Below, piece by piece: positions 1 through 64,000 of a stretch of 64,000 bases of DNA. The notes under the pieces were generated by a model, which was not told the DNA's origin, did no database searches, and saw only the letters and a list, made by a program, of their open reading frames with translations. Position 1 is the first letter of the stretch. Each line of letters opens with the position of its first letter. The DNA is taken from NCBI GenBank assembly GCA_041169165.1, contig JBEEJN010000018.1:18736-82735 (forward strand). The letters are read 5' to 3'. The position numbers and the translations under genes are program-made. This stretch comes from Pseudomonadota bacterium. GTDB taxonomy: Bacteria; Pseudomonadota; Gammaproteobacteria; Burkholderiales; Burkholderiaceae_C.

Positions 1-1
1 C

Positions 2-220
2 GAGGTGCTCAAGGCGATCAAGTCCGACCCGGCGCTGCTCATGATTCCGGTGGTGGTGCTGACCTCGTCGGCGGCGCGCCGCGACGTGCAGCACGCCTAC
101 CAGAACCATGTCAACGCCTATGTCGTGAAACCCGACAATTTCAACCAGTTCCTGGAACTGGTGGCCACGCTGCGCGACTACTGGCTCACGCACGTGCTGC
201 TGCCGACGCAGGTGCAATGA
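2..220 (+). CDS. Single-domain response regulator (Rcp1/CheY-like receiver), 5'-truncated by the window edge
   Basis: C-terminal receiver motifs IPVVVLTSS...AYQNHVNAYVVKP typical of Rcp1-like regulators; frame is open from base 2. Confidence 0.85.
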   Translation, partial: EVLKAIKSDPALLMIPVVVLTSSAARRDVQHAYQNHVNAYVVKPDNFNQFLELVATLRDYWLTHVLLPTQVQ

Positions 221-310
221 CGACCCACTGACCACCCGGCCACGTCCATGTCCATGTCCACATTGGCACCACCGATCCGACCACCACGACGCAGCCCCGA
301 AGGTCCTGCC

Positions 311-1870
311 ATGCCTGATCTCAACTCCGTGCTGCTGGTGGAAGACAACCCCGGCGACGCCCTGCTGGTGAAGGAATACCTGTCCGAACGTTTTGGCGAC
401 CGTTGCCGGGTGCACGAGGCGCGCACCCTGGCCGAGGCCGTCGCGGCGTTGGGCAGGGCCAGTTTCGACGTGGTGCTGCTCGACCTCGGCCTGCCCGACA
501 GCGTGGGGCTGAGCGCGTATTTCGACATCCAGGCCGCCGCACCGCAGCTGCCCGTGGTCATCCTCACCGGGCTGGACGATGAGGAGCAGGCGGTGCAGGC
601 CCTGCGCATGGGCGCCGAGGACTACCTGGCCAAGCGCCACGCCGACAGCGTGCTGCTGGTGCGCACCATGCGTCTGGCGGTGGAGCGCAAGCTCATGGCC
701 GAGCGCCGCAAGGCCGGCGAGGCGCGCTACCTCGCCCTGGTCGAGGCCGCCGAGGAAGGCATATTGCGGGTGACACGTTCGGGCGAGATCAGCTACGCGA
801 ACCGTCGCGTACTGGGCATGCTGGGGCTGGACGGCGACGCGGACGGCACCGGAACGCACCTGCCGCTGGTGGGCTCGCGGATCGAGTCGCACGTGCATGT
901 GCTGGACCGCCTGAGCATGACGCTGCTGCTGCGCACCCCGGTCGACAAGCGCCAGACCACCGAGTTGCGGCTGGTCCGCGGCGACAGCCAACCGTGCTGG
1001 GTCATCGCCGCGGCCAGTGGTGTGCCATCCGAGTCCGGCCCGTCGTCCGACGTCCTGCTGCTGCTGTCCGATGTCACCGGTCGGCGCCTGGCCGAGGCCG
1101 AACTGGTGCGCCTGAAGGCCGACATGGAGGTCAAGGTGCTCGAGCGCACGGTGTCGCTCGAAGCGTCCAGCCAGGAGCAGACCGCCTTCAGTCGCGCCAT
1201 CGCCCACGATCTGCGCAACCCCATCAACGGCATCATCGGCTTGACCCACCTGGTGCGTCAGGGCGCTGGCGAGCGGCTCAACGAACAGGAAAGCCGGCGC
1301 CTGATGATGGTGGAACAGGCCGCGATGAGCATGAACGAGACGCTGGCGGCGCTGCTGTCGCTGGCGTCGATGTGTCGCGAGGCGCTGAAGGTTGAAAGCC
1401 TCGACCTGTCCGCCCTGGTGGGTGGCATCGCGGCCAGGCTGTCCGCCGCCGACCCCGATCGGCGTGTGGTGTGGCGCATCGCACCGGGCGTGAACGCGCG
1501 CGGCGACCGCGTCCTGATCGGCAACGTGCTGCAAAACCTGCTCGACAACGCCTGGAAATACACCGGTTCGCGGCCCGAGACGCGGATCGAGTTCGGCCGC
1601 AGCGTCTTGCCCGATCAGTCGGTGGCCTATTACCTGCGCGACAACGGTGTGGGCTTCGACCCCGCCGAGGCCCAGGCCAGGCTGTTCATGCCCTTCCAGC
1701 GCCTGGCCACGGCGCTGGAGTTCGCCGGCCACGGCCTGGGCCTGGTGGGCGCCAGCCGCATCATCGAACGCCACGGCGGGCGCCTGTGGGCCGAAGGCGA
1801 GGTGGGGCAGGGCGCGACCTTCCTGTTCACGCTGCCTTCGCCGGACGCGCGGGGGGAGCACCCGGCATGA
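311..1870 (+). CDS. Hybrid sensor histidine kinase (REC-PAS-HisKA-HATPase)
   Basis: REC (VEDNPGD, LLDLGLPD), PAS-like middle, H-box AHDLRNP, N-box NLLDNAWKY, G-boxes DNGVGF and GHGLGL; start set at ATG 311 (ORF open from 248). Confidence 0.92.
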   Translation: MPDLNSVLLVEDNPGDALLVKEYLSERFGDRCRVHEARTLAEAVAALGRASFDVVLLDLGLPDSVGLSAYFDIQAAAPQLPVVILTGLDDEEQAVQALRMGAEDYLAKRHADSVLLVRTMRLAVERKLMAERRKAGEARYLALVEAAEEGILRVTRSGEISYANRRVLGMLGLDGDADGTGTHLPLVGSRIESHVHVLDRLSMTLLLRTPVDKRQTTELRLVRGDSQPCWVIAAASGVPSESGPSSDVLLLLSDVTGRRLAEAELVRLKADMEVKVLERTVSLEASSQEQTAFSRAIAHDLRNPINGIIGLTHLVRQGAGERLNEQESRRLMMVEQAAMSMNETLAALLSLASMCREALKVESLDLSALVGGIAARLSAADPDRRVVWRIAPGVNARGDRVLIGNVLQNLLDNAWKYTGSRPETRIEFGRSVLPDQSVAYYLRDNGVGFDPAEAQARLFMPFQRLATALEFAGHGLGLVGASRIIERHGGRLWAEGEVGQGATFLFTLPSPDARGEHPA

Positions 1871-2775
1871 GCGAGCGCCCGTCCTATCTGCTGCTGGTCG
1901 AGGATCACCCCGGCGACGCCGGGCTGACCCAGGAATTCCTGGCCGAATACGACGGCGAACAGGCGCTGCCGCCGCTGCGCTGGGTGCAAAGCTTGGCCGC
2001 CGCACTCGAAACCCTGGACAAGCTGCCGGGCTGCACCGCCGTGCTGCTTGATCTGGGCCTGCCGGACAGCGACGGCATGAACGCGCTGCGCGCCATTCGT
2101 GCGCAGCACGCCGACCTGCCGGTCATCGTGCTGAGTGGTCACGACAGCATGCCCATGAGCCTGGATGCGCTGAGCTCGGGCGCGCAGGACTATGTGGTCA
2201 AGGACGACCTGAGTGCGTCGGGGCTGCAGCGCGCGGTGCAACTGGCCTCGCATCGCAAACGCATGGAAGTCGCCGCCCGGGCACGGTTGCTGCTGGACGA
2301 CCTGACCGGCCTGCCGCGACGTGTCTTGCTGCTCGATCACCTCAACAAGGCCATGGTGCACGCGCACCGCAGCGGGGCGAGCGGCGCGCTGCTGTTCATC
2401 GACCTGGACGGTTTCAAGCAGGTCAACGACCTGCACGGCCATCAGGCCGGCGATGCCGTGCTGGTGGGCGTGGCCCAGCGGCTGCTGGCCGCCGTGCGTG
2501 TGACCGACACGGTAGCCCGCTTGGGCGGCGATGAATTCGTCGCGCTGCTGTACGAGCTGGCCGATCCGGGCCACGCCCGGCTGGTCGCCGACAAGCTGCT
2601 GCGGGCCATCGAGCAGCCCATCGCCTGGCAGGCGGCCCGGCTGCAGGTGTCGGCCAGCATCGGCCTGACCTTCTTCGGCAGCGGACCGCAGGATGCCGCC
2701 GCTCTGCTCGGTCAGGCCGACCGGGCGATGTATCAGGCCAAGGCCACCGGCAAGGGCCGGGTGGTCGAACTCTGA
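1867..2775 (+). CDS. Response-regulator diguanylate cyclase (REC-GGDEF)
   Basis: ATGA overlap with the upstream stop; REC domain, then DLDGFKQVND and intact RLGGDEF with RxxD I-site (RVTD) five residues upstream. Confidence 0.93.
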   Translation: MSERPSYLLLVEDHPGDAGLTQEFLAEYDGEQALPPLRWVQSLAAALETLDKLPGCTAVLLDLGLPDSDGMNALRAIRAQHADLPVIVLSGHDSMPMSLDALSSGAQDYVVKDDLSASGLQRAVQLASHRKRMEVAARARLLLDDLTGLPRRVLLLDHLNKAMVHAHRSGASGALLFIDLDGFKQVNDLHGHQAGDAVLVGVAQRLLAAVRVTDTVARLGGDEFVALLYELADPGHARLVADKLLRAIEQPIAWQAARLQVSASIGLTFFGSGPQDAAALLGQADRAMYQAKATGKGRVVEL

Positions 2776-2797
2776 CGCGGCGCCGCGGGCGGGCGCC

Positions 2798-3430
2798 TCA
2801 GCCCACCTTGCGCGTCGACCAGTCGGTCTGCAACGACGGGCGTTGGCCGAAGTCGGCGTACCAGCGCGCCACGGCGGGGAAACGCGCCCGCCAGGCCAGC
2901 GATTCGTAGCGCAGGTCGAGGTACCACAGGGCGCAGGCCAGGGCCAGGGTGCCGATGTCCACGCGACCGCTGTCCAGCGGCAGGGGCAGCAGTTCGCCGC
3001 GCTCCAGCGCTGTCAGCGAGGTCTCGATCTTGTCGAGCTGGCCGTTCTGCCAGTCCGGCCAGCGCAATTCCTCGGGGCGGGCGATCTGCTCGTAGCGCAC
3101 CAGCAGGGCAGCGTCGAGCATGCCGTCGGCCAGGGCCTGCAGCGTCAGGGCCTGCCAGCGCGCCGGACCCTGGGCGGGGATGAGCCGGGCGGCGCCGAAG
3201 GTGGTGTCGAGGTATTCGCAGATGACACGGCTGTCGTACAGCGCCTGGCCGTCGTCGCTGATCAGCGTGGGCACCTTGCCCAGCGGATTGGCGGCGACGA
3301 TGCTGGCGTCGCGGTTCACCGGGTGGGCGTTGGCGACCAGGAAGTCGATGCGATCGGCCACGCCGAGTTCGTGCGCGACGGCCAGGCACTTGCGCACATA
3401 GGGCGAGGTGGGGGAAAAGAAGAGTTTCAT
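2798..3430 (-). CDS. Glutathione S-transferase family protein
   Basis: MKLFFSPTSPYVRK, NPLGKVPTL, LYDSRVICEYL GST N-domain motifs. Confidence 0.92.
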   Translation of the reverse strand: MKLFFSPTSPYVRKCLAVAHELGVADRIDFLVANAHPVNRDASIVAANPLGKVPTLISDDGQALYDSRVICEYLDTTFGAARLIPAQGPARWQALTLQALADGMLDAALLVRYEQIARPEELRWPDWQNGQLDKIETSLTALERGELLPLPLDSGRVDIGTLALACALWYLDLRYESLAWRARFPAVARWYADFGQRPSLQTDWSTRKVG

Positions 3431-3527
3431 GGTGGGGTACGGGCAGTCGTCGGTCGTGGAGTCGTGTGTGGCGTGGTGCGGAGGATCGTTCGTGGCGACG
3501 TTCATGGGGCGACGGGGGCGCAGCCGT

Positions 3528-4298
3528 TCAGGGCTGCACGAGCGCCGTGGCTGCGGCGGCAATGTCCAGCAGGTGGCCGGTCAACGCTGCCGGCTCGCTC
3601 ACCATGGGGCAGTGGCCGGTGGCCATCTCGATGACACGCATGCCGGGCGTGGCGCGGGCGCGCACGCGCATGTCGGCGATGGTGGGGTAGGCCGGTGCGT
3701 GGCAGTCGATGAAGCTGCGCGGCAGGGCGGCGATGCGTGTGCCGTCGAAATGCAGCGGCTCGCGGTAGGGGCCGAAGGGGTGCGCCACCTGGCGGCGCAG
3801 CAGCCAGGCGCGGTCGGCGCTGCTCAGGCCGAAGTCCACCGGGTCGGGCGGCGGCAGGGCGTGGTTGTTGGCGCGTGCTGCCGCGGTGCGCGCCGCCACG
3901 ATCTCGGCCGAGTGTTTTTCGCCCCAGCCTTCGCCGGGCAGCGGCAGCATGGCGTCGACATAGACCAGGGCACGCACGGCGCTGGAGCGGCGCGCCAGCA
4001 GCTGGTCGGCCGCCCCGGTGACCACCATGCCGCCGTAGCTGTGGCCGACGAGCACGATGCCGTCCAGCTCTTCCGCTTCCACCAGTTGCACCACATCGGT
4101 GATGTGGGTCTGCAGCGTGATGCCGGGGTGACGCAGATGGGCGCGGTCGCCGTCGCCGGTGAGGGTGGCGGCGTGCACCTCATGGCCGGCAGCGCGCAGC
4201 GGCGCGAGCACGCGCCGCCAGACCCAGGCGCCGCCCCAGGCGCCGTGCACAAGAACGATGGGGGCCGGGGTCGAACGGGCGAAGGCGTTGGCGCTCAT
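3528..4298 (-). CDS. Alpha/beta hydrolase (esterase, methyl-salicylate-esterase-like)
   Basis: VLVHGAWGG oxyanion motif, GHSYGG nucleophile, TGHCPM catalytic His. Confidence 0.9.
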   Translation of the reverse strand: MSANAFARSTPAPIVLVHGAWGGAWVWRRVLAPLRAAGHEVHAATLTGDGDRAHLRHPGITLQTHITDVVQLVEAEELDGIVLVGHSYGGMVVTGAADQLLARRSSAVRALVYVDAMLPLPGEGWGEKHSAEIVAARTAAARANNHALPPPDPVDFGLSSADRAWLLRRQVAHPFGPYREPLHFDGTRIAALPRSFIDCHAPAYPTIADMRVRARATPGMRVIEMATGHCPMVSEPAALTGHLLDIAAAATALVQP

Positions 4299-4383
4299 GA
4301 GGGTGACCAAGTCGTTTCAAAAAAGTAGGGGGGACGGGCGGCGGCCCGGCAGCTGGCGTGTGGCGCCGGGTCGGAAGGCGCGA

Positions 4384-5181
4384 TCAGACCACGACGGGCG
4401 TGTTGGCGCCGTCCACAGTGAGCACGGCACCGCTCACATAACCCGCTTGCGGCGAGGCCAGGAACAGCACCACCGAGGCGACATCCTCGGCCACCGCCAG
4501 CCGGCCCAGCGGCGCGGCGCGGATGGCCCGTTCGAGCAGGTCCTCGACGCTGATGCCGCTCATGCGCGACTGTGCCGCCAGGCCTTCGTGCATGCGGGTG
4601 GTGGCGACCGTGCCGGGGTTGACCACGTTGACCCGCACGCCCTTGCCGGCCAGAGCGTTGGCCAGGCCGGTGCTCGCCAGCATGAGTGCGGCGTTGGCCG
4701 CGCCGCCCGGCAGATGCACCGGCGAGGCCAGCTTGCCGCCCATGCCGACCACGTTGACGATGACGCCGCGGCCACGCGCGGCCATGCCGTCGCTCACCGC
4801 CTGCATGGCGTGGATGTAGGTGAAGAACTTGGCATCCATGGCGGCATGCCAGTGCGCCGCCGTGAGTTCGTCCGGCGGCGTGCGCTGCGCCGCGCCGGCG
4901 CTGTTGACCAGGATGTCGATCGGCCCGAGCTGTTGTTCCACCGCCGCCACCAGCTCATCGGCGGCCTCGGCCTGGCGCAGGTCGGCGGCAAAGGTGTGCA
5001 GGTCGGCGCCGGCGTGCCCGGCTGCGACCAGGCTGGCCTCGGCCGCCGCCAGATGCAATGGGTTGCGCGAGGCAATGGCCACCCGCGCGCCTTCGGCCAG
5101 AAATCCCTGCGCGCACGCCAGGCCGATGCCCTTGCTGCCGCCGGTGATGAGCACGACCTGGCGTGCCAGTTTCAGATCCAT
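4384..5181 (-). CDS. SDR family oxidoreductase
   Basis: TGGSKGIG Rossmann motif, LVNSAG, VNVVNPG; no canonical YxxxK motif visible. Confidence 0.9.
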   Translation of the reverse strand: MDLKLARQVVLITGGSKGIGLACAQGFLAEGARVAIASRNPLHLAAAEASLVAAGHAGADLHTFAADLRQAEAADELVAAVEQQLGPIDILVNSAGAAQRTPPDELTAAHWHAAMDAKFFTYIHAMQAVSDGMAARGRGVIVNVVGMGGKLASPVHLPGGAANAALMLASTGLANALAGKGVRVNVVNPGTVATTRMHEGLAAQSRMSGISVEDLLERAIRAAPLGRLAVAEDVASVVLFLASPQAGYVSGAVLTVDGANTPVVV

Positions 5182-5382
5182 GGGTTGTCGCTCCTGCTGG
5201 GTAGGCCGCGGTTCACGGCGGAATGACGACGATCGGAATGCCGATGTGGTCCGGCATTCAAGCAGGAAATGTCAGGCGGAGGATCGGGGTCTTCAACGGG
5301 TAGGTCGGACAGCTCTGCCGGCGCCCAGTGCACGCCGCTGTCGACAGCTGCTGACGATCCGATACCGCCGTTTACCGTTCAA

Positions 5383-5398
5383 TGGCAACCTTCATGCA
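5383..5398 (+). promoter_or_regulatory. Possible sigma-54 (-24/-12) promoter upstream of the first DUF1800 gene
   Basis: TGGCAACCTTCATGCA has GG(5384-85) and GC(5396-97) with correct 10-nt spacing; imperfect match to consensus. Confidence 0.3.
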
Positions 5399-5616
5399 TA
5401 GTGCACGCGGCCGCGCCGCCTGTCCGGCCAGCGCGCAAACGGTGTTCACGCTCCGGTCAAACTCTTGGGCGAGATCTTCGAATACTCGGCAAAGCGCAGT
5501 TCACAGCGCCATTGCGACCCGCAGCGAACCTCCTCCGAAAAATTTGCGCCTCAGCATGCGTCAAACGCCAGTGACCGTGGCGTGATTGCCTGGGCGTGTT
5601 GCCGCCGCCACCGTCC

Positions 5617-7857
5617 ATGAAACGACCCCTGTCCTCTGCATTCCGATCAGTCGGCCCGGCCGGCGTGCTGACCGTGTCCTGCGCGGTGGCGCTGTTGGCG
5701 GGCTGCGGCGGCGGCGGGGCCGGGGCCCTGACGGGTGCCTCGGGGCCCGGGCGCACGGCCGAGGCGGCCAGCGCCGAGACCCTGGCCTATGTCGGCGAGC
5801 AGCGTCGCGCCTTGGCGCAGGCGGCCGTGGCGACGGCGACCAACCCGACGTTGACGGTGCGTGCGCGCGCCAGCCTGGCGGCCGACGTCGGGCCCATCCT
5901 GCAGCTGCGGGTCGACGGCGCCCTGATCGGCTCGGTCGAGGTGCGCAACAGCGTCGACTGGGCCGACTACAGCTTTGCCGCGCCGCTGCTGAAGGCGGGT
6001 TCCAAGGTCGAGGTGGTGTACACCAATGACGGCACCGTGAACGGCGTCGACCGCAACCTCTTCGTCGCCAGCGTGAGCGATGGTTACTCGGCTCTGTTGC
6101 CCAACACCTCGGCGGTGCTGCTGGACCAAGGCAGCGGCGCCGCCGCCTTTGACGGCCTGAACGTGGTGGCCGGGCGCAGCGAGATGTGGGGCAATGGCGC
6201 GCTGCGCATGAGCTGGCCGGCCCTGGCCGCGATGCCGACCGGCAGCCTGCTGCGGCGCCAGGATGCGTCGCGTTTCTTGCTGCAGACCACCTTCGGCCCC
6301 ACGCCGGTCTTGCTCGACACCCTCGCCCAGCAGACCTATGCGAGCTGGATCGACGACCAGATGGCGCTGCCGGCGAGTGACACCTTCGTGCCGGCGGTGC
6401 AGGCGCGTTACGACCTGGGCGACGACTACCGGCCGGGCGGCACGCAGTACTCGCCCTACGAGGTGTCGCGCGCCTTCTGGGCCAGCAGCAGCACGGCGCC
6501 CGACCAGTTGCGCCGGCGCGTCGCCTACGCGCTGCAGCAGATCTTCATGGTCTCGCAGGCGGACGGCAATCTGTGGCACCACAGCCGCGCCTACGCCGCC
6601 TACCTCGACACCCTCAACCGCGACGCCTTCGGCAACTTCCGCACCCTGCTGCAGGACATGGCATTGAGCCCGGCCATGGGTCTGTACCTGTCGCACCTGC
6701 GCAACCGTCCGGAAGACCCGGCCACCGGTCGGCTGCCGGACGAGAACTTCGCCCGCGAGGTGATGCAGTTGTTCACCCTGGGCCTGTACGAGCTGAAGGC
6801 CGACGGCAGCCCGCAACTCGACGCCGGCGGCCGGCCGATCGAGACCTATGGCAATGCCGACGTGATGGCCCTGGCCAAGGTGTTCACCGGCCTGTCCTGG
6901 GCCTACCCTGACTCGGCGCTCACCAACAGCAACTTCCGCTGGGGGGGACCGGACTACAGCGCAGCCGCTGATACCCGCATGGACCTGCTGCCGATGAAGG
7001 CCTACCCCGGCCAGCATTCCAGCGCCGACAAGACGCTGTTCGCTGGCAAGCCCTGGGCGCTCACGCTCAAGGGCGGCGCCAGCGCCATGGACGACGTCAA
7101 CCAGGCGCTCGACGCCTTGTTCAAGCATCCCAATGTCGGCCCCTTCATCGGTCGCCAGCTGATCCAGAAGCTGGTCACCGGCAACCCCAGCCCGGCCTAT
7201 GTGGCGCGCATTTCGGCCGTCTTCAACGACAACGGCCGCGGTGTGCGCGGCGACCTGGCGGCGGTGGTGCGCGCCGTGCTGATGGACGCCGACGCGCGCG
7301 CCATGCCCGACGCCGCCTTCGGCAAGGTGCGCGAGCCGGTGCTGCGCATCGTGCACTGGATGCGCGCCTTCAACGCCAGCTCCAGCAATGGCGCCTACAA
7401 CTTCAGCTGGCAGATCGCCCCGGCCGGCCAGTTGCCGCAGAACGCACCGTCGGTGTTCGGCGATTTCCGGCCCGGCTACATCCCGCCCAATTCCAGCTTT
7501 GCCGCCCGCGGCGCCACCGCGCCGGAGCTGCAACTGGTCAACGAAAACACCGTTGCTGGCTGGGTCAATGTGGCCGAGGCCATGGGCAGCGGTGGCCTGG
7601 GCTGGAACGGCAATGTGCGCGAGCTCGCGCCCGACTACACCGCCCTGGCGGCAAGGCTCACGGCGGGAGATCCGGCCGGGCTGGTGAACCAGCTCGACCA
7701 GCTGCTGTTTGGCGCGCAGATGTCGCTTGAGTTGCGTCAGGCGATCTTCGAGGCCATCAGCACCGTGGGCGGCACCGACGCCAACAGCCAGCTCAACCGC
7801 GCCCGCATGGCGGTCTTCATCTCGCTGGCCTCACCCGAGTTCCTGATCCAGCGCTGA
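5617..7857 (+). CDS. DUF1800 family lipoprotein with N-terminal CBM60-like (Ca-dependent carbohydrate-binding) module
   Basis: Lipobox LLAGC; segment TVRARASLAADVGPILQLRVDG...VYTNDGTVNGVDRNLFV resembles CBM60; DUF1800 core ASRFLLQTTFGPT, SPAMGLYLSHLRN, PDENFAREVMQLF, GKVREPVLR. Confidence 0.88.
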   Translation: MKRPLSSAFRSVGPAGVLTVSCAVALLAGCGGGGAGALTGASGPGRTAEAASAETLAYVGEQRRALAQAAVATATNPTLTVRARASLAADVGPILQLRVDGALIGSVEVRNSVDWADYSFAAPLLKAGSKVEVVYTNDGTVNGVDRNLFVASVSDGYSALLPNTSAVLLDQGSGAAAFDGLNVVAGRSEMWGNGALRMSWPALAAMPTGSLLRRQDASRFLLQTTFGPTPVLLDTLAQQTYASWIDDQMALPASDTFVPAVQARYDLGDDYRPGGTQYSPYEVSRAFWASSSTAPDQLRRRVAYALQQIFMVSQADGNLWHHSRAYAAYLDTLNRDAFGNFRTLLQDMALSPAMGLYLSHLRNRPEDPATGRLPDENFAREVMQLFTLGLYELKADGSPQLDAGGRPIETYGNADVMALAKVFTGLSWAYPDSALTNSNFRWGGPDYSAAADTRMDLLPMKAYPGQHSSADKTLFAGKPWALTLKGGASAMDDVNQALDALFKHPNVGPFIGRQLIQKLVTGNPSPAYVARISAVFNDNGRGVRGDLAAVVRAVLMDADARAMPDAAFGKVREPVLRIVHWMRAFNASSSNGAYNFSWQIAPAGQLPQNAPSVFGDFRPGYIPPNSSFAARGATAPELQLVNENTVAGWVNVAEAMGSGGLGWNGNVRELAPDYTALAARLTAGDPAGLVNQLDQLLFGAQMSLELRQAIFEAISTVGGTDANSQLNRARMAVFISLASPEFLIQR

Positions 7858-7890
7858 GCGCGCTGCACCTGCCCGTACCTGCCTTGCACC

Positions 7891-9279
7891 ATGAACGCCT
7901 CGCGACGCCACTTCTTGCGCTCCGCCACCAGCCTGGCCGCGGCCCTGCCTGACGCCCGAGCGCCGCTCGCCCTGAGCCTAGCCGGCCTGGGCGCGCTGGC
8001 CGCCGACCGGGCGCGTGCTGCCGACACCAGCACCGGCTACCGCGCCCTGGTCTGCCTGTTCATGCACGGCGGCTGCGATACCCATAACTGGGTCGTGCCG
8101 ACCGATGCCAGCGGCTACGCCGACTACGCCCAGGTGCGCGCGGAACTGGCCTGGCCAACCAGCAAGCTGTTGCCCCTGACCAGCAATACACAGGGCAGCG
8201 GAAGGACCTTCGGCATGCCGACCGAGCTGGCGGCGCTGCGCGGCTGGTATGAGAGCGGCCGCGCCGCCGTGCTGGCCAATGTAGGCACGCTGGTGCGGCC
8301 GATCAGCAAGGCCGAATTCCAGACCGGTGGCGCGGCGGTGCCGAGCAAGCTGTTCTCGCACAACGACCAGCAGTCGATGTGGCAGTCGCTGGCGCCCGAA
8401 GGTGCACCGTCGGGCTGGGGCGGGCGCATGGGCGACCTGCTGATGTCGGCCAATCAGCAACCGGTCTTCACCACTGTGGCGGCCAACGGCAACGCGGTCT
8501 TCCTGACCGGCAACGCGGTGTTCCAGTACCAGGTCGGGGCGGATGGGCCGATCGGCGTCAACGCCCTGAGTTCGACCTGGCTGATGGGCTCGAACAGCGC
8601 GGCGCCGACCTTGCGCCGGGTGTTGCTGGCCGGTCGTGGCCGCAACGAGTTCCAGACCGAGCATGTGCGCATCATGCAGCGCTCGCTCGACACCACCGGC
8701 GTGCTGCGCAGCGCCATTGCCGCCACACCCATCGCTGCCCTGCCGACCGCGATGGCGAATGACTCGCTGGCCAAGCAGTTGCGCATCGTGGCGCAGATGA
8801 TTGCCGCCGGGCCTGGCCTGGGCATGAAGCGCCAGGTCTTCATGGTGGCTATCGGCGGCTTTGACAGTCACGCCAACCAGATGCGCGACCAGCCCGGCCT
8901 GATGACGCGGGTGGCCAACGCCGCCGACTGGTTCCTGCGCGCGCTGGAGGGCGTGGGCATGCTGGGCAACGCCACGCTGTTCAGCGCCAGCGACTTCGGC
9001 CGCACCCTCACCAGCAACGGCTCGGGCAGCGATCACGGCTGGGGCTCGCACCATTTCATCGCCGGCGGTGCGGTGCGCGGCAGCAACATCTACGGCAGCT
9101 TTCCGGTCACCGCGCTGGGTACGACGACCGACATCGGTTCAGGCCGGCTGCTGCCGACCACCTCGGTGACCGAATACGCCGCCACCCTGGGCCGCTGGAT
9201 GGGCCTGAGCGACAGCGAACTGCTGACGGTCTTGCCCAACCTGGGCAATTTTTCGAGCGCCGGGCTGGGCTTTCTCTAG
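7891..9279 (+). CDS. DUF1501 family protein, Tat-exported
   Basis: Twin-arginine SRRHFLR; YRALVCLFMHGGCD, LFSHNDQQ, GGFDSH, SDFGRT, GSDHGWG; directly follows DUF1800. Confidence 0.9.
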   Translation: MNASRRHFLRSATSLAAALPDARAPLALSLAGLGALAADRARAADTSTGYRALVCLFMHGGCDTHNWVVPTDASGYADYAQVRAELAWPTSKLLPLTSNTQGSGRTFGMPTELAALRGWYESGRAAVLANVGTLVRPISKAEFQTGGAAVPSKLFSHNDQQSMWQSLAPEGAPSGWGGRMGDLLMSANQQPVFTTVAANGNAVFLTGNAVFQYQVGADGPIGVNALSSTWLMGSNSAAPTLRRVLLAGRGRNEFQTEHVRIMQRSLDTTGVLRSAIAATPIAALPTAMANDSLAKQLRIVAQMIAAGPGLGMKRQVFMVAIGGFDSHANQMRDQPGLMTRVANAADWFLRALEGVGMLGNATLFSASDFGRTLTSNGSGSDHGWGSHHFIAGGAVRGSNIYGSFPVTALGTTTDIGSGRLLPTTSVTEYAATLGRWMGLSDSELLTVLPNLGNFSSAGLGFL

Positions 9280-9338
9280 GCCGTCGGGGTGACCGCGCGC
9301 GCGTGTTTGGGCGTACGGACGCGGGACGACCCATCGAT

Positions 9339-9749
9339 TCAGCCCACTGTGCGCGCCTCGCCGGCTGCCTGGGTGTCCATCAGGCCCCAGAACGCGGTGA
9401 TGAGGCCGTCCTGCACCGTGAAGACATGCACCCATGACGCATCGAAGGTCTTGCCGGTTGAACGCAGACGGGTGCGTTCATGGCCGATGACGGTCACATG
9501 GTCGGGACCGGCGAGCATCTGGCGGGGTTCAAAACTCTGGATGTCGTCACTGGCGCCGACCGTGCCGAACCATTCGGCCAGCTGTGAATGGCCGATCACG
9601 GTGGCGGTGTAGGGGGCGCCGCGGTCGGCCGTGAACTGCCAGCGCACGCTCGGGCTGCACAGGGCAAGCAGGGCAGGGATGTCGCCCGAGCCGAAGGCGG
9701 CATAACCGGCCTGGACGATCTGCAGCGGGCTTTTGGTGGGGCTGGACAT
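9339..9749 (-). CDS. SnoaL/NTF2-like (ketosteroid-isomerase-like) protein
   Basis: VQAGYAAFGSGDIPALLAL...WVHVFTVQDGLIT pattern. Confidence 0.85.
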   Translation of the reverse strand: MSSPTKSPLQIVQAGYAAFGSGDIPALLALCSPSVRWQFTADRGAPYTATVIGHSQLAEWFGTVGASDDIQSFEPRQMLAGPDHVTVIGHERTRLRSTGKTFDASWVHVFTVQDGLITAFWGLMDTQAAGEARTVG

Positions 9750-9926
9750 GGTGGACTCCTGGTGAATGGTGGGAGCGCCTACCATATGCCGAGCGCGAAC
9801 GTGAACTTGTTTGCGAACGCGCGGCCCTGATCAGTGCAGGGTCGAAGCTGCGCCGCTGCCGGGCTGCCCCGCTGCAGCTCTGCGTGCCCTCACCTTCACC
9901 CGCGCCTGCCCGGCGCCAGCACCGCC

Positions 9927-11405
9927 ATGCCCACGCTGGACACCGACTACCTCGTCATCGGCGCCGGCGCCACCGGCCTGGCCTTTGCCGACACGCTGCT
10001 CGAGCACCACCCCGACTGCCACATCACCCTGGTGGACCGCCGCACCCTGGCGGGCGGGCACTGGAACGACGCCTATCCCTTCGTCGCCCTGCATCAGCCC
10101 TCGGCCTTCTACGGCGTGAACTCGCTGTCGCTGGGCAGCGGGCGCAAGGATGAGCACGGTCACAACGCCGGCCTGTACGAGCTCGCCAGCGGCGCCGAGG
10201 TATGCGGCTATTTCCAGCAGGTGATGCAGCAGCGCCTGCTGGCCAGCGGAAGGGTCAGTTTCCTCTCCGGCCACCGCTTTGAGGGCATGGACGAGACCGG
10301 CCGGGCGCGCCTGGTCGCTTGCCTGAGCGGCGCCGGCCTTACCGTCAAGGTCAGGTGCAAGCGGGTCGACGCCGCGCATTTCATGCCCGACGTGCCGGCC
10401 ACCACGCCGCCCGCCTACCCGGCGGCGGACGGGGTGCGGCTGCTCACACCCACCGCGCTGTCGCGCCTGGGGCTGCCAGGGGATAACGATGCGGCCGGGC
10501 CGCCGAGTGGCTACTGCATCGTCGGCGCGGGCAAGACCGCCATGGACGTGGGGGTGTGGCTGCTCGGTCAGGGCGTGCCGGCCGAGGCCATCCACTGGGT
10601 GGTGCCGCGCGACTCGTGGGTGGTCAACCGCCTGACGACGCAGCCGGGCGAGGAGTTCTTCATGCACTCCATCGGCGGCATGGTCAAGCAGATGCGTGCC
10701 CTGGCCGCGGCCGAAGGGGTGGACGACGTCTTCCTGCGCCTGGAGGCCGCCGGACAGATGCTGCGCATCGACCCGGCGCACACGCCGCGCATGTTCCATT
10801 ACGCCACCCTGTCCGAGGGTGAGGTGGCGCTGCTGCGTCGCATCACCCAGGTCATCCGGCGTGGTCGGGTGCTGGCCATCGAACGCGACGCACTGGTGAT
10901 GGAGCAGGGCGGCCGCCTGCCCATGCCGCCAGGCCTGGCGTATATCCACTGCAGTACGTCGGCGGTGCGCCGGCTGCAGGTGCAGCCCATCTTCCAGCCC
11001 GGGCGCATCACGCCGCAATTGGTGCGTGCGCCGCTGGTGACTTTCAGCGCGGCGGTGTGCGCCTATGTCGAGGCACGCGTTGCGACAGGCGACGACTGTG
11101 CCGCCGCCGATGCCGCACGCAACGCCTTGTGCCAGCCGGCGCCCTTCCCGCACGATCTGGCCGGCTACCTCGCGGCCACGTTGGTGAACCAATCCAACCA
11201 GTTGCGCTGGAACCAGGACAAGGCGCTGCGTGACTGGATGCGCCAGACCCGGCTGGACGGCTTCGGCCGTCTCACCAGCAGCGTGGACCGCGGCGACACG
11301 GACAAGATGGCTGTGCTGGTCGAACTGCGCGAGCTGATGGGCCCGGCCATGGCCAATGCCGCCCGTTTGCTTGCTGCCGCCCGCGGCGAGCCGCAACACC
11401 CGTGA
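9927..11405 (+). CDS. NAD(P)/FAD-dependent oxidoreductase
   Basis: DYLVIGAGATG FAD motif, GGHWNDAYPFVALHQPS, second dinucleotide motif IVGAGKTAMD. Confidence 0.85.
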   Translation: MPTLDTDYLVIGAGATGLAFADTLLEHHPDCHITLVDRRTLAGGHWNDAYPFVALHQPSAFYGVNSLSLGSGRKDEHGHNAGLYELASGAEVCGYFQQVMQQRLLASGRVSFLSGHRFEGMDETGRARLVACLSGAGLTVKVRCKRVDAAHFMPDVPATTPPAYPAADGVRLLTPTALSRLGLPGDNDAAGPPSGYCIVGAGKTAMDVGVWLLGQGVPAEAIHWVVPRDSWVVNRLTTQPGEEFFMHSIGGMVKQMRALAAAEGVDDVFLRLEAAGQMLRIDPAHTPRMFHYATLSEGEVALLRRITQVIRRGRVLAIERDALVMEQGGRLPMPPGLAYIHCSTSAVRRLQVQPIFQPGRITPQLVRAPLVTFSAAVCAYVEARVATGDDCAAADAARNALCQPAPFPHDLAGYLAATLVNQSNQLRWNQDKALRDWMRQTRLDGFGRLTSSVDRGDTDKMAVLVELRELMGPAMANAARLLAAARGEPQHP

Positions 11406-11459
11406 ATCGGCCGGGCGCCGGACCCTCGGCGCAACGTCACATCGAACCCGAGGCCCACC

Positions 11460-12434
11460 ATGGATCAGCCTGACCTGCAGACCCTGCAACTTGACGACAT
11501 CCGCCTGCGCGTGGCCTTGCAGGGGCCGGCGGATGGACCCTTGGTGATCTTTTGCCACGGCTGGCCCGAGAGCTGGTACTCCTGGCGCGCGCAGATGGCG
11601 GCCGTGGCCGGCGCCGGCTGGCGCGCAGTGGCGCCCGATATGCGCGGCTATGGTGGCAGCGACGCGCCCGACGACCCCGAGCACTACACCCAACTGCACC
11701 ATGTGGGCGATCTGGTCGGCCTGCTCAAGGCCCTGAGTGCGACGAGCGCCGTGCTGGTGGGGCATGACTGGGGCGCACCGACGGTCTGGCATGCCGCGCT
11801 GCTGCGGCCCGACCTGTTCCGCGCGGTGGTTGGCATGAGCGTGCCGTATTCGCCGCCGGGGCGTTTCGACCTGCTCAGCGCGATGGATAAGCAGGGCGTG
11901 AGCAACTTCTACATGCAATATTTCCAGACCCCCGGCGTGGCCGAAGCCGAACTCGAACGCGACGTGCTGGCGACGATCCGGCGGGTGCATTTCAGCGGCT
12001 CCGGCGACGCACCCGCCGCGGCCGGCTTCGGCCTGCTCAAGCCCGGCGCGGGATTTCTGGGCAACTCGGTCGACCCGGGCGAGCAGTTGCCGGCCTGGAT
12101 GAACGCCGCCGATCTGGCCTACTACGCCGGCGAGTTCAGCCGCACCGGTTTTCGCGGCGGGCTGAACTGGTACCGCGCCATCCGCCGCAACACGGCGCTG
12201 CTGGCGCCCTGGCGCGGCGCGGTGATCCGCCAGCCAGCGCTGTTCATCGCCGGCGAACGCGACGGCGTGCTGCGCTTCCCGGCCTCCAAGGCGCAGATCG
12301 AACGTTTCAGCCAGACCCTGCCCTGCCTGCGTGGCTGCCACATCCTGCCGGGCGCCGGCCACTGGATACAGCGAGAGCGCGCGGCCCAGGTCAACACCTT
12401 GCTGCTCGACTTTCTCGCCTCGCTGGGGCGCTGA
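11460..12434 (+). CDS. Epoxide hydrolase (EphA-like alpha/beta hydrolase)
   Basis: HGWPE, APDMRGYG, GHDWGA (Asp nucleophile), LNWYR, GAGHW. Confidence 0.88.
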   Translation: MDQPDLQTLQLDDIRLRVALQGPADGPLVIFCHGWPESWYSWRAQMAAVAGAGWRAVAPDMRGYGGSDAPDDPEHYTQLHHVGDLVGLLKALSATSAVLVGHDWGAPTVWHAALLRPDLFRAVVGMSVPYSPPGRFDLLSAMDKQGVSNFYMQYFQTPGVAEAELERDVLATIRRVHFSGSGDAPAAAGFGLLKPGAGFLGNSVDPGEQLPAWMNAADLAYYAGEFSRTGFRGGLNWYRAIRRNTALLAPWRGAVIRQPALFIAGERDGVLRFPASKAQIERFSQTLPCLRGCHILPGAGHWIQRERAAQVNTLLLDFLASLGR

Positions 12435-12505
12435 CCTGGCAGGCTGATCGTGCCCAGCCGTCGAGCGGCGCGGCGGCCGAAGGTGTCGACCGGCCGGCCG
12501 TGCGG

Positions 12506-13678
12506 CTAGGCCGGTGAGCGATGCTGCGGCTGGGCGTGAAGTTGCGGCAGTGCGAACACCGCTTCGCGGATGACCGCCGCCGCGCCGATGGCGGCGACAT
12601 CCGGGCCGAAGCTTGTGAGCTCGATCGGCGGCGGCACCACACCGGGCACCAGGTGACGCTGCACGGCGGCCAGCACGCGATCGGCCACCAGCGGATACAG
12701 GCGCGACAAGGCGCCACCCAGCACGATGCGCCCGGGGTCCAGCACATGCACGGCGTTGACCACACCCAACGCCAGCGCATCGGCCCAGTCAGCCAGCGCC
12801 GCGGCCACCGGGGGCTCGTCACGTTGCAGCAGCAGGCGGTCGACCGCCAGGTTCAGCGGCGCATCCGCGGCCACCAGGCCGGCAAACGCCGCCGCGCCGG
12901 CCATCTGCTCGAACGCACGCGGCACTGCACCGCCGAGCACCAGGGTGTGGCCGATCTCCCCGGCGTGGCCATGGGCACCGCGCATCACCTTGCCGCCGAA
13001 CACCAGCGCACTGCCTATGCCTTCGGCCAGGTGCAGCACCTGCAGGTGCGCCAACTCGCCCTGGGCGGACACGGCCAGTTCGGCCAGCGCAAAACAGTCG
13101 GCGTCGTTGTGCACCTCGATGCGCCAGTCGGCGGGCAGCGCACCGGCGAGCACAACCTTGAGGTCGAAGTGCCGCCACTGCAGAAAAGGCGCGTTGACGA
13201 CCACGCCTGCGCGGTCGACCAGGCCGGGGATCGAGACACCCAGACCCAGCACCCGGGCAGGATCCGGCTGCCGATCGCGCAGCAGTTGTTGGGCCAAGGC
13301 TGCCACGCGGGCCGCCATGCCGGCGGCGTCGCTCACCTGCGGCCCGGGTGGCACCGAGGTGCGGGCGACGATGCCCAGGTTCAGGTCCATCAACACGCCG
13401 CTGATTTCGCGCGTGCCGACGTCCACCCCAAGGGCGTAGGCACCCTCCGCGGCCAGCGCCACGCGCACACCCGGCCGACCCTTGCCGCGCTCGATCTGGT
13501 TGTCGTCGAGCTCTTGCACCAGGCCCGCGTCCAGCAGTTCGGCGATGGCATTGCCGGTGGTGGAGCGGTTCAGGCCCAGATGGCGTGCCATGTCGGCGCG
13601 GGTCACGCTGCCAAGTTCGCGCAGCAGGCGCAGGCAGCGCTGGGCATTGAGGTGGCGAAGGATGCGGGTCGTGTTCAC
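12506..13678 (-). CDS. ROK family transcriptional regulator
   Basis: N-terminal HTH (TRADMARHLGLNRSTT), GVDVG, HNDAD, GHAGEIGH; GTG start inferred inside the over-long 822-aa ORF call. Confidence 0.88.
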   Translation of the reverse strand: MNTTRILRHLNAQRCLRLLRELGSVTRADMARHLGLNRSTTGNAIAELLDAGLVQELDDNQIERGKGRPGVRVALAAEGAYALGVDVGTREISGVLMDLNLGIVARTSVPPGPQVSDAAGMAARVAALAQQLLRDRQPDPARVLGLGVSIPGLVDRAGVVVNAPFLQWRHFDLKVVLAGALPADWRIEVHNDADCFALAELAVSAQGELAHLQVLHLAEGIGSALVFGGKVMRGAHGHAGEIGHTLVLGGAVPRAFEQMAGAAAFAGLVAADAPLNLAVDRLLLQRDEPPVAAALADWADALALGVVNAVHVLDPGRIVLGGALSRLYPLVADRVLAAVQRHLVPGVVPPPIELTSFGPDVAAIGAAAVIREAVFALPQLHAQPQHRSPA

Positions 13679-13807
13679 GGGCAATGAGGCGCGGGCGGGG
13701 CAGGCGGGTCGCCCTGCCGGGAGCGGCGTGCGGCGGGGCGGGTGCGGCGCTAGCAGTCTAGTGTGGCGGCCGGAAGGAGCCCGGCACGGCTTGCATGATT
13801 TTGTTTG

Positions 13808-13824
13808 TGTTGTAGACTGCAACA
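13808..13824. promoter_or_regulatory. Candidate ROK-repressor operator
   Basis: AT-rich imperfect palindrome TGTTGTAG-A-CTGCAACA between the divergent ROK regulator and the operon. Confidence 0.5.
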
Positions 13825-13849
13825 AATAAGCTGACCCCGACCATGGACC

Positions 13850-14938
13850 GTGAACATGCCCGTCGTCAAGCAAGACCGCCTCCTGCGCATCGGCATCCTG
13901 GGCTGCGGCCCGATCGCCCAGTACGCCCACCTCGAATCGGCCCAGAAGGCGCGCAACGCCGTGCTGCAGGCGGTCTGTGACGGCGACGTCGGTCTGGCGC
14001 AGCGCTACGGCAGCTTCTACGACGCCAAGCGCATCTACCACCGCTATGACGAGATGCTGGCCGACCCCGAGGTCGACGCTGTCATCCTGGCCACCTCCGA
14101 CGCTTTCCACGTGCCCGGCGCGCTGCTGGCGCTGGCGGCGGGCAAACATGTGCTGTGCGAAAAGCCCATCGGCCTGAGCGTCGAGGAGGTCGAAGAACTG
14201 GAACGTGCCGTCGCCGCCAGCGGCCGTGTGCTGCAGATCGGTCACATGCTGCGTTTCGACCCGGGCATCGAGGCGGCACGCGACTTCGTGCGCGACGAGA
14301 TCGGCGAGATGCTGGCGCTCAAGGCCTGGTATTGCGACTCGACCCATCGCTACACCGTGTGCGACGCCATCCAGCCGATGGCGCGCGTGGGCGGCGCCGG
14401 CGCGGTAAAGCCCAGCAGCGACCCCAAGGCCGACAAGGTGCGCTACAACATGCTGGCCCATGGCAGCCACCTGGTCGATCTGGCGCGTTTCCTGGCCGGG
14501 CCGATCCAGTCGGTGCGCGCACGCCTCAAGCAGCGCTATGGCGCGATGTGCTGGTTCATCGACACCGAGTTCGAAAGCGGCGCCATCGGCCACCTCGACC
14601 TGACCCTGCCGCTGCGCATGGACTGGCACGAGGGCTTCCAGATCTACGGCCAGAACGGCAGCGTGCTGGCCAAGATCCACAACCCCTGGTTCTACAAGGC
14701 CAGCGAGGTCGACATCTTCCGCGAGGCCGACGGTGCCTACCACCGCGTGCTCGGCCCGGACGGCCACTTCTACCGCCGCCAGCTTGAGGGCTTTGCCGAC
14801 ACGGTGCTGGACGGCGCACCGCTGCGCGGCGCCTCGATCGCCGACGGCGTGGCCTCGGTGCGCGCGATGGTGGCGATCGCCGAGTCGGTGCGCAGCGGCC
14901 GCGAGGTCGCGCTGGCCGACGTCGCCGGAGCGGTGTGA
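13850..14938 (+). CDS. Gfo/Idh/MocA family oxidoreductase
   Basis: IGILGCGPIA, HVLCEKP, GSHLVD; start is GTG 13850 or ATG 13856. Confidence 0.92.
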   Translation: MNMPVVKQDRLLRIGILGCGPIAQYAHLESAQKARNAVLQAVCDGDVGLAQRYGSFYDAKRIYHRYDEMLADPEVDAVILATSDAFHVPGALLALAAGKHVLCEKPIGLSVEEVEELERAVAASGRVLQIGHMLRFDPGIEAARDFVRDEIGEMLALKAWYCDSTHRYTVCDAIQPMARVGGAGAVKPSSDPKADKVRYNMLAHGSHLVDLARFLAGPIQSVRARLKQRYGAMCWFIDTEFESGAIGHLDLTLPLRMDWHEGFQIYGQNGSVLAKIHNPWFYKASEVDIFREADGAYHRVLGPDGHFYRRQLEGFADTVLDGAPLRGASIADGVASVRAMVAIAESVRSGREVALADVAGAV

Positions 14939-15019
14939 TGAGCTTGATGTACCCCGCCGTTTTTGCCCGCACATGGGCGGTCAGCGATTCAGCCGAGGCG
15001 CTGGCCCGGGTGCGCGATC

Positions 15020-15841
15020 ATGGTTACCACGGTGTGCAGTGAGTTCCGTACCGCCGACGGCGTGCGACTGGCGTTTGAGGACGTCGGCAGCGGACAGGTC
15101 CTGCTCTGGCAGCACGGGCTGGGCGCCGATCGCGGTCAGCCGGCCGAGGTCTGCCCCGAACTGCCGGGCTGGCGGCGCATCACGCTGGAATGCCGCGGCC
15201 ATGGCTGCTCGGAGCTTGGTGATCCGGCGCGGCTGACGATCGCCCAGTTCGCCGACGATGCGCTGGCGCTGCTCGACCACCTGGGTGTGGCGCAAGCAGT
15301 GGTCGGAGGCATTTCGCTGGGCGCGGGCATCGGCCTGCGCCTGGCCGCCCTGCACCCGACGCGCGTGCGCAGCCTGCTGTTGGCGCGCCCGGCCTGGGTC
15401 GACGCGCCGGCCGGCGAGTCGCAGGCGGCCTATGTCGAGGTGGCCGAGTTGATCGAACGCCTGGGCGTGGTCGAGGGGGCGCGGCAGTTCGAGGGCTCGC
15501 CCCGGCTGGCGCGTATCGAGCAGGTGGCACCCGATAACGCCAGGTCGCTGCGCTGGTTCTTCACCCGCGCACGGCCGGACACGACGGTGGCGCTGCTGTC
15601 GCGCATCCCGCGGCAGTGGCCGGGCTTCACCCTGGTGCAGCTGCAACAGATCGGTGCGCCCACCCTGGTCATCGGCAACGACCAGGACGATGCCCACCCG
15701 CTGGCGCACGCGCGCCGCCTGGCGGACATGCTGCCACGCGCGCGGCTGGTCCAGATCACGTCCAAGAGCCTGGACCGTGCTGCCCATGTGGCCGAATTCA
15801 GGGCCGCGCTGGCGGCCTTTGTGCAGGAGACCCTGACATGA
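15020..15841 (+). CDS. Alpha/beta hydrolase
   Basis: WQHGLG, ECRGHG, GGISLG nucleophile, DDAHP. Confidence 0.85.
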   Translation: MVTTVCSEFRTADGVRLAFEDVGSGQVLLWQHGLGADRGQPAEVCPELPGWRRITLECRGHGCSELGDPARLTIAQFADDALALLDHLGVAQAVVGGISLGAGIGLRLAALHPTRVRSLLLARPAWVDAPAGESQAAYVEVAELIERLGVVEGARQFEGSPRLARIEQVAPDNARSLRWFFTRARPDTTVALLSRIPRQWPGFTLVQLQQIGAPTLVIGNDQDDAHPLAHARRLADMLPRARLVQITSKSLDRAAHVAEFRAALAAFVQETLT

Positions 15842-16758
15842 CGCAGCCCCGCACCCTGCTGGTCATCGACGTTGGCGGCACCAGCGTGAAGTTCGCGGCC
15901 TCGGTCGATGCCCGCCCGCAGGACTACGTGCGCCAGTTCTCGAGTGTGGCACTGCGCGAGGCCGACCCGGTCCAGGCCCTGGCCAGCATGACACGCCAGG
16001 TGCTGGCCGAATCCGGCCTGCAGCCCGAGGTGATCGTCTCCACCGTGCCCGGCTTTCTCGACGTCGACGAGGACCGGGTGCTGTTTGCCGGCAACATCCT
16101 GGCTCTCAATGGCCGGCGGCTGGCGAGTGAACTCTGCGCGCTGGTTGGCCTGCCGGTGGTGCTGGAGCGCGATGCGGTGCTGGCGTTGATCGGCGAAACC
16201 GTTGCCGGCGCAGCGCGCGGTGCGCGGCGCGCGCTGGGCCTGTTCTTCGGCACCGGCGTCGGTGCGGCCTATGTCGAGGACGGCCGACCGTTTCGCGGCG
16301 CCGGCTGGGCGCTCGAGATCGGCCACATGCCGTTCAAGGGTGCAGGCCGTCAGCTCGAGGGCATGCGCAAGGACGTGCTGGAGGCCTATGTCTCCGGCCG
16401 GGCGCTGCAGATGATGGCCGATCGCCATGGCGTGGCGATCGAGCGCGTTTTTGTTGAGCGTGACTCGCGGCCGGCGCTGGACCGCGACCTCGACGAGTTC
16501 GTGCGCGACCAGGCGTTTGCCATCGGCACCGCGGTGACGCTGTTCTCGCCCGAGGTCACGCTGCTGGGCGGTGGCCTGTGCGAAATGGCCGGCTTCCCGC
16601 GCCAGCGGCTGGCCGAACTGGTGCAGGCGAACGCCCCCTACGCCGAGACCGGCCGACCGATGCAGCTGCGCTGGGCCGAGCTGGGCTGGCGAAGTGCCTT
16701 GCATGGCGCACCGCTGGCAGTGCAGGCGCATCGGCAGCGTCAGGCCGCTGCGGTCTAG
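15838..16758 (+). CDS. ROK family sugar kinase, allose-kinase (AlsK)-like
   Basis: ATGA overlap; IDVGGT, GTGVG, EIGHM, and GGGLCEMAGFPRQRL resembling AlsK as I recall it; no Cys-rich Zn motif. Confidence 0.8.
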   Translation: MTQPRTLLVIDVGGTSVKFAASVDARPQDYVRQFSSVALREADPVQALASMTRQVLAESGLQPEVIVSTVPGFLDVDEDRVLFAGNILALNGRRLASELCALVGLPVVLERDAVLALIGETVAGAARGARRALGLFFGTGVGAAYVEDGRPFRGAGWALEIGHMPFKGAGRQLEGMRKDVLEAYVSGRALQMMADRHGVAIERVFVERDSRPALDRDLDEFVRDQAFAIGTAVTLFSPEVTLLGGGLCEMAGFPRQRLAELVQANAPYAETGRPMQLRWAELGWRSALHGAPLAVQAHRQRQAAAV

Positions 16759-16810
16759 GCAGGGCCGGTCTAGGCTGGGGCGGTCTTAGCAGGGGCGGTC
16801 TCGGCAGCAG
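16751..16810 (+). repeat. Imperfect 15-bp tandem repeat, four units
   Basis: CGGTCTAGGCAGGGC / CGGTCTAGGCTGGGG / CGGTCTTAGCAGGGG / CGGTCTCGGCAGCAG, overlapping the kinase stop codon. Confidence 0.75.
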
Positions 16811-16882
16811 CGTCGTTCTGGGCGTCGCCTGGATTGCGTCGTCTGCGGCCGGGCTGCGGCAGGGTCTCACCACGCAGAGGCG

Positions 16883-17596
16883 TCAGCCGCCCGAGGGTGC
16901 CCGGCGCGCGCGGGCGCGTTCCAGCGCCGCTTCGATCACGCTGCGCTTGCGGTCCAGCTCGCTGGGTGTATTGCCCTGGGTGAGTTCGGGCAGATGGGCG
17001 AGCTTGTGTTCGGCCTGGGCCTGCAGGTGCTCGTCGTGACGCTGTACCGCTGCGGCACGGCGGGCATTGCGTGCGGCGTAGCGGGCGCGGGCGGCGTCAG
17101 CGTCGACCTGGCTCCAGGCCTGCCAGCCGCTGCGCCCGGGGGTGAGCTCGAGCAGGCTGATGCAGTCGACCGGGCAGACTGGCACACACAGTTCACAACC
17201 GGTGCACTGGGCCTCGATGACGGTGTGCATGCGCTTGTGCGTGCCAATGATGCAGTCGACCGGGCAGGCCTTGATGCACAGGGTGCAGCCGATGCACCAG
17301 TCTTCGTCGATGACCGCCAGCAGGCGCGGGCCGGCGCTGCCGCAATCGGGGTTGAGTGCAGCAATGGCCTGGCCGGTGAGTGCCGCCAGGCGGGTGATGC
17401 CCTCATCGCCGCCGGGCGGGCAGCGGTTGATGGCCGCGCCCTCGTGGGCGATGGCGCGGGCATAGGCATGGCAGTCCGGGTAGCCGCAGCGGGTGCACTG
17501 GGTCTGCGGCAGCAGGGCGTCGAGCGCAGAAACAAGATCGGCGCCCGCCGAGCTGGGGAGCGCCGATGCGGCGGGGCCAGGGGCGGCTGGGATCAA
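16883..17596 (-). CDS. rsxB: Electron transport complex subunit B (RsxB/RnfB-like ferredoxin)
   Basis: LLPQTQCTRCGYPDC, INRCPPGG and two 4Fe-4S motifs (CIGCTLCIKACP, CTGCELCVPVCP); TTG start overlaps the phaZ stop (TTGA). Confidence 0.88.
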   Translation of the reverse strand: MIPAAPGPAASALPSSAGADLVSALDALLPQTQCTRCGYPDCHAYARAIAHEGAAINRCPPGGDEGITRLAALTGQAIAALNPDCGSAGPRLLAVIDEDWCIGCTLCIKACPVDCIIGTHKRMHTVIEAQCTGCELCVPVCPVDCISLLELTPGRSGWQAWSQVDADAARARYAARNARRAAAVQRHDEHLQAQAEHKLAHLPELTQGNTPSELDRKRSVIEAALERARARRAPSGG

Positions 17597-18846
17597 GCCT
17601 TGGCGCCGGCCTGGTGGGTGGCGATGAACTCGCGGATCTGCGGGTAGGCCATGTCGCGCCAGCGCCGACCCGAGAAGATGCCGTAGTGACCAGCGCCCAC
17701 CACGTCGTAGTGCTGCTGGTTGGCCGGTGGGATGCCGGTGCACAGGTCGTGCGCGGCGCGGGTCTGGCCGGCGCCGGAGATGTCGTCGAGTTCGCCTTCA
17801 ACCGTCAGCAGGGCGGTGGCGGTGATGTCCTGCGGACGCACCAGTTGGCCCCTGACCTTCCAGGTGCCGTTGACCAGCGCGAAGTCCTGGAACACCAGCT
17901 TGATGGTTTCGAGGTAGTACTCGGCCGGCATGTCCAGCACGGCGTTGTATTCGTCGTAGAACTTGCGATGGGCCTCGACGCTGTCGTCGTCACCGCGCAC
18001 CAGGTCGAGGAAATAATCCCAGTGCGAGTTGAGGTGGCGGTCCGGGTTCATGGCCACGAAGCCGGTGTGCTGCAAAAAGCCCGGATAGACGGCACGTCCG
18101 GAGCCGGGGTAATTGGCTGGTACTCGGTAGATGACGTTGTTCTGGAACCAGTCGTGGCTTCGGTTCATCGCCAGGTTGTTGACCGCGGTCGGGCTCTTGC
18201 GGGCGTCGATCGGGCCACCCATCATGGTCATGGTGCGCGGCGTGAACTCGCCATTGCTGGCCAGCAAAGAGATGGCGGCGAGCACCGGCACGGTGGGCTG
18301 GCAGACCGAGATGACGTTGACGTCCGGCCCCAGCAGGCGGATGAAGTCCTGCACATAGGCGACGTAGTCGTCGAGGTGGAAGGCGCCGTCGCTGAGCGGC
18401 ACCATGCGTGCGTCCACCCAGTCGGTGATGTAGACCTTGTGGTCCTGCAGCAGGGTGCGCACCGTATCGCGCAGCAGCGTGGAATGGTGACCTGACAGCG
18501 GCGCCACCACCAGCACCACCGGCTGGGCCTTCATCTTTTCGAGCAGCGGTCCGCTGTCGGCAAAACGCTTGAAGCGCAGCAGGCGGCAGAACGGGCGGGC
18601 CTGGATGACCTGCTCCTGCACGGCCACGTCCACGCCGTCCACCGGCACGCTGGTGATCTCGAAGCCCGGCTTCTCGTATTCCTTGGTCAGGCGATGCAGC
18701 AGGTCGAAGCTGGCTGCCACCCGGTGCGACCCGACACCCTGCGAGAAGGGCGACAGCGGGTGGCTGTAGAGCTTGGCCGTCGCGCTGGCGAATTCGGCGA
18801 ACGGGCTCATCACGGCGCGTTGGGTTTCGTAGAGCTGGTAGAGCAT
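17593..18846 (-). CDS. phaZ: Intracellular polyhydroxyalkanoate depolymerase (PhaZ1 type)
   Basis: MLYQLYE start, VAPLSGHHSTLLRDTV, SVCQPTVP (catalytic Cys), VEGELDD, GHYGIFSG. Confidence 0.93.
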   Translation of the reverse strand: MLYQLYETQRAVMSPFAEFASATAKLYSHPLSPFSQGVGSHRVAASFDLLHRLTKEYEKPGFEITSVPVDGVDVAVQEQVIQARPFCRLLRFKRFADSGPLLEKMKAQPVVLVVAPLSGHHSTLLRDTVRTLLQDHKVYITDWVDARMVPLSDGAFHLDDYVAYVQDFIRLLGPDVNVISVCQPTVPVLAAISLLASNGEFTPRTMTMMGGPIDARKSPTAVNNLAMNRSHDWFQNNVIYRVPANYPGSGRAVYPGFLQHTGFVAMNPDRHLNSHWDYFLDLVRGDDDSVEAHRKFYDEYNAVLDMPAEYYLETIKLVFQDFALVNGTWKVRGQLVRPQDITATALLTVEGELDDISGAGQTRAAHDLCTGIPPANQQHYDVVGAGHYGIFSGRRWRDMAYPQIREFIATHQAGAKA

Positions 18847-18951
18847 CGTCTTTCCTGTCGCCGGTTTCGCCGGGGCTAGATGGCCGAATCCACGGCCTGG
18901 GTCGGCCATTCGGAGAAGCAAGCCGCCGCCAGAAGGCGGCGACGTGCCATT

Positions 18952-18968
18952 ATTGTGCAGTGCAACAT
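18952..18968. promoter_or_regulatory. Candidate PhaR-binding box upstream of phaZ
   Basis: ATTGTGCA-G-TGCAACAT, a TGCA-N-TGCA palindrome about 105 bp upstream of the phaZ start. Confidence 0.5.
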
Positions 18969-19119
18969 CGAATAAGACAAGACGGAATATCCCCGATCCC
19001 GCACCGGTGACTTCCACCTCAGCCCCATGCCTCGACACAGGCCCGCACCAACTCCAGCATGGCGCGGGCGGCTGACGGCAGGCTGGCGTTGACGACCGTC
19101 AATCCCGCCAGCGGCGCCG

Positions 19120-19986
19120 TCACGCGGCTTGCGCCAGGCAGGCCAGTTCGTCCTGCCAGTGCAGCAGTTCACCTGGGTGCACCTGAAGATGGTCCAGGCA
19201 GGCCGAGCCGCGCAAGCTCCATTCGATGCTGGGCGGCTGGCCGGCGATCTGGCCGACGATGTGCTCGGCCACCAGGCCGGCGGCGATGAGGGTGCGCACG
19301 CTGTCGTCGATGCGCCGGTCGGCCAGCGCCTCGGTTTCGTGGTGTAGGCGGATGGCCGGCTTGAGCTCGGGCGCGAGCCGCCAGGTGCGGGCGACCAGCG
19401 CGCCGACAATGGCATGGTCGGTGCGGTGCGCAGCCTGTTCGGTGGCGGTGCCGCTGCGGTCGCGCCGCGCGCGTGATTCGGCCAGGGTGCCGGCGTAGCC
19501 GGGCAGGCTCTTGAGCAGGATGGGGATGCCGACATCACAGAACAGGCCGAAGGAATGCGCCAGATCCGTCGGCACGCCATAGAGCTGGCGGGCAATGAAG
19601 GTGATGGCGTGGGCTCGCTGTGCCGAGACCTCCCAGAACGTTTCCATGGCCGGATGTTTGACCGGCAGGGCGCGCGCGGTGAGGAACTGGGTCAGCAACG
19701 CAGCGGTCTGGCGCAGGCCCAGCAGCGACATGGCCTGCTCGACACCCAAGACGCTGCGCGAGCGGGCATACAGCGGGCTGTTGGCAGCACGCACCAGCGA
19801 CGCCGACATGGCGACGTCGGCTCTGGCGATCTCAAGCACCTCGGCCCAATCCGGGTCGGCCTTCTTCATGACCGACTTCAGCCGCACCAGCAGGTCAGGG
19901 CAGGGCGGAATGACGATGGTGCGCAAGGGCCCGTCGCTGCGGGCCGAATCAAGCTCGGAATCTAGGTCCAGGGCTGGGGCCGGCAT
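19120..19986 (-). CDS. HDOD domain-containing protein
   Basis: IPPCPDLL, DVAMSASLVRAANSPLY, GLFCDVGIPIL, HAIVGALVARTWRL; RBS GAGGA. Confidence 0.9.
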   Translation of the reverse strand: MPAPALDLDSELDSARSDGPLRTIVIPPCPDLLVRLKSVMKKADPDWAEVLEIARADVAMSASLVRAANSPLYARSRSVLGVEQAMSLLGLRQTAALLTQFLTARALPVKHPAMETFWEVSAQRAHAITFIARQLYGVPTDLAHSFGLFCDVGIPILLKSLPGYAGTLAESRARRDRSGTATEQAAHRTDHAIVGALVARTWRLAPELKPAIRLHHETEALADRRIDDSVRTLIAAGLVAEHIVGQIAGQPPSIEWSLRGSACLDHLQVHPGELLHWQDELACLAQAA

Positions 19987-20108
19987 GGCATGTTCCTCAT
20001 AGTCCCGGATGACTTTAGTCAGCCTGCCGACTGACCATCGCTCGAACAGCGCCCCTTCCAATGCGGTATTGCTCGGCGCATCACGCCAACCACGACCAGG
20101 CAGAAATG

Positions 20109-20134
20109 AAAAAGGCGCCCGCGTAGGGGCGCCT
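20109..20134 (-). terminator. Rho-independent terminator of hppA
   Basis: Minus strand AGGCGCCC-ctacgc-GGGCGCCT followed by TTTT, downstream of the hppA stop. Confidence 0.8.
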
Positions 20135-20176
20135 GGTCGTGACGGATGCAGGCCGGTGAGGTCCGGCCCGGACCAC

Positions 20177-22381
20177 TTACTGGCTGGCTGCGGACGCTGC
20201 GGCCGCAGCGGGTGCGGCGCTGGCGGCCTCGGCCAAGGCCGGCGCGGCTGCACTGGCGACGGCTGCAGCGGGCGCGGCGGCGTGGGTCGCCGCCGGCGGG
20301 GTGCTGGCCGACATGGGCAGCAGCGGCACGATCAGCAGCGCCACGATGTTGATGATCTTGATGAGCGGGTTGACTGCCGGACCGGCGGTGTCCTTGTAGG
20401 GGTCACCCACGGTGTCGCCAGTGACAGCCGACTTGTGCGCGTCGCTGCCCTTCTTGTGCAGCACGCCGTCGGCGTCGGTGAAGCCTTCCTCGATCAGCTT
20501 CTTGGCGTTGTCCCAGGCGCCGCCGCCCGTGCACATGCTGATGCCGACAAACAGGCCGGTCACGATGGTGCCCATGAGCAGACCGCCCAGGGCTGCCGGG
20601 CCCAGCACCAGGCCGACGATGACCGGTACCACCACCGGCAGCAGCGACGGCACGATCATTTCCTTGATCGCCGCCGTGGTCAGCATGTCGACCGCGGCGC
20701 TGTAGTCGGGCTTCTTCTTGCCGGCCATGATCTCGCCGCCCTGGAACTGGCGGCGCACCTCCACCACCACCGAGCCGGCGGCGCGGCCCACGGCCTCCAT
20801 CGCCATGGCGCCGAACAGGTAGGGAATCAGGCCGCCGATGAACAGGCCCACGATCACCATGTGGTTGGACAGGTCGAAGGTGACATGCATGCCGCGCGAC
20901 TCGAGTGCGTGGGTGTAGTCGGCGAACAGCACCAGTGCGGCCAGGCCGGCCGAGCCAATGGCGTAGCCCTTGGTGACGGCCTTGGTGGTGTTGCCCACGG
21001 CGTCCAGCGGGTCGGTGACGTCACGCACGCTGTCGGGCAGTTCGGCCATCTCGGCAATGCCGCCGCCGTTGTCGGTGATGGGGCCGTAGGCGTCGAGGGC
21101 GACGATGATGCCGGCCATGCTCAGCATGGCGGTGGCGCCGGTGGCGATGCCGTACAGGCCGGCCAGAGCGTAGGCCGAGATGATGGCCAGGCAGACGAAG
21201 ATCACCGGCCAGGCGGTGGACTTCATGCTCACACCCAGGCCGGCGATGACGTTGGTGCCGTGGCCGGTGGTCGAGGCCTGGGCCACGTGTTGCACCGGGT
21301 GGTACTGCGTACCGGTGTAGTACTCGGTGATCCAGACCATGGCGGCGGTGAGCAGCAGGCCGATCACGCAGGTGCCGAACAGGGCCATGGCGCTGATCTT
21401 GTCGCCCGACGCCAGTTCGACGCCTTCCGGGAACATCATCCGGGTGACGAAGAAGAAGGCGATCAGCGAGATCACGCCGGCGACAATGAGGCCCTTGTAC
21501 AGCGCCGGCATCACGTTCTTCATGTCCGGGCTGGCCTTGACGAAGCTGCAGCCGACGATGGACGCGATGATGGACACGCCGCCCAGGATGAGCGGATAGA
21601 CCACCGCGGCAGCGACACCCGAGGCGGCGACCATCAGCGCGCCCAGCGCCATGGTGGCGATCAGCGTGACGGCATAGGTCTCGAACAGGTCGGCGGCCAT
21701 GCCGGCGCAGTCGCCCACGTTGTCGCCGACGTTGTCGGCGATCACCGCCGGGTTGCGCGGGTCGTCCTCGGGGATGCCAGCCTCGACCTTGCCGACCAGG
21801 TCGGCGCCGACGTCCGCGCCCTTGGTGAAGATGCCACCGCCCAGGCGGGCAAAGATGGAGATCAGCGATGAGCCGAAAGCCAGGCCGAGCAGCGGCTTGA
21901 GCGTGTCGGAATCGACCTTGGCGCCACCACCGGTGAGCAGCCAGAAGAAGGCGCCGACACCCAGCAGGCCCAGGCCCACCACCAGCATGCCGGTGATGGC
22001 ACCGCCCTTGAAGGCGACATCAAGCGCCGGGCCGATGCCCTTGGTGGCCGCCTGCGTGGTGCGCACATTGGCGCGCACCGACACATTCATGCCGATGAAG
22101 CCGCAGGCGCCCGACAACACCGCGCCGAGCACGAAGCCGGCTGCCGTCATGCCGCCGAGGAACACCAGGATCAGCACGGCGAGCACGACCCCGACGATGC
22201 CGATGGTCTTGTACTGGCGCGCCAGATACGCCGCTGCACCTTGCTGGATGGCGCCGGCAATCTCCTGCATGCGCGCGTTGCCGGCGTCCTGCGCCAGGAT
22301 CCAGCTGCGCGAGACGAAGCCGTAGGCGACGGCTGCGAGACCGCAGAGCAGCGCGACAACCAGCGCTGTAGTGATCGACAT
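20177..22381 (-). CDS. hppA: Membrane-bound pyrophosphatase, K+-independent H+-pumping type
   Basis: [34 protein letters not shown] (Lys determinant), [10 protein letters not shown]; multi-TM protein; RBS AAGGAG. Confidence 0.95.
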
Positions 22382-22713
22382 GTGGGATCTCCTTCCTCGA
22401 TGAGGCAGTGTTGTTGAGGGCGTACCAGGCAGCAGCGGACATGAAAACGCCGCTTCTTGTGGCGGCGTGCACGGGCATTCCGACGGCGCGTCAGCGTCGC
22501 CAGCGCCGGCGCATGCTAGGGGATGGCTGCGGCGATCGCAACGCGGGGTGCCCCGTGTTTTCCAGCATGGGCGCCGCCCGGACGCCGCTGGAGCCGGGCC
22601 GGTTGAGGCAACGCAAGCCTGTACGCTGGGCACAGCCGCAAGCGATCTGCAAGACGCCCACCCTAGAATCCGGGCATTCCCTTGTCTCCGTCCGACCACA
22701 ACCCAGACACATC

Positions 22714-23256
22714 ATGAGCCTGTTCAACGTCACGCCCGGCAAGAAAGCACCCGAAGAGTTCAACGTGATCATCGAGATCCCGATGAACGCCGACCCGATC
22801 AAGTACGAGGTCGACAAGGAGTCCGGCGCGATGTTCGTCGACCGCTTCATGACCACGGCCATGCACTACCCGTGCAACTACGGCTATGTGCCCATGACGC
22901 TGTCGGACGACGGTGACCCGGTGGACGTGCTGGTCATCACCCCCTACGCCCTGACCCCGGGTGTGGTCGTGACCTGCCGCGCCATCGGCGTGCTCAAGAT
23001 GGACGACGAAGCCGGCGGCGACGCCAAGCTGCTGGCCGTGCCCATCACCAAGGTGTGCCCGATCTATTCGCACTGGAACAAGCCCGAGGACATCAACCAG
23101 ATGCGCCTGAAGGCCATCCAGCACTTCTTCGAGCACTACAAGGACCTCGAAGCCGGCAAGTGGGTCAAGGTGCAGGGCTGGGAAGGCCCCGAGTCGGCCA
23201 AGAAGGAAATCCTGGACGGCATCGCCAACTACAACAAGGCGAATGCCAAGGCCTGA
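22714..23256 (+). CDS. ppa: Soluble inorganic pyrophosphatase (family I)
   Basis: [31 protein letters not shown]. Confidence 0.96.
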
Positions 23257-23311
23257 GTGAAAGCCTGCGCTTAGCTGGCAGACTGGCAATGTATTGCTAG
23301 TCACACGATGG

Positions 23312-23341
23312 ATACGGCCCTGCGGGGCCGTATTTCATTTT
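23312..23341 (+). terminator. Rho-independent terminator after ppa
   Basis: ATACGGCCC-tgcg-GGGCCGTAT followed by TTCATTTT. Confidence 0.8.
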
Positions 23342-23410
23342 CAGACTCATCAAGGCCTGCAGACTGCGACGCGCTTGACCGTAGTGCACGAACTTCGGTG
23401 GCCCCCAATA

Positions 23411-23424
23411 AGAAATTAATTTCT
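23411..23424. promoter_or_regulatory. Perfect 14-bp AT-rich palindrome upstream of the helicase-nuclease gene
   Basis: AGAAATTAATTTCT, immediately followed by TCGTCT-atc-AGACGA. Confidence 0.45.
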
Positions 23425-23593
23425 CGTCTATCAGACGAAACGCTGTCACGTGCAGTCGGGTTGCTAGCGTCATAGTTGTATGGTTCTACGAAAGCATCCT
23501 TCCATTGATTTACTGTCGGGGATGTAAGTCTTGCGAGCAGCGCGTCGGCAGTTTGCGGATTGCCGGGCTAAGGTCAACCAGGGGAGCCAAGAA

Positions 23594-26500
23594 GTGATTG
23601 AAGGTGCCGAACGCATCATTGACCTGCTGACCTACATCGAGCAGGTGGAAATGCTGAGGGCCAAGCCGGCCTTTGAAATCCCGAAGGACGCACCGTTCCT
23701 GGCGCACCAGCACGAGATGGTGACATTGCCGGATGTCGCGTTCAACCTGCAGGTCGACGGCGACGACGTCTGGCTACGGTTTCCGCGCTTGCAGGAGATT
23801 GCGCCACCCGAGCTGGATGACGCTCTCAAGCCCTGGGTGACGTTGCCCAAGTCGCCCGACAAGACGCCCGAATTGCGAACCGAGCTCGTTACCTACGAGG
23901 GTCGCGACGTTTCCAGCCGGGCTGCACTCGCCGACCACCCGGAAATCCAGCAGGCCTTTGACTGGTACGTCGAGTACCAGTGGACGCCCTGGGCGGGCGC
24001 AGAGCGGCCACGCCGGCGCGCCATCGCCTGCTACACCCGCCTGTTCGCACTGCAGCAGACCATTGCCTCGGAGGGCGCGGAGACCCCCCTCGAACTCGCC
24101 TGGGGCATCGGCTACGCCACGTGGAAGAAGGAGGGCTTCGGCGCCGCGCTGAAGTACCCGCTCATCGTCCAGGCTTGCGACGTCACGCTCAACGAGAAGA
24201 CCTTCGAGCTGGAGATTCGCCCGCGCAGCGCCGAACCCCGCCTGGAGGTCGACTGCTTCGCCAAGATGGACGTGGCCGGCGTCCCCGCACTGGAGGCCAC
24301 CTGGCGAACCACGCTGGCCACCGCGGCGAGCCGCATCAATCCCTTCGAGCCGGGCACCTACGACGGCATGCTCAAGGCCGCTGTCAGCTACCTGGACCCT
24401 GCAGGTACCTACGAGACCCGGGGCAGCACCGACCCGCTGCCTTTGCCGACAGACAAGCTGCACATCACCAACAACTGGGTGCTGTTCGCCCGCAAGCGCT
24501 CGGTAGACATCTTCCTCGAGGACATCCGTCGGCTGAAGACCAAGGTCGAGGAGGCCACGGCCCTGCCCGGCGTCATTCGCAAGTTCGTCGAACACGGTGA
24601 CGACACCGTGCGCATCCAGCCCGAACAGCCTTACCGCGGTCTGGCCACCAGCGACGCCGGCGGCAACGCGATGGAGCTGTACTTCCCGATGGCATACAAC
24701 GATGAGCAGGTCTCCATCGTCCAGAAGCTGCATCACAACGACGGGGTGGTCGTGCAGGGCCCACCCGGAACCGGCAAGACGCACACGATTGCCAATGTCA
24801 TCTGCCATTACCTGGCGCAGGGCAAGCGCGTCCTGGTGACGGCCAAGGGCGAGTCGGCCCTGGCGGTGCTGCAGGAGAAGTTGCCCGAGGGCATCCGTCC
24901 GTTGAGCGTGGCGCTGCTGTCCGACGAACGGGACGGCATGAAGCAGTTCGAGCATGCCATCCAGATCATCGCGTCCAGCGTCGCCGGCATCAATCCCACG
25001 CGGTCGGCCGCGGCCATCGCCGCCGCGGAGGACAAGCTCAACCACCTGCATGCCAAGATTTCTCAGGTAGACCGGAATGTGGCGGCGCATGCCCACCGGC
25101 ACATGGAGAAGTTCTCCTACCAGGGCAAGGACCTGATGTCGGAGGAACTGGCCAGGCTGGCCCTGGAGCAGGCCGAGCAGCACCAGTGGTTCGACGACGA
25201 GCCGCCAGCATCCAAGGATGGCGTCCTGCCGGTGGACGAGGCCGCCGTCAACAGCTTGCGCCGAGCGCGCCTGGCCGTCGGCGCAGACATCGTATACGTG
25301 GGCTGCACGCTGCCGGCCGCCGATGCCTTCCCGCTGTGGAATGACCTGGTCGGGCTGCACCGGGACCTGGTCAAGGCCAAGGCCATCGACTCCAGCGTGG
25401 TGCATGGCAACACCCTGGCCTTGGTCGATGCGCAGCTGTCCACCTTCGAGAAGGCCCAGGCGCTGGTCAAGTTCCTGGATGAGCGACTGACCCTCAAGAC
25501 CAAGTTGCTGGGTGCGCGGGCGCCGTGGCTGGATGCGCTGAGCCGCAGGATGGGCGACCTGCAGCCTGCCGACCCGGTCCTTCAGTCACTGTTTGCGGTC
25601 TGCGACGAGGTCCGCAAGCTTGAGCGCGAGCGACGGGAACTCCTGGGCAAGGCCGTCTCGGTGCCGCCTGACGCCGAGCAGAGCGCAGACTTTGCCAACG
25701 CTCTGAGCCGCCTGGTGGCGGGGAAGTCAGCCTTCGCCATTCCGTTTGGTTTGCTCCAGGGGGATGCTCGAAAGCTGGTGGCGGCCGTCACGGTCCAAGG
25801 CGTCCCGCCAGCCGGCCGCCCAGAGTGGGAATTGGTCGAGCAGGCAGTCGCGTGGCGACTGGCCGCCCGCAAGGTGCTGGCCCGGTGGGCGGCGCTCGCC
25901 GGCGAGTTCGGGCTGGAGCCCGGGCACGGCGCCATCGATGACTGGTTCCGCCTCGTCGCCCAATGGGAGTCGACCGTCGAGGGCGTCCGCAAGCTTCGGT
26001 TCGACTTCGACGCGCACCTTCATGGCCGATTGGCCGAGGTCTTCGGCAAGCCCGTCGCTGACAAGGTGCACGACGGTGGTGAAGCCTTCGTCGCCAACGC
26101 TTTTGCCAGCCTGCAGGCCCACCTGGACAAGAGCCGCCTGGCCTACGCACTGCGGCGTGTCCAGGAACTGCTGCGTTTGCTCGACGGGCACCAAGGCGGC
26201 ATCGTCGATGAACTGCGCGGTTTCCTCGCGGAGTCGCTGGGACGCCCGACGGCCGACGAAGGGGTGCTGCAGACCACCTGGCAAGCCCTTCAGTCGGAGC
26301 TGTCCCGGCTGACCCTGTTGCTCCCGTCGCTCGCGGAAATCGACCGCGTGACGGCAGCGCTCACCGCGGCCGGCGCCACACGGTGGGCGGCCAAGCTGCG
26401 GACGCAAGCGGCAAGCTCCGACCTGGACACGCTCACACCGCCGACCTGGGCCGAGGCCTGGGCCTGGCGCCAAGCCGTGATGTTCCTCGACAGCATCGAC

Positions 26501-28096
26501 GGTCATCACACGCTGAGGGAACTGTTCGCCGAGCGCAAACAGCTGACCACCACCTTGGCGCGGACCTACCAGGAATTGGTGGCCGAGAAGACGTGGCTTG
26601 GGGTGTTCAACAACTCCCCAGATTCTGTGCGTCGAGCGCTGCAAGCCTACCTCGCGGCCATTAGAGCAATCGGCAAAGGTACTGGTGTGGGAGCCGCCAT
26701 GTACCGCCGCGATGCAAGGAACGCGATGGCACGAGCCTACTCGGCAGTACCCTGCTGGGTCTTGCCGCATTGGCGTGTGTCCGAATCAATACCGTCTGAT
26801 GTTGGAGTGTTCGACCTTGTGGTGGTTGACGAGGCGTCGCAGTCCGATATCTCATGCCTCCCTGCCATATTGCGTGGCAAGAAGCTTTTGATCGTCGGCG
26901 ATGACAAGCAGGTTTCTCCTTCCGCCGTTGGCTTAGCGACGCAGGTCGTCCTCAGCCTTCGGGCGCGCTTTCTTCAAGAGATTCCTCAGGGTGAACTGAT
27001 GACCCCGGAGAGGTCGTTTTACGACTTGGCGCAAGTGGTCTTCGCCGGCAACTCGGTCATGCTCAAGGAGCACTTCCGCTGCGTGTCGCCCATCATCGAG
27101 TTCTCGAACCGCGAGTTCTATCAGGGTGACATCCGGCCGCTGCGTGTGCCCAAGGCCAACGAGCGCCTGGACCCGCCACTGGTCGACGTGTTCGTGAAGG
27201 GAGGCTTCCGCAAGGGCGACGTCAACGAGGCGGAGGCACTCGCCATCCTGGAGGAAATCCGGGCCATCCTGCGGGACCCGCAGTTCGACGGTCGGTCCAT
27301 CGGCGTGGTCACCTTGCTGGGCACCGCCCAGGCCGCGCTCATCCATGAACTCGTCGCGGAGACGATTCCGCAGGGCGACATCGTCGCCCGCAAGATAGCC
27401 GTGGGCCCACCTCCGGTCTTCCAGGGCCGCGAGCGCGACATCATGATGGTGTCAATGGTGTTAGCGCAAGGTGACCGCACCGCGGCGAACAAGGCCGACA
27501 TCCAGCAGCGAATTAACGTGGCGATGTCCCGCGCGCGCGACCGGATGTACCTGTTCCGCTCGGTGCCGGACAACCAGTTCTCCGAGGATTCGCTCAGCGG
27601 CCGCATCATTCGCCACTTCCAGCAGCCTTTCCAGCGAGATGCCAAGAAGGTGCAGTCGTTGCGTGACCTGTGCGAGTCCGGCTCCGAGCGCGAGATGTTC
27701 GACGAACTGGTAAAGCGTGGCTACCGCGTGCAACCCCAGGTGCCTTGTGGTGGTTACCGCATTGACTTCGTGGTGGAAGGCAATGAGGGGCGCCGCCTGG
27801 CTGTCGAGTGTGACGGCGACCGCTTCCACGGGCCAGGCCAGTGGCAACACGACATGGTTCGGCAGCGCGTTCTAGAACGCGCTGGCTGGACCTTCTGGCG
27901 CTGCTTTGCCTCAAGTTTCGTGCGGCGCCGAGACGAGGTGGTGCAGGACCTGATGGACACCCTGCACCGGCTGGGCATCGAACCCCTGGGCGCCGACGTG
28001 GTCGACAACACCGTGTGGGTGCACCATAAGGAAGTGGACCCGTTCGCCGTCGACGCCGATGAGGCCGACCCAGCCGAAGAGCAGGAGGTCGCATGA
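23594..28096 (+). CDS. Large SF1 (UPF1/DNA2-like, AAA_11/AAA_12) helicase with C-terminal DUF559/MTES_1575-like nuclease
   Basis: GPPGTGKT (24758-24781), DEASQ (from 26828), GDDKQ, EHFRC, FQGRERD, NVAMSRAR, then IDFVV...AVECDGDRFH...RQRVLERAGW; RBS GGGGAG before GTG 23594. Confidence 0.88.
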   Translation: MIEGAERIIDLLTYIEQVEMLRAKPAFEIPKDAPFLAHQHEMVTLPDVAFNLQVDGDDVWLRFPRLQEIAPPELDDALKPWVTLPKSPDKTPELRTELVTYEGRDVSSRAALADHPEIQQAFDWYVEYQWTPWAGAERPRRRAIACYTRLFALQQTIASEGAETPLELAWGIGYATWKKEGFGAALKYPLIVQACDVTLNEKTFELEIRPRSAEPRLEVDCFAKMDVAGVPALEATWRTTLATAASRINPFEPGTYDGMLKAAVSYLDPAGTYETRGSTDPLPLPTDKLHITNNWVLFARKRSVDIFLEDIRRLKTKVEEATALPGVIRKFVEHGDDTVRIQPEQPYRGLATSDAGGNAMELYFPMAYNDEQVSIVQKLHHNDGVVVQGPPGTGKTHTIANVICHYLAQGKRVLVTAKGESALAVLQEKLPEGIRPLSVALLSDERDGMKQFEHAIQIIASSVAGINPTRSAAAIAAAEDKLNHLHAKISQVDRNVAAHAHRHMEKFSYQGKDLMSEELARLALEQAEQHQWFDDEPPASKDGVLPVDEAAVNSLRRARLAVGADIVYVGCTLPAADAFPLWNDLVGLHRDLVKAKAIDSSVVHGNTLALVDAQLSTFEKAQALVKFLDERLTLKTKLLGARAPWLDALSRRMGDLQPADPVLQSLFAVCDEVRKLERERRELLGKAVSVPPDAEQSADFANALSRLVAGKSAFAIPFGLLQGDARKLVAAVTVQGVPPAGRPEWELVEQAVAWRLAARKVLARWAALAGEFGLEPGHGAIDDWFRLVAQWESTVEGVRKLRFDFDAHLHGRLAEVFGKPVADKVHDGGEAFVANAFASLQAHLDKSRLAYALRRVQELLRLLDGHQGGIVDELRGFLAESLGRPTADEGVLQTTWQALQSELSRLTLLLPSLAEIDRVTAALTAAGATRWAAKLRTQAASSDLDTLTPPTWAEAWAWRQAVMFLDSIDGHHTLRELFAERKQLTTTLARTYQELVAEKTWLGVFNNSPDSVRRALQAYLAAIRAIGKGTGVGAAMYRRDARNAMARAYSAVPCWVLPHWRVSESIPSDVGVFDLVVVDEASQSDISCLPAILRGKKLLIVGDDKQVSPSAVGLATQVVLSLRARFLQEIPQGELMTPERSFYDLAQVVFAGNSVMLKEHFRCVSPIIEFSNREFYQGDIRPLRVPKANERLDPPLVDVFVKGGFRKGDVNEAEALAILEEIRAILRDPQFDGRSIGVVTLLGTAQAALIHELVAETIPQGDIVARKIAVGPPPVFQGRERDIMMVSMVLAQGDRTAANKADIQQRINVAMSRARDRMYLFRSVPDNQFSEDSLSGRIIRHFQQPFQRDAKKVQSLRDLCESGSEREMFDELVKRGYRVQPQVPCGGYRIDFVVEGNEGRRLAVECDGDRFHGPGQWQHDMVRQRVLERAGWTFWRCFASSFVRRRDEVVQDLMDTLHRLGIEPLGADVVDNTVWVHHKEVDPFAVDADEADPAEEQEVA

Positions 28097-28725
28097 CCAT
28101 GCCCCGCCCACTCATGCATTTACGAATTGGGGACCTCGAGGAGATGTTTGCCTCTGCCGCGGGCAAACCTGACGTGCTACGGCAACTGGAGCACGAACTT
28201 CAATTTCGCCAGGTGCCACGAGCCCTGACTCTGCTAGACAAGGTGCAACGTTCGAAGGCAGCGGCAGTAGCTGGAAGGCCCGTCGAACCTCTGGCGCCAG
28301 CAACACCGGTCGCAACGCCGGAGAAGCCTGCAGAGGCACCTGTGCAGAACGCCGCGCCTCCCGCAGTTCAGCTGTCGCTCATCAGCACCCCGGCACTGTC
28401 AGTCCAGCCAGAGCGTCGGCCGCTGATCAGCGCGCTCACGTCAACCTCTACACCAGCCCAGCCACCCCGCCCCGGCGTACCGGCTCCGGCGCGGCCCGTT
28501 CCGCCGGCAATGTCCCTTGCCGATGCCTGCCGGCTCCTGAACGTGGCACCGGGAGCCAGTTGGGAGACCATTGAGCGCGCGCGACGCGAAGCGGTGCAAA
28601 AGTCGTCGCCTTTAGGAACAGGGACATCAGACGCGCATCGTGGGCCTGCGCTGGCGGCGGCCCGATTGGCAAACTCTGCGTATGCGGCGTTGGCTGCGAT
28701 GCGATGCACTTCAATATTGGACTAG
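28093..28725 (+). CDS. Hypothetical protein: short helical N-domain, Pro/Ala linker, C-terminal J-domain-like region lacking HPD
   Basis: ATGA overlap with the helicase stop; LADACRLLNVAPGASWETIERARR...QKSSP...ANSAYAAL follows the J-domain pattern with SSP at the HPD position. Confidence 0.7.
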   Translation: MTMPRPLMHLRIGDLEEMFASAAGKPDVLRQLEHELQFRQVPRALTLLDKVQRSKAAAVAGRPVEPLAPATPVATPEKPAEAPVQNAAPPAVQLSLISTPALSVQPERRPLISALTSTSTPAQPPRPGVPAPARPVPPAMSLADACRLLNVAPGASWETIERARREAVQKSSPLGTGTSDAHRGPALAAARLANSAYAALAAMRCTSILD

Positions 28726-28824
28726 GCCACGAAATGAAGATGGTTGACCAAGCGTTCAAATCGGAAGCAGCGGGTGTTCAGAGTGTTCGATCTAGCTGAT
28801 GCACGACATCGTTGGGCACCCGCC

Positions 28825-30138
28825 TCAGGCCCTGAACGGACTGTGCGCCTGCAATTCGTCCAAATAACTTGCCACGCCGCTGCGTTCGCGTTCCAGGAAG
28901 CGCGCGACGGCGCTGGAGAACTCGCGGTCGGCCAGCCAGTGCGCTGACCAGGTCGCGACCGGCATCAGGCCGCGCGCGAGCTTGTGTTCGCCCTGGGCGC
29001 CGCCCTCGAAGCGCTGCCAGCCGTGTTCGACGCACCAGCGCAGCGGCTCGTGGTAGCAGGCGGCGAAGTGCAGATGGTTGATGCGTTCGGTCGCGCCCCA
29101 GTAGCGGCCCCAGGCGGTGCGGGTGGTGTCGTCCAGGGCGACCAACGACGCGGCCACACGCTCGCCCTCGCGGCGGGCGATGAACATCAGCCACAGCTCG
29201 GGCAGCGCGGCCCGGGTGCTGTCGAAGAAGGCGCGGCTCAGATAGGGCGTCGAGTGGTGCTCGCGGTAGGTGCTGCAGTAGCAGCGGTAGAAGTGGTCCC
29301 AGTCGTCCGTGCTGATGTCGCTGCCGCGCCTGACCTCGAACGTCACCCCGGCGCGCGCGACATAGCCGCGTTCCTGGGTGAGTTTCTTGCGCTTGTCGCG
29401 GGTCAGGCTGGCCAGGTAGTCGTCCCAATCGCGGTAGGGCGCCGGCCCGGCGTCGTTGGTGACGCCTTGGACCGTGCCGTTCGTGGCGCCGCGATTGCTC
29501 CAGTGGAACTGCACGCCCTGGCGCAGCAACCAGCCGGCCTGGCGGGCGGCAGCCTGGTCGGCCTCGTCCATGAACAGCAGATGGGCCGATGACCAGCCCT
29601 GCTCGCGCGCAAGCGTGCTCATGCCTTGCAGCAGCGCCTGGCGGGTTTCGGCGTCGCGCGCCAGCAGGCGGCTGCCGGGCACCGGGGTGAAGGGCACGGC
29701 GCTCAGCAGCTTGGGGTAGTAGTCGCGCCCGGCGCGCTGCCAGGCGTCGGCCCAGGCCCAATCGAAGACATATTCGCCGTAGGAATGCGACTTGAGGTAC
29801 AGCACACAGGCGCCGCACAGCTCGGCCCGGCCGCGATCGTCTGCAGAGGCGAGCGCATGCAGCAGCAGGTAAAGCGGCTGCCAGCCGGTATCCGCTACCG
29901 CCGAGCCGCTGCTTTGCAGCGCTGCCAGGTAGGCGTGGCGCATGAAGGGTGTGGGATGGGGGGCGGCGTCGACCAGGGCGTCCCAGGCAGCCGCGTCGAT
30001 GTGGGCCAGGTCTTGCGCCACCTGCAGGCTGGCTTGCACCGTCGTGGGCGTGGCCCCGCCGTTACCATTCCCGGCCGGCGTTGTGGTCGCTGACCCCTGC
30101 TGCGCGTCGGCGGCCTGGGCTGCTGTCGCTTGCGTCAT
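28825..30138 (-). CDS. GNAT family / FemAB-related protein (DUF482)
   Basis: YLKSHSYGEYVFDWAW, PFTPVPGSRLL, GRYWG, LHFAACY, FEGGAQGEHKLARG; start uncertain. Confidence 0.9.
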   Translation of the reverse strand: MTQATAAQAADAQQGSATTTPAGNGNGGATPTTVQASLQVAQDLAHIDAAAWDALVDAAPHPTPFMRHAYLAALQSSGSAVADTGWQPLYLLLHALASADDRGRAELCGACVLYLKSHSYGEYVFDWAWADAWQRAGRDYYPKLLSAVPFTPVPGSRLLARDAETRQALLQGMSTLAREQGWSSAHLLFMDEADQAAARQAGWLLRQGVQFHWSNRGATNGTVQGVTNDAGPAPYRDWDDYLASLTRDKRKKLTQERGYVARAGVTFEVRRGSDISTDDWDHFYRCYCSTYREHHSTPYLSRAFFDSTRAALPELWLMFIARREGERVAASLVALDDTTRTAWGRYWGATERINHLHFAACYHEPLRWCVEHGWQRFEGGAQGEHKLARGLMPVATWSAHWLADREFSSAVARFLERERSGVASYLDELQAHSPFRA

Positions 30139-30178
30139 CGTTCCTGCCGTCCTACCTGCCATCACTCCTCCTGCGTCC

Positions 30179-31897
30179 ATGCCCTCATCCTCGCCGCTGT
30201 CGGTGGCCCTGCTGCAGATCAATCCCGTCCTGGGCGACCTCGCGGGCAATGCCCGTCTCATCGCCGACGCCGCTCGGCGTGCCCATGCGAGCGGCGCACG
30301 CCTGGCGGTGGCGCCCGAGCTGGCCCTGTGCGGCTATCCGCCCGAGGACCTGCTCATGCGCCCGGCCTTCCTGGCCGCCTGCGAGCAGGCACTGTCGGAT
30401 TGCGCCGCAGCGCTGACTGACCTGGGCGATTTCACCGTGGTGTTGGGCCACCCGGCGGCCTGGTCGCCGGCCGGCGTCGATGGGGGGGATGTTCGCACGC
30501 GCTCCTTGTCCACCCAGGCCTGCCTGAATGCCGCCTCGGTGCTGCGCGGCGGGCGGGTGCTCGGTCGTTACGCCAAGCGCGAGTTGCCCAACTACCAGGT
30601 CTTTGACGAGAAGCGTTATTTCATCAGCGGACGCGAACTCGGGCCGGACAGCGGCCTGGGCCCGCTGGTGGTCGAGGTCGATGGCCGCCGCTTCGGCGTG
30701 CTGATCTGTGAAGACGCATGGTTCGCCGAGCCCGCCGAAGCCGCCCGCTCCGCCGGCGCCGAGGTGCTGCTGGTGCTCAACGCGTCGCCCTTCCATCTGG
30801 GCAAGCAGGCCGAACGCGAGGCGCGCATGGCCGAGCGCGCCCGCACTGTCGGCCTGCCGCTGCTCTATGCCCACCTGGTGGGTGGGCAAGACGAGGTGGT
30901 GTTTGACGGTGCGTCCTTTGCGGTCGACGCCGCCGGCGCGCTCAGTGCCCGCGCGCCCAGCTTCGAGGCCTGCGAACTGCTCATCACGCTGACAGGCGCC
31001 GACCCCGCGCCGCAGGGACCGCTGGCCGAGTTGCCCGGCCTCGAAGCCCAGGCCTGGGGCGCGCTGGTGACGGGTGTGCGCGACTACATCGGCAAGAACG
31101 GCTTTCCTGGCGCGCTCATCGGCCTGTCGGGCGGCATCGACTCGGCGCTGGTGCTGGCCGTCGCGGTCGACGCCCTGGGCGCCGACAAGGTGCGCACGGT
31201 GATGATGCCCAGCCCCTACACCGCCGACATCTCCTGGATCGACGCCGCCGACATGGCCCGGCGGGTGGGTGTGCGTTACGACGAGATGAGCATCGTGCCC
31301 ATGTTCGATGCCTTCAAGGCCACGCTGGCGGCCGACTTTGCCGGTCGCGCCGAGGACGCCACCGAAGAAAACATCCAGGCCCGTGTGCGCGGCACCCTGC
31401 TCATGGCCCTGTCGAACAAGTTTGGCGCCATCGTGCTGACGACCGGCAACAAGAGCGAGATGGCGACCGGCTACTGCACGCTGTACGGCGACATGGCAGG
31501 CGGCTTCGCGGTCATCAAGGATGTCGCCAAGACCCTCGTCTACCGCCTGGCCGCCTGGCGCAACGCCCAGGCCGTCGCGGTCGGGCAGCAGCCGCCCATC
31601 CCCGAACGCATCATCACCCGCGCACCCAGCGCCGAACTGCGCGCCAACCAGACCGACCAGGACAGCCTGCCCCCTTACGAGGTGCTGGACGACATCCTGG
31701 CGCGCTACATGGAGCAGGACCAGAGCCTGGCCGAGATCGTCGCGGCTGGCCACACGCCGGCCGACGTCGAACGGGTGACGCGGCTGATCAAGTTCAATGA
31801 ATACAAGCGCCGCCAGGCACCGGTGGGCATCCGCATCACCCACCGCGCCTTCGGGCGCGACTGGCGCTACCCCATCACGTCGAAGTTCCGTGCCTGA
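30179..31897 (+). CDS. nadE: Glutamine-dependent NAD+ synthetase
   Basis: Nitrilase domain (PEL, EKRYF, ICEDAW) fused to synthetase (GLSGGIDSA, ENIQARVRG, TGNKSE, PSAELR). Confidence 0.95.
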   Translation: MPSSSPLSVALLQINPVLGDLAGNARLIADAARRAHASGARLAVAPELALCGYPPEDLLMRPAFLAACEQALSDCAAALTDLGDFTVVLGHPAAWSPAGVDGGDVRTRSLSTQACLNAASVLRGGRVLGRYAKRELPNYQVFDEKRYFISGRELGPDSGLGPLVVEVDGRRFGVLICEDAWFAEPAEAARSAGAEVLLVLNASPFHLGKQAEREARMAERARTVGLPLLYAHLVGGQDEVVFDGASFAVDAAGALSARAPSFEACELLITLTGADPAPQGPLAELPGLEAQAWGALVTGVRDYIGKNGFPGALIGLSGGIDSALVLAVAVDALGADKVRTVMMPSPYTADISWIDAADMARRVGVRYDEMSIVPMFDAFKATLAADFAGRAEDATEENIQARVRGTLLMALSNKFGAIVLTTGNKSEMATGYCTLYGDMAGGFAVIKDVAKTLVYRLAAWRNAQAVAVGQQPPIPERIITRAPSAELRANQTDQDSLPPYEVLDDILARYMEQDQSLAEIVAAGHTPADVERVTRLIKFNEYKRRQAPVGIRITHRAFGRDWRYPITSKFRA

Positions 31898-32049
31898 TCG
31901 TGGCCCGCGGCCTTGCCCGGTTGCTGCTGGCGGGCCACGAATGCCGGGAGTGCCCGACTCACCTGGCCCGCCGGAACCGGCCGATCTGCACCGGACCCAC
32001 TGCATGCCCAACATCACCTGAGGCCCCGACCCGGCCGGGAAGTGACTCC

Positions 32050-34995
32050 ATGACCGAACGACACGCTGCGTCCTGTTCCCAGCCCACGTCCAGCGAACCA
32101 GCCGCGCGGCGGTTGCCCTGCCGGCGGACACGCCAGTCGGCGACCGGCGGCTTGTGCGCGCTGGGCGCCCTGGTCGCCACCGCACTGCTGGCGGCCTGCG
32201 CCCAGGTGCCGGGCGGCGAAGCGGGCGCGGCGACGACGTCAGCCGCCGGCGCGGCATCGGCTGGCCATGCCGGTGCGAACCCAGGCTCGGCGCGCACGCC
32301 GGGCACGGCGGCCTCGGGCGCAGCGGCTGCGCCCGCAGCGGGCCAGCCGCCAGCCTTCGCCACCGTCATCAAGGACGCCCAGCGCATCGAGGGTGGCACC
32401 TTTCCCGTCTGGCGCAAGGACGAGAAGGTCTGGATCGAACTGGCCGAGAAGGACTTCGGCGTGCCGCTGTTCTTCTCGCCCAAGATCGCTTCGGGCATCG
32501 GGGAAGGCCCGCTGCTCGGCGGGCTGATGAGCAGCCGCAGCGCCGCCTTCGGGCGTCCGCAGCTGGTCGAGTTCAGGCGTGTCTACCAGCAGATCCAGCT
32601 GGTGGCGCGCAACACGCGTTATGTGGCGCGTGACGGTACGCCGGCGGCGCGGGCGGTGCGCAGCGCCTTCTCGCCCAGCCTGATCGGCAGCGCGCCGCTG
32701 GCGAGCCAGCCGCACCCGGAACGCAAGACCGTGCTGGTCGAGGCCAGCAACCTGCTGGCCGGCGACCTGCTCGGCCTGGGCATCCTGCTGCAACGCGCCT
32801 ACCGCCAGGGTTACGCGCTGGACGGCCGCCACTCCGCGCTGCTCAACATCCGCGCCAAGTCCGACGCGCTGGTGTTCGAGTTCCAGAACCATTACGCCAC
32901 CAGCGGCATCAATACGCCGCAGCCCGCTGCCGGCGGCGCTGGACCGCAGCCCAGCCTGCCCGACACCCTGCCCGATGTGCGCAGCCTGTTCGTGACGCTG
33001 CACTACTCGCTGTCGCGCCTGCCCGAGCAGCCCATGGCGCCGCGCCTGGCCGATGCGCGCATCGGCCATTTCATCAGTCTGGTGGGCGACTTCAGCGACG
33101 ACCTCGAACGGTCGGCGCGCCGGCACTACATCAACCGCTGGCGGCTGGAAAAGAAGGACCCGGCCGCCGCGCTGTCCGAGCCGGTGCGGCCCATCACCTA
33201 CTGGATCGACGCCGATGTGCCGGAGAAATACCGCGCCAGCATCTCTGCCGGCATCCTGGAGTGGAACCTGGCTTTCGAGAAGATCGGCTTCAAGAACGCC
33301 ATCGTCGTGCAGCAGCAGCCCGACAAGGCCGACTTCGACACGCTGGACGTCGGCGTGGCCTCGGTGCGCTGGATGACCAACGCCCAGGCCAGCTTCGGCG
33401 CCATCGGCCCCAGCCATGTCGATCCGCGCAGCGGTGAGATCCTGGACGCCGACGTCGCCATCGAAAGCCTCAGTTCGCGCGGCCTGCGTGCTGCGCGGGC
33501 ACAGATCCTGCCGCCGCGCAACCCCGCCGCGAGCTGGGCCCGGCTGATGCAGTCGACCGACCTGGCGGCCGAACTGCGCGCCGACGCCCAGGCCGCTGCT
33601 GCCGTCGCGCGCCCCGGCACGGGTGCGGACGTCGCCGATGCACCCGCCTGGCCACGCGCCGACGCCTGCGAACACGCCGACCATGCCGCCGAAGAGTTGT
33701 CCTACGCCCTGGACGTGCTGAGCGCGCGCGGCGACCTCGACCCCGCCAGCCCCGAGGTCGAGGCCTTCGTGCAGGCGTACATGAAGGACGTGACCATGCA
33801 CGAGGTGGGCCACACCCTGGGCCTGCGCCACAACTTCCGCGCCTCGCGCGTGTACGACGAACGTGCCCTGGCCGACCCCGAGTTCACGCGCAGCCACGCG
33901 CTGTCCGGTTCGGTGATGGAATACCTGCCCGTCAATCTGCCGCGCCCGGGCGAGAAGACGCCGGCACCCTTCCAGACCACGCTCGGCCCCTATGACTACT
34001 GGGCGATCGAATACGCCTACAAGCCGATGGCTCCTGAACGCGAAGCCGCGGAGCTGGCACGCATCGCCGCGCGCAGCGGCGAGACCGAACTGGCCTATGC
34101 CACCGATGAGGACGCTTTTCTCGGGCTGGACCCCGAGGCGCTGCAGTTCGACCTGGGCAGCGACCCGGTGGCCTATGCCGCGCGCCGACTGGTGATCGCG
34201 CAGGACCTGCTGCGCCGGGTCGAAAGCCGCAAGCTTGACGAGGGTGACGACTACCCCGGCCTGCGCCGCACGGTGTCGTACGCGCTGCGCGACGTGGCGC
34301 GGGCCAGCGGCGTGCTGGCGCGCCAGATCGGTGGCGTGCGTACGCTGCGCGACCGCGCCAACACCCGCCGCGATCCGCTCGAACCGGTGCCGGCCAGCCG
34401 TCAGCGCGCGGCGCTCGATGCGCTGGCCAGCGGCCTGCTGGCGCCCAACGGGCTGGCACTGTCGTCTGCCCTGCAGCGCCGCCTGGCGCCCGATTTCCTC
34501 GAACGCGGCGATGCGATTGAGGATGGCGACGCCCCGGTGTCGACCGACTATGCACCGGCCCAGGTGCTGCTGGACATGCAAAAGGCGCTGATCGGCCAGT
34601 TGCTCAGCGACGGCGTGGCCAGCCGCTTGCTCGACAGCGAAGGCAAGGCGCCAGGCGCCGACGGCAGTCTGCGCCTGAGTGAGCTCTACGGGCGGGTGCA
34701 GCGCGAGTTGTGGTCGGAACTGGGTGCGCCGCAGCGCGGCGACATCGCCCCGCTGCGCCGGGAACTGCAGCGTGACCATGTCGGCCGCCTGGCTGCCGCC
34801 TTGCTCAATCCGGCGCGGCTGAGTCGCGCCGACGCACGCAGCCTGGTGCGTGCGCAGGCGGTCGAACTGCAGACGCGCCTGGCCGGCGTTGCCCGCCGCA
34901 ACGATCTGGGCGAGGAGACCCGGGCCCATCTGCGCGACTGTGCCGACACCCTGGCCGAGGCGCTGGCCGCACGCCTGACCCGAGCGGCGCCCTGA
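32050..34995 (+). CDS. Zinc-dependent metalloprotease lipoprotein (DUF5117/EcxA-like metzincin)
   Basis: Lipobox LLAAC; DARIGHF, YINRWRLEKKD, HEVGHTLGLRH (33799-33831), SVMEY Met-turn, YDYWAIEYAY. Confidence 0.9.
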   Translation: MTERHAASCSQPTSSEPAARRLPCRRTRQSATGGLCALGALVATALLAACAQVPGGEAGAATTSAAGAASAGHAGANPGSARTPGTAASGAAAAPAAGQPPAFATVIKDAQRIEGGTFPVWRKDEKVWIELAEKDFGVPLFFSPKIASGIGEGPLLGGLMSSRSAAFGRPQLVEFRRVYQQIQLVARNTRYVARDGTPAARAVRSAFSPSLIGSAPLASQPHPERKTVLVEASNLLAGDLLGLGILLQRAYRQGYALDGRHSALLNIRAKSDALVFEFQNHYATSGINTPQPAAGGAGPQPSLPDTLPDVRSLFVTLHYSLSRLPEQPMAPRLADARIGHFISLVGDFSDDLERSARRHYINRWRLEKKDPAAALSEPVRPITYWIDADVPEKYRASISAGILEWNLAFEKIGFKNAIVVQQQPDKADFDTLDVGVASVRWMTNAQASFGAIGPSHVDPRSGEILDADVAIESLSSRGLRAARAQILPPRNPAASWARLMQSTDLAAELRADAQAAAAVARPGTGADVADAPAWPRADACEHADHAAEELSYALDVLSARGDLDPASPEVEAFVQAYMKDVTMHEVGHTLGLRHNFRASRVYDERALADPEFTRSHALSGSVMEYLPVNLPRPGEKTPAPFQTTLGPYDYWAIEYAYKPMAPEREAAELARIAARSGETELAYATDEDAFLGLDPEALQFDLGSDPVAYAARRLVIAQDLLRRVESRKLDEGDDYPGLRRTVSYALRDVARASGVLARQIGGVRTLRDRANTRRDPLEPVPASRQRAALDALASGLLAPNGLALSSALQRRLAPDFLERGDAIEDGDAPVSTDYAPAQVLLDMQKALIGQLLSDGVASRLLDSEGKAPGADGSLRLSELYGRVQRELWSELGAPQRGDIAPLRRELQRDHVGRLAAALLNPARLSRADARSLVRAQAVELQTRLAGVARRNDLGEETRAHLRDCADTLAEALAARLTRAAP

Positions 34996-35103
34996 AATAA
35001 ACCCCCGACAGTGTTGCAGGCATGGCATTTCGGCCCTGCTTGCAAGCGGCCGACGAGCGTTGGGGCTCGCCGCCGACGGGTAGGCCGCGCCAGAATCCGC
35101 GCC

Positions 35104-36582
35104 ATGTCTGCCCTGCGCCCCATGAACAAGCTTTCCGGCCGTGTGCTGCTCGCCTTTGGCTCGCTCGGCGTGTTGCTGCTGGGGGTGGCGGTGGCCGGTT
35201 GGCTGGCCAACCGGGTGCCACCCAACCGGCTGGCCGATCTGCATGTGCTCATCACGGCGTTGGGCACGCTGGGTGCGGTTGCCGGCGTGGTGCTGGGCCT
35301 GACGCTGGCCCAGGCGCTGCGTCAGGCAGCCGCAGCTCAGGGGCCACACGCCGATGATCCGTCGCGTCGCCTGACTGACGATGCGTCCACCAGCTTGTGG
35401 ATGACGGCGTCCAAGCCTGCCGCGACCCAGCGCGCCCCGCGTGCGCCGATCACTACAGCACCTGCCTCAGTGCCGGCACAGCTCGCTGCTGCGGGTCCAG
35501 TGGCCACACCGTCAGCGCCCACGGCTTCGGTGGCCGGCGAGGCGGGTGACGCCGACATGCTGCGCTTGCAGCAGGCGGTGGCGGCCATGCAGGCCAGCCT
35601 GCGCGACGTGATGCGTGGTGTGCGCGAGAAGGCCGAGGCGCAGCGCCAGGCGCTCGGTGCGCTGGAAGGTCTGGCCAACCGGGCGGCACAACTCGCGCCC
35701 GAAGCTTCCGGTGTCGCGGCGCAAGGGGCTGCCTTGCGGGCAGGCCCGGCGGAGGAACCGGCGCCACCGGCGACACGCCCGGCGCCGCGCGTGCACCAGC
35801 TGGCCACTGCCGCCGGCCCGCTCACCCTGGTGTCGGCTGAACCCAGTCTGCGCATCGACCATGCGGTCGACGCCGCCCAGCGCAGCGCGGAGGTGGTCAG
35901 CCAGGTGGTCGGCAACCTCGAGGAGATCTCGACCGCCAGCCGACGCATTCTCGACACGGTCAACCTCATCGACAGCATCGCTTTCCAGACCAATCTGCTC
36001 GCGCTCAATGCCACGGTCGAGGCGGCCCGTGCCGGCGACCAGGGCCGGGCGGCACGGGTGGTGGCCGCCGACGTGCGCATGCTGGCCCAGCGCGCCGCCA
36101 GCGCTGCGCGCGAGATCAAGGGCCTGATGGGCGACACCCTGCACAAGCTTGAAGCCGGCGGGCGCGGCCTGCGCGAGGGCAGTCACACCACCATGGACGC
36201 CATCGTCACCTCGGTGCAGTGCGTGACCGACATCGTGGGCCACATCCAGCAGACCCCGGCGGCGGCCGGCAGCGTGGTCGAGACGGCCGAGGTGTCGATC
36301 GAGCAACTCGACCAGATGACGCAGCAGAACATTGCGCTGGTGCAGCAAAGCGCGGGGGCGGCCGAGGCGCTGCGGGTGCAGGCCGAACGCCTGCAAAAGG
36401 TGGTGTCGGCCTTCCGGCTGCTGCAGCACACCCAGGAGGCCGCCTGGACGGCACACAGCGCCATCAGCGGCGCACGGCGCAGCGCCCGCCTGGGCAGCAG
36501 CAGCCTGGCAGCTGACGCCACCGGTGACGTGGCCGGCGACGAGGCGCCGCCGCCACCGGACGGCCGCCCCCCCAAGGGCTGA
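35104..36582 (+). CDS. Atypical methyl-accepting chemotaxis protein
   Basis: Two closely spaced TM helices; MA signalling domain [20 protein letters not shown] with a degenerate hairpin tip. Confidence 0.78.
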
Positions 36583-36592
36583 GCTGCCCGGT

Positions 36593-38422
36593 TCAGATCG
36601 GCGCCGTGCGCGCCTCCAGCCAGGCCCGGGCGTCGCCACTCACATGGGGGCGCAGACGCCCCAGCACCTCTTGGTGGTAGGCATTCAGCCAGGCGCGTTC
36701 ATCCTCGCGCAGCAGGCCCATGTCGATGCAGCGGGTGTCGATGGGGCACAGGGTGAGGGTCTCGAACGCGAGGAAGTCGCCGAACTCGCCGCCACCTTCC
36801 AGGCCCTCGGCCGGCACGTTGAGCACCAGGTTCTCGATCCGTATGCCCCAATGACCGGGCCGGTACAGGCCGGGTTCGATGGAGGTGATCATGCCCGGCC
36901 ACATGGCCATGCCGGGGTCGGGCAGGGCGCGCGAGATGTTCTGCGGCCCTTCGTGCACATTGAGGAAATAGCCCACCCCATGGCCGGTGCCATGGCCGTA
37001 GTCCAGCCCGTGTTCCCACAGCGGTGCGCGCGCCATCACGTCCAGCATCGGGCCGGGCGTGCCCACCGGGTAACGCAGGCGCGACAGGCCGATCGTGCCC
37101 TTCAAAACGCGGGTGTAGTCGGCCTTCTGTGCCGCGCTGGGGGTGCCGATGGGCCACACGCGGGTGATGTCGGTCGTGCCGCCCAGGTACTGGCCACCCG
37201 AGTCGATGAGCAGCAGGCCTTCGGCGCACAGGCCAGCGGGCGAGCTGATGGGTGAGAAGGCGTCGGGCAGTGCGCGGTAGTGCGGCAGGGCGCCATTGGC
37301 ATTGAAGCCGGCGATGGTGGAAAAGCTCAACGAGACAAAGCCAGGCTGGCGCGCACGCTCGGCCGTGAGCCGTTCGTCCACCGTCAGCTCGCTGATCGAT
37401 TCGCGCCCCAGCGCCTGCTCGAACCAGGCGTAGAAGGCGCACATGGCCGCGCCGTCGATCTCCATGGTGTGGCGCACCTGTTCAGCCTCGGCCGCAGTCT
37501 TGCGGCTCTTGGCCAGGGTGCTCGGGTTGACGGCTTCGATCACCCGCACGCCCGGCGCCACCGCCTGCCGAAAACCCAGCGTGATGCGTCGCGGGTCCAC
37601 CAGCAGCACCGCGCCGGCCGGCATGGCGGCCAAGGCAGCGGCGGCGCCGGCGTAGGGCACGACCGCCACGCCGTCGGCGGCCAGGCGGGTGATGAGGGCA
37701 GCGTCGACCTTGGCGGTGTCGACGAACAGCGTTGCGGCTTCGCGGCCAATCAGCAGGTGGGCGCAGAAGACCGGGTTGTAGTCGACGTCGGCGCCGCGCA
37801 GATTGGTGAGCCAGCACAGGTCGTCCAGGGTGGAGACGAAGTGGTGGCTGGCCCCCAGGCGCGCCATCGCCTGTCGCACAGCGGCCAGCTTGTCGGCGCG
37901 AGTCGTGCTGGCGTGTGGCGGCAGGTGTTCGTAGATCGCAGCGTCAGGCAGGCCCGGGCGATCGGGCCAGACCTCGCCCAGCAGGTCGAGGTCGGTGCGC
38001 AGGGTCAGGCCCTGCGCCGCCAGGGTGTCGCCCAGCAGCTTGGCGCTGGCCAGGCCGAGCACCGCGCCGTCCACCACCAGCGTGCCCTGGGCCGGCAAAT
38101 GGATGGCCAGCCAGTCGACATGGTGGGTGGCCGCTCCGGTCGGTATCTTCACCAGGTCTACGCCCGTGCCCTGCAACTCGCGCTCGGCTTGCACCCAGTA
38201 GCGGCTGTCGGCAAACAGCACCGCCAGTTCACGCAGCACGACCAGCGTCCCCATCGAGCCGGTGAAGCCCGAGAACAGCTCGCGGCCCTGCCAGCGCCCC
38301 GGAAGGTATTCCGACAGGTGCGGATCGGCCGAGGGCACGAGCACGCCGTCGATCTGGTGGCGGGCCAGCGCCAGGCGCAGGTCGGCCAAGCGTTGGCGGA
38401 TGGGGTGGGTGCGGGTGTCCAT
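36593..38422 (-). CDS. Aminopeptidase P family protein (M24B, Xaa-Pro aminopeptidase)
   Basis: DPHLSEY, DSGGQYLGGTTDITR, HGTGHGVG, VHEGP, SIEPGLY, IRIEN. Confidence 0.93.
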   Translation of the reverse strand: MDTRTHPIRQRLADLRLALARHQIDGVLVPSADPHLSEYLPGRWQGRELFSGFTGSMGTLVVLRELAVLFADSRYWVQAERELQGTGVDLVKIPTGAATHHVDWLAIHLPAQGTLVVDGAVLGLASAKLLGDTLAAQGLTLRTDLDLLGEVWPDRPGLPDAAIYEHLPPHASTTRADKLAAVRQAMARLGASHHFVSTLDDLCWLTNLRGADVDYNPVFCAHLLIGREAATLFVDTAKVDAALITRLAADGVAVVPYAGAAAALAAMPAGAVLLVDPRRITLGFRQAVAPGVRVIEAVNPSTLAKSRKTAAEAEQVRHTMEIDGAAMCAFYAWFEQALGRESISELTVDERLTAERARQPGFVSLSFSTIAGFNANGALPHYRALPDAFSPISSPAGLCAEGLLLIDSGGQYLGGTTDITRVWPIGTPSAAQKADYTRVLKGTIGLSRLRYPVGTPGPMLDVMARAPLWEHGLDYGHGTGHGVGYFLNVHEGPQNISRALPDPGMAMWPGMITSIEPGLYRPGHWGIRIENLVLNVPAEGLEGGGEFGDFLAFETLTLCPIDTRCIDMGLLREDERAWLNAYHQEVLGRLRPHVSGDARAWLEARTAPI

Positions 38423-38639
38423 GGCGATCGGGTCGGGTGGGGCAGGGCGGCGGTGCGGCCGGGATGGCGGATTCTGACAACTCTTGCCGGACTCGCGTGG
38501 CTGGCGTCGCTGCGCGCCAGCGACAGCGTCGCCGCCGGCGCCGGCGCCGGCGCCGCACCAAGGAAAACCCCTGGCGCATCATGTCGATTTGCAAAGCACA
38601 GTGGCGCTTGATCTTGCCTGCTGCCAGGAGCCTGCTGCC

Positions 38640-40343
38640 ATGACCTCGACCACGCCCGTTCGGCTCGTCCTCGACCATGCCTGTGACCACGCGCGCCTGC
38701 GGCCCGACGCGGTGTATCTGACCCAGCCTCTCGGCCAGGGCCGGGTGGTGGACTACACCTGGGCGCAGGTTCTCGACCAGGCACGGCGCATGGCCGCCCA
38801 TCTGCAGGGCCTGGGCCTGGCACGCGGTGCGCGGGTGGCCATCCTGTCCAAGAACTGCGCCCACTTCATCATGGCCGAGCTGGCCGTCTGGCTGGGCGGC
38901 TACGCCACGGTGGCGATCTTCCCCACCGAATCGGCCGAGACGGTGAACTTCGTGCTCGAGCACAGCGAGGCCAGCCTGCTTTTCGTCGGCAAGCTCGACA
39001 CCTGGCCGGCCCAGGTGCCTGGCGTGCCGGCGACGCTGCCGCGCATCCGTCTGCCGCTTGCGCCGGCCACGCCCGATCTGGCGGCGGTGGACAGCTGGGA
39101 CGCGGTGATCGGTCGCACTGCACCGCTGGCCGGCGCACCCGACCGGCGTGGGGACGAACTCGCCATGCTGATCTACACCTCGGGCTCGACCGGCCGGCCC
39201 AAGGGCGTCATGACCACCTTTGCCGCCTTCAGCCGTGCCGCCGAGGGCTTCAACGCCCACACCCTGCGCCAGACCGACGGGCGTGAGCAGCACCGCATGT
39301 TGTCCTACCTGCCACTGGCGCACAGCTTCGAGCGTTCATGCGTCGAAGGTGCCTCGCTGGTGGCCGGCACGATGCACCTGTTTTTCGCCGAGTCGCTCGA
39401 GACCTTTGTACAGGACCTCAAGCGCGCCCGGCCGACCATCTTCATCTCGGTGCCGCGGCTGTGGCTCAAGTTCCAGCAGGGCGTGTTCGCGCACATGCCG
39501 CCGGCCAAGCTCGAGCGCCTGCTTGGCCTGCCGCTGATCGGCCGGCTGGTGGCGCGCAAGGTGCTCGCCGGGCTGGGTCTGGAACATGTGATGCTGGCCG
39601 GCAGTGGCTCGGCACCGATTCCCCCCGAGCTCATCCGCTGGTACGCCCGCCTGGGCCTGACCATCCTGGAGGGTTACGGTATGACCGAAGACTCGTCCTA
39701 CTCCTTTGCCTCGACGCGCAGCCACAACGCGCCGGGCTGCGTGGGGGTGGCTCAGGCGGGAGTCGAGTACCGCATCAGCGACAGCGGCGAGGTGCTCATC
39801 AAGTCGCCCGGCCAGTTCAGCGGCTACTACAAGCAGCCCGAGCTGACGGCCGAATGTTTCACGGCCGACGGTTATTTCCACACCGGCGACCTGGGCGAGA
39901 TCGACGCCCGCGGCCTGCTGAAACTCACTGGCCGGGCCAAGGAGCTGTTCAAGACCTCCAAGGGCAAGTTCGTCGCTCCGGCGCCGATCGAGAACCTGCT
40001 CAACGCCCATCCGGTGGTGGAAATGTCCATGGTCTCGGGTGTCGGCCAGTCAGCGGCCTACGCGCTGGTGGTGCTGGCGGAATCGCTGCGGGCGCGTCAG
40101 ACCGAGCCGGCGCTGCGTGCCGACGTGACGGCCCAGCTCACCCGCCTGCTGGAGGAGGTGAACCGCGCGGTGCCCGAGTACGAACACCTGCGCATGATCG
40201 TGGTGGCGCGAGAACCCTGGAGCATCGAGAACCGCTGCCTCACGCCGACGATGAAGATCCGCCGCAGCAGCATCGAGGCCGCGGTGCCCGCCGCCCAGCT
40301 GGAGCATTGGTACCAGTCGCGCGACCTGGTGGTCTGGGCCTGA
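38640..40343 (+). CDS. Long-chain fatty acid-CoA ligase (AMP-binding)
   Basis: IYTSGSTGRPKG, YLPLAH, EGYGMTE, FHTGDLG, GRAKELFKTSKGKFVAP. Confidence 0.92.
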   Translation: MTSTTPVRLVLDHACDHARLRPDAVYLTQPLGQGRVVDYTWAQVLDQARRMAAHLQGLGLARGARVAILSKNCAHFIMAELAVWLGGYATVAIFPTESAETVNFVLEHSEASLLFVGKLDTWPAQVPGVPATLPRIRLPLAPATPDLAAVDSWDAVIGRTAPLAGAPDRRGDELAMLIYTSGSTGRPKGVMTTFAAFSRAAEGFNAHTLRQTDGREQHRMLSYLPLAHSFERSCVEGASLVAGTMHLFFAESLETFVQDLKRARPTIFISVPRLWLKFQQGVFAHMPPAKLERLLGLPLIGRLVARKVLAGLGLEHVMLAGSGSAPIPPELIRWYARLGLTILEGYGMTEDSSYSFASTRSHNAPGCVGVAQAGVEYRISDSGEVLIKSPGQFSGYYKQPELTAECFTADGYFHTGDLGEIDARGLLKLTGRAKELFKTSKGKFVAPAPIENLLNAHPVVEMSMVSGVGQSAAYALVVLAESLRARQTEPALRADVTAQLTRLLEEVNRAVPEYEHLRMIVVAREPWSIENRCLTPTMKIRRSSIEAAVPAAQLEHWYQSRDLVVWA

Positions 40344-42205
40344 TGGTGGCTGGCCCGGCCCTGGCAGCGGCGCGCCCCCGGCACGGCGGCGACCGGGTCG
40401 CCGACGCCTTGCTCGCCCAGGGTGTGACGACGGTCTACACGCTGTGCGGCGGCCACATCTCGCCCATCCTGAGTGCGGCCAAGGCGCGCGGCATCGCCGT
40501 CCTGGACGTGCGGGACGAAGGCACGGCCGTCTTTGCCGCCGACGCTCACGCACGCCTGACCGGCCGTCCCGGTGTGGCCGCGGTCACCGCCGGCCCGGGC
40601 ATCACCAACACCCTCACCGCGCTCAAGAACGCCCAGGTCGCCCAGGTGCCGCTGCTGCTCATCGGCGGTGCCGCGCCCACGGCCCTGCAGGGCCGCGGCG
40701 CGCTGCAGGACATCGCCCAACGTCCGTTGGTCGAGCCACACGTCAAGCGCTTCATCAAGCTGCGGCGCGTGGCCGACCTCGGGCCGGCGGTGCACCAGGC
40801 CTTTGCCATCGCCCAGGCCGGCGTGCCCGGGCCGGTGTTCATCGAGTGCCCGGTCGACCTGCTCTACGAGCCGGCCCTCATCCGCCAGTGGTACTCGGAC
40901 GCCGCCGGCAAGGGCCAGGCCCTGGCCGACAAGGCGCTGCGCTGGTACCTCGGCCGCCATGTGCGGCGCATGCTGGCCGGCGCCGAGCTGCCGGAAGTGA
41001 ACGCGCCGCCGGCGCCGGTGCCGCCGCCGCACGCATCAGGCCGCAGCGTGCAGGCCGCACTCGCCGCCCTGGCCAGGGCCGAGCGGCCGCTGGCCGTCAT
41101 CGGCAGCCAGGCCCTGGTGTGTGCCGACCAGGCCGCGGCACTCGCCGCTGCCGTCACCCGGCTGGGCCTGCCGGTGTATCTCTCCGGCATGGCGCGCGGC
41201 CTGCTCGGGCGCGACCACCCGCTGCAGCTGCGCCACGCCCGGCGCAATGCGCTGCGCGAGGCCGATTGCGTCATCCTGGCTGGCGTGCCCTGCGACTTCC
41301 GCCTGGACTACGGCAAACACGTGCGCCGCAGCGCCACGCTGATCGCCGCGAATCGCAGCGCCCGCGACGCGCGCCTGAACCGTCGCCCCGACGTGGCCGC
41401 CATCGGCGACGCCGGCCAGTTCCTGCAGATGCTGGCGCGGGCCGCGCCCGCGGGTGCTCAGGCGGCCGCGCCGGGTGCGGCGCGGGCGGCAGCGTCGAAG
41501 GTCTCGCCGGCTGCTGCGCCGGGTGCTGCACCGGACGCCGCCCAGGCCAGCCCGCGCTGGCCCGCCTGGCTGGCCACCCTGCGTCAGCGCGACGCCGAGC
41601 GCGAGCTCGACATCGACCGCCAGGCCCAGGCCACCGGCGACCACGTCAACCCCATCGCCCTGCTGCGCGCGGTCGACCGCGAGGCGGGTGACAACGCCGT
41701 CTTCGTCGCCGACGGCGGCGACTTTGTCTCCACCGCCGCCTATGTGCTGCGCCCGCGCGGCCCGCTCAGCTGGCTGGACCCGGGCGCCTTCGGCACCCTG
41801 GGCGTGGGTGCGGGCTTTGCCCTGGGTGCGGCGCGCGCCCGGCCGGGCAGCGAGGTCTGGATCATCTTCGGCGACGGCGCCTGCGGCTGGAGCCTGAGCG
41901 AGTTCGACAGCTTCGTGCGCCACGGCGTGCCGGTCATCGCCATCGTCGGCAACGACGCCGGCTGGACCCAGATCGCCCGCGAGCAGGTCAAGATGCTGAA
42001 CGACGATGTCGCCACCGTGCTGGCCCGCACTGACTACCAGCGCGTGGTCGAGGGTTTCGGCGCCGCCGGCCTGCTGATCAGGACCGCCGCTGAAGTGGAG
42101 CCGGCGCTGCGCCAGGCGCGCGAACTCGCGCGCGCCGGGCGGCCGGTGCTGGTGAACGTGTGGCTGGACCGGACGGAGTTCCGCGAGGGGTCCTTGTCGA
42201 TGTGA
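40343..42205 (+). CDS. Thiamine-pyrophosphate enzyme, ILVBL/HACL2-like (putative 2-hydroxyacyl-CoA lyase)
   Basis: TGATG coupling; [43 protein letters not shown]...GND ThDP motif, FREGS C-terminus. Confidence 0.85.
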
Positions 42206-42461
42206 GGCAGGTCACCGGGCCGCTGGGTGCACCGGTAATACAGACGGTGCGCAACTGCGTGCCGTGCTCGGTTTATCCCCAAGACTGATGAACTGGCGCC
42301 GGAGCGCCAGGGGAGCACTCGGCACATGTGGGTTGCGGGCCATTGACGGGCGAAAACCGGACGCCCACCATCTGTTTTCGCTCGCCGGGCGGCGAGCGGT
42401 GCGGTCGGGTCGCGGGTCTCCCGTGCCGCTTCAGCCTGTCGGCCCGCAAAGGGGCGAAGTG

Positions 42462-43508
42462 ATGAACGAGAGCAAGCTCTACGAGTTCATGGGCCGGCTG
42501 GTCAATGACATGGGGGGCGCCGCCATGATGGCCAACGTGATCCTTGGCGAGGAACTGGGGCTGTATCGGGCAATGGCCGACAGCAAGGCCGTCACGCCTG
42601 ACGAGTTGGCGACGCGCACCGGGTGCAACGCCAGGCTGGTGCGCGAGTGGCTGAGCGGTCAGGCGGCGAGCGGTTATGTCGAACATGACCGCGGGCGCTT
42701 CCGCCTGCCTGAAGAGCAGGCGCTGGCGCTCGCCGTCGAGGACTCGCCGGTGTATGTCGCAGGCGGCGCCAGCGTCCTGGCCAGCATGTTCATCGACAAG
42801 GACAAGCTGGTAGCTGCCATGCGTGGCAATGGCGCCTTGTCCTGGGCCGACCATCACCCCTGCCTGTTCTCGGGCACCGAGCGGTTCTTCCGCCCGGGGT
42901 ATCGCGCCAACCTCGTCAGCAGCTGGCTGCCGGCGCTGGACGGCGTGGTGGCGCAACTGGAACAGGGCGCCAAAGTGGCGGACATCGGCTGCGGCCACGG
43001 GGCCTCAACCATCATCATGGCCAAGGCCTACCCGAAGTCGCGTTTTCATGGCTTTGACTTTCATGCCGGATCGATCGAGCAGGCACAACTGCGTGCCAGC
43101 GAGGCCGGCGTGGCCGATCGCGTGCAATTCACCCAGAGCACGGCACGCGAGTTTCCTGGCACCGATTACGACCTGGTGTGCTTCTTCGACAGCCTGCACG
43201 ACATGGGTGACCCGGTTGGTGCTGCGCGGCGCGCCCACCAGGCCATGCGGCCGGGCGGCACCGTGCTGCTCGTCGAACCGTTTGCCAACGACGATCTGGA
43301 CGACAACATCACGCCGGTTGGGCGCATGTACTACGCCGCGTCGACCTGCATCTGCACGCCCAACGCCTTGTCACAGGAGGTTGGTCTGGGCCTGGGTGCA
43401 CAGGCAGGCGAGCGCGCGTTGCGTCACGTGTTCGCCGATGCAGGCTTCTCACGCTTCAGGCGCGCCACGGAAACACCGTTCAACCTGGTGCTGGAAGCCC
43501 GGAAGTAG
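42462..43508 (+). CDS. Class I SAM-dependent methyltransferase with N-terminal winged helix (Rv2258c-like)
   Basis: GEELGLYRAM, VREWL, DIGCGHG, FFDSLHDMGDP, TPFNLVLEAR. Confidence 0.9.
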   Translation: MNESKLYEFMGRLVNDMGGAAMMANVILGEELGLYRAMADSKAVTPDELATRTGCNARLVREWLSGQAASGYVEHDRGRFRLPEEQALALAVEDSPVYVAGGASVLASMFIDKDKLVAAMRGNGALSWADHHPCLFSGTERFFRPGYRANLVSSWLPALDGVVAQLEQGAKVADIGCGHGASTIIMAKAYPKSRFHGFDFHAGSIEQAQLRASEAGVADRVQFTQSTAREFPGTDYDLVCFFDSLHDMGDPVGAARRAHQAMRPGGTVLLVEPFANDDLDDNITPVGRMYYAASTCICTPNALSQEVGLGLGAQAGERALRHVFADAGFSRFRRATETPFNLVLEARK

Positions 43509-43590
43509 GAGCTTGATGCGGTGTCTGCCAAGCCAGCCGGATGCATGACCATCCGGCTGGGCATTTGCCAAGACGCCGAGCGTGGCGTGA

Positions 43591-44796
43591 TCACACCCGC
43601 TCGATGATGGTCACATTGGCCATGCCCCCGCCCTCGCACATGGTCTGCAGGCCGTAGCGGCCGCCGTACTGGTGCAGCACCTGCACCAGCGTGGCCATGA
43701 GGCGGGTGCCCGAGGCGCCAAGCGGGTGGCCCAGGGCGATGGCGCCGCCGTGGCGGTTCAGCCGCGCCGGGTCGGCGCCGGTGGCCTGGAGCCAGGCCAG
43801 GGGCACGGTGGCGAAGGCCTCGTTGACCTCGAAGGCGTCGATGTCGTTGATATTCAGGCCGGCGCGGCGCAGGGCGCGTTCGGTGGCCGGGATGGGCGCT
43901 TCGAGCATGATGACCGGGTCGTGGCCCAGCACCGAGAGGTGGTGGATGCGCGCCAGCGGCGTCAGGCCCAGGGCCTTGAGGCCGCGCTCGTTCACCACCA
44001 TCACGCCGCTGGCGCCATCGGCGATCTGGCTGGCGTTGGCGGCGCTGACCACGCCGCCTTCCTGCAGCAGCTTGACGGACGCGATGCCGTCCAGCGTCGC
44101 GTCCAGGCGTATGCCTTCGTCCACCGTGTGCAGTCCGGAGTCGGCGTGCGCCGCGCCGGGGGTGCCGGGCGCTTCGCCGCTGCGGCGCACGGCCAGCGGC
44201 ACGATCTCGGCCGCGAAGCGGCCCTCGCGGGTGGCGGCTGCCGCGCGCTGGTGGCTGAGCAGGGCGTAGCGGTCGGCGTCGTCGCGGCTCAGGCCGAAGT
44301 TGCGCGCCAGCATCTCGGCGCCGCTGAACTGGCTGAAGGCCACCCCGCCGTAGCGCGCCTGCAGGCCGATGCCGCCGTCGTAGCTGCCTAGGCCGGCCTT
44401 GCGCGCCAGTTCACCGGGCGAAAACATGGGCACCCGGCTCATGCTTTCCACGCCGGCGGCGATGACGCAGTCCATGGTGCCCGACATCACCGCCTGGGCC
44501 GCGAACTGCAGCGCCTGCTGGGACGAGCCGCACTGGCGGTCGATCGAGGTCGCCGGCACCGATTCCGGCAGGCGCGACGACAGCACGGCGTTGCGCGCCA
44601 CGTTGAAGGACTGCTCGCCGACCTGGCTGACGCAGCCCATGAGCACGTCGTCCACCGCGGCGGGGTCGATGCCGGTCTGGTCGAGCAGGGCGTCGATCAC
44701 CGCGGCGGCCAGGTCGACCGGGTGCCAGCCGGACAGGCGGCCGTTGCGGCGGCCGCCGGCGGTACGCCGGGCGGCAACGATGAAGGCTTCGGGCAT
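43591..44796 (-). CDS. Acetyl-CoA C-acyltransferase (thiolase)
   Basis: DRQCGSSQQA, NEAFA, GGAIALGHPLGASG, MCEGGG. Confidence 0.94.
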   Translation of the reverse strand: MPEAFIVAARRTAGGRRNGRLSGWHPVDLAAAVIDALLDQTGIDPAAVDDVLMGCVSQVGEQSFNVARNAVLSSRLPESVPATSIDRQCGSSQQALQFAAQAVMSGTMDCVIAAGVESMSRVPMFSPGELARKAGLGSYDGGIGLQARYGGVAFSQFSGAEMLARNFGLSRDDADRYALLSHQRAAAATREGRFAAEIVPLAVRRSGEAPGTPGAAHADSGLHTVDEGIRLDATLDGIASVKLLQEGGVVSAANASQIADGASGVMVVNERGLKALGLTPLARIHHLSVLGHDPVIMLEAPIPATERALRRAGLNINDIDAFEVNEAFATVPLAWLQATGADPARLNRHGGAIALGHPLGASGTRLMATLVQVLHQYGGRYGLQTMCEGGGMANVTIIERV

Positions 44797-44875
44797 GGGG
44801 AAAACTCCTGCAGGCTGGCGGGGGGTGACGGGGCGACCATGCTATCCCTGCATCCGCTTCACGCCGGCCACCATC

Positions 44876-46045
44876 ATGCCCCTCGACTTCCAGCGCTCAT
44901 GGAGCGACCCTGACCTCGACCTGTACCGCCAGACGGTGGTGCGCTTCATCGACGAGCACATGCTGCCGGGCGACGCCGAGGCGCGCGCGCGCGGCCACGT
45001 GGGCCATGCGCTGTGGCGCCGCGCCGGTGAACTGGGCCTGCTGTGCACCGACATCCCGGCCGAGTGGGGCGGTGGCAGTGGCGACTTCCGCCACGAGGCG
45101 GTGCTGCACGAGGAGATGGCGCGCCGCGCCCTGTCGGGCCTGAACGCCGGCGTGCACAGCATCGTGGCGCACTACGTGCTCAACCATGGCACCGAGGCGC
45201 AGAAGCGCCGCTACCTGCCGCGCCTGGCCAGCGGCGAGCTGGTGGGCGCCATCGCCATGACCGAGCCCGGCACCGGCTCGGACCTCAAGGCCATCAGCAC
45301 CCGCGCGCGGCGCGACCCAGCCGGGCCGGGTGACGAGCTGACGCCGTATCTGATCAATGGCGCCAAGACCTATATCAGCAACGGCGGCCTGGCCGGCCTG
45401 GTACTGGTGGTGGCGCGGGTGAACGGCGCGCCGGGCGCCCAGGGCCTGGCCATCTTCATCGTCGAGACGGCGGACTGCCCGGGCTACCGCGTCGGGCGGC
45501 TGCTGGACAAGATGGGCATGAAGGCGCAGGACACCGCCGAACTCTTCTTCGACGACGTGGCCGTGGCACCGGGCCAGCTGCTGGGCGGGCGCGAAGGCTG
45601 CGGCTTTGCCCAGCTCATGGCCGACCTGCCCTACGAGCGCCTCATCATCGGCGTGAGCGCGCTGGCGGCGATGGAGGGTGCGTACGAGGCGACGCTGGCC
45701 TGGGTGCGCGAGCGGCGCGCCTTCGGGCAGGCGATCGCCGACTTCCAGAACACGCGCTTCAAGCTGGCCGAGATCGCCACCGAGATCCAGGTCGGCCGCG
45801 CCTTCATGGACCGCTGTATCGAGGCACTGCTGGCCGGGCGGCTGGATACCGCCACCGCCTCCATGGCCAAGCTCTGGGGCTCGGAGGCCCAAGGCCGGGT
45901 GATGGACGCCTGCGTGCAGCTCTTCGGCGGCGCGGGCTACATGAACGAGACCCTGGTGGCGCGCATGTACACCGACGCGCGCGTGCAGCGCATCTACGGC
46001 GGCACCAACGAGATCATGAAGGAGGTGATTGCACGGGCGCTGTGA
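44876..46045 (+). CDS. Acyl-CoA dehydrogenase (LCAD-like)
   Basis: AIAMTEPGTGSDL, NGAKTYISN, KMGMKAQDTAELFF, LFGGAGY, IYGGTNEIMK. Confidence 0.93.
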   Translation: MPLDFQRSWSDPDLDLYRQTVVRFIDEHMLPGDAEARARGHVGHALWRRAGELGLLCTDIPAEWGGGSGDFRHEAVLHEEMARRALSGLNAGVHSIVAHYVLNHGTEAQKRRYLPRLASGELVGAIAMTEPGTGSDLKAISTRARRDPAGPGDELTPYLINGAKTYISNGGLAGLVLVVARVNGAPGAQGLAIFIVETADCPGYRVGRLLDKMGMKAQDTAELFFDDVAVAPGQLLGGREGCGFAQLMADLPYERLIIGVSALAAMEGAYEATLAWVRERRAFGQAIADFQNTRFKLAEIATEIQVGRAFMDRCIEALLAGRLDTATASMAKLWGSEAQGRVMDACVQLFGGAGYMNETLVARMYTDARVQRIYGGTNEIMKEVIARAL

Positions 46046-46133
46046 CCCATGTGCGTCGACCGTGCGCCGACCATGTGTAGACCGTGCAGCGGCCATGGCC
46101 ATGGCCACGGCGCGCGAGCGGCGCCCGGGCTGA

Positions 46134-46706
46134 TCAGTCGGGCGACGTCGGCGCCTGTGCCTCGCGCGTGCCGACGTACCAGCGCGGGTAGTAGGTGGCC
46201 ACCTGCGGGCCGTCGGTGCGCAGGGCGTGGCAGCCGTCCAGGCTGAAGGGCTTGTTCAGTTGCGGATCGCCGGCCAGCTCGTGCCACAGGGCCTGCAGCG
46301 CCGCGCTGCCCATCACGCCGGCCAGCTCGTTGATGTGGGTGCAGCCCGCCGTGCGGCCGAACAGGCGGCGGATGGCGTCGCGGTAGCCGCGCGCGATCTG
46401 CACGCCGACGAAGTGGCCGTAGTCCGGCGCGACGGCGCCGCAGGCCGCCACGCCGTAGGGGCCGGCGTCGGTGACCGCCTCGGCCGCCACGATGGTGGCC
46501 GTGCGGTCGACGGTGAAGCGCAGCCACATCTCGTGCATGGGCTGACCGGCCGCCAGGGTGCCGCCGGCCACAGGCTGTGCGTCCGGCCAGATGTCGGTGA
46601 GATGGCCTTCGATGTCCCACAGCCCGTCGTCGCGCACATAGCTGCGCACGTCGATGCGGCGGTGATACGAGGGGGTGCGGGGGCGGGTGGGGGCGGGCAG
46701 GGGCAT
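46134..46706 (-). CDS. DUF2889 domain-containing protein
   Basis: RDDGLWDIEGHL, HEMWLRFTVD, GRTAGCTHINEL, LDGCHA; start is 46706 or 46718. Confidence 0.85.
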   Translation of the reverse strand: MPLPAPTRPRTPSYHRRIDVRSYVRDDGLWDIEGHLTDIWPDAQPVAGGTLAAGQPMHEMWLRFTVDRTATIVAAEAVTDAGPYGVAACGAVAPDYGHFVGVQIARGYRDAIRRLFGRTAGCTHINELAGVMGSAALQALWHELAGDPQLNKPFSLDGCHALRTDGPQVATYYPRWYVGTREAQAPTSPD

Positions 46707-46742
46707 GGTGGGCGGCATTGTTCCAGCCGGCCGGGGCCCTCG

Positions 46743-47465
46743 CTATCGCCGGCGCGACCTGGCCGCCGGTGGCGGCAGGCGCAGCACCCGCTCGCCCGCC
46801 ACGACATAGAGCTGCTCGCCGGCACCCGCCTGCACCGCGGCACCGCCGGTGAATTCACCGAAGGCGGGCAGCACCAGCACCTGTTCGCGAGCGTGAAAAC
46901 AAGGCAGGCGCAGCGCGTCATAACCCCGACCCAGCCAGGCGGTCGGGTGCACATGGCCGGCCAGGGCATAGGTGCCGGCTGCGCAGGGCGTGGCCGGGTC
47001 GTGGCACAGGGCCAGGCCGGATGGGTGGTGCGCCCAGGGTTCATCCACCACGGCGATGCCCAGCGCGGGTGGCGGGTCGCCGGCGTGGTCGTCATGGTTG
47101 CCGCGCACCAGGGTCATGGTGAGGGTGCCATGACGCTCGCGCCAGGCTTGCAGCGCTGCCAGGATGGCCGGTGCACGCCCGCTCGCCGCGTGCAGGAAGT
47201 CGCCCAGGAAGACCAGCTCCGCCACTCCCGGCAGGCGCGCCAGCAGCGCGTCCAGCCGCGCCAGATTGGCCTCGGTCGTGCCGCTGGGCACCGGCACGCC
47301 CAGGCGGCGAAAACTCGCCGCCTTGCCGAAGTGCACATCCGCCACCAGCAGCAGGCCGTCCTCGGCCAGCCAGGCGGCGCGTTCGGGCAGCAGCGTGAGC
47401 TGTCGGCCGTCGGGCAGCGGATGGCTGGCGTCGCTCGGGGCGGGGCAGGGCGGCGCGTCGGGCAT
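46743..47465 (-). CDS. pdeM: Ligase-associated DNA damage response endonuclease (metallophosphoesterase)
   Basis: ADVHFGKA..FR..G.PVP.G, LGDFLH, RGNHD, GHVHP, LPAFGEFTGG. Confidence 0.88.
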   Translation of the reverse strand: MPDAPPCPAPSDASHPLPDGRQLTLLPERAAWLAEDGLLLVADVHFGKAASFRRLGVPVPSGTTEANLARLDALLARLPGVAELVFLGDFLHAASGRAPAILAALQAWRERHGTLTMTLVRGNHDDHAGDPPPALGIAVVDEPWAHHPSGLALCHDPATPCAAGTYALAGHVHPTAWLGRGYDALRLPCFHAREQVLVLPAFGEFTGGAAVQAGAGEQLYVVAGERVLRLPPPAARSRRR

Positions 47466-47600
47466 GGCTGGTTCAGGGCGGTGTGTGGTGTCTGGAACTC
47501 ACTGGCTGCACGGGCGCGCCGGACTGACGGCAGGGCGACGATAGGGCGACGGTACACAGACAGCAGGAATCGGGCTGCGGGTTTTTCCGCTGTCCTATCA

Positions 47601-47616
47601 GTTAGAGCGCACTAAC
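47601..47616. promoter_or_regulatory. Candidate GntR operator
   Basis: GTTAGAGCGCACTAAC, a near-perfect 16-bp palindrome just upstream of the GntR gene. Confidence 0.5.
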
Positions 47617-47640
47617 ATGTCAGTGCGTCATCTGACTCAC

Positions 47641-48372
47641 ATGCTCCTGGCCACCCGACATTCCACCGCAACCGCACGGTCTGATGCCGCGCCGAGTCTG
47701 CGTGCGCAGGCCTACGAGAGCTTTCGCCAGCAGATTCTGTCGGCGCAGATCCGCCCTGGCCAGTTCGTCTCGCAGCGCGAGCTGGTGCAACTGCTGGGCA
47801 TGCCGCTGGGGGCGGTGCGCGAGCTGATCCCGCGTCTGGAGGCCGAAGGCCTGCTGCGCACCGTGCCGCAGCGCGGCCTGCAGGTGGCGCATGTGGACCT
47901 GAAACTCATCAACAACGCCTTCCAGCTGCGCGGCCTGCTGGAGCGCGAGGCCGCGATGCATTTCTGCACCAGCGTGAGCGCCACCGACCTGGCCGCCATC
48001 GAGGACGCCCACTTGGCCATCGTGAGGCGCGCGCGTAGCGGCCCCATTGACGATGCCCTGCTGACCGACGCCACCACGGTCGACTGGGGCCTGCACGACC
48101 TGATGATCGACGCGCTGGGCAACGAGCTCATCAGCGAGACCTACCGCGTCAACAGCCTGCGCGTGCGCCTGATCCGGCTGGAGGGCTCGATGCTCTCGGC
48201 CGACGTGCTGCTGCCGGCCATGGAAGAACACCTCTGGGTCGTGCAGGCGCTCAAGGCGCGCGACCCGGTGGCCGTGGCCGAACGCCTTGCCCACCACATC
48301 GACAGCGCCCATCGCCGGGTGCTGGGACTGCCACGGCCAGCCTTGCCGTGGTCCATGGAAAGCCTGTTGTGA
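47641..48372 (+). CDS. GntR family regulator (FCD domain)
   Basis: wHTH (SQRELVQLLGMPLGAVRELIPRLEAEGL) plus FCD-like C-domain; start is 47641 or 47617. Confidence 0.9.
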   Translation: MLLATRHSTATARSDAAPSLRAQAYESFRQQILSAQIRPGQFVSQRELVQLLGMPLGAVRELIPRLEAEGLLRTVPQRGLQVAHVDLKLINNAFQLRGLLEREAAMHFCTSVSATDLAAIEDAHLAIVRRARSGPIDDALLTDATTVDWGLHDLMIDALGNELISETYRVNSLRVRLIRLEGSMLSADVLLPAMEEHLWVVQALKARDPVAVAERLAHHIDSAHRRVLGLPRPALPWSMESLL

Positions 48373-49316
48373 CCCTGAACTCAAGCACGAACCTATCCTC
48401 CGGGCGCGGCTTTGCCGGCATCTGGCCCGCCCTGCTCTCGCCGCTGGACGCCCGGGGCGCGGTCGACGGCGCACATTTCGCCGCCCATGCCGCCGGTTTG
48501 CTGGCAGCGGGCTGCGGTGGCGTCACGCCCTTCGGCACCACCGGCGAGTTCGCCAGCTTCAGCGTGGCCGAGCGCCGTGCCGGTGTCGAGGCGCTGCTGG
48601 CCGGCGGGGTGCCGGCTGACCGGGTGATCGTCTCGACCAGCGCCGCCGCCCTGCCCGATGTGATCGAACTGACCCGCCATGCGCTGGACATCGGCGCCCA
48701 CGGCGTGCTGATGCTGCCGCCCTTCTATTTCAAGGGCCTCACCGATGCCGGCGTGCTGGCCTGCTTCCGTCAGGTGATCGATGCCCTGGGCGCCGACGCC
48801 GCCCGCCTCAAGCTTTACCTCTACCACATCCCCCAGCTCAGCACGGTAGGCCTGTCGCACGACGTGATCCGCCAGCTGCTGGCCGACTGCCCCGGCATCG
48901 TCGCCGGCATCAAGGACAGCGAATGCCGGCTGGAGCATTCGCTCGGCCTGGCCCAGGCCTTCATGCCGGGCCTGGACGTCTACGTGGGCAACGAGCTGGA
49001 CCTGCGCAGCCTGGGCCGCCTGGGCAGCCGCGGCGCCATCAGCGGCCTGGCCAACTTCATGCCGCGCAGCGTGCACCGCCTGGTCACCGACCCCGACGGC
49101 GCCGGTGTGCAGGCCCTGCATGACCGCGCCGCCGAACTGCTGCGCCGCTGCGCGCCCTACGCGCTCATCCCGGCACTGCGCGGCATCCAGGCCGCCGTGA
49201 GCGGTGATGCCGGCTGGTTGCGCACCCGTGCGCCGCTGATGGCCCTGGACGCGGCTGGCGCGGCCGCCATGGCCGCACTCGTGAACGATCTGGGCATCGA
49301 CGCGGCACGCGACTGA
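48369..49316 (+). CDS. Dihydrodipicolinate synthase family aldolase/dehydratase
   Basis: GTGA overlap; GTTGE, LYHIPQ, GIKDS Schiff-base Lys. Confidence 0.88.
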   Translation: MTLNSSTNLSSGRGFAGIWPALLSPLDARGAVDGAHFAAHAAGLLAAGCGGVTPFGTTGEFASFSVAERRAGVEALLAGGVPADRVIVSTSAAALPDVIELTRHALDIGAHGVLMLPPFYFKGLTDAGVLACFRQVIDALGADAARLKLYLYHIPQLSTVGLSHDVIRQLLADCPGIVAGIKDSECRLEHSLGLAQAFMPGLDVYVGNELDLRSLGRLGSRGAISGLANFMPRSVHRLVTDPDGAGVQALHDRAAELLRRCAPYALIPALRGIQAAVSGDAGWLRTRAPLMALDAAGAAAMAALVNDLGIDAARD

Positions 49317-49405
49317 CACCGCCGCCCGGACACCCCCTGCCGAACACCCCCGCCCAGACCCACCACGCCCGATACGCACTTTTGCATCCTGACGAGGAGA
49401 CCCCC

Positions 49406-50422
49406 GTGAATCCCATCCTGCCCCGCCGTGGCCTGCTGAGTCTGGCCCTGTCCACCCTGGCCGCCTTCGCCGGTTTTGCCGCGCTGCCCGCCGCACATGC
49501 CCAGAGCAAGGTCTTGCTGCGCATCTCCACCCCCGCGGTGCCCGAAGACTGGCACGGCAAGATGTGGACGGTCTTCAAGGAGACGCTGGACAAGAGCGCG
49601 CCGGGCGAGTTCGACGTACAGATCAACCTCAACGCCACGCTGTTCAAACAGGGCACCGAGCCGGCGGCGATGGCGCGCGGCAACCTCGAGCTGTCGGCCG
49701 TGTCGGCCTTCGACATTGCCAAGCAGGTGCCCGAGTTCAGCATCTTCACCGCCGGCTACGTCATCCGCGACCCGGCGCATCAGCAGAAGGTCTTCGCCGG
49801 CCCGATCGGCCAGGAGATGTTCAAGCTGGCCACCGACAAGATGGACCTGACCCTGCTCACGCCCATCTACCTAGGCACGCGCCAGGTGAACCTGCGCGAG
49901 GTGCACAAGGTCAGCACCCCCGCCGACCTCAAGGGCGTGAAGCTGCGCATGCCGGGCAGCAAGGAATGGCTCTTCCTCGGTGAAGCCTTGGGCGCCACCG
50001 CCACGCCACTGGCCTTCGGTGAGGTCTACATGGGCCTGAAGACCGGCACCATCGACGGCCAGGACAACCCCCTGCCCACGGTGCGCGCGGCCAAGTTCTA
50101 CGAGGTCACCAAGCAGCTGGTGCTGACCAACCACCTGGTCGACGGCATCTTCATCGCCATCTCGGACAAGGCCTGGAAGGCCATGAGCCCGGCCCAGCAG
50201 CAGAAGGTGCAGGCGGCGGCCCAGGCGGCGGCGGCCTTCAACAACAAGGGCCGGCTGGAGGAAGAGGCGCAGATCGTCGACTTCTTCAAGGCCCAGGGCC
50301 TGACGGTGACTACGCCCGACGTGGAAGCCTTCCGCAAGCAGGTGCAGGCCGCCTACGCCAGCAGCGACATCGCCAAGGCCTGGCCCAAGGGCCTGCTGGA
50401 ACGCATCAACGCGGTGAAATAA
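49406..50422 (+). CDS. dctP: TRAP transporter substrate-binding protein
   Basis: Tat-like PRRGLL signal; DLKGVKLRMP, GEVYMGLKTGTIDGQDNP. Confidence 0.93.
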   Translation: MNPILPRRGLLSLALSTLAAFAGFAALPAAHAQSKVLLRISTPAVPEDWHGKMWTVFKETLDKSAPGEFDVQINLNATLFKQGTEPAAMARGNLELSAVSAFDIAKQVPEFSIFTAGYVIRDPAHQQKVFAGPIGQEMFKLATDKMDLTLLTPIYLGTRQVNLREVHKVSTPADLKGVKLRMPGSKEWLFLGEALGATATPLAFGEVYMGLKTGTIDGQDNPLPTVRAAKFYEVTKQLVLTNHLVDGIFIAISDKAWKAMSPAQQQKVQAAAQAAAAFNNKGRLEEEAQIVDFFKAQGLTVTTPDVEAFRKQVQAAYASSDIAKAWPKGLLERINAVK

Positions 50423-50428
50423 GGCGCC

Positions 50429-50914
50429 ATGCTTTCCCGCCTGAAGCAGGCCGCCGACGCCCTGGGGGCGGCCCTCTTCGCGCTGCTCTTCCTCGTCTTC
50501 ATGGTCCAGATCGTGGCGCGCTTCGGCTTCAACCGGCCGCTGCCCTGGACCGACGAGGCGGCGGTCTGCCTCTACGTCTGGGTCATCCTCTGGGCCAGTG
50601 CGGCCATCGTGCCCGAGCGTGAACACGTCATGTTCGACCTGGTGTGGAACGGCGTGGGCCGGCGCGCGCGCCAGGTGATGCGCATCACCGCCCACCTCAT
50701 GCTCGGTGGCCTGGCTGCCTGGGCCCTGCCGGGCTGCTGGGACTATGTGCACTTCATGCAGCGCGAGGGGACGCCCGTGCTCGGCATCCCGTTCATGTGG
50801 ATCTTCCTGCCCTTCGTGGCGCTGCTGATCGCGCTGGTGATCCGCAGTGTTCGTGCCATCTGGCGCGCCGCGCAGGGGCTCGATCTGGAAGACGCTGGAG
50901 TGCCTTCAACGTGA
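50429..50914 (+). CDS. dctQ: TRAP transporter small permease
   Basis: QIVARF...PWTDEAA, REHV.FD; four TM helices. Confidence 0.9.
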   Translation: MLSRLKQAADALGAALFALLFLVFMVQIVARFGFNRPLPWTDEAAVCLYVWVILWASAAIVPEREHVMFDLVWNGVGRRARQVMRITAHLMLGGLAAWALPGCWDYVHFMQREGTPVLGIPFMWIFLPFVALLIALVIRSVRAIWRAAQGLDLEDAGVPST

Positions 50915-50936
50915 AACCACCATCAACGAAGCGGAC

Positions 50937-51064
50937 GCGGGCCGAGCGCCGGGCCTCTCCCAAGCCGGCCCGCATCCCCTCGGGGGATCGGCCGATGTAC
51001 GCATCGGACGCGGGGCAAGTGATCCCCTCGGGGGATCGGCCGACGTACCCGTCGGACGAGGGGC
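50937..51064. repeat. REP-like intergenic element: hairpin plus two 43-bp direct repeats
   Basis: ATCCCCTCGGGGGATCGGCCGAyGTACsCrTCGGACGmGGGGC at 50974-51016 and 51022-51064, each with an ATCCCC-tcg-GGGGAT hairpin; 8-bp stem at 50937-44/50966-73. Confidence 0.85.
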
Positions 51065-51068
51065 TCAC

Positions 51069-52364
51069 ATGACGGCTTTGTGGCTGCTCGGCGGCGTGCT
51101 GCTGGCCGGCCTGCTGATGCGCCTGCCGATCGGCTTTGCCATGATCGCCGCGGGCATCGCCTACCTCACCGCCAAGGGCCAGGACATCGGCCTCGTCGCC
51201 GAGCAGATCTGCAACGGCCTGTACAACAGCTATGTGCTGCTGGCCGTGCCGATGTTCGTGCTGGCCGCCAACATCATGAATGCGGGCACGGTGAGTGAAC
51301 GCATCTTCGACTTCTGCCGCATCCTGGTGGGCCGTTTGCGCGGCGGCCTGGCGCAGGTGGACATCCTCGTCAGCGTGATCTTCTCGGGCATGAGCGGCAG
51401 CGCCATCGCCGATGCCGCAGGCCCCGGCCTGGTGACGATCCGCCAGATGCTCAAGAAGCCCGAATATTCACCCGGCTTCGCGGGTGCGGTGGTGGTGGCC
51501 AGCGCCACGCTCGGGCCGGTCATCCCGCCCTCGATCCCGATGGTGATCTACGGCCTGGTCTCGGGCGCCTCGGTGGGCGCGCTCTTTCTGGGTGGTGTGG
51601 TGCCCGGGGTGCTCATGGCACTGCTGATGATGGCGGTGGTGCAGGTCATCGCGGTCAAGCGCAACATGCCGCGCGAAGACCCGGTGCCGCTGCGCGAGTG
51701 GCCGCAGGTGCTGTTCCGCGGCGCGCTGCCGCTGTCCATGCCCATCGTGCTGCTGGGCGGCATCTACTCGGGCGCCTTCACGCCCACCGAGGCCGCGGCC
51801 GTGGCGGCCGCGCATGCGCTGCTGCTGGCGGTGGTGGTCTACCGCGCGCTCAACCCGCGCCAGCTCTTCGGCGTGGTGCTGGAGTCCACACGCGCCTCGG
51901 CCGTCATCACCCTCATCCTGGCCGGCAGCTTCATGCTGAACTACGCCTTCACCGCCGAAGGGGTGCCGCAGATGGTGGCGCAGTGGGTGGACGCGCAGCA
52001 CCTGGGTCGCGTGCCCTTCCTGCTGCTGGTGAACCTGCTCTTCCTGGTGCTGGGCTGCTTCCTGGACGTGTCGGTGCTGCTGCTGGTCTTCGTGCCCATG
52101 CTGCTGCCGGCGGTCAAGGCCCTGGGCATCGACCTGGTGCACTTCGGCGTGCTGGTGGTGCTGAACATGATGATCGGCCTCATCCACCCGCCCTTCGGCA
52201 TGCTGCTCTTCGTCACCAAGGCGCTCACCGGCATCCCCATCGGCGCCATGATGAAGGAGGGCTGGCTCTTCCTCCTCATGCTGCTCGCGCTGCTGCTGGC
52301 CATGACCCTGGTGCCCGAGATCGTGCTCTGGCTGCCGCAGCGCGTGGGCTACGGCGCTCATTGA
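51069..52364 (+). CDS. dctM: TRAP transporter large permease
   Basis: FSGMSGSAIAD, IPPSIPM, FTPTEAA, IGLIHPPFG. Confidence 0.93.
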   Translation: MTALWLLGGVLLAGLLMRLPIGFAMIAAGIAYLTAKGQDIGLVAEQICNGLYNSYVLLAVPMFVLAANIMNAGTVSERIFDFCRILVGRLRGGLAQVDILVSVIFSGMSGSAIADAAGPGLVTIRQMLKKPEYSPGFAGAVVVASATLGPVIPPSIPMVIYGLVSGASVGALFLGGVVPGVLMALLMMAVVQVIAVKRNMPREDPVPLREWPQVLFRGALPLSMPIVLLGGIYSGAFTPTEAAAVAAAHALLLAVVVYRALNPRQLFGVVLESTRASAVITLILAGSFMLNYAFTAEGVPQMVAQWVDAQHLGRVPFLLLVNLLFLVLGCFLDVSVLLLVFVPMLLPAVKALGIDLVHFGVLVVLNMMIGLIHPPFGMLLFVTKALTGIPIGAMMKEGWLFLLMLLALLLAMTLVPEIVLWLPQRVGYGAH

Positions 52365-52375
52365 GGAAACCTGCG

Positions 52376-53344
52376 ATGCCCATCCGCCCCGAAGCCACGA
52401 CGCCCGAGGTGGTCTGCCTCGCCAGCTGGAACGCCGACCTCATCAGCCAGGTGCCCCGCCCGCCCCAGCGCGGCGAGACGCTCATGGCCAGCAACTTCAC
52501 CATCGGCCCCGGCGGCAAGGGTAGCAATGCCGCGGTGGCCTGCGCGCGCCAGGGCGCGCGCGTGGCCGTGCTGGCGCGCATCGGCGCCGACGACTTCGGC
52601 CGCATGGCGCTGGCGCTGTGGGCGCGCGAAGGCATCGACGCCAGCGCGGTCGAGGTAGTCGAGGGCGAGGCCAGCGGCGTGGCGCAGATCTGGGTCTACC
52701 CCGACGGCGACAACAGCATCGCCGTCGCGCCCGGCGCAGGTGCCGGCCTGGGCCCGCGCCATGCCGATGCCGCCGCCGCCACGCTGCGTCAGGCCCGCGT
52801 GGTGATGGCGCCTTGCGAAGTGCCGATCGAAGCCACGCAGCAGGCCTTCCGCATCGCCCGTGCGGCAGGGGTGACGACGCTGCTCAACCCTGCGCCCGCG
52901 CGCCCGCTGCCCGACGAGTTGCTCGCCTGCTGCGACCTGCTCACGCCCAACGAGACCGAGCTCTCCGCCATCGCCGGCCTGCCGGCCAGTGACGCGAACG
53001 CCGACGCGATGCAAGCCGCCGCCGAGCGCGTGCGCGCCGCCCGGGCGCTGCAGGCGCGTGGCGTCGGCACGGTCATCGTCACGCTCGGCAGCGCGGGCTG
53101 CGAAGTGCACCGGCCAGGTCAGTCCGTCCAGGCGCTGCCCGGCCATCGCATGGCGGTGGTCGACACCATCGGCGCGGGCGACACCTTCACCGGCGCCCTG
53201 GCCGCCGCGCTCGCTCGCGGCCAGGCGCTCGACACCGCGCTGGCCTGGGCCAATGCGGCCGCGGCTTTGTCGGTGACAGGCGCAGGCGCTATCGGTGCCA
53301 TGCCGACGCACAAGGCGGTGGCGGATTGGATGGCTCGGGGCTGA
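52376..53344 (+). CDS. PfkB/ribokinase family carbohydrate kinase
   Basis: GGKGSNAAVA, LNPAPA, TPNETE, VDTIGAGDTF. Confidence 0.9.
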   Translation: MPIRPEATTPEVVCLASWNADLISQVPRPPQRGETLMASNFTIGPGGKGSNAAVACARQGARVAVLARIGADDFGRMALALWAREGIDASAVEVVEGEASGVAQIWVYPDGDNSIAVAPGAGAGLGPRHADAAAATLRQARVVMAPCEVPIEATQQAFRIARAAGVTTLLNPAPARPLPDELLACCDLLTPNETELSAIAGLPASDANADAMQAAAERVRAARALQARGVGTVIVTLGSAGCEVHRPGQSVQALPGHRMAVVDTIGAGDTFTGALAAALARGQALDTALAWANAAAALSVTGAGAIGAMPTHKAVADWMARG

Positions 53345-53351
53345 CACCCTG

Positions 53352-54620
53352 GTGAAGGGCGTCATCCTGGCGCTCTGGTTCGTCTCGCTCTTCACCGGCG
53401 CGCCCATCGTCCTGACCATGGCGCTGGCCGGGGCGGGCTTCGTCGCCGTCACCGGCATCAACCCGGTCGTCATCGCGCAGAAGCTGGCCAAGGCCGGCGA
53501 CAGCTTCCCGCTGCTGGCCGCGCCCATGACCATCCTCATGGGCAGCCTGATGAACTCCTCGGGCGTCACGGTGCGCATCTTCCGCTTCGCCAGTGTGTGC
53601 GTGGGCTGGTGGAAGGGCGGGCTCTGCCACGCCAACATCCTGGGCAGTGTCATCTTCGCGGGCATGAGCGGCTCGGCCGTGGCCGACGCCGGCGGCATCG
53701 GCATCATCGAGATCAAGGCCATGCGCGACGCCGGCTACGACGGCGAGACCGCGGCTGCCATCACCGCCGCCTCAGCCACCATCGGCCCCATCATCCCGCC
53801 CTCGCTGCCCATGATCATCTACGGCGTGGCGGCCGAGACCTCGATCGGCGGCCTCTTCCTCGGCGGCGTCGTGCTCGGCCTGCTGATGGCCATCGCGCTC
53901 ATGGTCATGGTCCGCGCCATCGCCATCCGCCGCAACCTGCCCAAGATCCCCTTCCCCAGCGCGGCCGAAGTCTGGGCCGCCTTCAAGGGCGCCTTCTGGG
54001 CGCTCATGTGGCCGGTGGTGCTCTTCGGCGGCATGATGACCGGCGTCTTCACCCCCACCGAATCGGCCGCCGTGGCCGCGCTCCACGCGCTGGCCGTGGG
54101 CGTGGCCGAAGGCGACTTCCGCTGGCGCGACGTGCCGCGCCTGGTGGTCGACACCGTCGAGACCACCGGCGTGATGATGGCCCTGGTCATGAGCGCCGCC
54201 CTGCTGGGCTACGCCCTCAGCATCTCGCGCCTGCCGCAGAGCCTGGGCGCCTGGCTCACCAGCACCGTCACCTCACCCATCGCCAACCTGCTGCTCGTCA
54301 ACCTGGTGCTGCTGGTGGTGGGCTGCTTCATGGAGGCCATCGCCGCCATGCTGATCCTCATCCCCATCCTCGTGCCCCCGGCCATGGCCCTGGGCATCGA
54401 CGCCATCCAGTTCGGCGTGGTGGTGGTGCTCAACCTCATGATCGGCACCATCACCCCACCCGTCGGCATCGTCCTCTTCGTCACCGCCCGCGTCGCCAAC
54501 CTCAGCTTCGACGCCGTCTGCCGCGCCACGCTGCCCTTCCTCTGGCCGCTGCTGGCGGCGATCACCTTCGTGCCGGTGCTGACGACGGGGTTTCCACAAC
54601 TAGTGGCCAGCAGAATTTAA
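53352..54620 (+). CDS. dctM: Second TRAP large permease (DctM-like) without its own DctP/DctQ; 3' end runs into low-GC DNA
   Basis: FAGMSGSAVAD, IPPSLPM, FTPTESA, IGTITPPVG; start uncertain with a weak RBS; last ~10 codons are AT-rich. Confidence 0.8.
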   Translation: MKGVILALWFVSLFTGAPIVLTMALAGAGFVAVTGINPVVIAQKLAKAGDSFPLLAAPMTILMGSLMNSSGVTVRIFRFASVCVGWWKGGLCHANILGSVIFAGMSGSAVADAGGIGIIEIKAMRDAGYDGETAAAITAASATIGPIIPPSLPMIIYGVAAETSIGGLFLGGVVLGLLMAIALMVMVRAIAIRRNLPKIPFPSAAEVWAAFKGAFWALMWPVVLFGGMMTGVFTPTESAAVAALHALAVGVAEGDFRWRDVPRLVVDTVETTGVMMALVMSAALLGYALSISRLPQSLGAWLTSTVTSPIANLLLVNLVLLVVGCFMEAIAAMLILIPILVPPAMALGIDAIQFGVVVVLNLMIGTITPPVGIVLFVTARVANLSFDAVCRATLPFLWPLLAAITFVPVLTTGFPQLVASRI

Positions 54621-54638
54621 GTTGGTCAGTTGAAAGCC

Positions 54639-54845
54639 TTAAGGCGGAGCATTGAAAGGGTTTGCAGCCCTTAACATCAACTCGGCAATACGCACAGCCT
54701 TGGTTGCAACTCGGCCAGTTGATTCCATCGGGCTAACGCAATACTCCACTGCTGTTTCGCAACGAGCCTTGCTGAGACACAGGCCCTGAAACGCTGGCTG
54801 AAATGTGCTGCGCTGGCTTTGCAATTGGTTTATCGCCACGCTCAC
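54639..54845 (-). CDS. Small Cys-containing hypothetical ORF (doubtful)
   Basis: 68-codon ORF co-oriented with the island genes, GGAG near the start; no recognisable family. Confidence 0.25.
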   Translation of the reverse strand: MSVAINQLQSQRSTFQPAFQGLCLSKARCETAVEYCVSPMESTGRVATKAVRIAELMLRAANPFNAPP

Positions 54846-54977
54846 TCTCCAAACGCTACTGGAGCAGATAAGTGGAGGCCCTCGTAGAATTATTCCACAA
54901 GCCTAGCTAGTGGTTCGCGTTAACCGTCATCATATTCGCCGAATACACGCAATTCATTTAACGCAGGCGGGCAGTCG

Positions 54978-56843
54978 CTATCGCAAACACTTATTTGAGT
55001 CAAAGGCCTGTTCGCACCGAAGTCGCAATTGCGCGCAACGACGATCACGCTGCAGTTCAGATTCCAGTCCCTCCGGCTGACCTTGGCACAACTCCTGTAC
55101 TTGCGCGCAGTTGTCGCAATGTGGTGCATATCCAATCTGGCTCTCAACTCGATGCACCTTAGCGAAGTTCACACCTAGGCCTGTGGATTGCCTGCTCTCC
55201 GGTGGTGGAACTACGGATGCCCAAGCCAAATACGCAGTATCATTCAAGCATGCAATGGAATTGTAGTCGCCATAGTTTCCGCTCCCTCGATTTTTTTGAG
55301 GAGCCGAACAATGCAGCATGCTCCCGCAGTCGCGTTGCTTCTTGCGCGCATCCTCATTGATACTGAAGCGGCACCTGTTTGTGTTATTTGTAGGTATGCA
55401 CTCATTATGGTCCTCACTTGGGCATATGGTTGGCAAGCAATAACCAGACATCGGATCATTGCCACATGCATCTGATTCCAGTTGGCGTATTCCAGTCGGA
55501 AATCCGCTGTCACATGGATAATCTGTTAGGCCGGAGACGGAGAGATTTTGAACTTCTGATGACGCTACATAATACTCTGTCGCATCAACACGGCCGTTCC
55601 GTGATGCACGCCGATCATACCAGCCAACAAATGCATGCCCACTCCCACCACAAACCCAAGGAAGATACTTGTGACCATCCTGAGATGAACTCACAGTCTG
55701 GACTCGTGTGGTAGGTGAATGATTCCAAGGATAGTCGCGCCCAGGGATTCGTCCAATGTTCTGCCAATTAGTGAGTGTTAATAGTTTGACCTCATGCTTC
55801 CCCCGGGTAATCTCTGTCGCATACGCAATATAGACTGTGTTTGAAAGTGTCGTGTCAATAGATACGGAAGGACTGGAAAGTGTATTTCCGCTGTTGCAGC
55901 GATCAAGGCCTGCGACCGTATTATTAACGTCACAGTAGACGCCTTTAATATTTCCAACGGAGAGAGGCCTCGACTTGTGGTTTATCGCCCATGTAGGGCG
56001 TAAACCATCACTGCATTGAGAGAACCTCTGAAGGCGAATGTTCGAGTCAGTCTTCGCGCTCGCGGCTACAACATATACAAATCCGTCAGGTCCAACTGCA
56101 ATCCGAGGAAAATCACTGCGACGATCCTTCGGTTCTTGATGTTCATCAAGTGGCTTTGTGTTTTTCCAAGTGACTCCTCCGTCCACGCTACAGGAAATAT
56201 ATCCGTGCCAATGCGTATGTGCGGTCCGCTTATTTCGCCAAACAATATACAGCTGATCCTGGCCGCGTCTCCGGTCACCGGAGATATGGGGTTGGTCTGT
56301 GTCGCAGTTGCTTAGCCCAAAACACTTTGCGGCAGGTTGGCACAGCGTCGGATTATGTAATCCACACTCGGGATATGAAAACGTTTCCCCGGCGTCGGTC
56401 GAAACTGCAACTCTCGCGTTTTTGCTCCCCATAGTCGCAAAGTAGAATTTGCCCACTCCGGTCCAAGTTACAGTCGGATCTCTGGCTTCCTTCATTTCGA
56501 CCGGTAATTTTGCTGAAGAAAATGCCTCTCCAGCATCTCTAGAGTACCAGACTGTCGGACGTCCACTGACAGTGCGATCCTGTCCTCGACCGTTTACTGC
56601 TAGTACTATCTCGTTACCGGTTTCGGATACCCCGAGTTCAATTTCGCCGGGGCCTGGAATAATTCGTTTTCTGGAAGAAATCCCCAACTCCGCACCGTTG
56701 CAGGCATCACTTAAGAGCAGTAGCGCTGTGAGCGTTACTGCCAACCTGGCACAGGCAGTAATACTCCGACGCACATTGACTATGCCGACTCGACTTTCGC
56801 CGAATAAATTGCGCTGGCTGGATTGGGTAATATTGCAACTCAT
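54978..56843 (-). CDS. Secreted BNR/Asp-box beta-propeller protein (sialidase-like fold) with Cys-rich C-terminus
   Basis: Asp-boxes SRDAGEAF, STDAGETF, SVDGGVTW; hydrophobic signal LAVTLTALLLL; many Cys; start uncertain. Confidence 0.75.
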   Translation of the reverse strand: MSCNITQSSQRNLFGESRVGIVNVRRSITACARLAVTLTALLLLSDACNGAELGISSRKRIIPGPGEIELGVSETGNEIVLAVNGRGQDRTVSGRPTVWYSRDAGEAFSSAKLPVEMKEARDPTVTWTGVGKFYFATMGSKNARVAVSTDAGETFSYPECGLHNPTLCQPAAKCFGLSNCDTDQPHISGDRRRGQDQLYIVWRNKRTAHTHWHGYISCSVDGGVTWKNTKPLDEHQEPKDRRSDFPRIAVGPDGFVYVVAASAKTDSNIRLQRFSQCSDGLRPTWAINHKSRPLSVGNIKGVYCDVNNTVAGLDRCNSGNTLSSPSVSIDTTLSNTVYIAYATEITRGKHEVKLLTLTNWQNIGRIPGRDYPWNHSPTTRVQTVSSSQDGHKYLPWVCGGSGHAFVGWYDRRASRNGRVDATEYYVASSEVQNLSVSGLTDYPCDSGFPTGIRQLESDACGNDPMSGYCLPTICPSEDHNECIPTNNTNRCRFSINEDARKKQRDCGSMLHCSAPQKNRGSGNYGDYNSIACLNDTAYLAWASVVPPPESRQSTGLGVNFAKVHRVESQIGYAPHCDNCAQVQELCQGQPEGLESELQRDRRCAQLRLRCEQAFDSNKCLR

Positions 56844-56999
56844 GACCGGATGTTCGATAACGTGGTAACTGAATTCCTTAACTCTGCAGCTGTACGGCCC
56901 CCGCACGCCAATGACTGATCAGCTATCGCTGCCCTTTGCGACGAAACTACATTTAGCCTTAGAAGAGTCCACCTCCGTTACAGTATGCACCGTTTCCTC

Positions 57000-57479
57000 T
57001 CACCGAACAGGCACACCAGTGCTGCATGGCGTTGCATTAACCGTCGCTACAAAACTGTCCATTTTCAAACTTGTCGCGACCTGGAATATGTTTCCAGGAC
57101 CTGCCTGGTTATCCCATAATTCCCCTCTGACAGTGATAGTGCTTGGGATATTCGTGCCGAAGCGCCTACGCAGATCAATCGATGCTTCGCCACTCCAGTT
57201 CCCTGTATTTTCCAGTGTTGGTATATTATAACCAAAGCCTAAGCCGCTAACTTGTTCGTCGCTAACAAGCAATCGCACTTCTTGCGTGTGTGATGAGTTG
57301 GCGCTGAACGAAACAAAAACAATGGGAGTGCCGATATTTGTGCAGATATTCGCTGGTTTCACTGACGTGTTTGTGAAATTTCCTGTATGCCGACTGTTGG
57401 CCGTTGGGGAGGTTTGAGAGCCCATGGCCGCGGCCAATGCGGCGCTGGCAACGACTGCCCGTGCTATTTGCAGATTCAT
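57000..57479 (-). CDS. Secreted hypothetical protein (beta-rich)
   Basis: Signal-like MNLQIARAVVASAALAAA; 159 aa; two Cys. Confidence 0.65.
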   Translation of the reverse strand: MNLQIARAVVASAALAAAMGSQTSPTANSRHTGNFTNTSVKPANICTNIGTPIVFVSFSANSSHTQEVRLLVSDEQVSGLGFGYNIPTLENTGNWSGEASIDLRRRFGTNIPSTITVRGELWDNQAGPGNIFQVATSLKMDSFVATVNATPCSTGVPVR

Positions 57480-57498
57480 ATTCCAATCCCATTTGATG

Positions 57499-57912
57499 TT
57501 AACTGAGATTAATATTTGGTGTCGTGGTTGTAGGGTTTTCAAATCCTGATAGACCAAACAACAAAAGCCAACCGGCCCATGCTGAAGCTACATCATCATA
57601 AGACCCACTTACGCCGAAGTTAAAAACCCCCAATGGATTTAACTCCCAAGCCGTATTAAATAGAGCAAGCCAAAGTGCCCAAACTTTCACGGAGCTCCGA
57701 GGGCTCTGTGCTAAAGCCGCCCCAAGACAAGAGAATGCGATTACATGCAAGAAGGTCGGGAGCCAAAGTGCGCGGTTTTCACATTGACTCCACGTATTGG
57801 CTGTGATGAAAGGGAATGCAATCGGTAACTTGGTCCGGCAAAATATATAATATGCCGCACCTAATCCGCAAGAACCAAGAAAAACTATTACTAGAGCGAA
57901 GCGAAGAAACAT
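57499..57912 (-). CDS. Hypothetical membrane protein (loosely VanZ-like)
   Basis: Three to four hydrophobic segments; LPTFLHVIAF, WEL and YDDVASAWAG pattern. Confidence 0.6.
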   Translation of the reverse strand: MFLRFALVIVFLGSCGLGAAYYIFCRTKLPIAFPFITANTWSQCENRALWLPTFLHVIAFSCLGAALAQSPRSSVKVWALWLALFNTAWELNPLGVFNFGVSGSYDDVASAWAGWLLLFGLSGFENPTTTTPNINLS

Positions 57913-58367
57913 TGTAAGTGCAGTATTTTAATTGCTTTTTCTGTTTCGTAAAAACAGTAATGTCCTGCCAAGTCAGTAATTTTCGACAACTTGCGAGTTG
58001 TACTTTGTCAATATCCAGTGATTTTGTTTGGCGCCGACTTCATTGATGCGAACATGTATAGTATCTGCTTCCGTCTGAATTTTCGCAATTTTGGGCAAAA
58101 TTTGCTTCGGCGTTGCTTGATTTGGTTGCAAGCCTGACGTACCACTCTACTCAAAGTTGCATTTCTGGAGACTAGGGCAAACCAGTAGTTTCGCTGATTC
58201 AATGCTTCTCAGAAAAGGCACTTCGTCGGCCCCTAAAATGGAGTGCAACTCTGCCACTGCAATCAACAGCTTGAGCGTGAATTGCCCTGCGACGCCAGCG
58301 GAAAAGACGCTATGGCCGTGCGCGAGGTAAGCGGTGTTAAGCCGCGGTTATCACCTTGGAGATCGGT

Positions 58368-60104
58368 ATGCGTACCACCGTCCGACGCAGTCCAATTACA
58401 GCATCGAGCTTCGCGTTTTTAGCCCTCCTCCTGGTGGCGCTGACTGCCTGCTCCGCAACTCCTGCTGAACTGCCCGCCGCAGAAAGCAAGCCCAATACTT
58501 GCGCTGCGCTCGCCGGCAATTCCATCGCTTCGACAGCCACCGGGCTTCCCCGCGGCAAGGCGGTTGTCGATGCGGCCCAACTGCTGGCCGCCACGCCCGC
58601 CACCGCCACCACCCCCGCCATCGCCGAGCACTGCAAGATCCTCGGCCACATCGACCCGGTCGACCCGGCGGCCGAGCCCATCCAGTTCCAGCTCAACCTG
58701 CCGGTGGCGTGGAATCACAAGGCCTTGCAGTACGGCGGCGGGGGCTACAACGGCACCTTGACCACGGGCATGACGCCGCTGCGTGATGCGGCGCCGGACG
58801 ATGTGCTGCCGCTCACGCGCGGCTACGCGACGCTGGGCACGGACTCGGGGCACCAGCTCTCGCGCTACGCCGCCAACGAGATCGCGCGTTTCGGCCTCAA
58901 CGACGAGATGCTGGCCAACTACGCCTACGCCTCGTACAAGAAGGTGCGCGACGCGGCGGTGGTGCTGATGCAGCGCCATTACGGCCAGGCGCCGCAGCGC
59001 GTCTACTACTTCGGCGGGTCGGAGGGCGGGCGCGAGGGGCTGACGATGGCGCAGCGTTTTCCGGCCGACTACGACGGCATCGTCAGCGTCGTGCCCGTGG
59101 TGCAGCTGTCGATGCTGTTCCAGTCCTACCTGCCGCATGTGCGGCCGCAGTTCGCGGGCGGGTGGATGAAGCCGGCCAAGGTCGAGGCGCTGGCGCGCTA
59201 CGTCAACCGCGTGTGTGATGGCCTGGACGGGCTGGAGGACGGCGTGGTCAACCAGTGGGCCTCTTGCTCACTGAACGCGGCGCAGGTGGACCTGCAGCGC
59301 CTGCGTTGTGATGGCGGAGGTGACAACGGCGATGCCTGCCTGTCGGACGCGCAACTCACGGCCGTGCGTGCCACGCGCGAGCCCTACACGCTGCCTTTTG
59401 CCGTGGCCAACGGCCGGCGCAGCTACCCGCCCACGCTGCTGGGCCACGAGACCACGCCCGACCCGCGCGCGCCGACCATGACGCGCTGGGTGATGGGCAG
59501 CGCCGCGCCCACGCCGGCGGTGGATGCGGCCACGGCCTCGCAGCAATGGCTCTACGGCGCCAACTTCGTGCGCTTCTTCGTCACGCGCGACGCGGGCTAT
59601 GACGTGCGCAACTTCGACCCCGCGGCGCACGAGGCGCGGCTGCGCGAGGTGTCGGCGCTGATCGATTCGTCCAACCCCGACCTCTCGGCCTTCTTCGCCC
59701 GTGGCGGCAAGCTCATCCTGCGCGAGAACATGGGTGACCTGGCGCAGAGCCCGCTGGCCGGCATCGCCTACTTCGAGGCAGTGAAGGCCAGGCTGGGTGC
59801 GGCGGCGGTCGACGCCTCGGCGCGGCTCTACATCTCGCCGGCTTCCACCCACACCGGCCATGCGACGAGCGTGACCACCGGCGACCGCGTGGCCACCATG
59901 GCCGACCTGCTCGACCCGCTGGATGCCTGGGTGAGCACCGGCCAGGCCCCGCCCGAGGCCATCGTGCAGACGGTGAAGAGCCCGGCGCCGCCCCACGCCC
60001 TGCAGGCCAGTCGGCCGATGTGCCGCTACCCGGGCTATCCGCATTACATGGGCGGCGAGCCCAAGCAGGCGGCGAGCTACGCCTGTCGGTCAGCGCTGCC
60101 CTGA
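58368..60104 (+). CDS. Tannase/feruloyl esterase family alpha/beta hydrolase (lipoprotein)
   Basis: Lipobox LTAC; IQFQLNLPVAWN, GGGGYNG, GTDSGH, GGSEGGREG, YDGIVS, NPDLSAFFARGGKL, RPMCRYP. Confidence 0.92.
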   Translation: MRTTVRRSPITASSFAFLALLLVALTACSATPAELPAAESKPNTCAALAGNSIASTATGLPRGKAVVDAAQLLAATPATATTPAIAEHCKILGHIDPVDPAAEPIQFQLNLPVAWNHKALQYGGGGYNGTLTTGMTPLRDAAPDDVLPLTRGYATLGTDSGHQLSRYAANEIARFGLNDEMLANYAYASYKKVRDAAVVLMQRHYGQAPQRVYYFGGSEGGREGLTMAQRFPADYDGIVSVVPVVQLSMLFQSYLPHVRPQFAGGWMKPAKVEALARYVNRVCDGLDGLEDGVVNQWASCSLNAAQVDLQRLRCDGGGDNGDACLSDAQLTAVRATREPYTLPFAVANGRRSYPPTLLGHETTPDPRAPTMTRWVMGSAAPTPAVDAATASQQWLYGANFVRFFVTRDAGYDVRNFDPAAHEARLREVSALIDSSNPDLSAFFARGGKLILRENMGDLAQSPLAGIAYFEAVKARLGAAAVDASARLYISPASTHTGHATSVTTGDRVATMADLLDPLDAWVSTGQAPPEAIVQTVKSPAPPHALQASRPMCRYPGYPHYMGGEPKQAASYACRSALP

Positions 60105-60107
60105 AAC

Positions 60108-60138
60108 ACCGGTGCTGCGCAAGTAGGGCAGCACCGGT
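60108..60138. terminator. GC-rich hairpin after the esterase gene (terminator-like, no U-tract)
   Basis: ACCGGTGCTGC ... GCAGCACCGGT, perfect 11-bp inverted repeat. Confidence 0.55.
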
Positions 60139-60202
60139 CAGCGTCTGAAACGGGAGACAGCGGCACGATTGTTAACAACCCGGCCACAGTCTGACCTCAG
60201 AA

Positions 60203-60231
60203 AATATGCGGTTCGCAATATCCCGCATATT
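60203..60231. promoter_or_regulatory. Operator-like inverted repeat upstream of the second DUF1800 gene
   Basis: AATATGCGG-N11-CCGCATATT just before the GGAGGA RBS. Confidence 0.5.
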
Positions 60232-60249
60232 CATCACGGAGGATAAGAA

Positions 60250-62661
60250 TTGAGTTGTCTCAAGTTTGAATGGCGAAGCCGACCCGTCTGGTCGGCTTTG
60301 TTGTTTCTGGTGCTGATGGCCTGGGCCGCCGGCCCGGCGCAGGCTTTTTATGTTGGCGCCACCCAGTTCCGTGACCTGCCCTGCGCCGGTGAAGGTGGCA
60401 ACTGCAGCTTTGTCGGCAGCGGTCCGGTGGCTTTTGGCGGCGGCGGCAAATACGTGGTGATCGCCAGTTCCACCAGCCGCGCCTGCAGCGTGGCGGGTTT
60501 TGGCAGCGATCCTGCCCCCGGCGTCGTCAAGGCCTGCTATGTCGGCACCAGCCTGGCGGCGGGCAATCTGCCGGTGGTCGCCGGCGGCGTGGCGTCGGCG
60601 GACGGCGCGGCGCTGCTGGTGGCAGGCGAACGTTTTGCACCCGTGCCCTGTTCGGTGGAATGGGGTCGCTGCAACTTCGGCGGGGTGCAGCGCGTCGCCT
60701 TCGGCGCCAACAACAACTTCGTGGTCGGCTGGGCGGTCGGCCCGGGCAACTGCAACAGCAGCTACTTCGGCGTCGACCCGGCGCCCGGCGTGGCCAAGGT
60801 GTGTTACCTCAGCAGCGCCGGCACGGCGGCCTATCCGCCGGCCACCTTGAACGTGCATGGCATGGACTTCGTCGCCCTGCCGTGTGCCGGCCAGTGGGGC
60901 CGCTGCAACTTCTACGGCAACCGCCACCTGGCCTATGGCGCGGCGGGCAAGTTCTTCATCACCCGCTCGGGCAGCGGGCCGCGCGACTGCAATGCCAACG
61001 CCGTCGGCTACGACCCGGACCCGACGCTCAGCAAGAGCTGCTACGTCAGCCTGGCGAGCTACCCGGCGCGCGCCTATCCGCCGCTCAACCCGGCGTTTTC
61101 GCCCGACCCGCAGCCGTTGCAGGACTCGCACAAGGACGCCGCACGGCTGCTGCAGCAGGCCACCTTCGGCGCCGATCTGGCCGAGATCGAGCGAGTGGCC
61201 ACGCTCACGCCCGAGCTCTGGGTGGCCGACCAGCTGGCCCAGCCGCTCACCCTGCCCAGCCACTGGGACTACGTCGCCAGCGGCGGTCCGCTGGGCACTT
61301 CGAAATACATCAACGCGGTGATGGAAAGCTTCTGGCAGCAAGCGGCGACCGGGCGCGACCAGTTGCGCCAGCGCATGGTCTGGGCGTTGTCGGAAATCTT
61401 CGTCGTCAGCACCGTCAACAGCAGCGTCAGCACCCAGCCCGAGGCCCATGCCGCCTACCTCGACATGTTGTCGCGCAATGCCTTCGGCAACTACCGCGAC
61501 CTGCTCGAAGGCGTGGCGCGCAGCCCGGCCATGGGCTTGTACCTGTCGCACATGCGCAATCAGAAGGAGGACGCCACCGGTCGCCTGCCGGACGAGAACT
61601 TTGCCCGCGAGGTGATGCAGCTGTTCAGCATCGGCCTGTGGCGCCTCAACCCGGACGGCTCGCGCCAGCTCGACGCCCAGGGCCTGCCGATCGCCAGCTA
61701 CGGCCTGGCCGATGTGATGGGCATGGCCAAGGTCTTCACCGGCTGGAGCTGGGGCGGCAGCGACAGCAGCGTCAACCGCTGGTATGGCTGGTCGGGCACG
61801 CCCTGGAACGAGCCGATGCAGAACTTCGCCAGCTTTCACTCCGGTAGCGAAAAACGCATCGTCGGCGGTGTGGTCATCCCGGCCGGCACCAGCGGGCCGG
61901 AGTCGCTGCGCATCGCCCTGGACACCCTGGCCAACCATGCCAATGTGGCGCCGTTCATGAGCGAGCAGCTCATCAAGCGTTTTGTCACCAGCAACCCCAG
62001 CCGCGACTACATCGGCCGGGTGGCTGCGGTCTGGGCCGACAACGGCCGCGGTGTGCGCGGCGACCTGGCGGCGGTGCTGGCCGCCATCCTGCTCGACCGC
62101 GAGGCGCGCGAGACCGGCCACATCGAGGACCCCGGCTGGGGCAAGCTGCGCGAGCCCATGCTGCGTTTCGCGCAGTGGATCCGTGCCTTCAACGCGGTGC
62201 CTTCCACCGGCGTGTGGGGCATCTGGAATCTGGAGGACACGGTGACCAGCCTGGGCCAGAACCCGCAGCGCGAAGCCAGCGTGTTCAGCTTCTTCCGCCC
62301 CAGTTATGCGCCGCCTGGCGCGGTGCAGGACGCCGGGCTCACCGCGCCCGAATTCCAGATCACCCACGAGACCACGCTGACCGGCTACGCCAACTTCATG
62401 TCCTGGACCGCCGAGCGTGGCTATGGCTCGACCATCAAGCCCGACTACAGCGCCCACATGGTGCTGGCCGACAACCCGCGCGCCCTGGTGAGCCGGCTTG
62501 ACCTGGAGCTGACCGGCGGGCGGCTGAGCGACACGGCGCGCGATCTCATCGTCGACGCGGTCGACCAGATCACCCTCATCAGCCCCAACGCACGCCAGAT
62601 CCGCGTCTGGAACGCGATCTTCCTCATCATGAACTCGCCCGACTACGTGGTGCAGCGCTGA
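60250..62661 (+). CDS. DUF1800 family protein with signal peptide and three N-terminal four-Cys repeats
   Basis: RBS GGAGGA plus TTG; signal ending AQA; core AARLLQQATFG, SPAMGLYLSHMRN, PDENFAREVMQLF, GKLREPMLR. Confidence 0.9.
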   Translation: MSCLKFEWRSRPVWSALLFLVLMAWAAGPAQAFYVGATQFRDLPCAGEGGNCSFVGSGPVAFGGGGKYVVIASSTSRACSVAGFGSDPAPGVVKACYVGTSLAAGNLPVVAGGVASADGAALLVAGERFAPVPCSVEWGRCNFGGVQRVAFGANNNFVVGWAVGPGNCNSSYFGVDPAPGVAKVCYLSSAGTAAYPPATLNVHGMDFVALPCAGQWGRCNFYGNRHLAYGAAGKFFITRSGSGPRDCNANAVGYDPDPTLSKSCYVSLASYPARAYPPLNPAFSPDPQPLQDSHKDAARLLQQATFGADLAEIERVATLTPELWVADQLAQPLTLPSHWDYVASGGPLGTSKYINAVMESFWQQAATGRDQLRQRMVWALSEIFVVSTVNSSVSTQPEAHAAYLDMLSRNAFGNYRDLLEGVARSPAMGLYLSHMRNQKEDATGRLPDENFAREVMQLFSIGLWRLNPDGSRQLDAQGLPIASYGLADVMGMAKVFTGWSWGGSDSSVNRWYGWSGTPWNEPMQNFASFHSGSEKRIVGGVVIPAGTSGPESLRIALDTLANHANVAPFMSEQLIKRFVTSNPSRDYIGRVAAVWADNGRGVRGDLAAVLAAILLDREARETGHIEDPGWGKLREPMLRFAQWIRAFNAVPSTGVWGIWNLEDTVTSLGQNPQREASVFSFFRPSYAPPGAVQDAGLTAPEFQITHETTLTGYANFMSWTAERGYGSTIKPDYSAHMVLADNPRALVSRLDLELTGGRLSDTARDLIVDAVDQITLISPNARQIRVWNAIFLIMNSPDYVVQR
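60367..61047 (+). repeat. Three tandem ~59-aa protein repeats
   Basis: 60367-60543, 60634-60810, 60868-61047; consensus F..LPC..EWGrCnF.G...vAfGa......  ....C....fG.DP.P.v.K.CY. Confidence 0.9.
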
Positions 62662-62680
62662 CTCAAGGCAGGACTTCGGC

Positions 62681-64000
62681 ATGAACAACCCCTCGACCCG
62701 CCGCGCCGTGCTGCGCCAGGCCCTGCGCCTGGGCGCGCTGGCCGGCAGCCCGTTTGCCTTCAACCTCGCCACCGTCGGCGCTGCCGCCGCCCAGGCCGCC
62801 CCGACTGACTACAAGGCGCTGGTGTGTGTCTACCTCAGCGGCGGCAACGACCAGAGCAACACCGTCGTGCCCTGCGAAGGCGCGGCCTACACCGACTACG
62901 CCAGCGCGCGCCCGAGCATTGCCCTGGCGCAATCAGCGCTGCTGCCGCTGTCGCCCTATGGCTACGCCGGGCCGCGCCTGGGCCTGAATCCGGCGCTGGC
63001 CGCGCTCAAGCCGCTGTTCGACACCGGCAGCTGCGCGCTGCTGGCCAATGTCGGCACGCTGGTGGAGCCGACCACGCTGGCGCAGCTCCGCGCTGGCTCG
63101 GTGCGTCTGCCCCAGGGCCTGTTCTCGCATTCCGACCAGGCCGGCGCCTGGCAGACCGGCCTGCCGGATCGGCCTTCGGTGAGCGGCTGGTTTGGCCGCA
63201 TCGCCGATCTGATGGCGTCCACCCATGCCGGCAGCGTCGTGCCCATGGGCATCTCGATCGCCGGCAACAACGCCCTGCAGGCCGGCGCGCACACGGTGCA
63301 ATACCAGGTGACGAACAACGGGCCGGTGACCATCGACACCCTCACGCCCACCCACTGGCGCTACAGCAAGACCATGGCGCCGGTGCTGCAGCAGCTCATC
63401 AGCGGCTCGCGCAGCCACCTGATGGAGTCGGCCTACACCGAGATCGGCGCGCGCTCCATTGCCGCCGGGCAGGTGACGGCGGCGGCGCTGGCGGCCTCGG
63501 TCACGCCGTCGACGGTGTTTCCGTCCACCGCCATCGGCCAGCAGTTGCGCATGGTGGCGCGCATGGTCGCCGCCCGCACCGGCCTGGGTCAGACGCGCCA
63601 GGTCTTCTACGTCTCGCACGGCAGCTATGACTTCCACGACACGCTGGTGGCCAGCCAGGGCTCGCGGCTGAAGGAACTGGCCGACGCGCTGGCCGCCTTC
63701 CAGGCCGCCATGGTCGAGCTGGGCGTGGCGCAGGGGGTCACCGCCTTCACCGCATCGGACTTCGGCCGCGGCCTGCAGACCAACGGCCGCGGCTCGGACC
63801 ATGGCTGGGGCAGCCATCACTTCGCGCTCGGCGGCGCGGTGCAGGGCAACCGGGTGTATGGCGCCTGGCCCACGGTGCGGATCGGCGGCCCGGAAGACGT
63901 CGGCCAGGGCCGTCTGCTGCCCACGACTTCGGTCGACCAGTACGCCGCCACGCTGGCCGACTGGTTCGGCGTCGACGCCGGCCTGTTGCCCGAGGTGCTG
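62681..64000 (+). CDS. DUF1501 family protein, Tat-exported, 3'-truncated by the window edge
   Basis: Read by hand (absent from the ORF track because there is no stop): MNNPSTRRAVLR, YKALVCVYLSGGND, LFSHSDQ, YDFH, SDFGRG, GSDHGWG. Confidence 0.9.
   Translation, partial: MNNPSTRRAVLRQALRLGALAGSPFAFNLATVGAAAAQAAPTDYKALVCVYLSGGNDQSNTVVPCEGAAYTDYASARPSIALAQSALLPLSPYGYAGPRLGLNPALAALKPLFDTGSCALLANVGTLVEPTTLAQLRAGSVRLPQGLFSHSDQAGAWQTGLPDRPSVSGWFGRIADLMASTHAGSVVPMGISIAGNNALQAGAHTVQYQVTNNGPVTIDTLTPTHWRYSKTMAPVLQQLISGSRSHLMESAYTEIGARSIAAGQVTAAALAASVTPSTVFPSTAIGQQLRMVARMVAARTGLGQTRQVFYVSHGSYDFHDTLVASQGSRLKELADALAAFQAAMVELGVAQGVTAFTASDFGRGLQTNGRGSDHGWGSHHFALGGAVQGNRVYGAWPTVRIGGPEDVGQGRLLPTTSVDQYAATLADWFGVDAGLLPEVL

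Follow-up and report, generated by a model that had tools for sequence, protein, structure and literature searches.

Positions 23594–28725 of the window (the whole 64,000-nt stretch of DNA that we analysed, whose numbering is used throughout) hold a two-gene cassette that is most likely an undescribed variant of a defence system. Judged from its sequence, we consider it probable, though far from certain, that the cassette is an accessory, horizontally moved defence module, made up of a helicase-nuclease effector and a regulatory or sensor subunit with a J-domain fold. The evidence comes from the build of the two proteins, their comparison with known systems, and the distribution and neighbours of their relatives.

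The helicase-nuclease gene and its coupled partner

The first gene (23594..28096, + strand) encodes a protein of 1500 aa in which an N-terminal domain is followed by an SF1B Upf1/DNA2-like helicase, interrupted by a helical insert, and then by a Vsr-type nuclease. Its open reading frame extends from TTG 23531 or GTG 23594 to 28096, and we take the GTG as the likely start codon because the sequence AGGGGAG precedes it by 8 nt and because the orthologue in the closest relative (genome G001) begins at the same residue. The N-terminal alpha/beta domain (23594..24700, +; ~370 aa) is conserved in the family and has no Pfam match. Walker A (GPPGTGKT, 24758..24781, +) includes K395, counted from the GTG, and Walker B (VDEASQ, 26825..26842, +) includes D1079 and E1080. 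The D of VVVDEASQ is at nt 26828, giving a Walker A to Walker B distance of 689 aa. Most of this distance is taken up by an insert (approximate limits 24990..26800, +) which aligns with the insert of ProA (a defence protein discussed below) and is all-helical in an AF2 model of a relative.

Further downstream are helicase domain 2A (AAA_12; 27047..27553, +), with its QGRERD and NVAMSRAR motifs, and an MTES_1575/DUF559 Vsr-family endonuclease (27686..27964, +), in which D1391, E1405 and D1407 are invariant. The nuclease residues D..ECDGD did not vary among the six homologues compared, and the protein ends ~40 aa past the nuclease without a further Pfam match. Pfam matches to this protein (P0001) were AAA_11 (1.1e-18), AAA_12 (1.3e-15), DUF559 (2.8e-7) and, at aa 1386–1478, MTES_1575 (PF18741, 4.9e-30). 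In the predicted protein, the catalytic motifs of both the helicase and the nuclease are intact. An earlier note on this DNA had described a giant ~1500-aa UPF1/DNA2-type SF1 helicase with Walker motifs at 24758 and 26828, ~690 aa apart, ending in a DUF559/MTES_1575-like nuclease, and the motif positions and domain matches agree with it on each point.

The second gene (28093..28725, +) encodes a 210-aa partner. Its ATG overlaps the helicase TGA (ATGA, 28093–28096) and is preceded by GGAGG; the two genes are translationally coupled, as the earlier note had described. The partner begins with a three-helix module of ~55 aa (28099..28275, +), which we call the N-motif. Its consensus is RPLM..i.dLE.mF....vL.qLEhELqfRqvPRAl.LL.kV, and it is the part common to all of the gene arrangements described below. 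None of the Pfam, NCBIfam and PADLOC models match the N-motif, and the motif is itself matched by 1609 cluster representatives. A disordered, little-conserved Pro/Ala-rich linker (28282..28512, +) then leads to a C-terminal domain (28513..28719, +). We rejected the possibility that this gene is a chance open reading frame: despite a low GC3 (0.63), both of its ends are conserved in >1000 clusters and its fold is predicted with high confidence.

The C-terminal domain is predicted to have the J-domain fold. AF2 modelled it with a pLDDT of ~95 (partner aa 141–209), and the top Foldseek matches were J domains, including that of Tim16, which has no HPD (probability 0.9–1.0, TM 0.5–0.69 when target-normalised, rmsd ~2 A). 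The accompanying E-values were weak (0.4–3) because the domain is short. Pfam DnaJ (PF00226) did not match the partner (P0002) at E<=0.1, and two homologues (P0025 and P0160) have a precomputed Pfam DnaJ match. The likeness to DnaJ and to Tim16/Pam16 is thus one of predicted helical fold. Unlike DnaJ, the partner carries the new N-motif in place of G/F or substrate-binding domains, and the HPD tripeptide expected between helices II and III is absent, with SSP at aa 171–173 (28603–28611). This fits the earlier note's reading of a degenerate J-domain-like protein.

The tripeptide region differs by clade: SSP[L/Q/I/F] in the window's clade, and HPD, HPE or HPS in others. Some relatives have the sequence QQYHPDK, and some HPD-bearing members also have a Zn ribbon. 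HPD has been relaxed repeatedly (HPE, HPS, SPL, SPA and others) in proteins that retain the fold together with the Pro and basic residues of helix II. Of the J-bearing partners in the sample, only ~12% have canonical HPD; the window copy has SSP, so classical stimulation of DnaK by the window's partner is unlikely.

Relationship to known defence systems

When the window proteins were compared with known defence models, none of the models reached its cut-off. The closest known family is Prometheus ProA (NF058533), which is in practice identical to the PADLOC candidate PDC-S37. ProA has been validated by experiment as a defence that consists of one protein, and it is described as a relative of eukaryotic R-loop enzymes (PMC13700489).

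In both ProA and the window protein, a large insert separates the Walker A and Walker B motifs of an SF1 DNA2/Upf1-like helicase, and an MTES_1575 Vsr-type nuclease comes after the helicase. Alignment to the ProA profile gave one stretch, insert included (aa 348–1481 to profile positions 611–1706), leaving profile positions 1–610 unmatched; with hhalign, only the part between Walker B and the nuclease, both included, aligned with a true ProA. The window protein scored 229.6 bits against a curated equivalog cut-off of 1500 bits. Other clades of its family scored 220–232 bits, and a true ProA (L117) scored 2313.7 bits. The window protein is also ~400 aa shorter, has a different ~370-aa N-terminal domain, and has no Pfam match to DUF4011 or, at its C-terminus, to DUF3320 (wHTH), the latter being weakly present in long relatives of the window family (e.g., L051). 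On the score and these two domains, we rejected membership of ProA. A further difference is that Prometheus consists of a single protein, whereas the window module includes a coupled partner gene and ancestrally also had an RHH-like gene.

The other candidates were rejected on similar grounds. The PDC-S37 profile gave 195.8 bits over aa 859–1481 only, compared with 1243 bits for a true member (L117). Hhe (NF042953, cut-off 2000 bits) gave 141.8 bits and aligned only with aa 1063–1485, i.e., the C-terminal ~420 aa, and the PADLOC Hhe model PDLC02194 likewise matched only the C-terminal part (2e-32). Hhe resembles the window protein in being one large defence protein with helicase domain 2A and a Vsr/DUF559-type nuclease, and the window gene differs by its partner gene and by having no DUF4011. 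For Mokosh (MkoA/MkoC), the match (1e-31) is limited to the Upf1-like helicase core, and the window protein has a Vsr-type nuclease instead of a PLD nuclease, so it does not belong there either. Some MkoC-like helicases (G317, G339 and a truncated copy in G248) do share the N-motif, fused to their N-terminus outside the matched MkoC profile region. A Foldseek search with a 1200-aa model of a natural N-motif-helicase fusion returned only Upf1 and Sen1, which gives no assignment for the N-terminal domain.

By these scores, the window helicase belongs to neither ProA/PDC-S37 nor Hhe but to a sister family of both, which is large and has spread horizontally. The earlier note had called it a relative of Hhe with an added partner. 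It is related and the partner is an addition, but its closest known family is ProA/PDC-S37, not Hhe. The note knew of no described system with a J-like partner, and our search of the literature on J-domain/DnaJ proteins with defence helicases and on MTES_1575 likewise found no description of the pairing. Bacterial immunity has been linked to the Hsp40/Hsp70 chaperone system in another way: bNACHT25 senses DnaJ perturbation (Conte et al. 2025, cited in 10.64898/2026.01.04.697583). There, an NLR-like protein uses host DnaJ, whereas the window module encodes a predicted J-type protein of its own next to a helicase-nuclease.

Distribution, arrangements and genomic context

The two-gene cassette is accessory and appears to have been acquired horizontally. 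Of 25 genomes of the genus, 2 have the pair, and its locus differs between them: in G001 it lies elsewhere, beside umuD/umuC-like genes, and the site between ppa and the FemAB_like gene is empty. We therefore rejected the idea that the helicase is a core gene of the genus. Across the order, the N-motif was found in 6/401 genomes. Near-identical helicases occur across bacterial classes, and 42 plasmid records have a relative. Viral contigs searched for relatives of the partner yielded none.

Partner-bearing helicases form one clade, and all 16 helicases of that clade have the partner. It is encoded 3' of the helicase in L013, L014, L016, L017, L114, the P0029 contig, G133, G242 and L119. In other clades, the N-motif forms part of a Zn-ribbon/TM protein encoded upstream, or is joined to the N-terminus of the helicase itself. 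L070, L099 and L109 have it as a helicase fusion, and L063, L066 and the P0043 contig encode it upstream of the helicase. The head of the small subunit is variable: most often it is a J-type domain, and in some members this is replaced by a Zn-ribbon/TM module or there is none at all. It is the N-motif, not the J-like domain, by which the partner is associated with the helicase across these arrangements. Wherever the context sufficed, i.e., in this clade, at metagenome, plasmid and genome loci and in the fusions, the second gene co-occurred with the helicase, as the earlier note's pairing of the two would have it. For one HPD-bearing partner, which lies on a contig of 1.9 kb, the 0.9 kb upstream contains no helicase. 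Among the 80 best helicase relatives, ~58 have no N-motif nearby, and the partner is therefore not essential to the helicase family.

Most relatives also have a small RHH-like gene, the third of the module, which lies upstream and overlaps the next gene. Orthologues with both this gene and HPD include those of L114 and of a Variovorax plasmid. It is absent from the window copy and L017, both of which keep an intact helicase-nuclease. In the window, the corresponding position is taken by an AT-rich leader (23258..23593; 52.7% GC vs 68.1% for the window) with no homology to the G001 locus, and it is here that relatives carry an RHH-like gene of ~64 aa. Ancestrally, the module was a three-gene one, and the window copy has lost the RHH-like gene.

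The window cassette's own neighbours are housekeeping genes. To the left is ppa (inorganic pyrophosphatase; 22765..23256, +), after whose end a hairpin and T-run are visible; to the right is a converging FemAB_like/GNAT-fold gene (28825..30006, −), with nadE as the next gene beyond it. The leader, the ppa-side terminator and the GNAT flank are thus as the earlier note had described them. Its suggestion that the ppa–GNAT interval is an insertion hotspot was borne out only in part. In congeners, PIN and HepT toxin genes occupy this position. The insertion borders showed no repeats, att-like sites, integrase or other mobility gene. At the cassette locus, no sigma-70 consensus promoter was found and terminator prediction gave no informative call.

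Relatives are repeatedly found in defence-type surroundings, as the earlier note had anticipated in asking whether homologues lie near known defence genes. Genes beside them include JetD, SIR2+AAA_13, HNH, Abi_2 and TniQ/TniB, with SMODS, Fic and Mrr near others and Wadjet-like genes and RmuC as additional neighbours. Further matches among neighbours were DrmD, LmuA, a CBASS effector, PD-T4-6 and PDC-S06, of which DrmD, LmuA and CBASS are not tied to particular loci. Some relatives adjoin Tn7-like and Mob genes. PADLOC found no match in the ten next-largest neighbour proteins.

Possible function and significance

Under the defence reading that we favour, the large protein would be the effector, an ATP-driven SF1B helicase with a Vsr-type PD-(D/E)xK endonuclease in the same build as ProA and Hhe, which would translocate on invading nucleic acid and then cut it. 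The small protein would be a subunit for regulation or sensing. It may dock on the helicase by its three-helix N-motif, and the flexible Pro/Ala linker would tether the J-fold domain, through which the complex may be connected with the host's Hsp70 (DnaK) chaperone system or with a protein imitating such a connection. The ancestral form would have had a J domain with HPD, and its RHH-like gene would have been a repressor gene before the operon; the window copy would have lost the His of HPD along with that gene.

The RHH-like first gene, overlapping the next, follows typical toxin-antitoxin operon logic. Together with the translationally coupled partner, the plasmid-borne relatives, those that adjoin Tn7-like or Mob genes, and the PIN and HepT toxin genes in congeners, it could mark an addiction module, in which a helicase-nuclease toxin is restrained by the partner and/or the RHH-like protein and serves mainly to stabilise mobile DNA or to abort infection by damaging self DNA, not by attacking phage DNA directly. 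We consider this rather unlikely, given that the window copy and L017 keep the helicase-nuclease intact without the RHH-like gene and that most family members have no partner of any kind. A 1500-aa ATP-driven translocase would also be atypical as a toxin, and the homologue ProA acts in defence. It is unlikely, too, that the J-like domain serves not as a co-chaperone but as bait or a decoy for a phage protein directed against host DnaJ/DnaK, with binding of the phage factor releasing or activating the helicase-nuclease. Such a decoy would suit the repeated relaxation of HPD while fold, Pro and basic helix II residues stay, and immune sensing through DnaJ perturbation has the precedent described above. 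However, no phage trigger is known, some members have canonical HPD and a Zn ribbon, as real co-chaperones do, and others have a Zn-ribbon/TM module instead of a J domain, or neither.

DnaJ and DnaK remodel nucleoprotein complexes at lambda and plasmid replication origins. A non-immune factor for DNA or RNA metabolism (repair, R-loop or replication-fork processing) might use a J-type partner to recruit DnaK for such remodelling. The Upf1/Sen1/DNA2-type core, the described kinship of ProA with R-loop enzymes, the umuD/umuC-like genes beside the G001 pair and the canonical HPD of some relatives all point this way, and yet we regard it as quite improbable: the module is patchy within genus and order, has been transferred rampantly across phyla, differs in locus between congeners and repeatedly adjoins known defence systems, so a housekeeping role does not fit.

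Returning to the defence reading, Prometheus and Hhe are known as large single-protein defences; the sister family has a dedicated small subunit in addition. The module may even be the first immune module to encode its own J-domain co-chaperone, with the N-motif as a portable adaptor that plugs a J domain or a Zn-ribbon/TM anchor into at least two SF1B defence helicase families (Prometheus-like and Mokosh-like), and with the helicase-nuclease controlled by, or guarding, the DnaK/DnaJ network; we put this forward tentatively, as possible but on balance doubtful.

Public annotation calls these genes only "AAA family ATPase" or "hypothetical protein", and the PLSDB-distributed gene table, itself incomplete, lacks the partner gene for at least one plasmid. 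The module would supply a new marker for defence-finding tools. Many phages depend on the DnaK/DnaJ chaperone network. With a head that is mostly J-type, the family makes it directly testable whether the host chaperone system serves these helicases as a sensor or switch. If the co-chaperone and adaptor reading is true, the repeated decay of HPD would be the record of an arms race at the chaperone interface.

The helicase-nuclease and its place among defence families

The large protein of the module is encoded by a single long open reading frame (23531-28096, forward strand). Its likely start is the GTG at 23594, which has AGGGGAG upstream and is the residue at which the closest orthologue also begins. 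Walker A (GPPGTGKT) lies from nt 24758 and the Walker B Asp at nt 26828, a spacing of 689 aa. Pfam matches are AAA_11, AAA_12, MTES_1575 (4.9e-30) and DUF559, and by sequence the closest relatives of solved structure are the SF1B helicases IGHMBP2, UPF1, SEN1 and DNA2. By published definition, MTES_1575 is a Vsr-family REase and DUF3320 a wHTH (PMC3710099). The catalytic residues are intact: six homologues show no variation in any helicase motif or in the nuclease residues D1391, E1405 and D1407. The earlier note's description of the locus (ORF extents, Walker positions, nuclease, ATGA coupling, AT-rich leader and flanks) was confirmed in every element.

That note also called the protein a relative of Hhe. 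The two are related helicase-nucleases, but the best match is to Prometheus ProA (NF058533; 229.6 bits over aa 348-1481 in one stretch, cut-off 1500), not Hhe (141.8 bits, cut-off 2000); PADLOC PDC-S37 gives 195.8 bits. Representatives of four other clades of the family score 220-232 bits to ProA. A true ProA of 2205 aa, found in a surveyed genome (G248), reaches 2313.7 bits against ProA and 1243 bits against PDC-S37, and because it matches both profiles strongly, PADLOC PDC-S37 and NCBIfam ProA are two names for one family. ProA has a DUF4011 N-region, which the window's family lacks, and the C-terminal DUF3320, kept by long members of that family, is missing in the window's clade. Given these domain differences and the low ProA and Hhe scores, the family is, on sequence grounds, sister to Prometheus and Hhe and a member of neither. 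Prometheus is reported to be a defence made of one protein, validated by experiment and dependent on all four of its domains (PMC13700489).

The partner protein and its coupling to the helicase

The partner gene (28093-28725, forward strand, 210 aa) has an ATG that overlaps the helicase TGA (ATGA) and is preceded by GGAGG. Its GC3 is 0.63, compared with 0.83-0.94 in neighbouring genes, and it is diverging much faster than the helicase (59% vs 87% identity to the pair in the related genome G001). Pfam, PADLOC and NCBIfam gave no match. Aligning its 27 close homologues reveals two conserved stretches, ~55 aa at the N-terminus (the N-motif) and ~70 aa at the C-terminus, joined by a variable Pro/Ala linker; AlphaFold predicts a three-helix N-module (pLDDT >90), disorder at aa 64-120 and a C-domain with pLDDT ~95. 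With the C-domain as query, nearly all Foldseek matches are J domains, and the best is the HPD-less Tim16. The HPD position holds SSP in the window's clade and HPD, HPE or HPS in more distant members, so the description of the partner as a degenerate J-domain-like protein stands.

An N-motif profile search returned 1609 cluster representatives (468 at E<=1e-10), mostly 180-210 aa long. A J-like domain was present in 127 of the 173 partner-type proteins sampled, with a tripeptide tally of HPE 20, HPD 15, SPL 12, HPS 9, plus others, and a subset of members combines two N-motifs, a Zn ribbon and a J domain with a canonical QQYHPDK. Within the open-access literature, the partner is an undescribed family with a new adaptor motif. 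Three metagenomic proteins (P0047, P0155 and P0158; 566-746 aa) carry 3-4 tandem N-motifs and a C-terminal region resembling sigma-70 region 4/LuxR-type HTH.

Helicase and partner co-occur, which the earlier note had proposed to check. The partner lies directly 3' of a family helicase in every long contig examined (L013, L014, L016 and L017), and likewise in L114 and the P0029 contig (both HPD forms), in genomes G133 and G242, and on the Variovorax paradoxus plasmid CP063168.1 (L119; partner at 11513-12070, with N-motif and an AHPS J-like domain), where the gene has no entry in the PLSDB gene table, itself incomplete. Thirteen genome loci have a partner after the helicase, two of them (L038 and L049) as only a short ORF with the N-motif; at a fourteenth, low-coverage locus (L045), the J-like part alone was detected. 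On the helicase tree, the helicases that have a partner group together in a single supported clade; of its 16 rows, 14 have a J-like partner and 2 just the N-motif. The one exception to adjacency is an HPD partner on a 1.9-kb contig, with no helicase in the 0.9 kb upstream. About 58 of the best 80 helicase relatives (of at least 578) lack an N-motif within 6 kb. In three metagenomic loci, L013 and L014 (both 10590-11783) and L016 (10603-11796), the partner is followed after no more than 40 nt by a 397-aa HNH_2 gene; this gene, which the window does not have, may form a fourth component in that subclade.

Two further placements of the N-motif occur in other clades: in an upstream-encoded protein that combines a Zn ribbon with a C-terminal transmembrane helix (L063, L066 and the P0043 contig), or joined to the helicase's own N-terminus (L070, L099 and L109). 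MkoC-like (Mokosh-type) SF1 helicases of ~1160 aa without a nuclease likewise bear it as an N-terminal fusion in G317 and G339. Such genes lie at L115 3515-6985 (reverse strand; PADLOC MkoC 3e-74, no nuclease domain) and L116 3171-6680 (reverse strand; ~1160 aa, adjoined by a 1508-aa gene without assignment); a third, in G248, has an open frame of just 628-663 aa and is apparently truncated. Such natural fusions argue for an N-motif that acts on the helicase and for an exchangeable C-terminal head. In the P0043 contig, the partner (two N-motifs, Zn ribbon, TM helix) is directly upstream of a 2121-aa helicase-MTES_1575 protein, which is additionally joined to an ADP-ribosylglycohydrolase domain.

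Most relatives also have a conserved ~64-aa ORF (..SFRVSP.FK.LLE.AA..E.RSLTNMLE..) that ends at or overlaps the helicase start (G001, L035-L037, L047, L049, L114, L013, L016 and the Variovorax plasmid). Its matches to ribbon-helix-helix families (RHH_5 at 1.3e-4, TacA1, HicB, NikA) are all sub-threshold. L017 keeps only the 3' part, and the window has no trace of the gene, its place being occupied by the AT-rich leader (23258-23593; 52.7% GC vs 68% for the window). This loss suggests that regulation of the window copy is altered.

Insertion, spread and neighbourhood

The module is not a core gene set. Among 41 related genomes, the helicase occurs only in the window genome and G001 (2/25 in the genus), and a genome of another family, G027, encodes a 41% relative that lacks the partner. 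The window cassette is flanked by hppA and ppa and by a converging FemAB_like/GNAT-fold gene and nadE, all housekeeping neighbours. In G001 the pair is on a different contig, and 127 bp separate ppa from the FemAB-like gene; by alignment, window 23258-28832 replaces ~115 bp of this empty site. Homology between the two cassettes is confined to 23579-28697, i.e., the two genes, and no integrase, transposase or border repeat was found at the insertion borders or locus. In G001, umuD-/umuC-like genes lie just downstream of the cassette (L011 16775-18573).

The proposal that this interval is an insertion hotspot is partly supported. In other congeners it spans 0.1-13 kb, with an SbmA/BacA-type ABC transporter and a DUF1615 lipoprotein. 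In some, variable cargo sits beside the FemAB-like gene: an AAA_21/AAA_15 ATPase paired with a 196-aa partner (G005, L022 1352-3050), a PIN toxin (G023, L026 1453-1833), a HepT toxin (G012, L021 2533-2928) and a large signalling protein (G003).

More widely, scanning one genome per species yielded at least 578 helicase relatives, spread over many phyla; the best 80 of them were kept. The distribution is patchy and mobile: near-identical helicases occur across classes (e.g., in a betaproteobacterium and Xanthomonas maliensis), which indicates frequent horizontal transfer, as read from the tree. Relatives are also present in 42 plasmid records, where the annotation is no more specific than 'AAA family ATPase', 'AAA domain-containing protein' or 'DUF3320 domain-containing protein'.

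Known defence genes do lie near the module elsewhere. Neighbours at sampled loci include JetD/Wadjet, SIR2+AAA_13, HNH, Abi_2, DrmD, LmuA, a CBASS endonuclease-SAVED effector, a PD-T4-6-type kinase, PDC-S06, SMODS, Fic, Mrr and RmuC, as well as the transposition genes TniQ/TniB/TnsB. The L119 plasmid module adjoins Wadjet-like genes (AAA ATPase, DUF4194) and rmuC. In the G248 defence island (L117, G248:C77:42000-60000), the apparently truncated N-motif MkoC-like gene (628-aa ORF) adjoins ProA and a Dsr2-like SIR2 protein.

A proposed mechanism

We propose that the large protein would act, like ProA, as a nuclease effector driven by ATP. The partner would dock via its N-motif, and its flexible tether would hold a J-fold head that joins the complex either to DnaK or to some factor at that interface. 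With SSP in the head of the window's copy, this partner is unlikely to stimulate DnaK in the classical way; the head may instead bind without stimulating, or serve as bait. A precedent for immune sensing via DnaJ is bNACHT25 (as cited in 10.64898/2026.01.04.697583).

The pair is a real accessory module, ancestrally of three genes, and by our analysis it is a new variant of the Prometheus/Hhe-type helicase-nuclease defences, with a putative role in defence.

Follow-up and report, generated by a model that had tools for sequence, protein, structure and literature searches.

Two DUF1800–DUF1501 gene pairs in one genome

The stretch of DNA analysed here (the window, 64,000 nucleotides) encodes two DUF1800 proteins, each followed by a DUF1501 protein, and the two DUF1800 proteins begin with different N-terminal modules. 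How did one conserved core come to carry two different heads, and what do the heads do for the proteins that bear them? DUF1800 and DUF1501 are very large, widespread orphan families of exported proteins that are always found together, and no published function for either was found in the literature searched.

According to the list of open reading frames, pair A occupies 5596–9279 and pair B runs from 60250 to beyond the end of the window; a genome search found two DUF1800 and two DUF1501 genes in total, all of them in these two pairs and all on the forward strand of the window. DUF1800-A (5596–7857; 753 residues) consists of a lipoprotein signal, a CBM60 module and the DUF1800 core, and DUF1501-A (7891–9279; 462 residues) lies directly downstream after a gap of 33 nt. 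DUF1800-B (60250–62661; 803 residues) consists of a Sec signal peptide, three four-Cys repeats and the DUF1800 core, and is followed after 19 nt by DUF1501-B (62681–64000), which is truncated by the window; on the contig it is complete with 458 residues (L001:3417–4793) and ends at approximately window position 64057. The order of DUF1800 followed by DUF1501 is also found in all 20 related loci with enough flanking sequence, as well as in L034–L037. In the Pfam search PF08811 (DUF1800) scores 287.4 bits in B (model positions 1–418 of 419) and 282.9 bits in A, and PF07394 (DUF1501) scores 111.3 bits in B and 117 bits in A; the gathering cut-offs are 26.1 bits for PF08811, 27 bits for PF07394 and 28.2 bits for PF16841 (CBM60). 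Between the pairs, BLASTP gives 42% identity for the DUF1800 cores and 41% for the DUF1501 proteins, and the cores are 42–45% identical. A preliminary description of this DNA had reported a second pair with a different N-terminal module, and the reading frames, the Pfam assignments and the repeat analysis bear this out.

Among relatives the two-gene unit is found in unrelated neighbourhoods, and there are no glycan-degradation genes flanking pair A or pair B. A tannase/feruloyl esterase gene (58356–60104) lies upstream of pair B; we rejected it as a part of the system, since in three related loci it does not lie beside the pair. It is separated from DUF1800-B, which has its own ribosome-binding site, by a 145 nt AT-richer spacer in which a consensus scan found neither a terminator nor a promoter. 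A shared upstream operator was also not found: when four B-type loci were compared, the sequences ahead of their genes did not align.

The N-terminal heads

The two N-termini are as unlike as the preliminary description had them. DUF1800-A carries a lipobox (LLAG followed by C, read from the sequence) and, at residues 85–160 (5848–6075), a CBM60 (PF16841) that scores 45.7 to 48.1 bits over model positions 1–74 of 91; the core follows at 6274–7845. This is the sole CBM60 in the genome and is absent from B, and its ND...DRNL residues are invariant among the clade A orthologues.

DUF1800-B starts at a TTG codon, with a GGAGGA ribosome-binding site (60238–60243) 6 nt upstream. Its signal peptide, read from the sequence as MSCLKFEWRSRPVWSALLFLVLMAWAAGPAQA with FY after the cleavage site (60250–60345), has a basic n-region, a hydrophobic core and an AxA site (cleavage between AQA and F), without a lipobox. 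The public automatic gene call (P0001, 787 residues) begins 16 codons later, so that its signal peptide lacks the charged n-region. Three tandem repeats follow, with four invariant cysteines in each: residues 39–98 (60364–60543; Cys45, Cys52, Cys79 and Cys96), 127–187 (60628–60810; Cys134, Cys141, Cys168 and Cys185) and 205–266 (60862–61047; Cys212, Cys219, Cys247 and Cys264). They score 75, 82 and 74 bits, respectively, against profile A2 and are 36–37% identical to one another; in the third the FGxDPxPG motif has decayed to VGYDPDPT. The triple Cys repeat that had been noted is real and the cleavable signal is predicted from the sequence, with one correction: the unit is ∼60 residues long, and the period is 89 and 78 residues because of the linkers between the units.

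The AlphaFold2 (AF2) model of repeat 2 is all-β with a pLDDT of 85.8. No Pfam or NCBIfam model matched the repeat, and a Foldseek search of the model against the PDB gave no significant match, with nothing at E < 1. The domain is nevertheless common: it occurs in 5,795 protein clusters, mostly secreted glycoside hydrolases, esterases, peptidases and lectins, with partner domains that include GH43, GH64, GH18, GH16, rhamnosidase, GDSL, M66, M23, ricin, malectin and CBM2. Judged from the model and these partners, it is a discrete folded module within carbohydrate-active enzymes, which is one of the two features that define a CAZy-type binding module, the other being carbohydrate-binding activity. 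Some of the partners are peptidases or kinases, and the ligand therefore need not be a sugar. The four-Cys unit is promiscuous, being shared by carbohydrate-active enzymes, peptidases and lectins that are secreted, and it is a candidate for a new binding-module family that may bind glycans. Such a family, with a fold that is confidently predicted and has no solved relative, would matter for the annotation of many secreted enzymes.

The DUF1800 core and its DUF1501 partner

The DUF1800 core of B (61144–62649; PF08811 on residues 299–800) gave an AF2 model with a pLDDT of 92.4 and a pTM of 0.93 that is mostly α-helical. Foldseek found no fold match in the PDB (TM at most 0.13), and neither did searches with the single sequence or with a profile. 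There are 55 invariant core columns across clades A and B (the subfamilies of the two proteins), with Arg, Asp, Glu, His and Asn prominent among them. The preliminary description spoke of a catalytic core, a designation that is unproven for a confident model without any PDB match.

Both DUF1501 proteins had been described as Tat substrates, and the prediction stands: the twin-arginine motifs, SRRHFLR in A and TRRAVLR in B (62696–62716), are followed by hydrophobic stretches, and the genome encodes TatC (211 bits). In related genomes the RR motif is present in all 20 of the DUF1501 genes found beside DUF1800. In ten diverse DUF1501 sequences Asp57, Ser149-His150, Asp317-x-His319 and Asp373-His374 are invariant, and their pattern resembles the metal ligands and nucleophile found in hydrolases of the alkaline phosphatase/sulfatase type. 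DUF1501, which Pfam assigns to a clan of this kind, is a candidate member of the alkaline phosphatase/sulfatase superfamily. Searches of DUF1501 against the PDB by sequence and by profile gave no match, and hhalign against one sulfatase of this genome was not significant; a comparison of DUF1501 and sulfatase profiles (35 and 13 sequences) gave a weak match (P = 9 × 10⁻⁴, with an HH probability of only 23%) that extends over 127 columns and takes in the C-terminal half of the SDxG/GGxR type. The conserved motifs point to DUF1501 as a better candidate for catalysis than DUF1800.

The opposite assignment deserves to be weighed. DUF1800 could be the catalytic subunit, a glycan-active protein of a new fold, with DUF1501 stripping sulfate- or phosphate-type decorations or maturing its partner. 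This would be the catalytic core of the preliminary description. Modules of the CBM type usually share a polypeptide with the domain that carries out the reaction, the four-Cys domain accompanies a catalytic domain in nearly all of its other occurrences, and the 55 invariant columns and the very confident model suit an enzyme. However, DUF1800 resembles no enzyme in sequence or in fold, its invariant residues could equally serve to bind a partner or a ligand, and the four-Cys domain is also found on lectin-only proteins (those with ricin and malectin partners). We therefore consider this assignment possible but somewhat unlikely.

Distribution of the heads across the DUF1800 family

A survey of N-termini showed that the clades differ in how they hold their heads. 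The CBM60 is kept by nearly all members of clade A, which is thus not plug-and-play. Members of clade B have zero, one, two or three four-Cys repeats, with at least 11 changes between presence and absence, and sometimes carry other modules: β/γ-crystallin/I36, CBM60 with InlB-B, or PA14/GLEYA. A lipobox is present in ∼67% of clade A versus ∼23% of clade B. Judged by their names, the hosts of both clades are mainly bacteria of the Sphaerotilus, Leptothrix, Rubrivivax and Aquabacterium type.

The preliminary description had proposed a plug-and-play system. This holds for the family as a whole, in which a conserved core carries varied N-terminal modules, but not as a local exchange in this genome. 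It had also asked whether the modules might be dispensable linkers; they are conserved among orthologues (62% identity for CBM60 and 64–75% for the four-Cys repeats, with 72–85% for the cores) and the repeat model has a pLDDT of 86, as befits genuine binding-type domains.

Instead of directing the proteins to a substrate, the heads might anchor or space them in an envelope or exopolymer of the cell itself, such as a sheath or EPS; they might also be calcium-binding structural modules. Clade B also uses β/γ-crystallin/I36 domains, which are typically calcium-binding and structural, the concentration of both clades in the bacteria named above is compatible with such a role, and within the genome neither the CBM60 nor the four-Cys head was found on any other protein. 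Against this, the four-Cys module is also attached to secreted enzymes of degradation from unrelated phyla, and CBM60 is a characterized glycan binder according to its Pfam description, so that we regard this alternative as improbable. Anchoring and targeting are compatible in any case, as the binding of an organism's own polysaccharide is still glycan targeting.

Age of the two copies

The preliminary description pointed to motifs and even DNA shared by the two cores. The 48 nt string that it quoted occurs exactly twice, at 6721–6768 and at 61573–61620 (0 occurrences expected by chance), where it encodes ATGRLPDENFAREVMQ and is identical at 46 of 48 nucleotides. The string is thus present in both copies, but there is no sign of a recent exchange: the cores are 61% identical at the nucleotide level, the same codon is used at 70% of the identical residues, and the 13 of 15 found within the motif do not depart from this rate (P = 0.13). 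With a GC3 of ∼0.9 and a conserved peptide, the identity is therefore unremarkable; codon bias explains it, and we rejected gene conversion or another recent exchange as its source.

In the tree, A, B and the canonical DUF1800 proteins form separate clades with support of 97–100. The closest matches are 56–89% identical to B and 57–82% identical to A, compared with 42–45% between A and B, and each clade has orthologues of 80–89% identity in other genera. The identities of DUF1800 and DUF1501 move together (83.8 and 78.3%, 76.5 and 74.4%, 69.5 and 65.1%, and 45.3 and 43.5%), which indicates that the two partners of a pair have diverged in step and that the pairs are old cognate operons. The copies did not diverge by an exchange of heads in this genome, as had been suggested: they belong to separate clades, each with its typical head and with closer orthologues elsewhere. 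Alternatively, the pair might have been duplicated recently in this lineage, after which heads were swapped or genes converted; the 48 nt stretch and the location of both pairs on one contig, 54 kb apart, might speak for this. This alternative is refuted by the tree and can be given almost no weight in view of the low nucleotide identity, the codon usage, the orthologues in other genera and the co-divergence of the partners.

Proposed model

We propose that DUF1501 would be exported folded through Tat and DUF1800 by Sec, the latter with its large conserved helical core behind a lineage-typical binding head. Clade A proteins would be membrane-tethered lipoproteins with one calcium-dependent CBM60, and clade B proteins would be soluble or secreted, either free or cell-distal, with zero to three disulfide-bonded β domains of 60 residues. 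The heads would tether the A and B units to distinct glycan-type ligands at separate sites, three repeats would give multivalency and thus added avidity, and the conserved DUF1800/DUF1501 machinery would act on the substrate bound by the head. We put the probability of this model as a whole at about 55%; its architectural and evolutionary part, taken separately, is very probably correct. Counting against it are the restriction of each head to a single protein of this genome, the lack of glycan-degradation genes beside either pair, the failure of DUF1501 to match a solved structure, and the single short motif behind the link of the four-Cys domain to rhamnose-binding lectins. The analysis establishes the structure of the genes, their export signals, the identity of the domains, the mobility of the four-Cys module, the clades, the co-divergence of the partners and the conservation of the heads. 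The binding of glycans by the four-Cys unit, the hydrolase chemistry of DUF1501, a physical complex of DUF1501 with DUF1800 and the identity of the catalytic subunit are the parts that we infer.

The presence of two different heads of a carbohydrate-binding type on DUF1800 is a useful hint towards glycans. A DUF1800–DUF1501 pair has been found to be co-transferred with bacterial chitin synthase operons (PMC5122149); together with the recurrent lectin- and CBM-type heads (CBM60, PA14/GLEYA and the four-Cys domain), this linkage gives a lead, namely that the system acts on glycans. More speculatively, a glycan-active DUF1800 with a fold absent from the PDB, a four-Cys unit that founds a new CBM family (possibly a minimal relative of the rhamnose-binding lectins) and a sulfatase-like DUF1501 could together form an undescribed system of two enzymes that act on polysaccharides decorated with sulfate or phosphate, with its specificity set by exchangeable heads; we hold this combination to be doubtful.

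Comparison with known systems

The four-Cys unit resembles the SUEL or L-rhamnose-binding lectin domain (PF02140; PDB entries 5h4s and 2zx0) in its C-x-E-G...C start, an aromatic-Gly strand and an FGDPxxGxxK motif, which in rhamnose-binding lectins sits at the sugar site. It differs in length (∼60 versus ∼95 residues) and in the number of cysteines. Profile A2 matches PDB entry 5h4s with an E value of 3.7 × 10⁻⁴, via one short motif only, and a search with PF02140 gave no match at E values up to 10 in the repeats of the window and none in 79 repeats. An hhalign comparison with bacterial SUEL domains, which are present in only four of 401 genomes of the phylum, gave a weak match (P = 0.008), and in the Foldseek search with the repeat model a LAT-1 lectin domain, the best match to a lectin domain of this type, ranks 39th (TMq 0.45, E > 1).

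The reference for the head of DUF1800-A, which passes the Pfam threshold for CBM60, is the calcium-dependent xylan-, glucan- and galactan-binding module of Cellvibrio xylanases. Its carrier here is a DUF1800 lipoprotein and not a glycoside hydrolase, and the head is a predicted binder.

Pairs A and B share with the canonical Tat-dependent DUF1800/DUF1501 operon, which is found in Proteobacteria and in other phyla, the two families, the gene order, the short gaps and the twin-arginine leader on DUF1501. That operon is often present in several copies: among 121 genomes from the bacterial family to which this genome belongs, 85 have between one and seven. The canonical DUF1800 proteins differ in scoring ∼450 bits to PF08811, versus ∼285 bits for the A and B subfamilies, and in being short, without the N-terminal heads of 200–290 residues.

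The PSCyt/PSD1–DUF1501 systems of Planctomycetes and Verrucomicrobia differ from pairs A and B, which have no haem motif, in that the partner there has a cytochrome c motif rather than DUF1800. They are similar in that a Tat-type DUF1501 is combined with a large partner, sometimes with carbohydrate-binding accessory domains (Laminin_G_3 or F5_F8_type_C on some of the partner proteins in PVC bacteria), and in having many paralogous loci with rearranged domains (PMC3542564).

Two gene pairs with a common core and different heads

The two DUF1800-DUF1501 gene pairs are best read as old, cognate units of two exported proteins each, in which the DUF1800 subunits differ in their heads of glycan-binding type (the N-terminal modules before the core). 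Both pairs have the same orientation on the + strand. Pair A consists of DUF1800-A (5596-7857, an ORF of 753 aa) and DUF1501-A (7891-9279, an ORF of 462 aa); pair B consists of DUF1800-B (60250-62661, an ORF of 803 aa) and DUF1501-B, which runs from 62681 past the window end and encodes 458 aa when the full gene is read on the contig. Pfam assigns PF08811 to both DUF1800 proteins (283 bits for A and 287 bits for B) and PF07394 to both DUF1501 proteins (117 and 111 bits, respectively), and the A and B cores are 42% identical for DUF1800 and 41% identical for DUF1501. The 5.38-Mb genome has no further DUF1800 or DUF1501 genes.

The N-termini of the DUF1800 paralogues differ, as the preliminary description had stated. 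Among the four proteins of both pairs, Pfam finds a CBM60 domain (PF16841, 45.7 bits, residues 85-160) only in DUF1800-A, and the head of DUF1800-B holds three copies of a four-cysteine unit with four invariant cysteines and 36-37% identity in the alignment. A search of this genome showed each module to be limited to its own paralogue. In orthologues of DUF1800-A the CBM60 head keeps 62% identity, the core 72% and the linker before the head 35%; in those of DUF1800-B the three repeats are 64-75% identical compared with 85% for the core. The heads are domains under constraint, with a rate of change somewhat above that of the core. On these values we reject the alternative, raised at the outset, that the N-terminal modules are dispensable linkers.

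The paralogous cores had also been said to share DNA. A 48-nt string does have exactly two occurrences, encoding the invariant peptide ATGRLPDENFAREVMQ in genes with a GC3 of ~0.9. The cores have an overall nucleotide identity of 61%, and identical degenerate residues in their alignment use the same codon in 70% of cases, so the 13 of 15 seen in the motif is not an outlier (binomial P = 0.13). The string is accounted for by codon usage, and recent exchange as its origin is rejected.

Clades and the exchange of heads

A tree resolves three groups of DUF1800 proteins with support of 97-100, namely A-type, B-type and the short, 'canonical' ones found in related genomes, although these groups were set by sequence retrieval and the clustering is partly by construction; the deep split between them is clear all the same. 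Clade A cores are 57-82% identical to that of DUF1800-A and almost all carry CBM60, with an extra PPC domain in a few; none of the 60 tested has the four-cysteine unit. Clade B cores are 56-89% identical to that of DUF1800-B, with N-terminal extensions of 0 to ~590 residues. One four-cysteine copy is found in 34 of 120 B-core relatives, two in 3 and three in 6, and some members have additional modules: beta-gamma-crystallin/I36 (PF00030, PF08964, PF03995), CBM60 with an InlB B-repeat (PF16841, PF18998), or PA14 with Big_7 and GLEYA.

The earliest clade B branches already have one four-cysteine unit. Its presence or absence changed at least 11 times among the 64 sequences with a usable N-terminus, a count that includes too many losses, since a good number of the entries with no extension are metagenomic gene calls that were cut short. 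Three-copy forms have at least two origins in the clade; in the lineage of the window protein the series runs from one copy (public proteins P0063-P0069) through two (P0062) to three (P0061, P0003, P0002 and the window protein). Modular variation on a conserved DUF1800 core is thus real, chiefly in clade B, and to that extent the proposed 'plug-and-play' exchange of heads stands at the level of the family. It does not extend to clade A, where CBM60 is nearly constant, nor to the two window proteins, which are members of two old clades and not products of a local swap. In another genome of the same bacterial family, a single 709-aa open frame (G067:C29:3485-5194) has a four-cysteine unit downstream of its DUF1800 match, which suggests C-terminal instead of N-terminal attachment.

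Cognate pairing and neighbourhood

DUF1501 identity follows DUF1800 core identity across the compared loci: against pair B the values for core and partner are 83.8 and 78.3% at the P0003 locus, 76.5 and 74.4% at the P0062 locus, 69.5 and 65.1% at the P0064 locus, and 45.3 and 43.5% for pair A. In three other organisms the B-type pair forms a two-gene unit on its own, in unrelated surroundings. In two of them it is flanked by mutY and a Lon-substrate-binding/rapZ block; in Sphaerotilus it has a different location. DUF1800 occurs in 85 of 121 sampled genomes of the same family, with 1-7 matches each, and two pairs per genome is ordinary. In all 20 loci of this family with enough flank, a DUF1501 gene with an RR motif directly follows DUF1800.

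Upstream of DUF1800-B, at a distance of 145 nt, is a gene for a tannase/feruloyl-esterase family protein (58356-60104, + strand; PF07519, E = 1.7e-109) that has a lipobox of its own, LVALTAC. This gene was rejected as a part of the pair B unit, being absent beside the pair in three related loci. Directly upstream of it is a low-GC stretch (54400-58600; 0.46-0.56 versus ~0.70 around it). Pair B itself has native composition (GC 0.68-0.70). A perfect 8-bp inverted repeat, ATATGCGG-N11-CCGCATAT, lies at 60204-60230, just upstream of the DUF1800-B ribosome-binding site, and may be an operator; the region did not align with those upstream of the three B-type loci in other organisms. On the contig downstream of the window, DUF1501-B is followed by a 482-aa ORF on the same strand (positions 4833-6281 of contig sequence L001) and, next, by a gene for a Bug-type periplasmic binding protein; none of the genes after pair B there is glycan-related.

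Export signals

Signal peptides were assigned by eye and with simple patterns, which give DUF1800-A a lipobox (LLAG|CGGGG) and DUF1800-B a classical signal peptide with AQA|FY at its end. The start codon of DUF1800-B is a TTG, with GGAGGA (60238-60243) six bases before it. The public gene call (P0001, 787 aa) starts at 60298, 16 codons after this TTG (60250), and loses the basic n-region of the signal peptide. A crude lipobox pattern classes ~67% of clade A as lipoproteins, nearly always with C-G-G-G, compared with ~23% of clade B, the majority of which are non-lipoprotein; this suggests that the two clades differ in localisation. The DUF1501 N-termini, MNASRRHFLR and MNNPSTRRAVLR, are of the RR type and TatC is found in the genome, which agrees with the earlier assignment of both partners as putative Tat substrates.

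The four-cysteine module

No Pfam or NCBIfam model matches the four-cysteine unit, even at E values up to 10. The consensus is CAxEGGxCxFxGxxxVAYGAxGxF...G...CNNxxFG(x)DPxPGVxKxCY, and a confident AlphaFold2 model (pLDDT 85.8) shows it as a small all-beta domain with no significantly similar solved structure. When the head region was used as query, the unit turned up on proteins of many kinds, in 1-8 tandem copies and attached at the N- or the C-terminal end, with hosts including GH43, GH64, GH18, alpha-L-rhamnosidases, ricin lectins, beta-helix proteins and peptidases (M66, M23 and reprolysin-like). A profile of 79 repeats matched 5,795 clusters among 1.84 billion representative proteins, 3,503 of them at an E value of 1e-10 or better, with at most 13 copies per protein. 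The commonest partners in 76 of the best representatives are GH16, beta-helix, GDSL esterases, ricin and galactose-oxidase-like domains, followed by malectin, subtilase, GH43, reprolysin, PA14 and CBM2. Within the same bacterial family the module is present in 24 of 120 other genomes, mostly on other proteins.

The profile meets L-rhamnose-binding lectins through an FGDPxxGxxK motif (PDB entry 5h4s, E = 3.7e-4; CSL3, 0.14), and bacterial SUEL domains, of which few could be collected, matched it weakly in an HH comparison (P = 0.008). A distant link to SUEL lectins is possible but unproven; with no family model, no significant fold match and this weak HH result, we call the unit an uncurated, CBM-like mobile module. 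Four of 401 sampled genomes of the same phylum, all small (~2 Mb), have a SUEL match; three of these (L067-L069) encode short, ~160-aa membrane-anchored proteins with a single SUEL-lectin domain and an LGxDPxP motif.

Catalytic subunit and substrate

The DUF1800 core is modelled with very high confidence as a mostly helical domain (pLDDT 92.4, pTM 0.93), and 55 of its alignment columns, with charged residues in many, are invariant when clades A and B are taken together; no relative was found in the PDB by sequence, profile or fold (TM ≤ 0.13). DUF1501 had no match in the PDB by sequence or profile and matched sulfatases weakly by HH comparison (P = 9e-4, probability 23%, 127 columns). Its invariant residues (D57, S149-H150, D317-x-H319 and D373-H374) form the pattern expected for the metal site and serine nucleophile of the alkaline-phosphatase superfamily, and PF07394 would belong to the alkaline-phosphatase clan of Pfam. 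The motif evidence favours DUF1501 as the catalytic subunit. CBMs as a rule sit on the catalytic polypeptide, which by analogy would favour DUF1800.

Our literature search found no published function for DUF1800 or DUF1501. The pair has been transferred together with bacterial chitin synthase operons (PMC5122149), and in PVC bacteria the DUF1501 partners sometimes bear carbohydrate-binding domains (PMC3542564). Taken with the heads described here, these known systems point to a substrate that is probably glycan-related.
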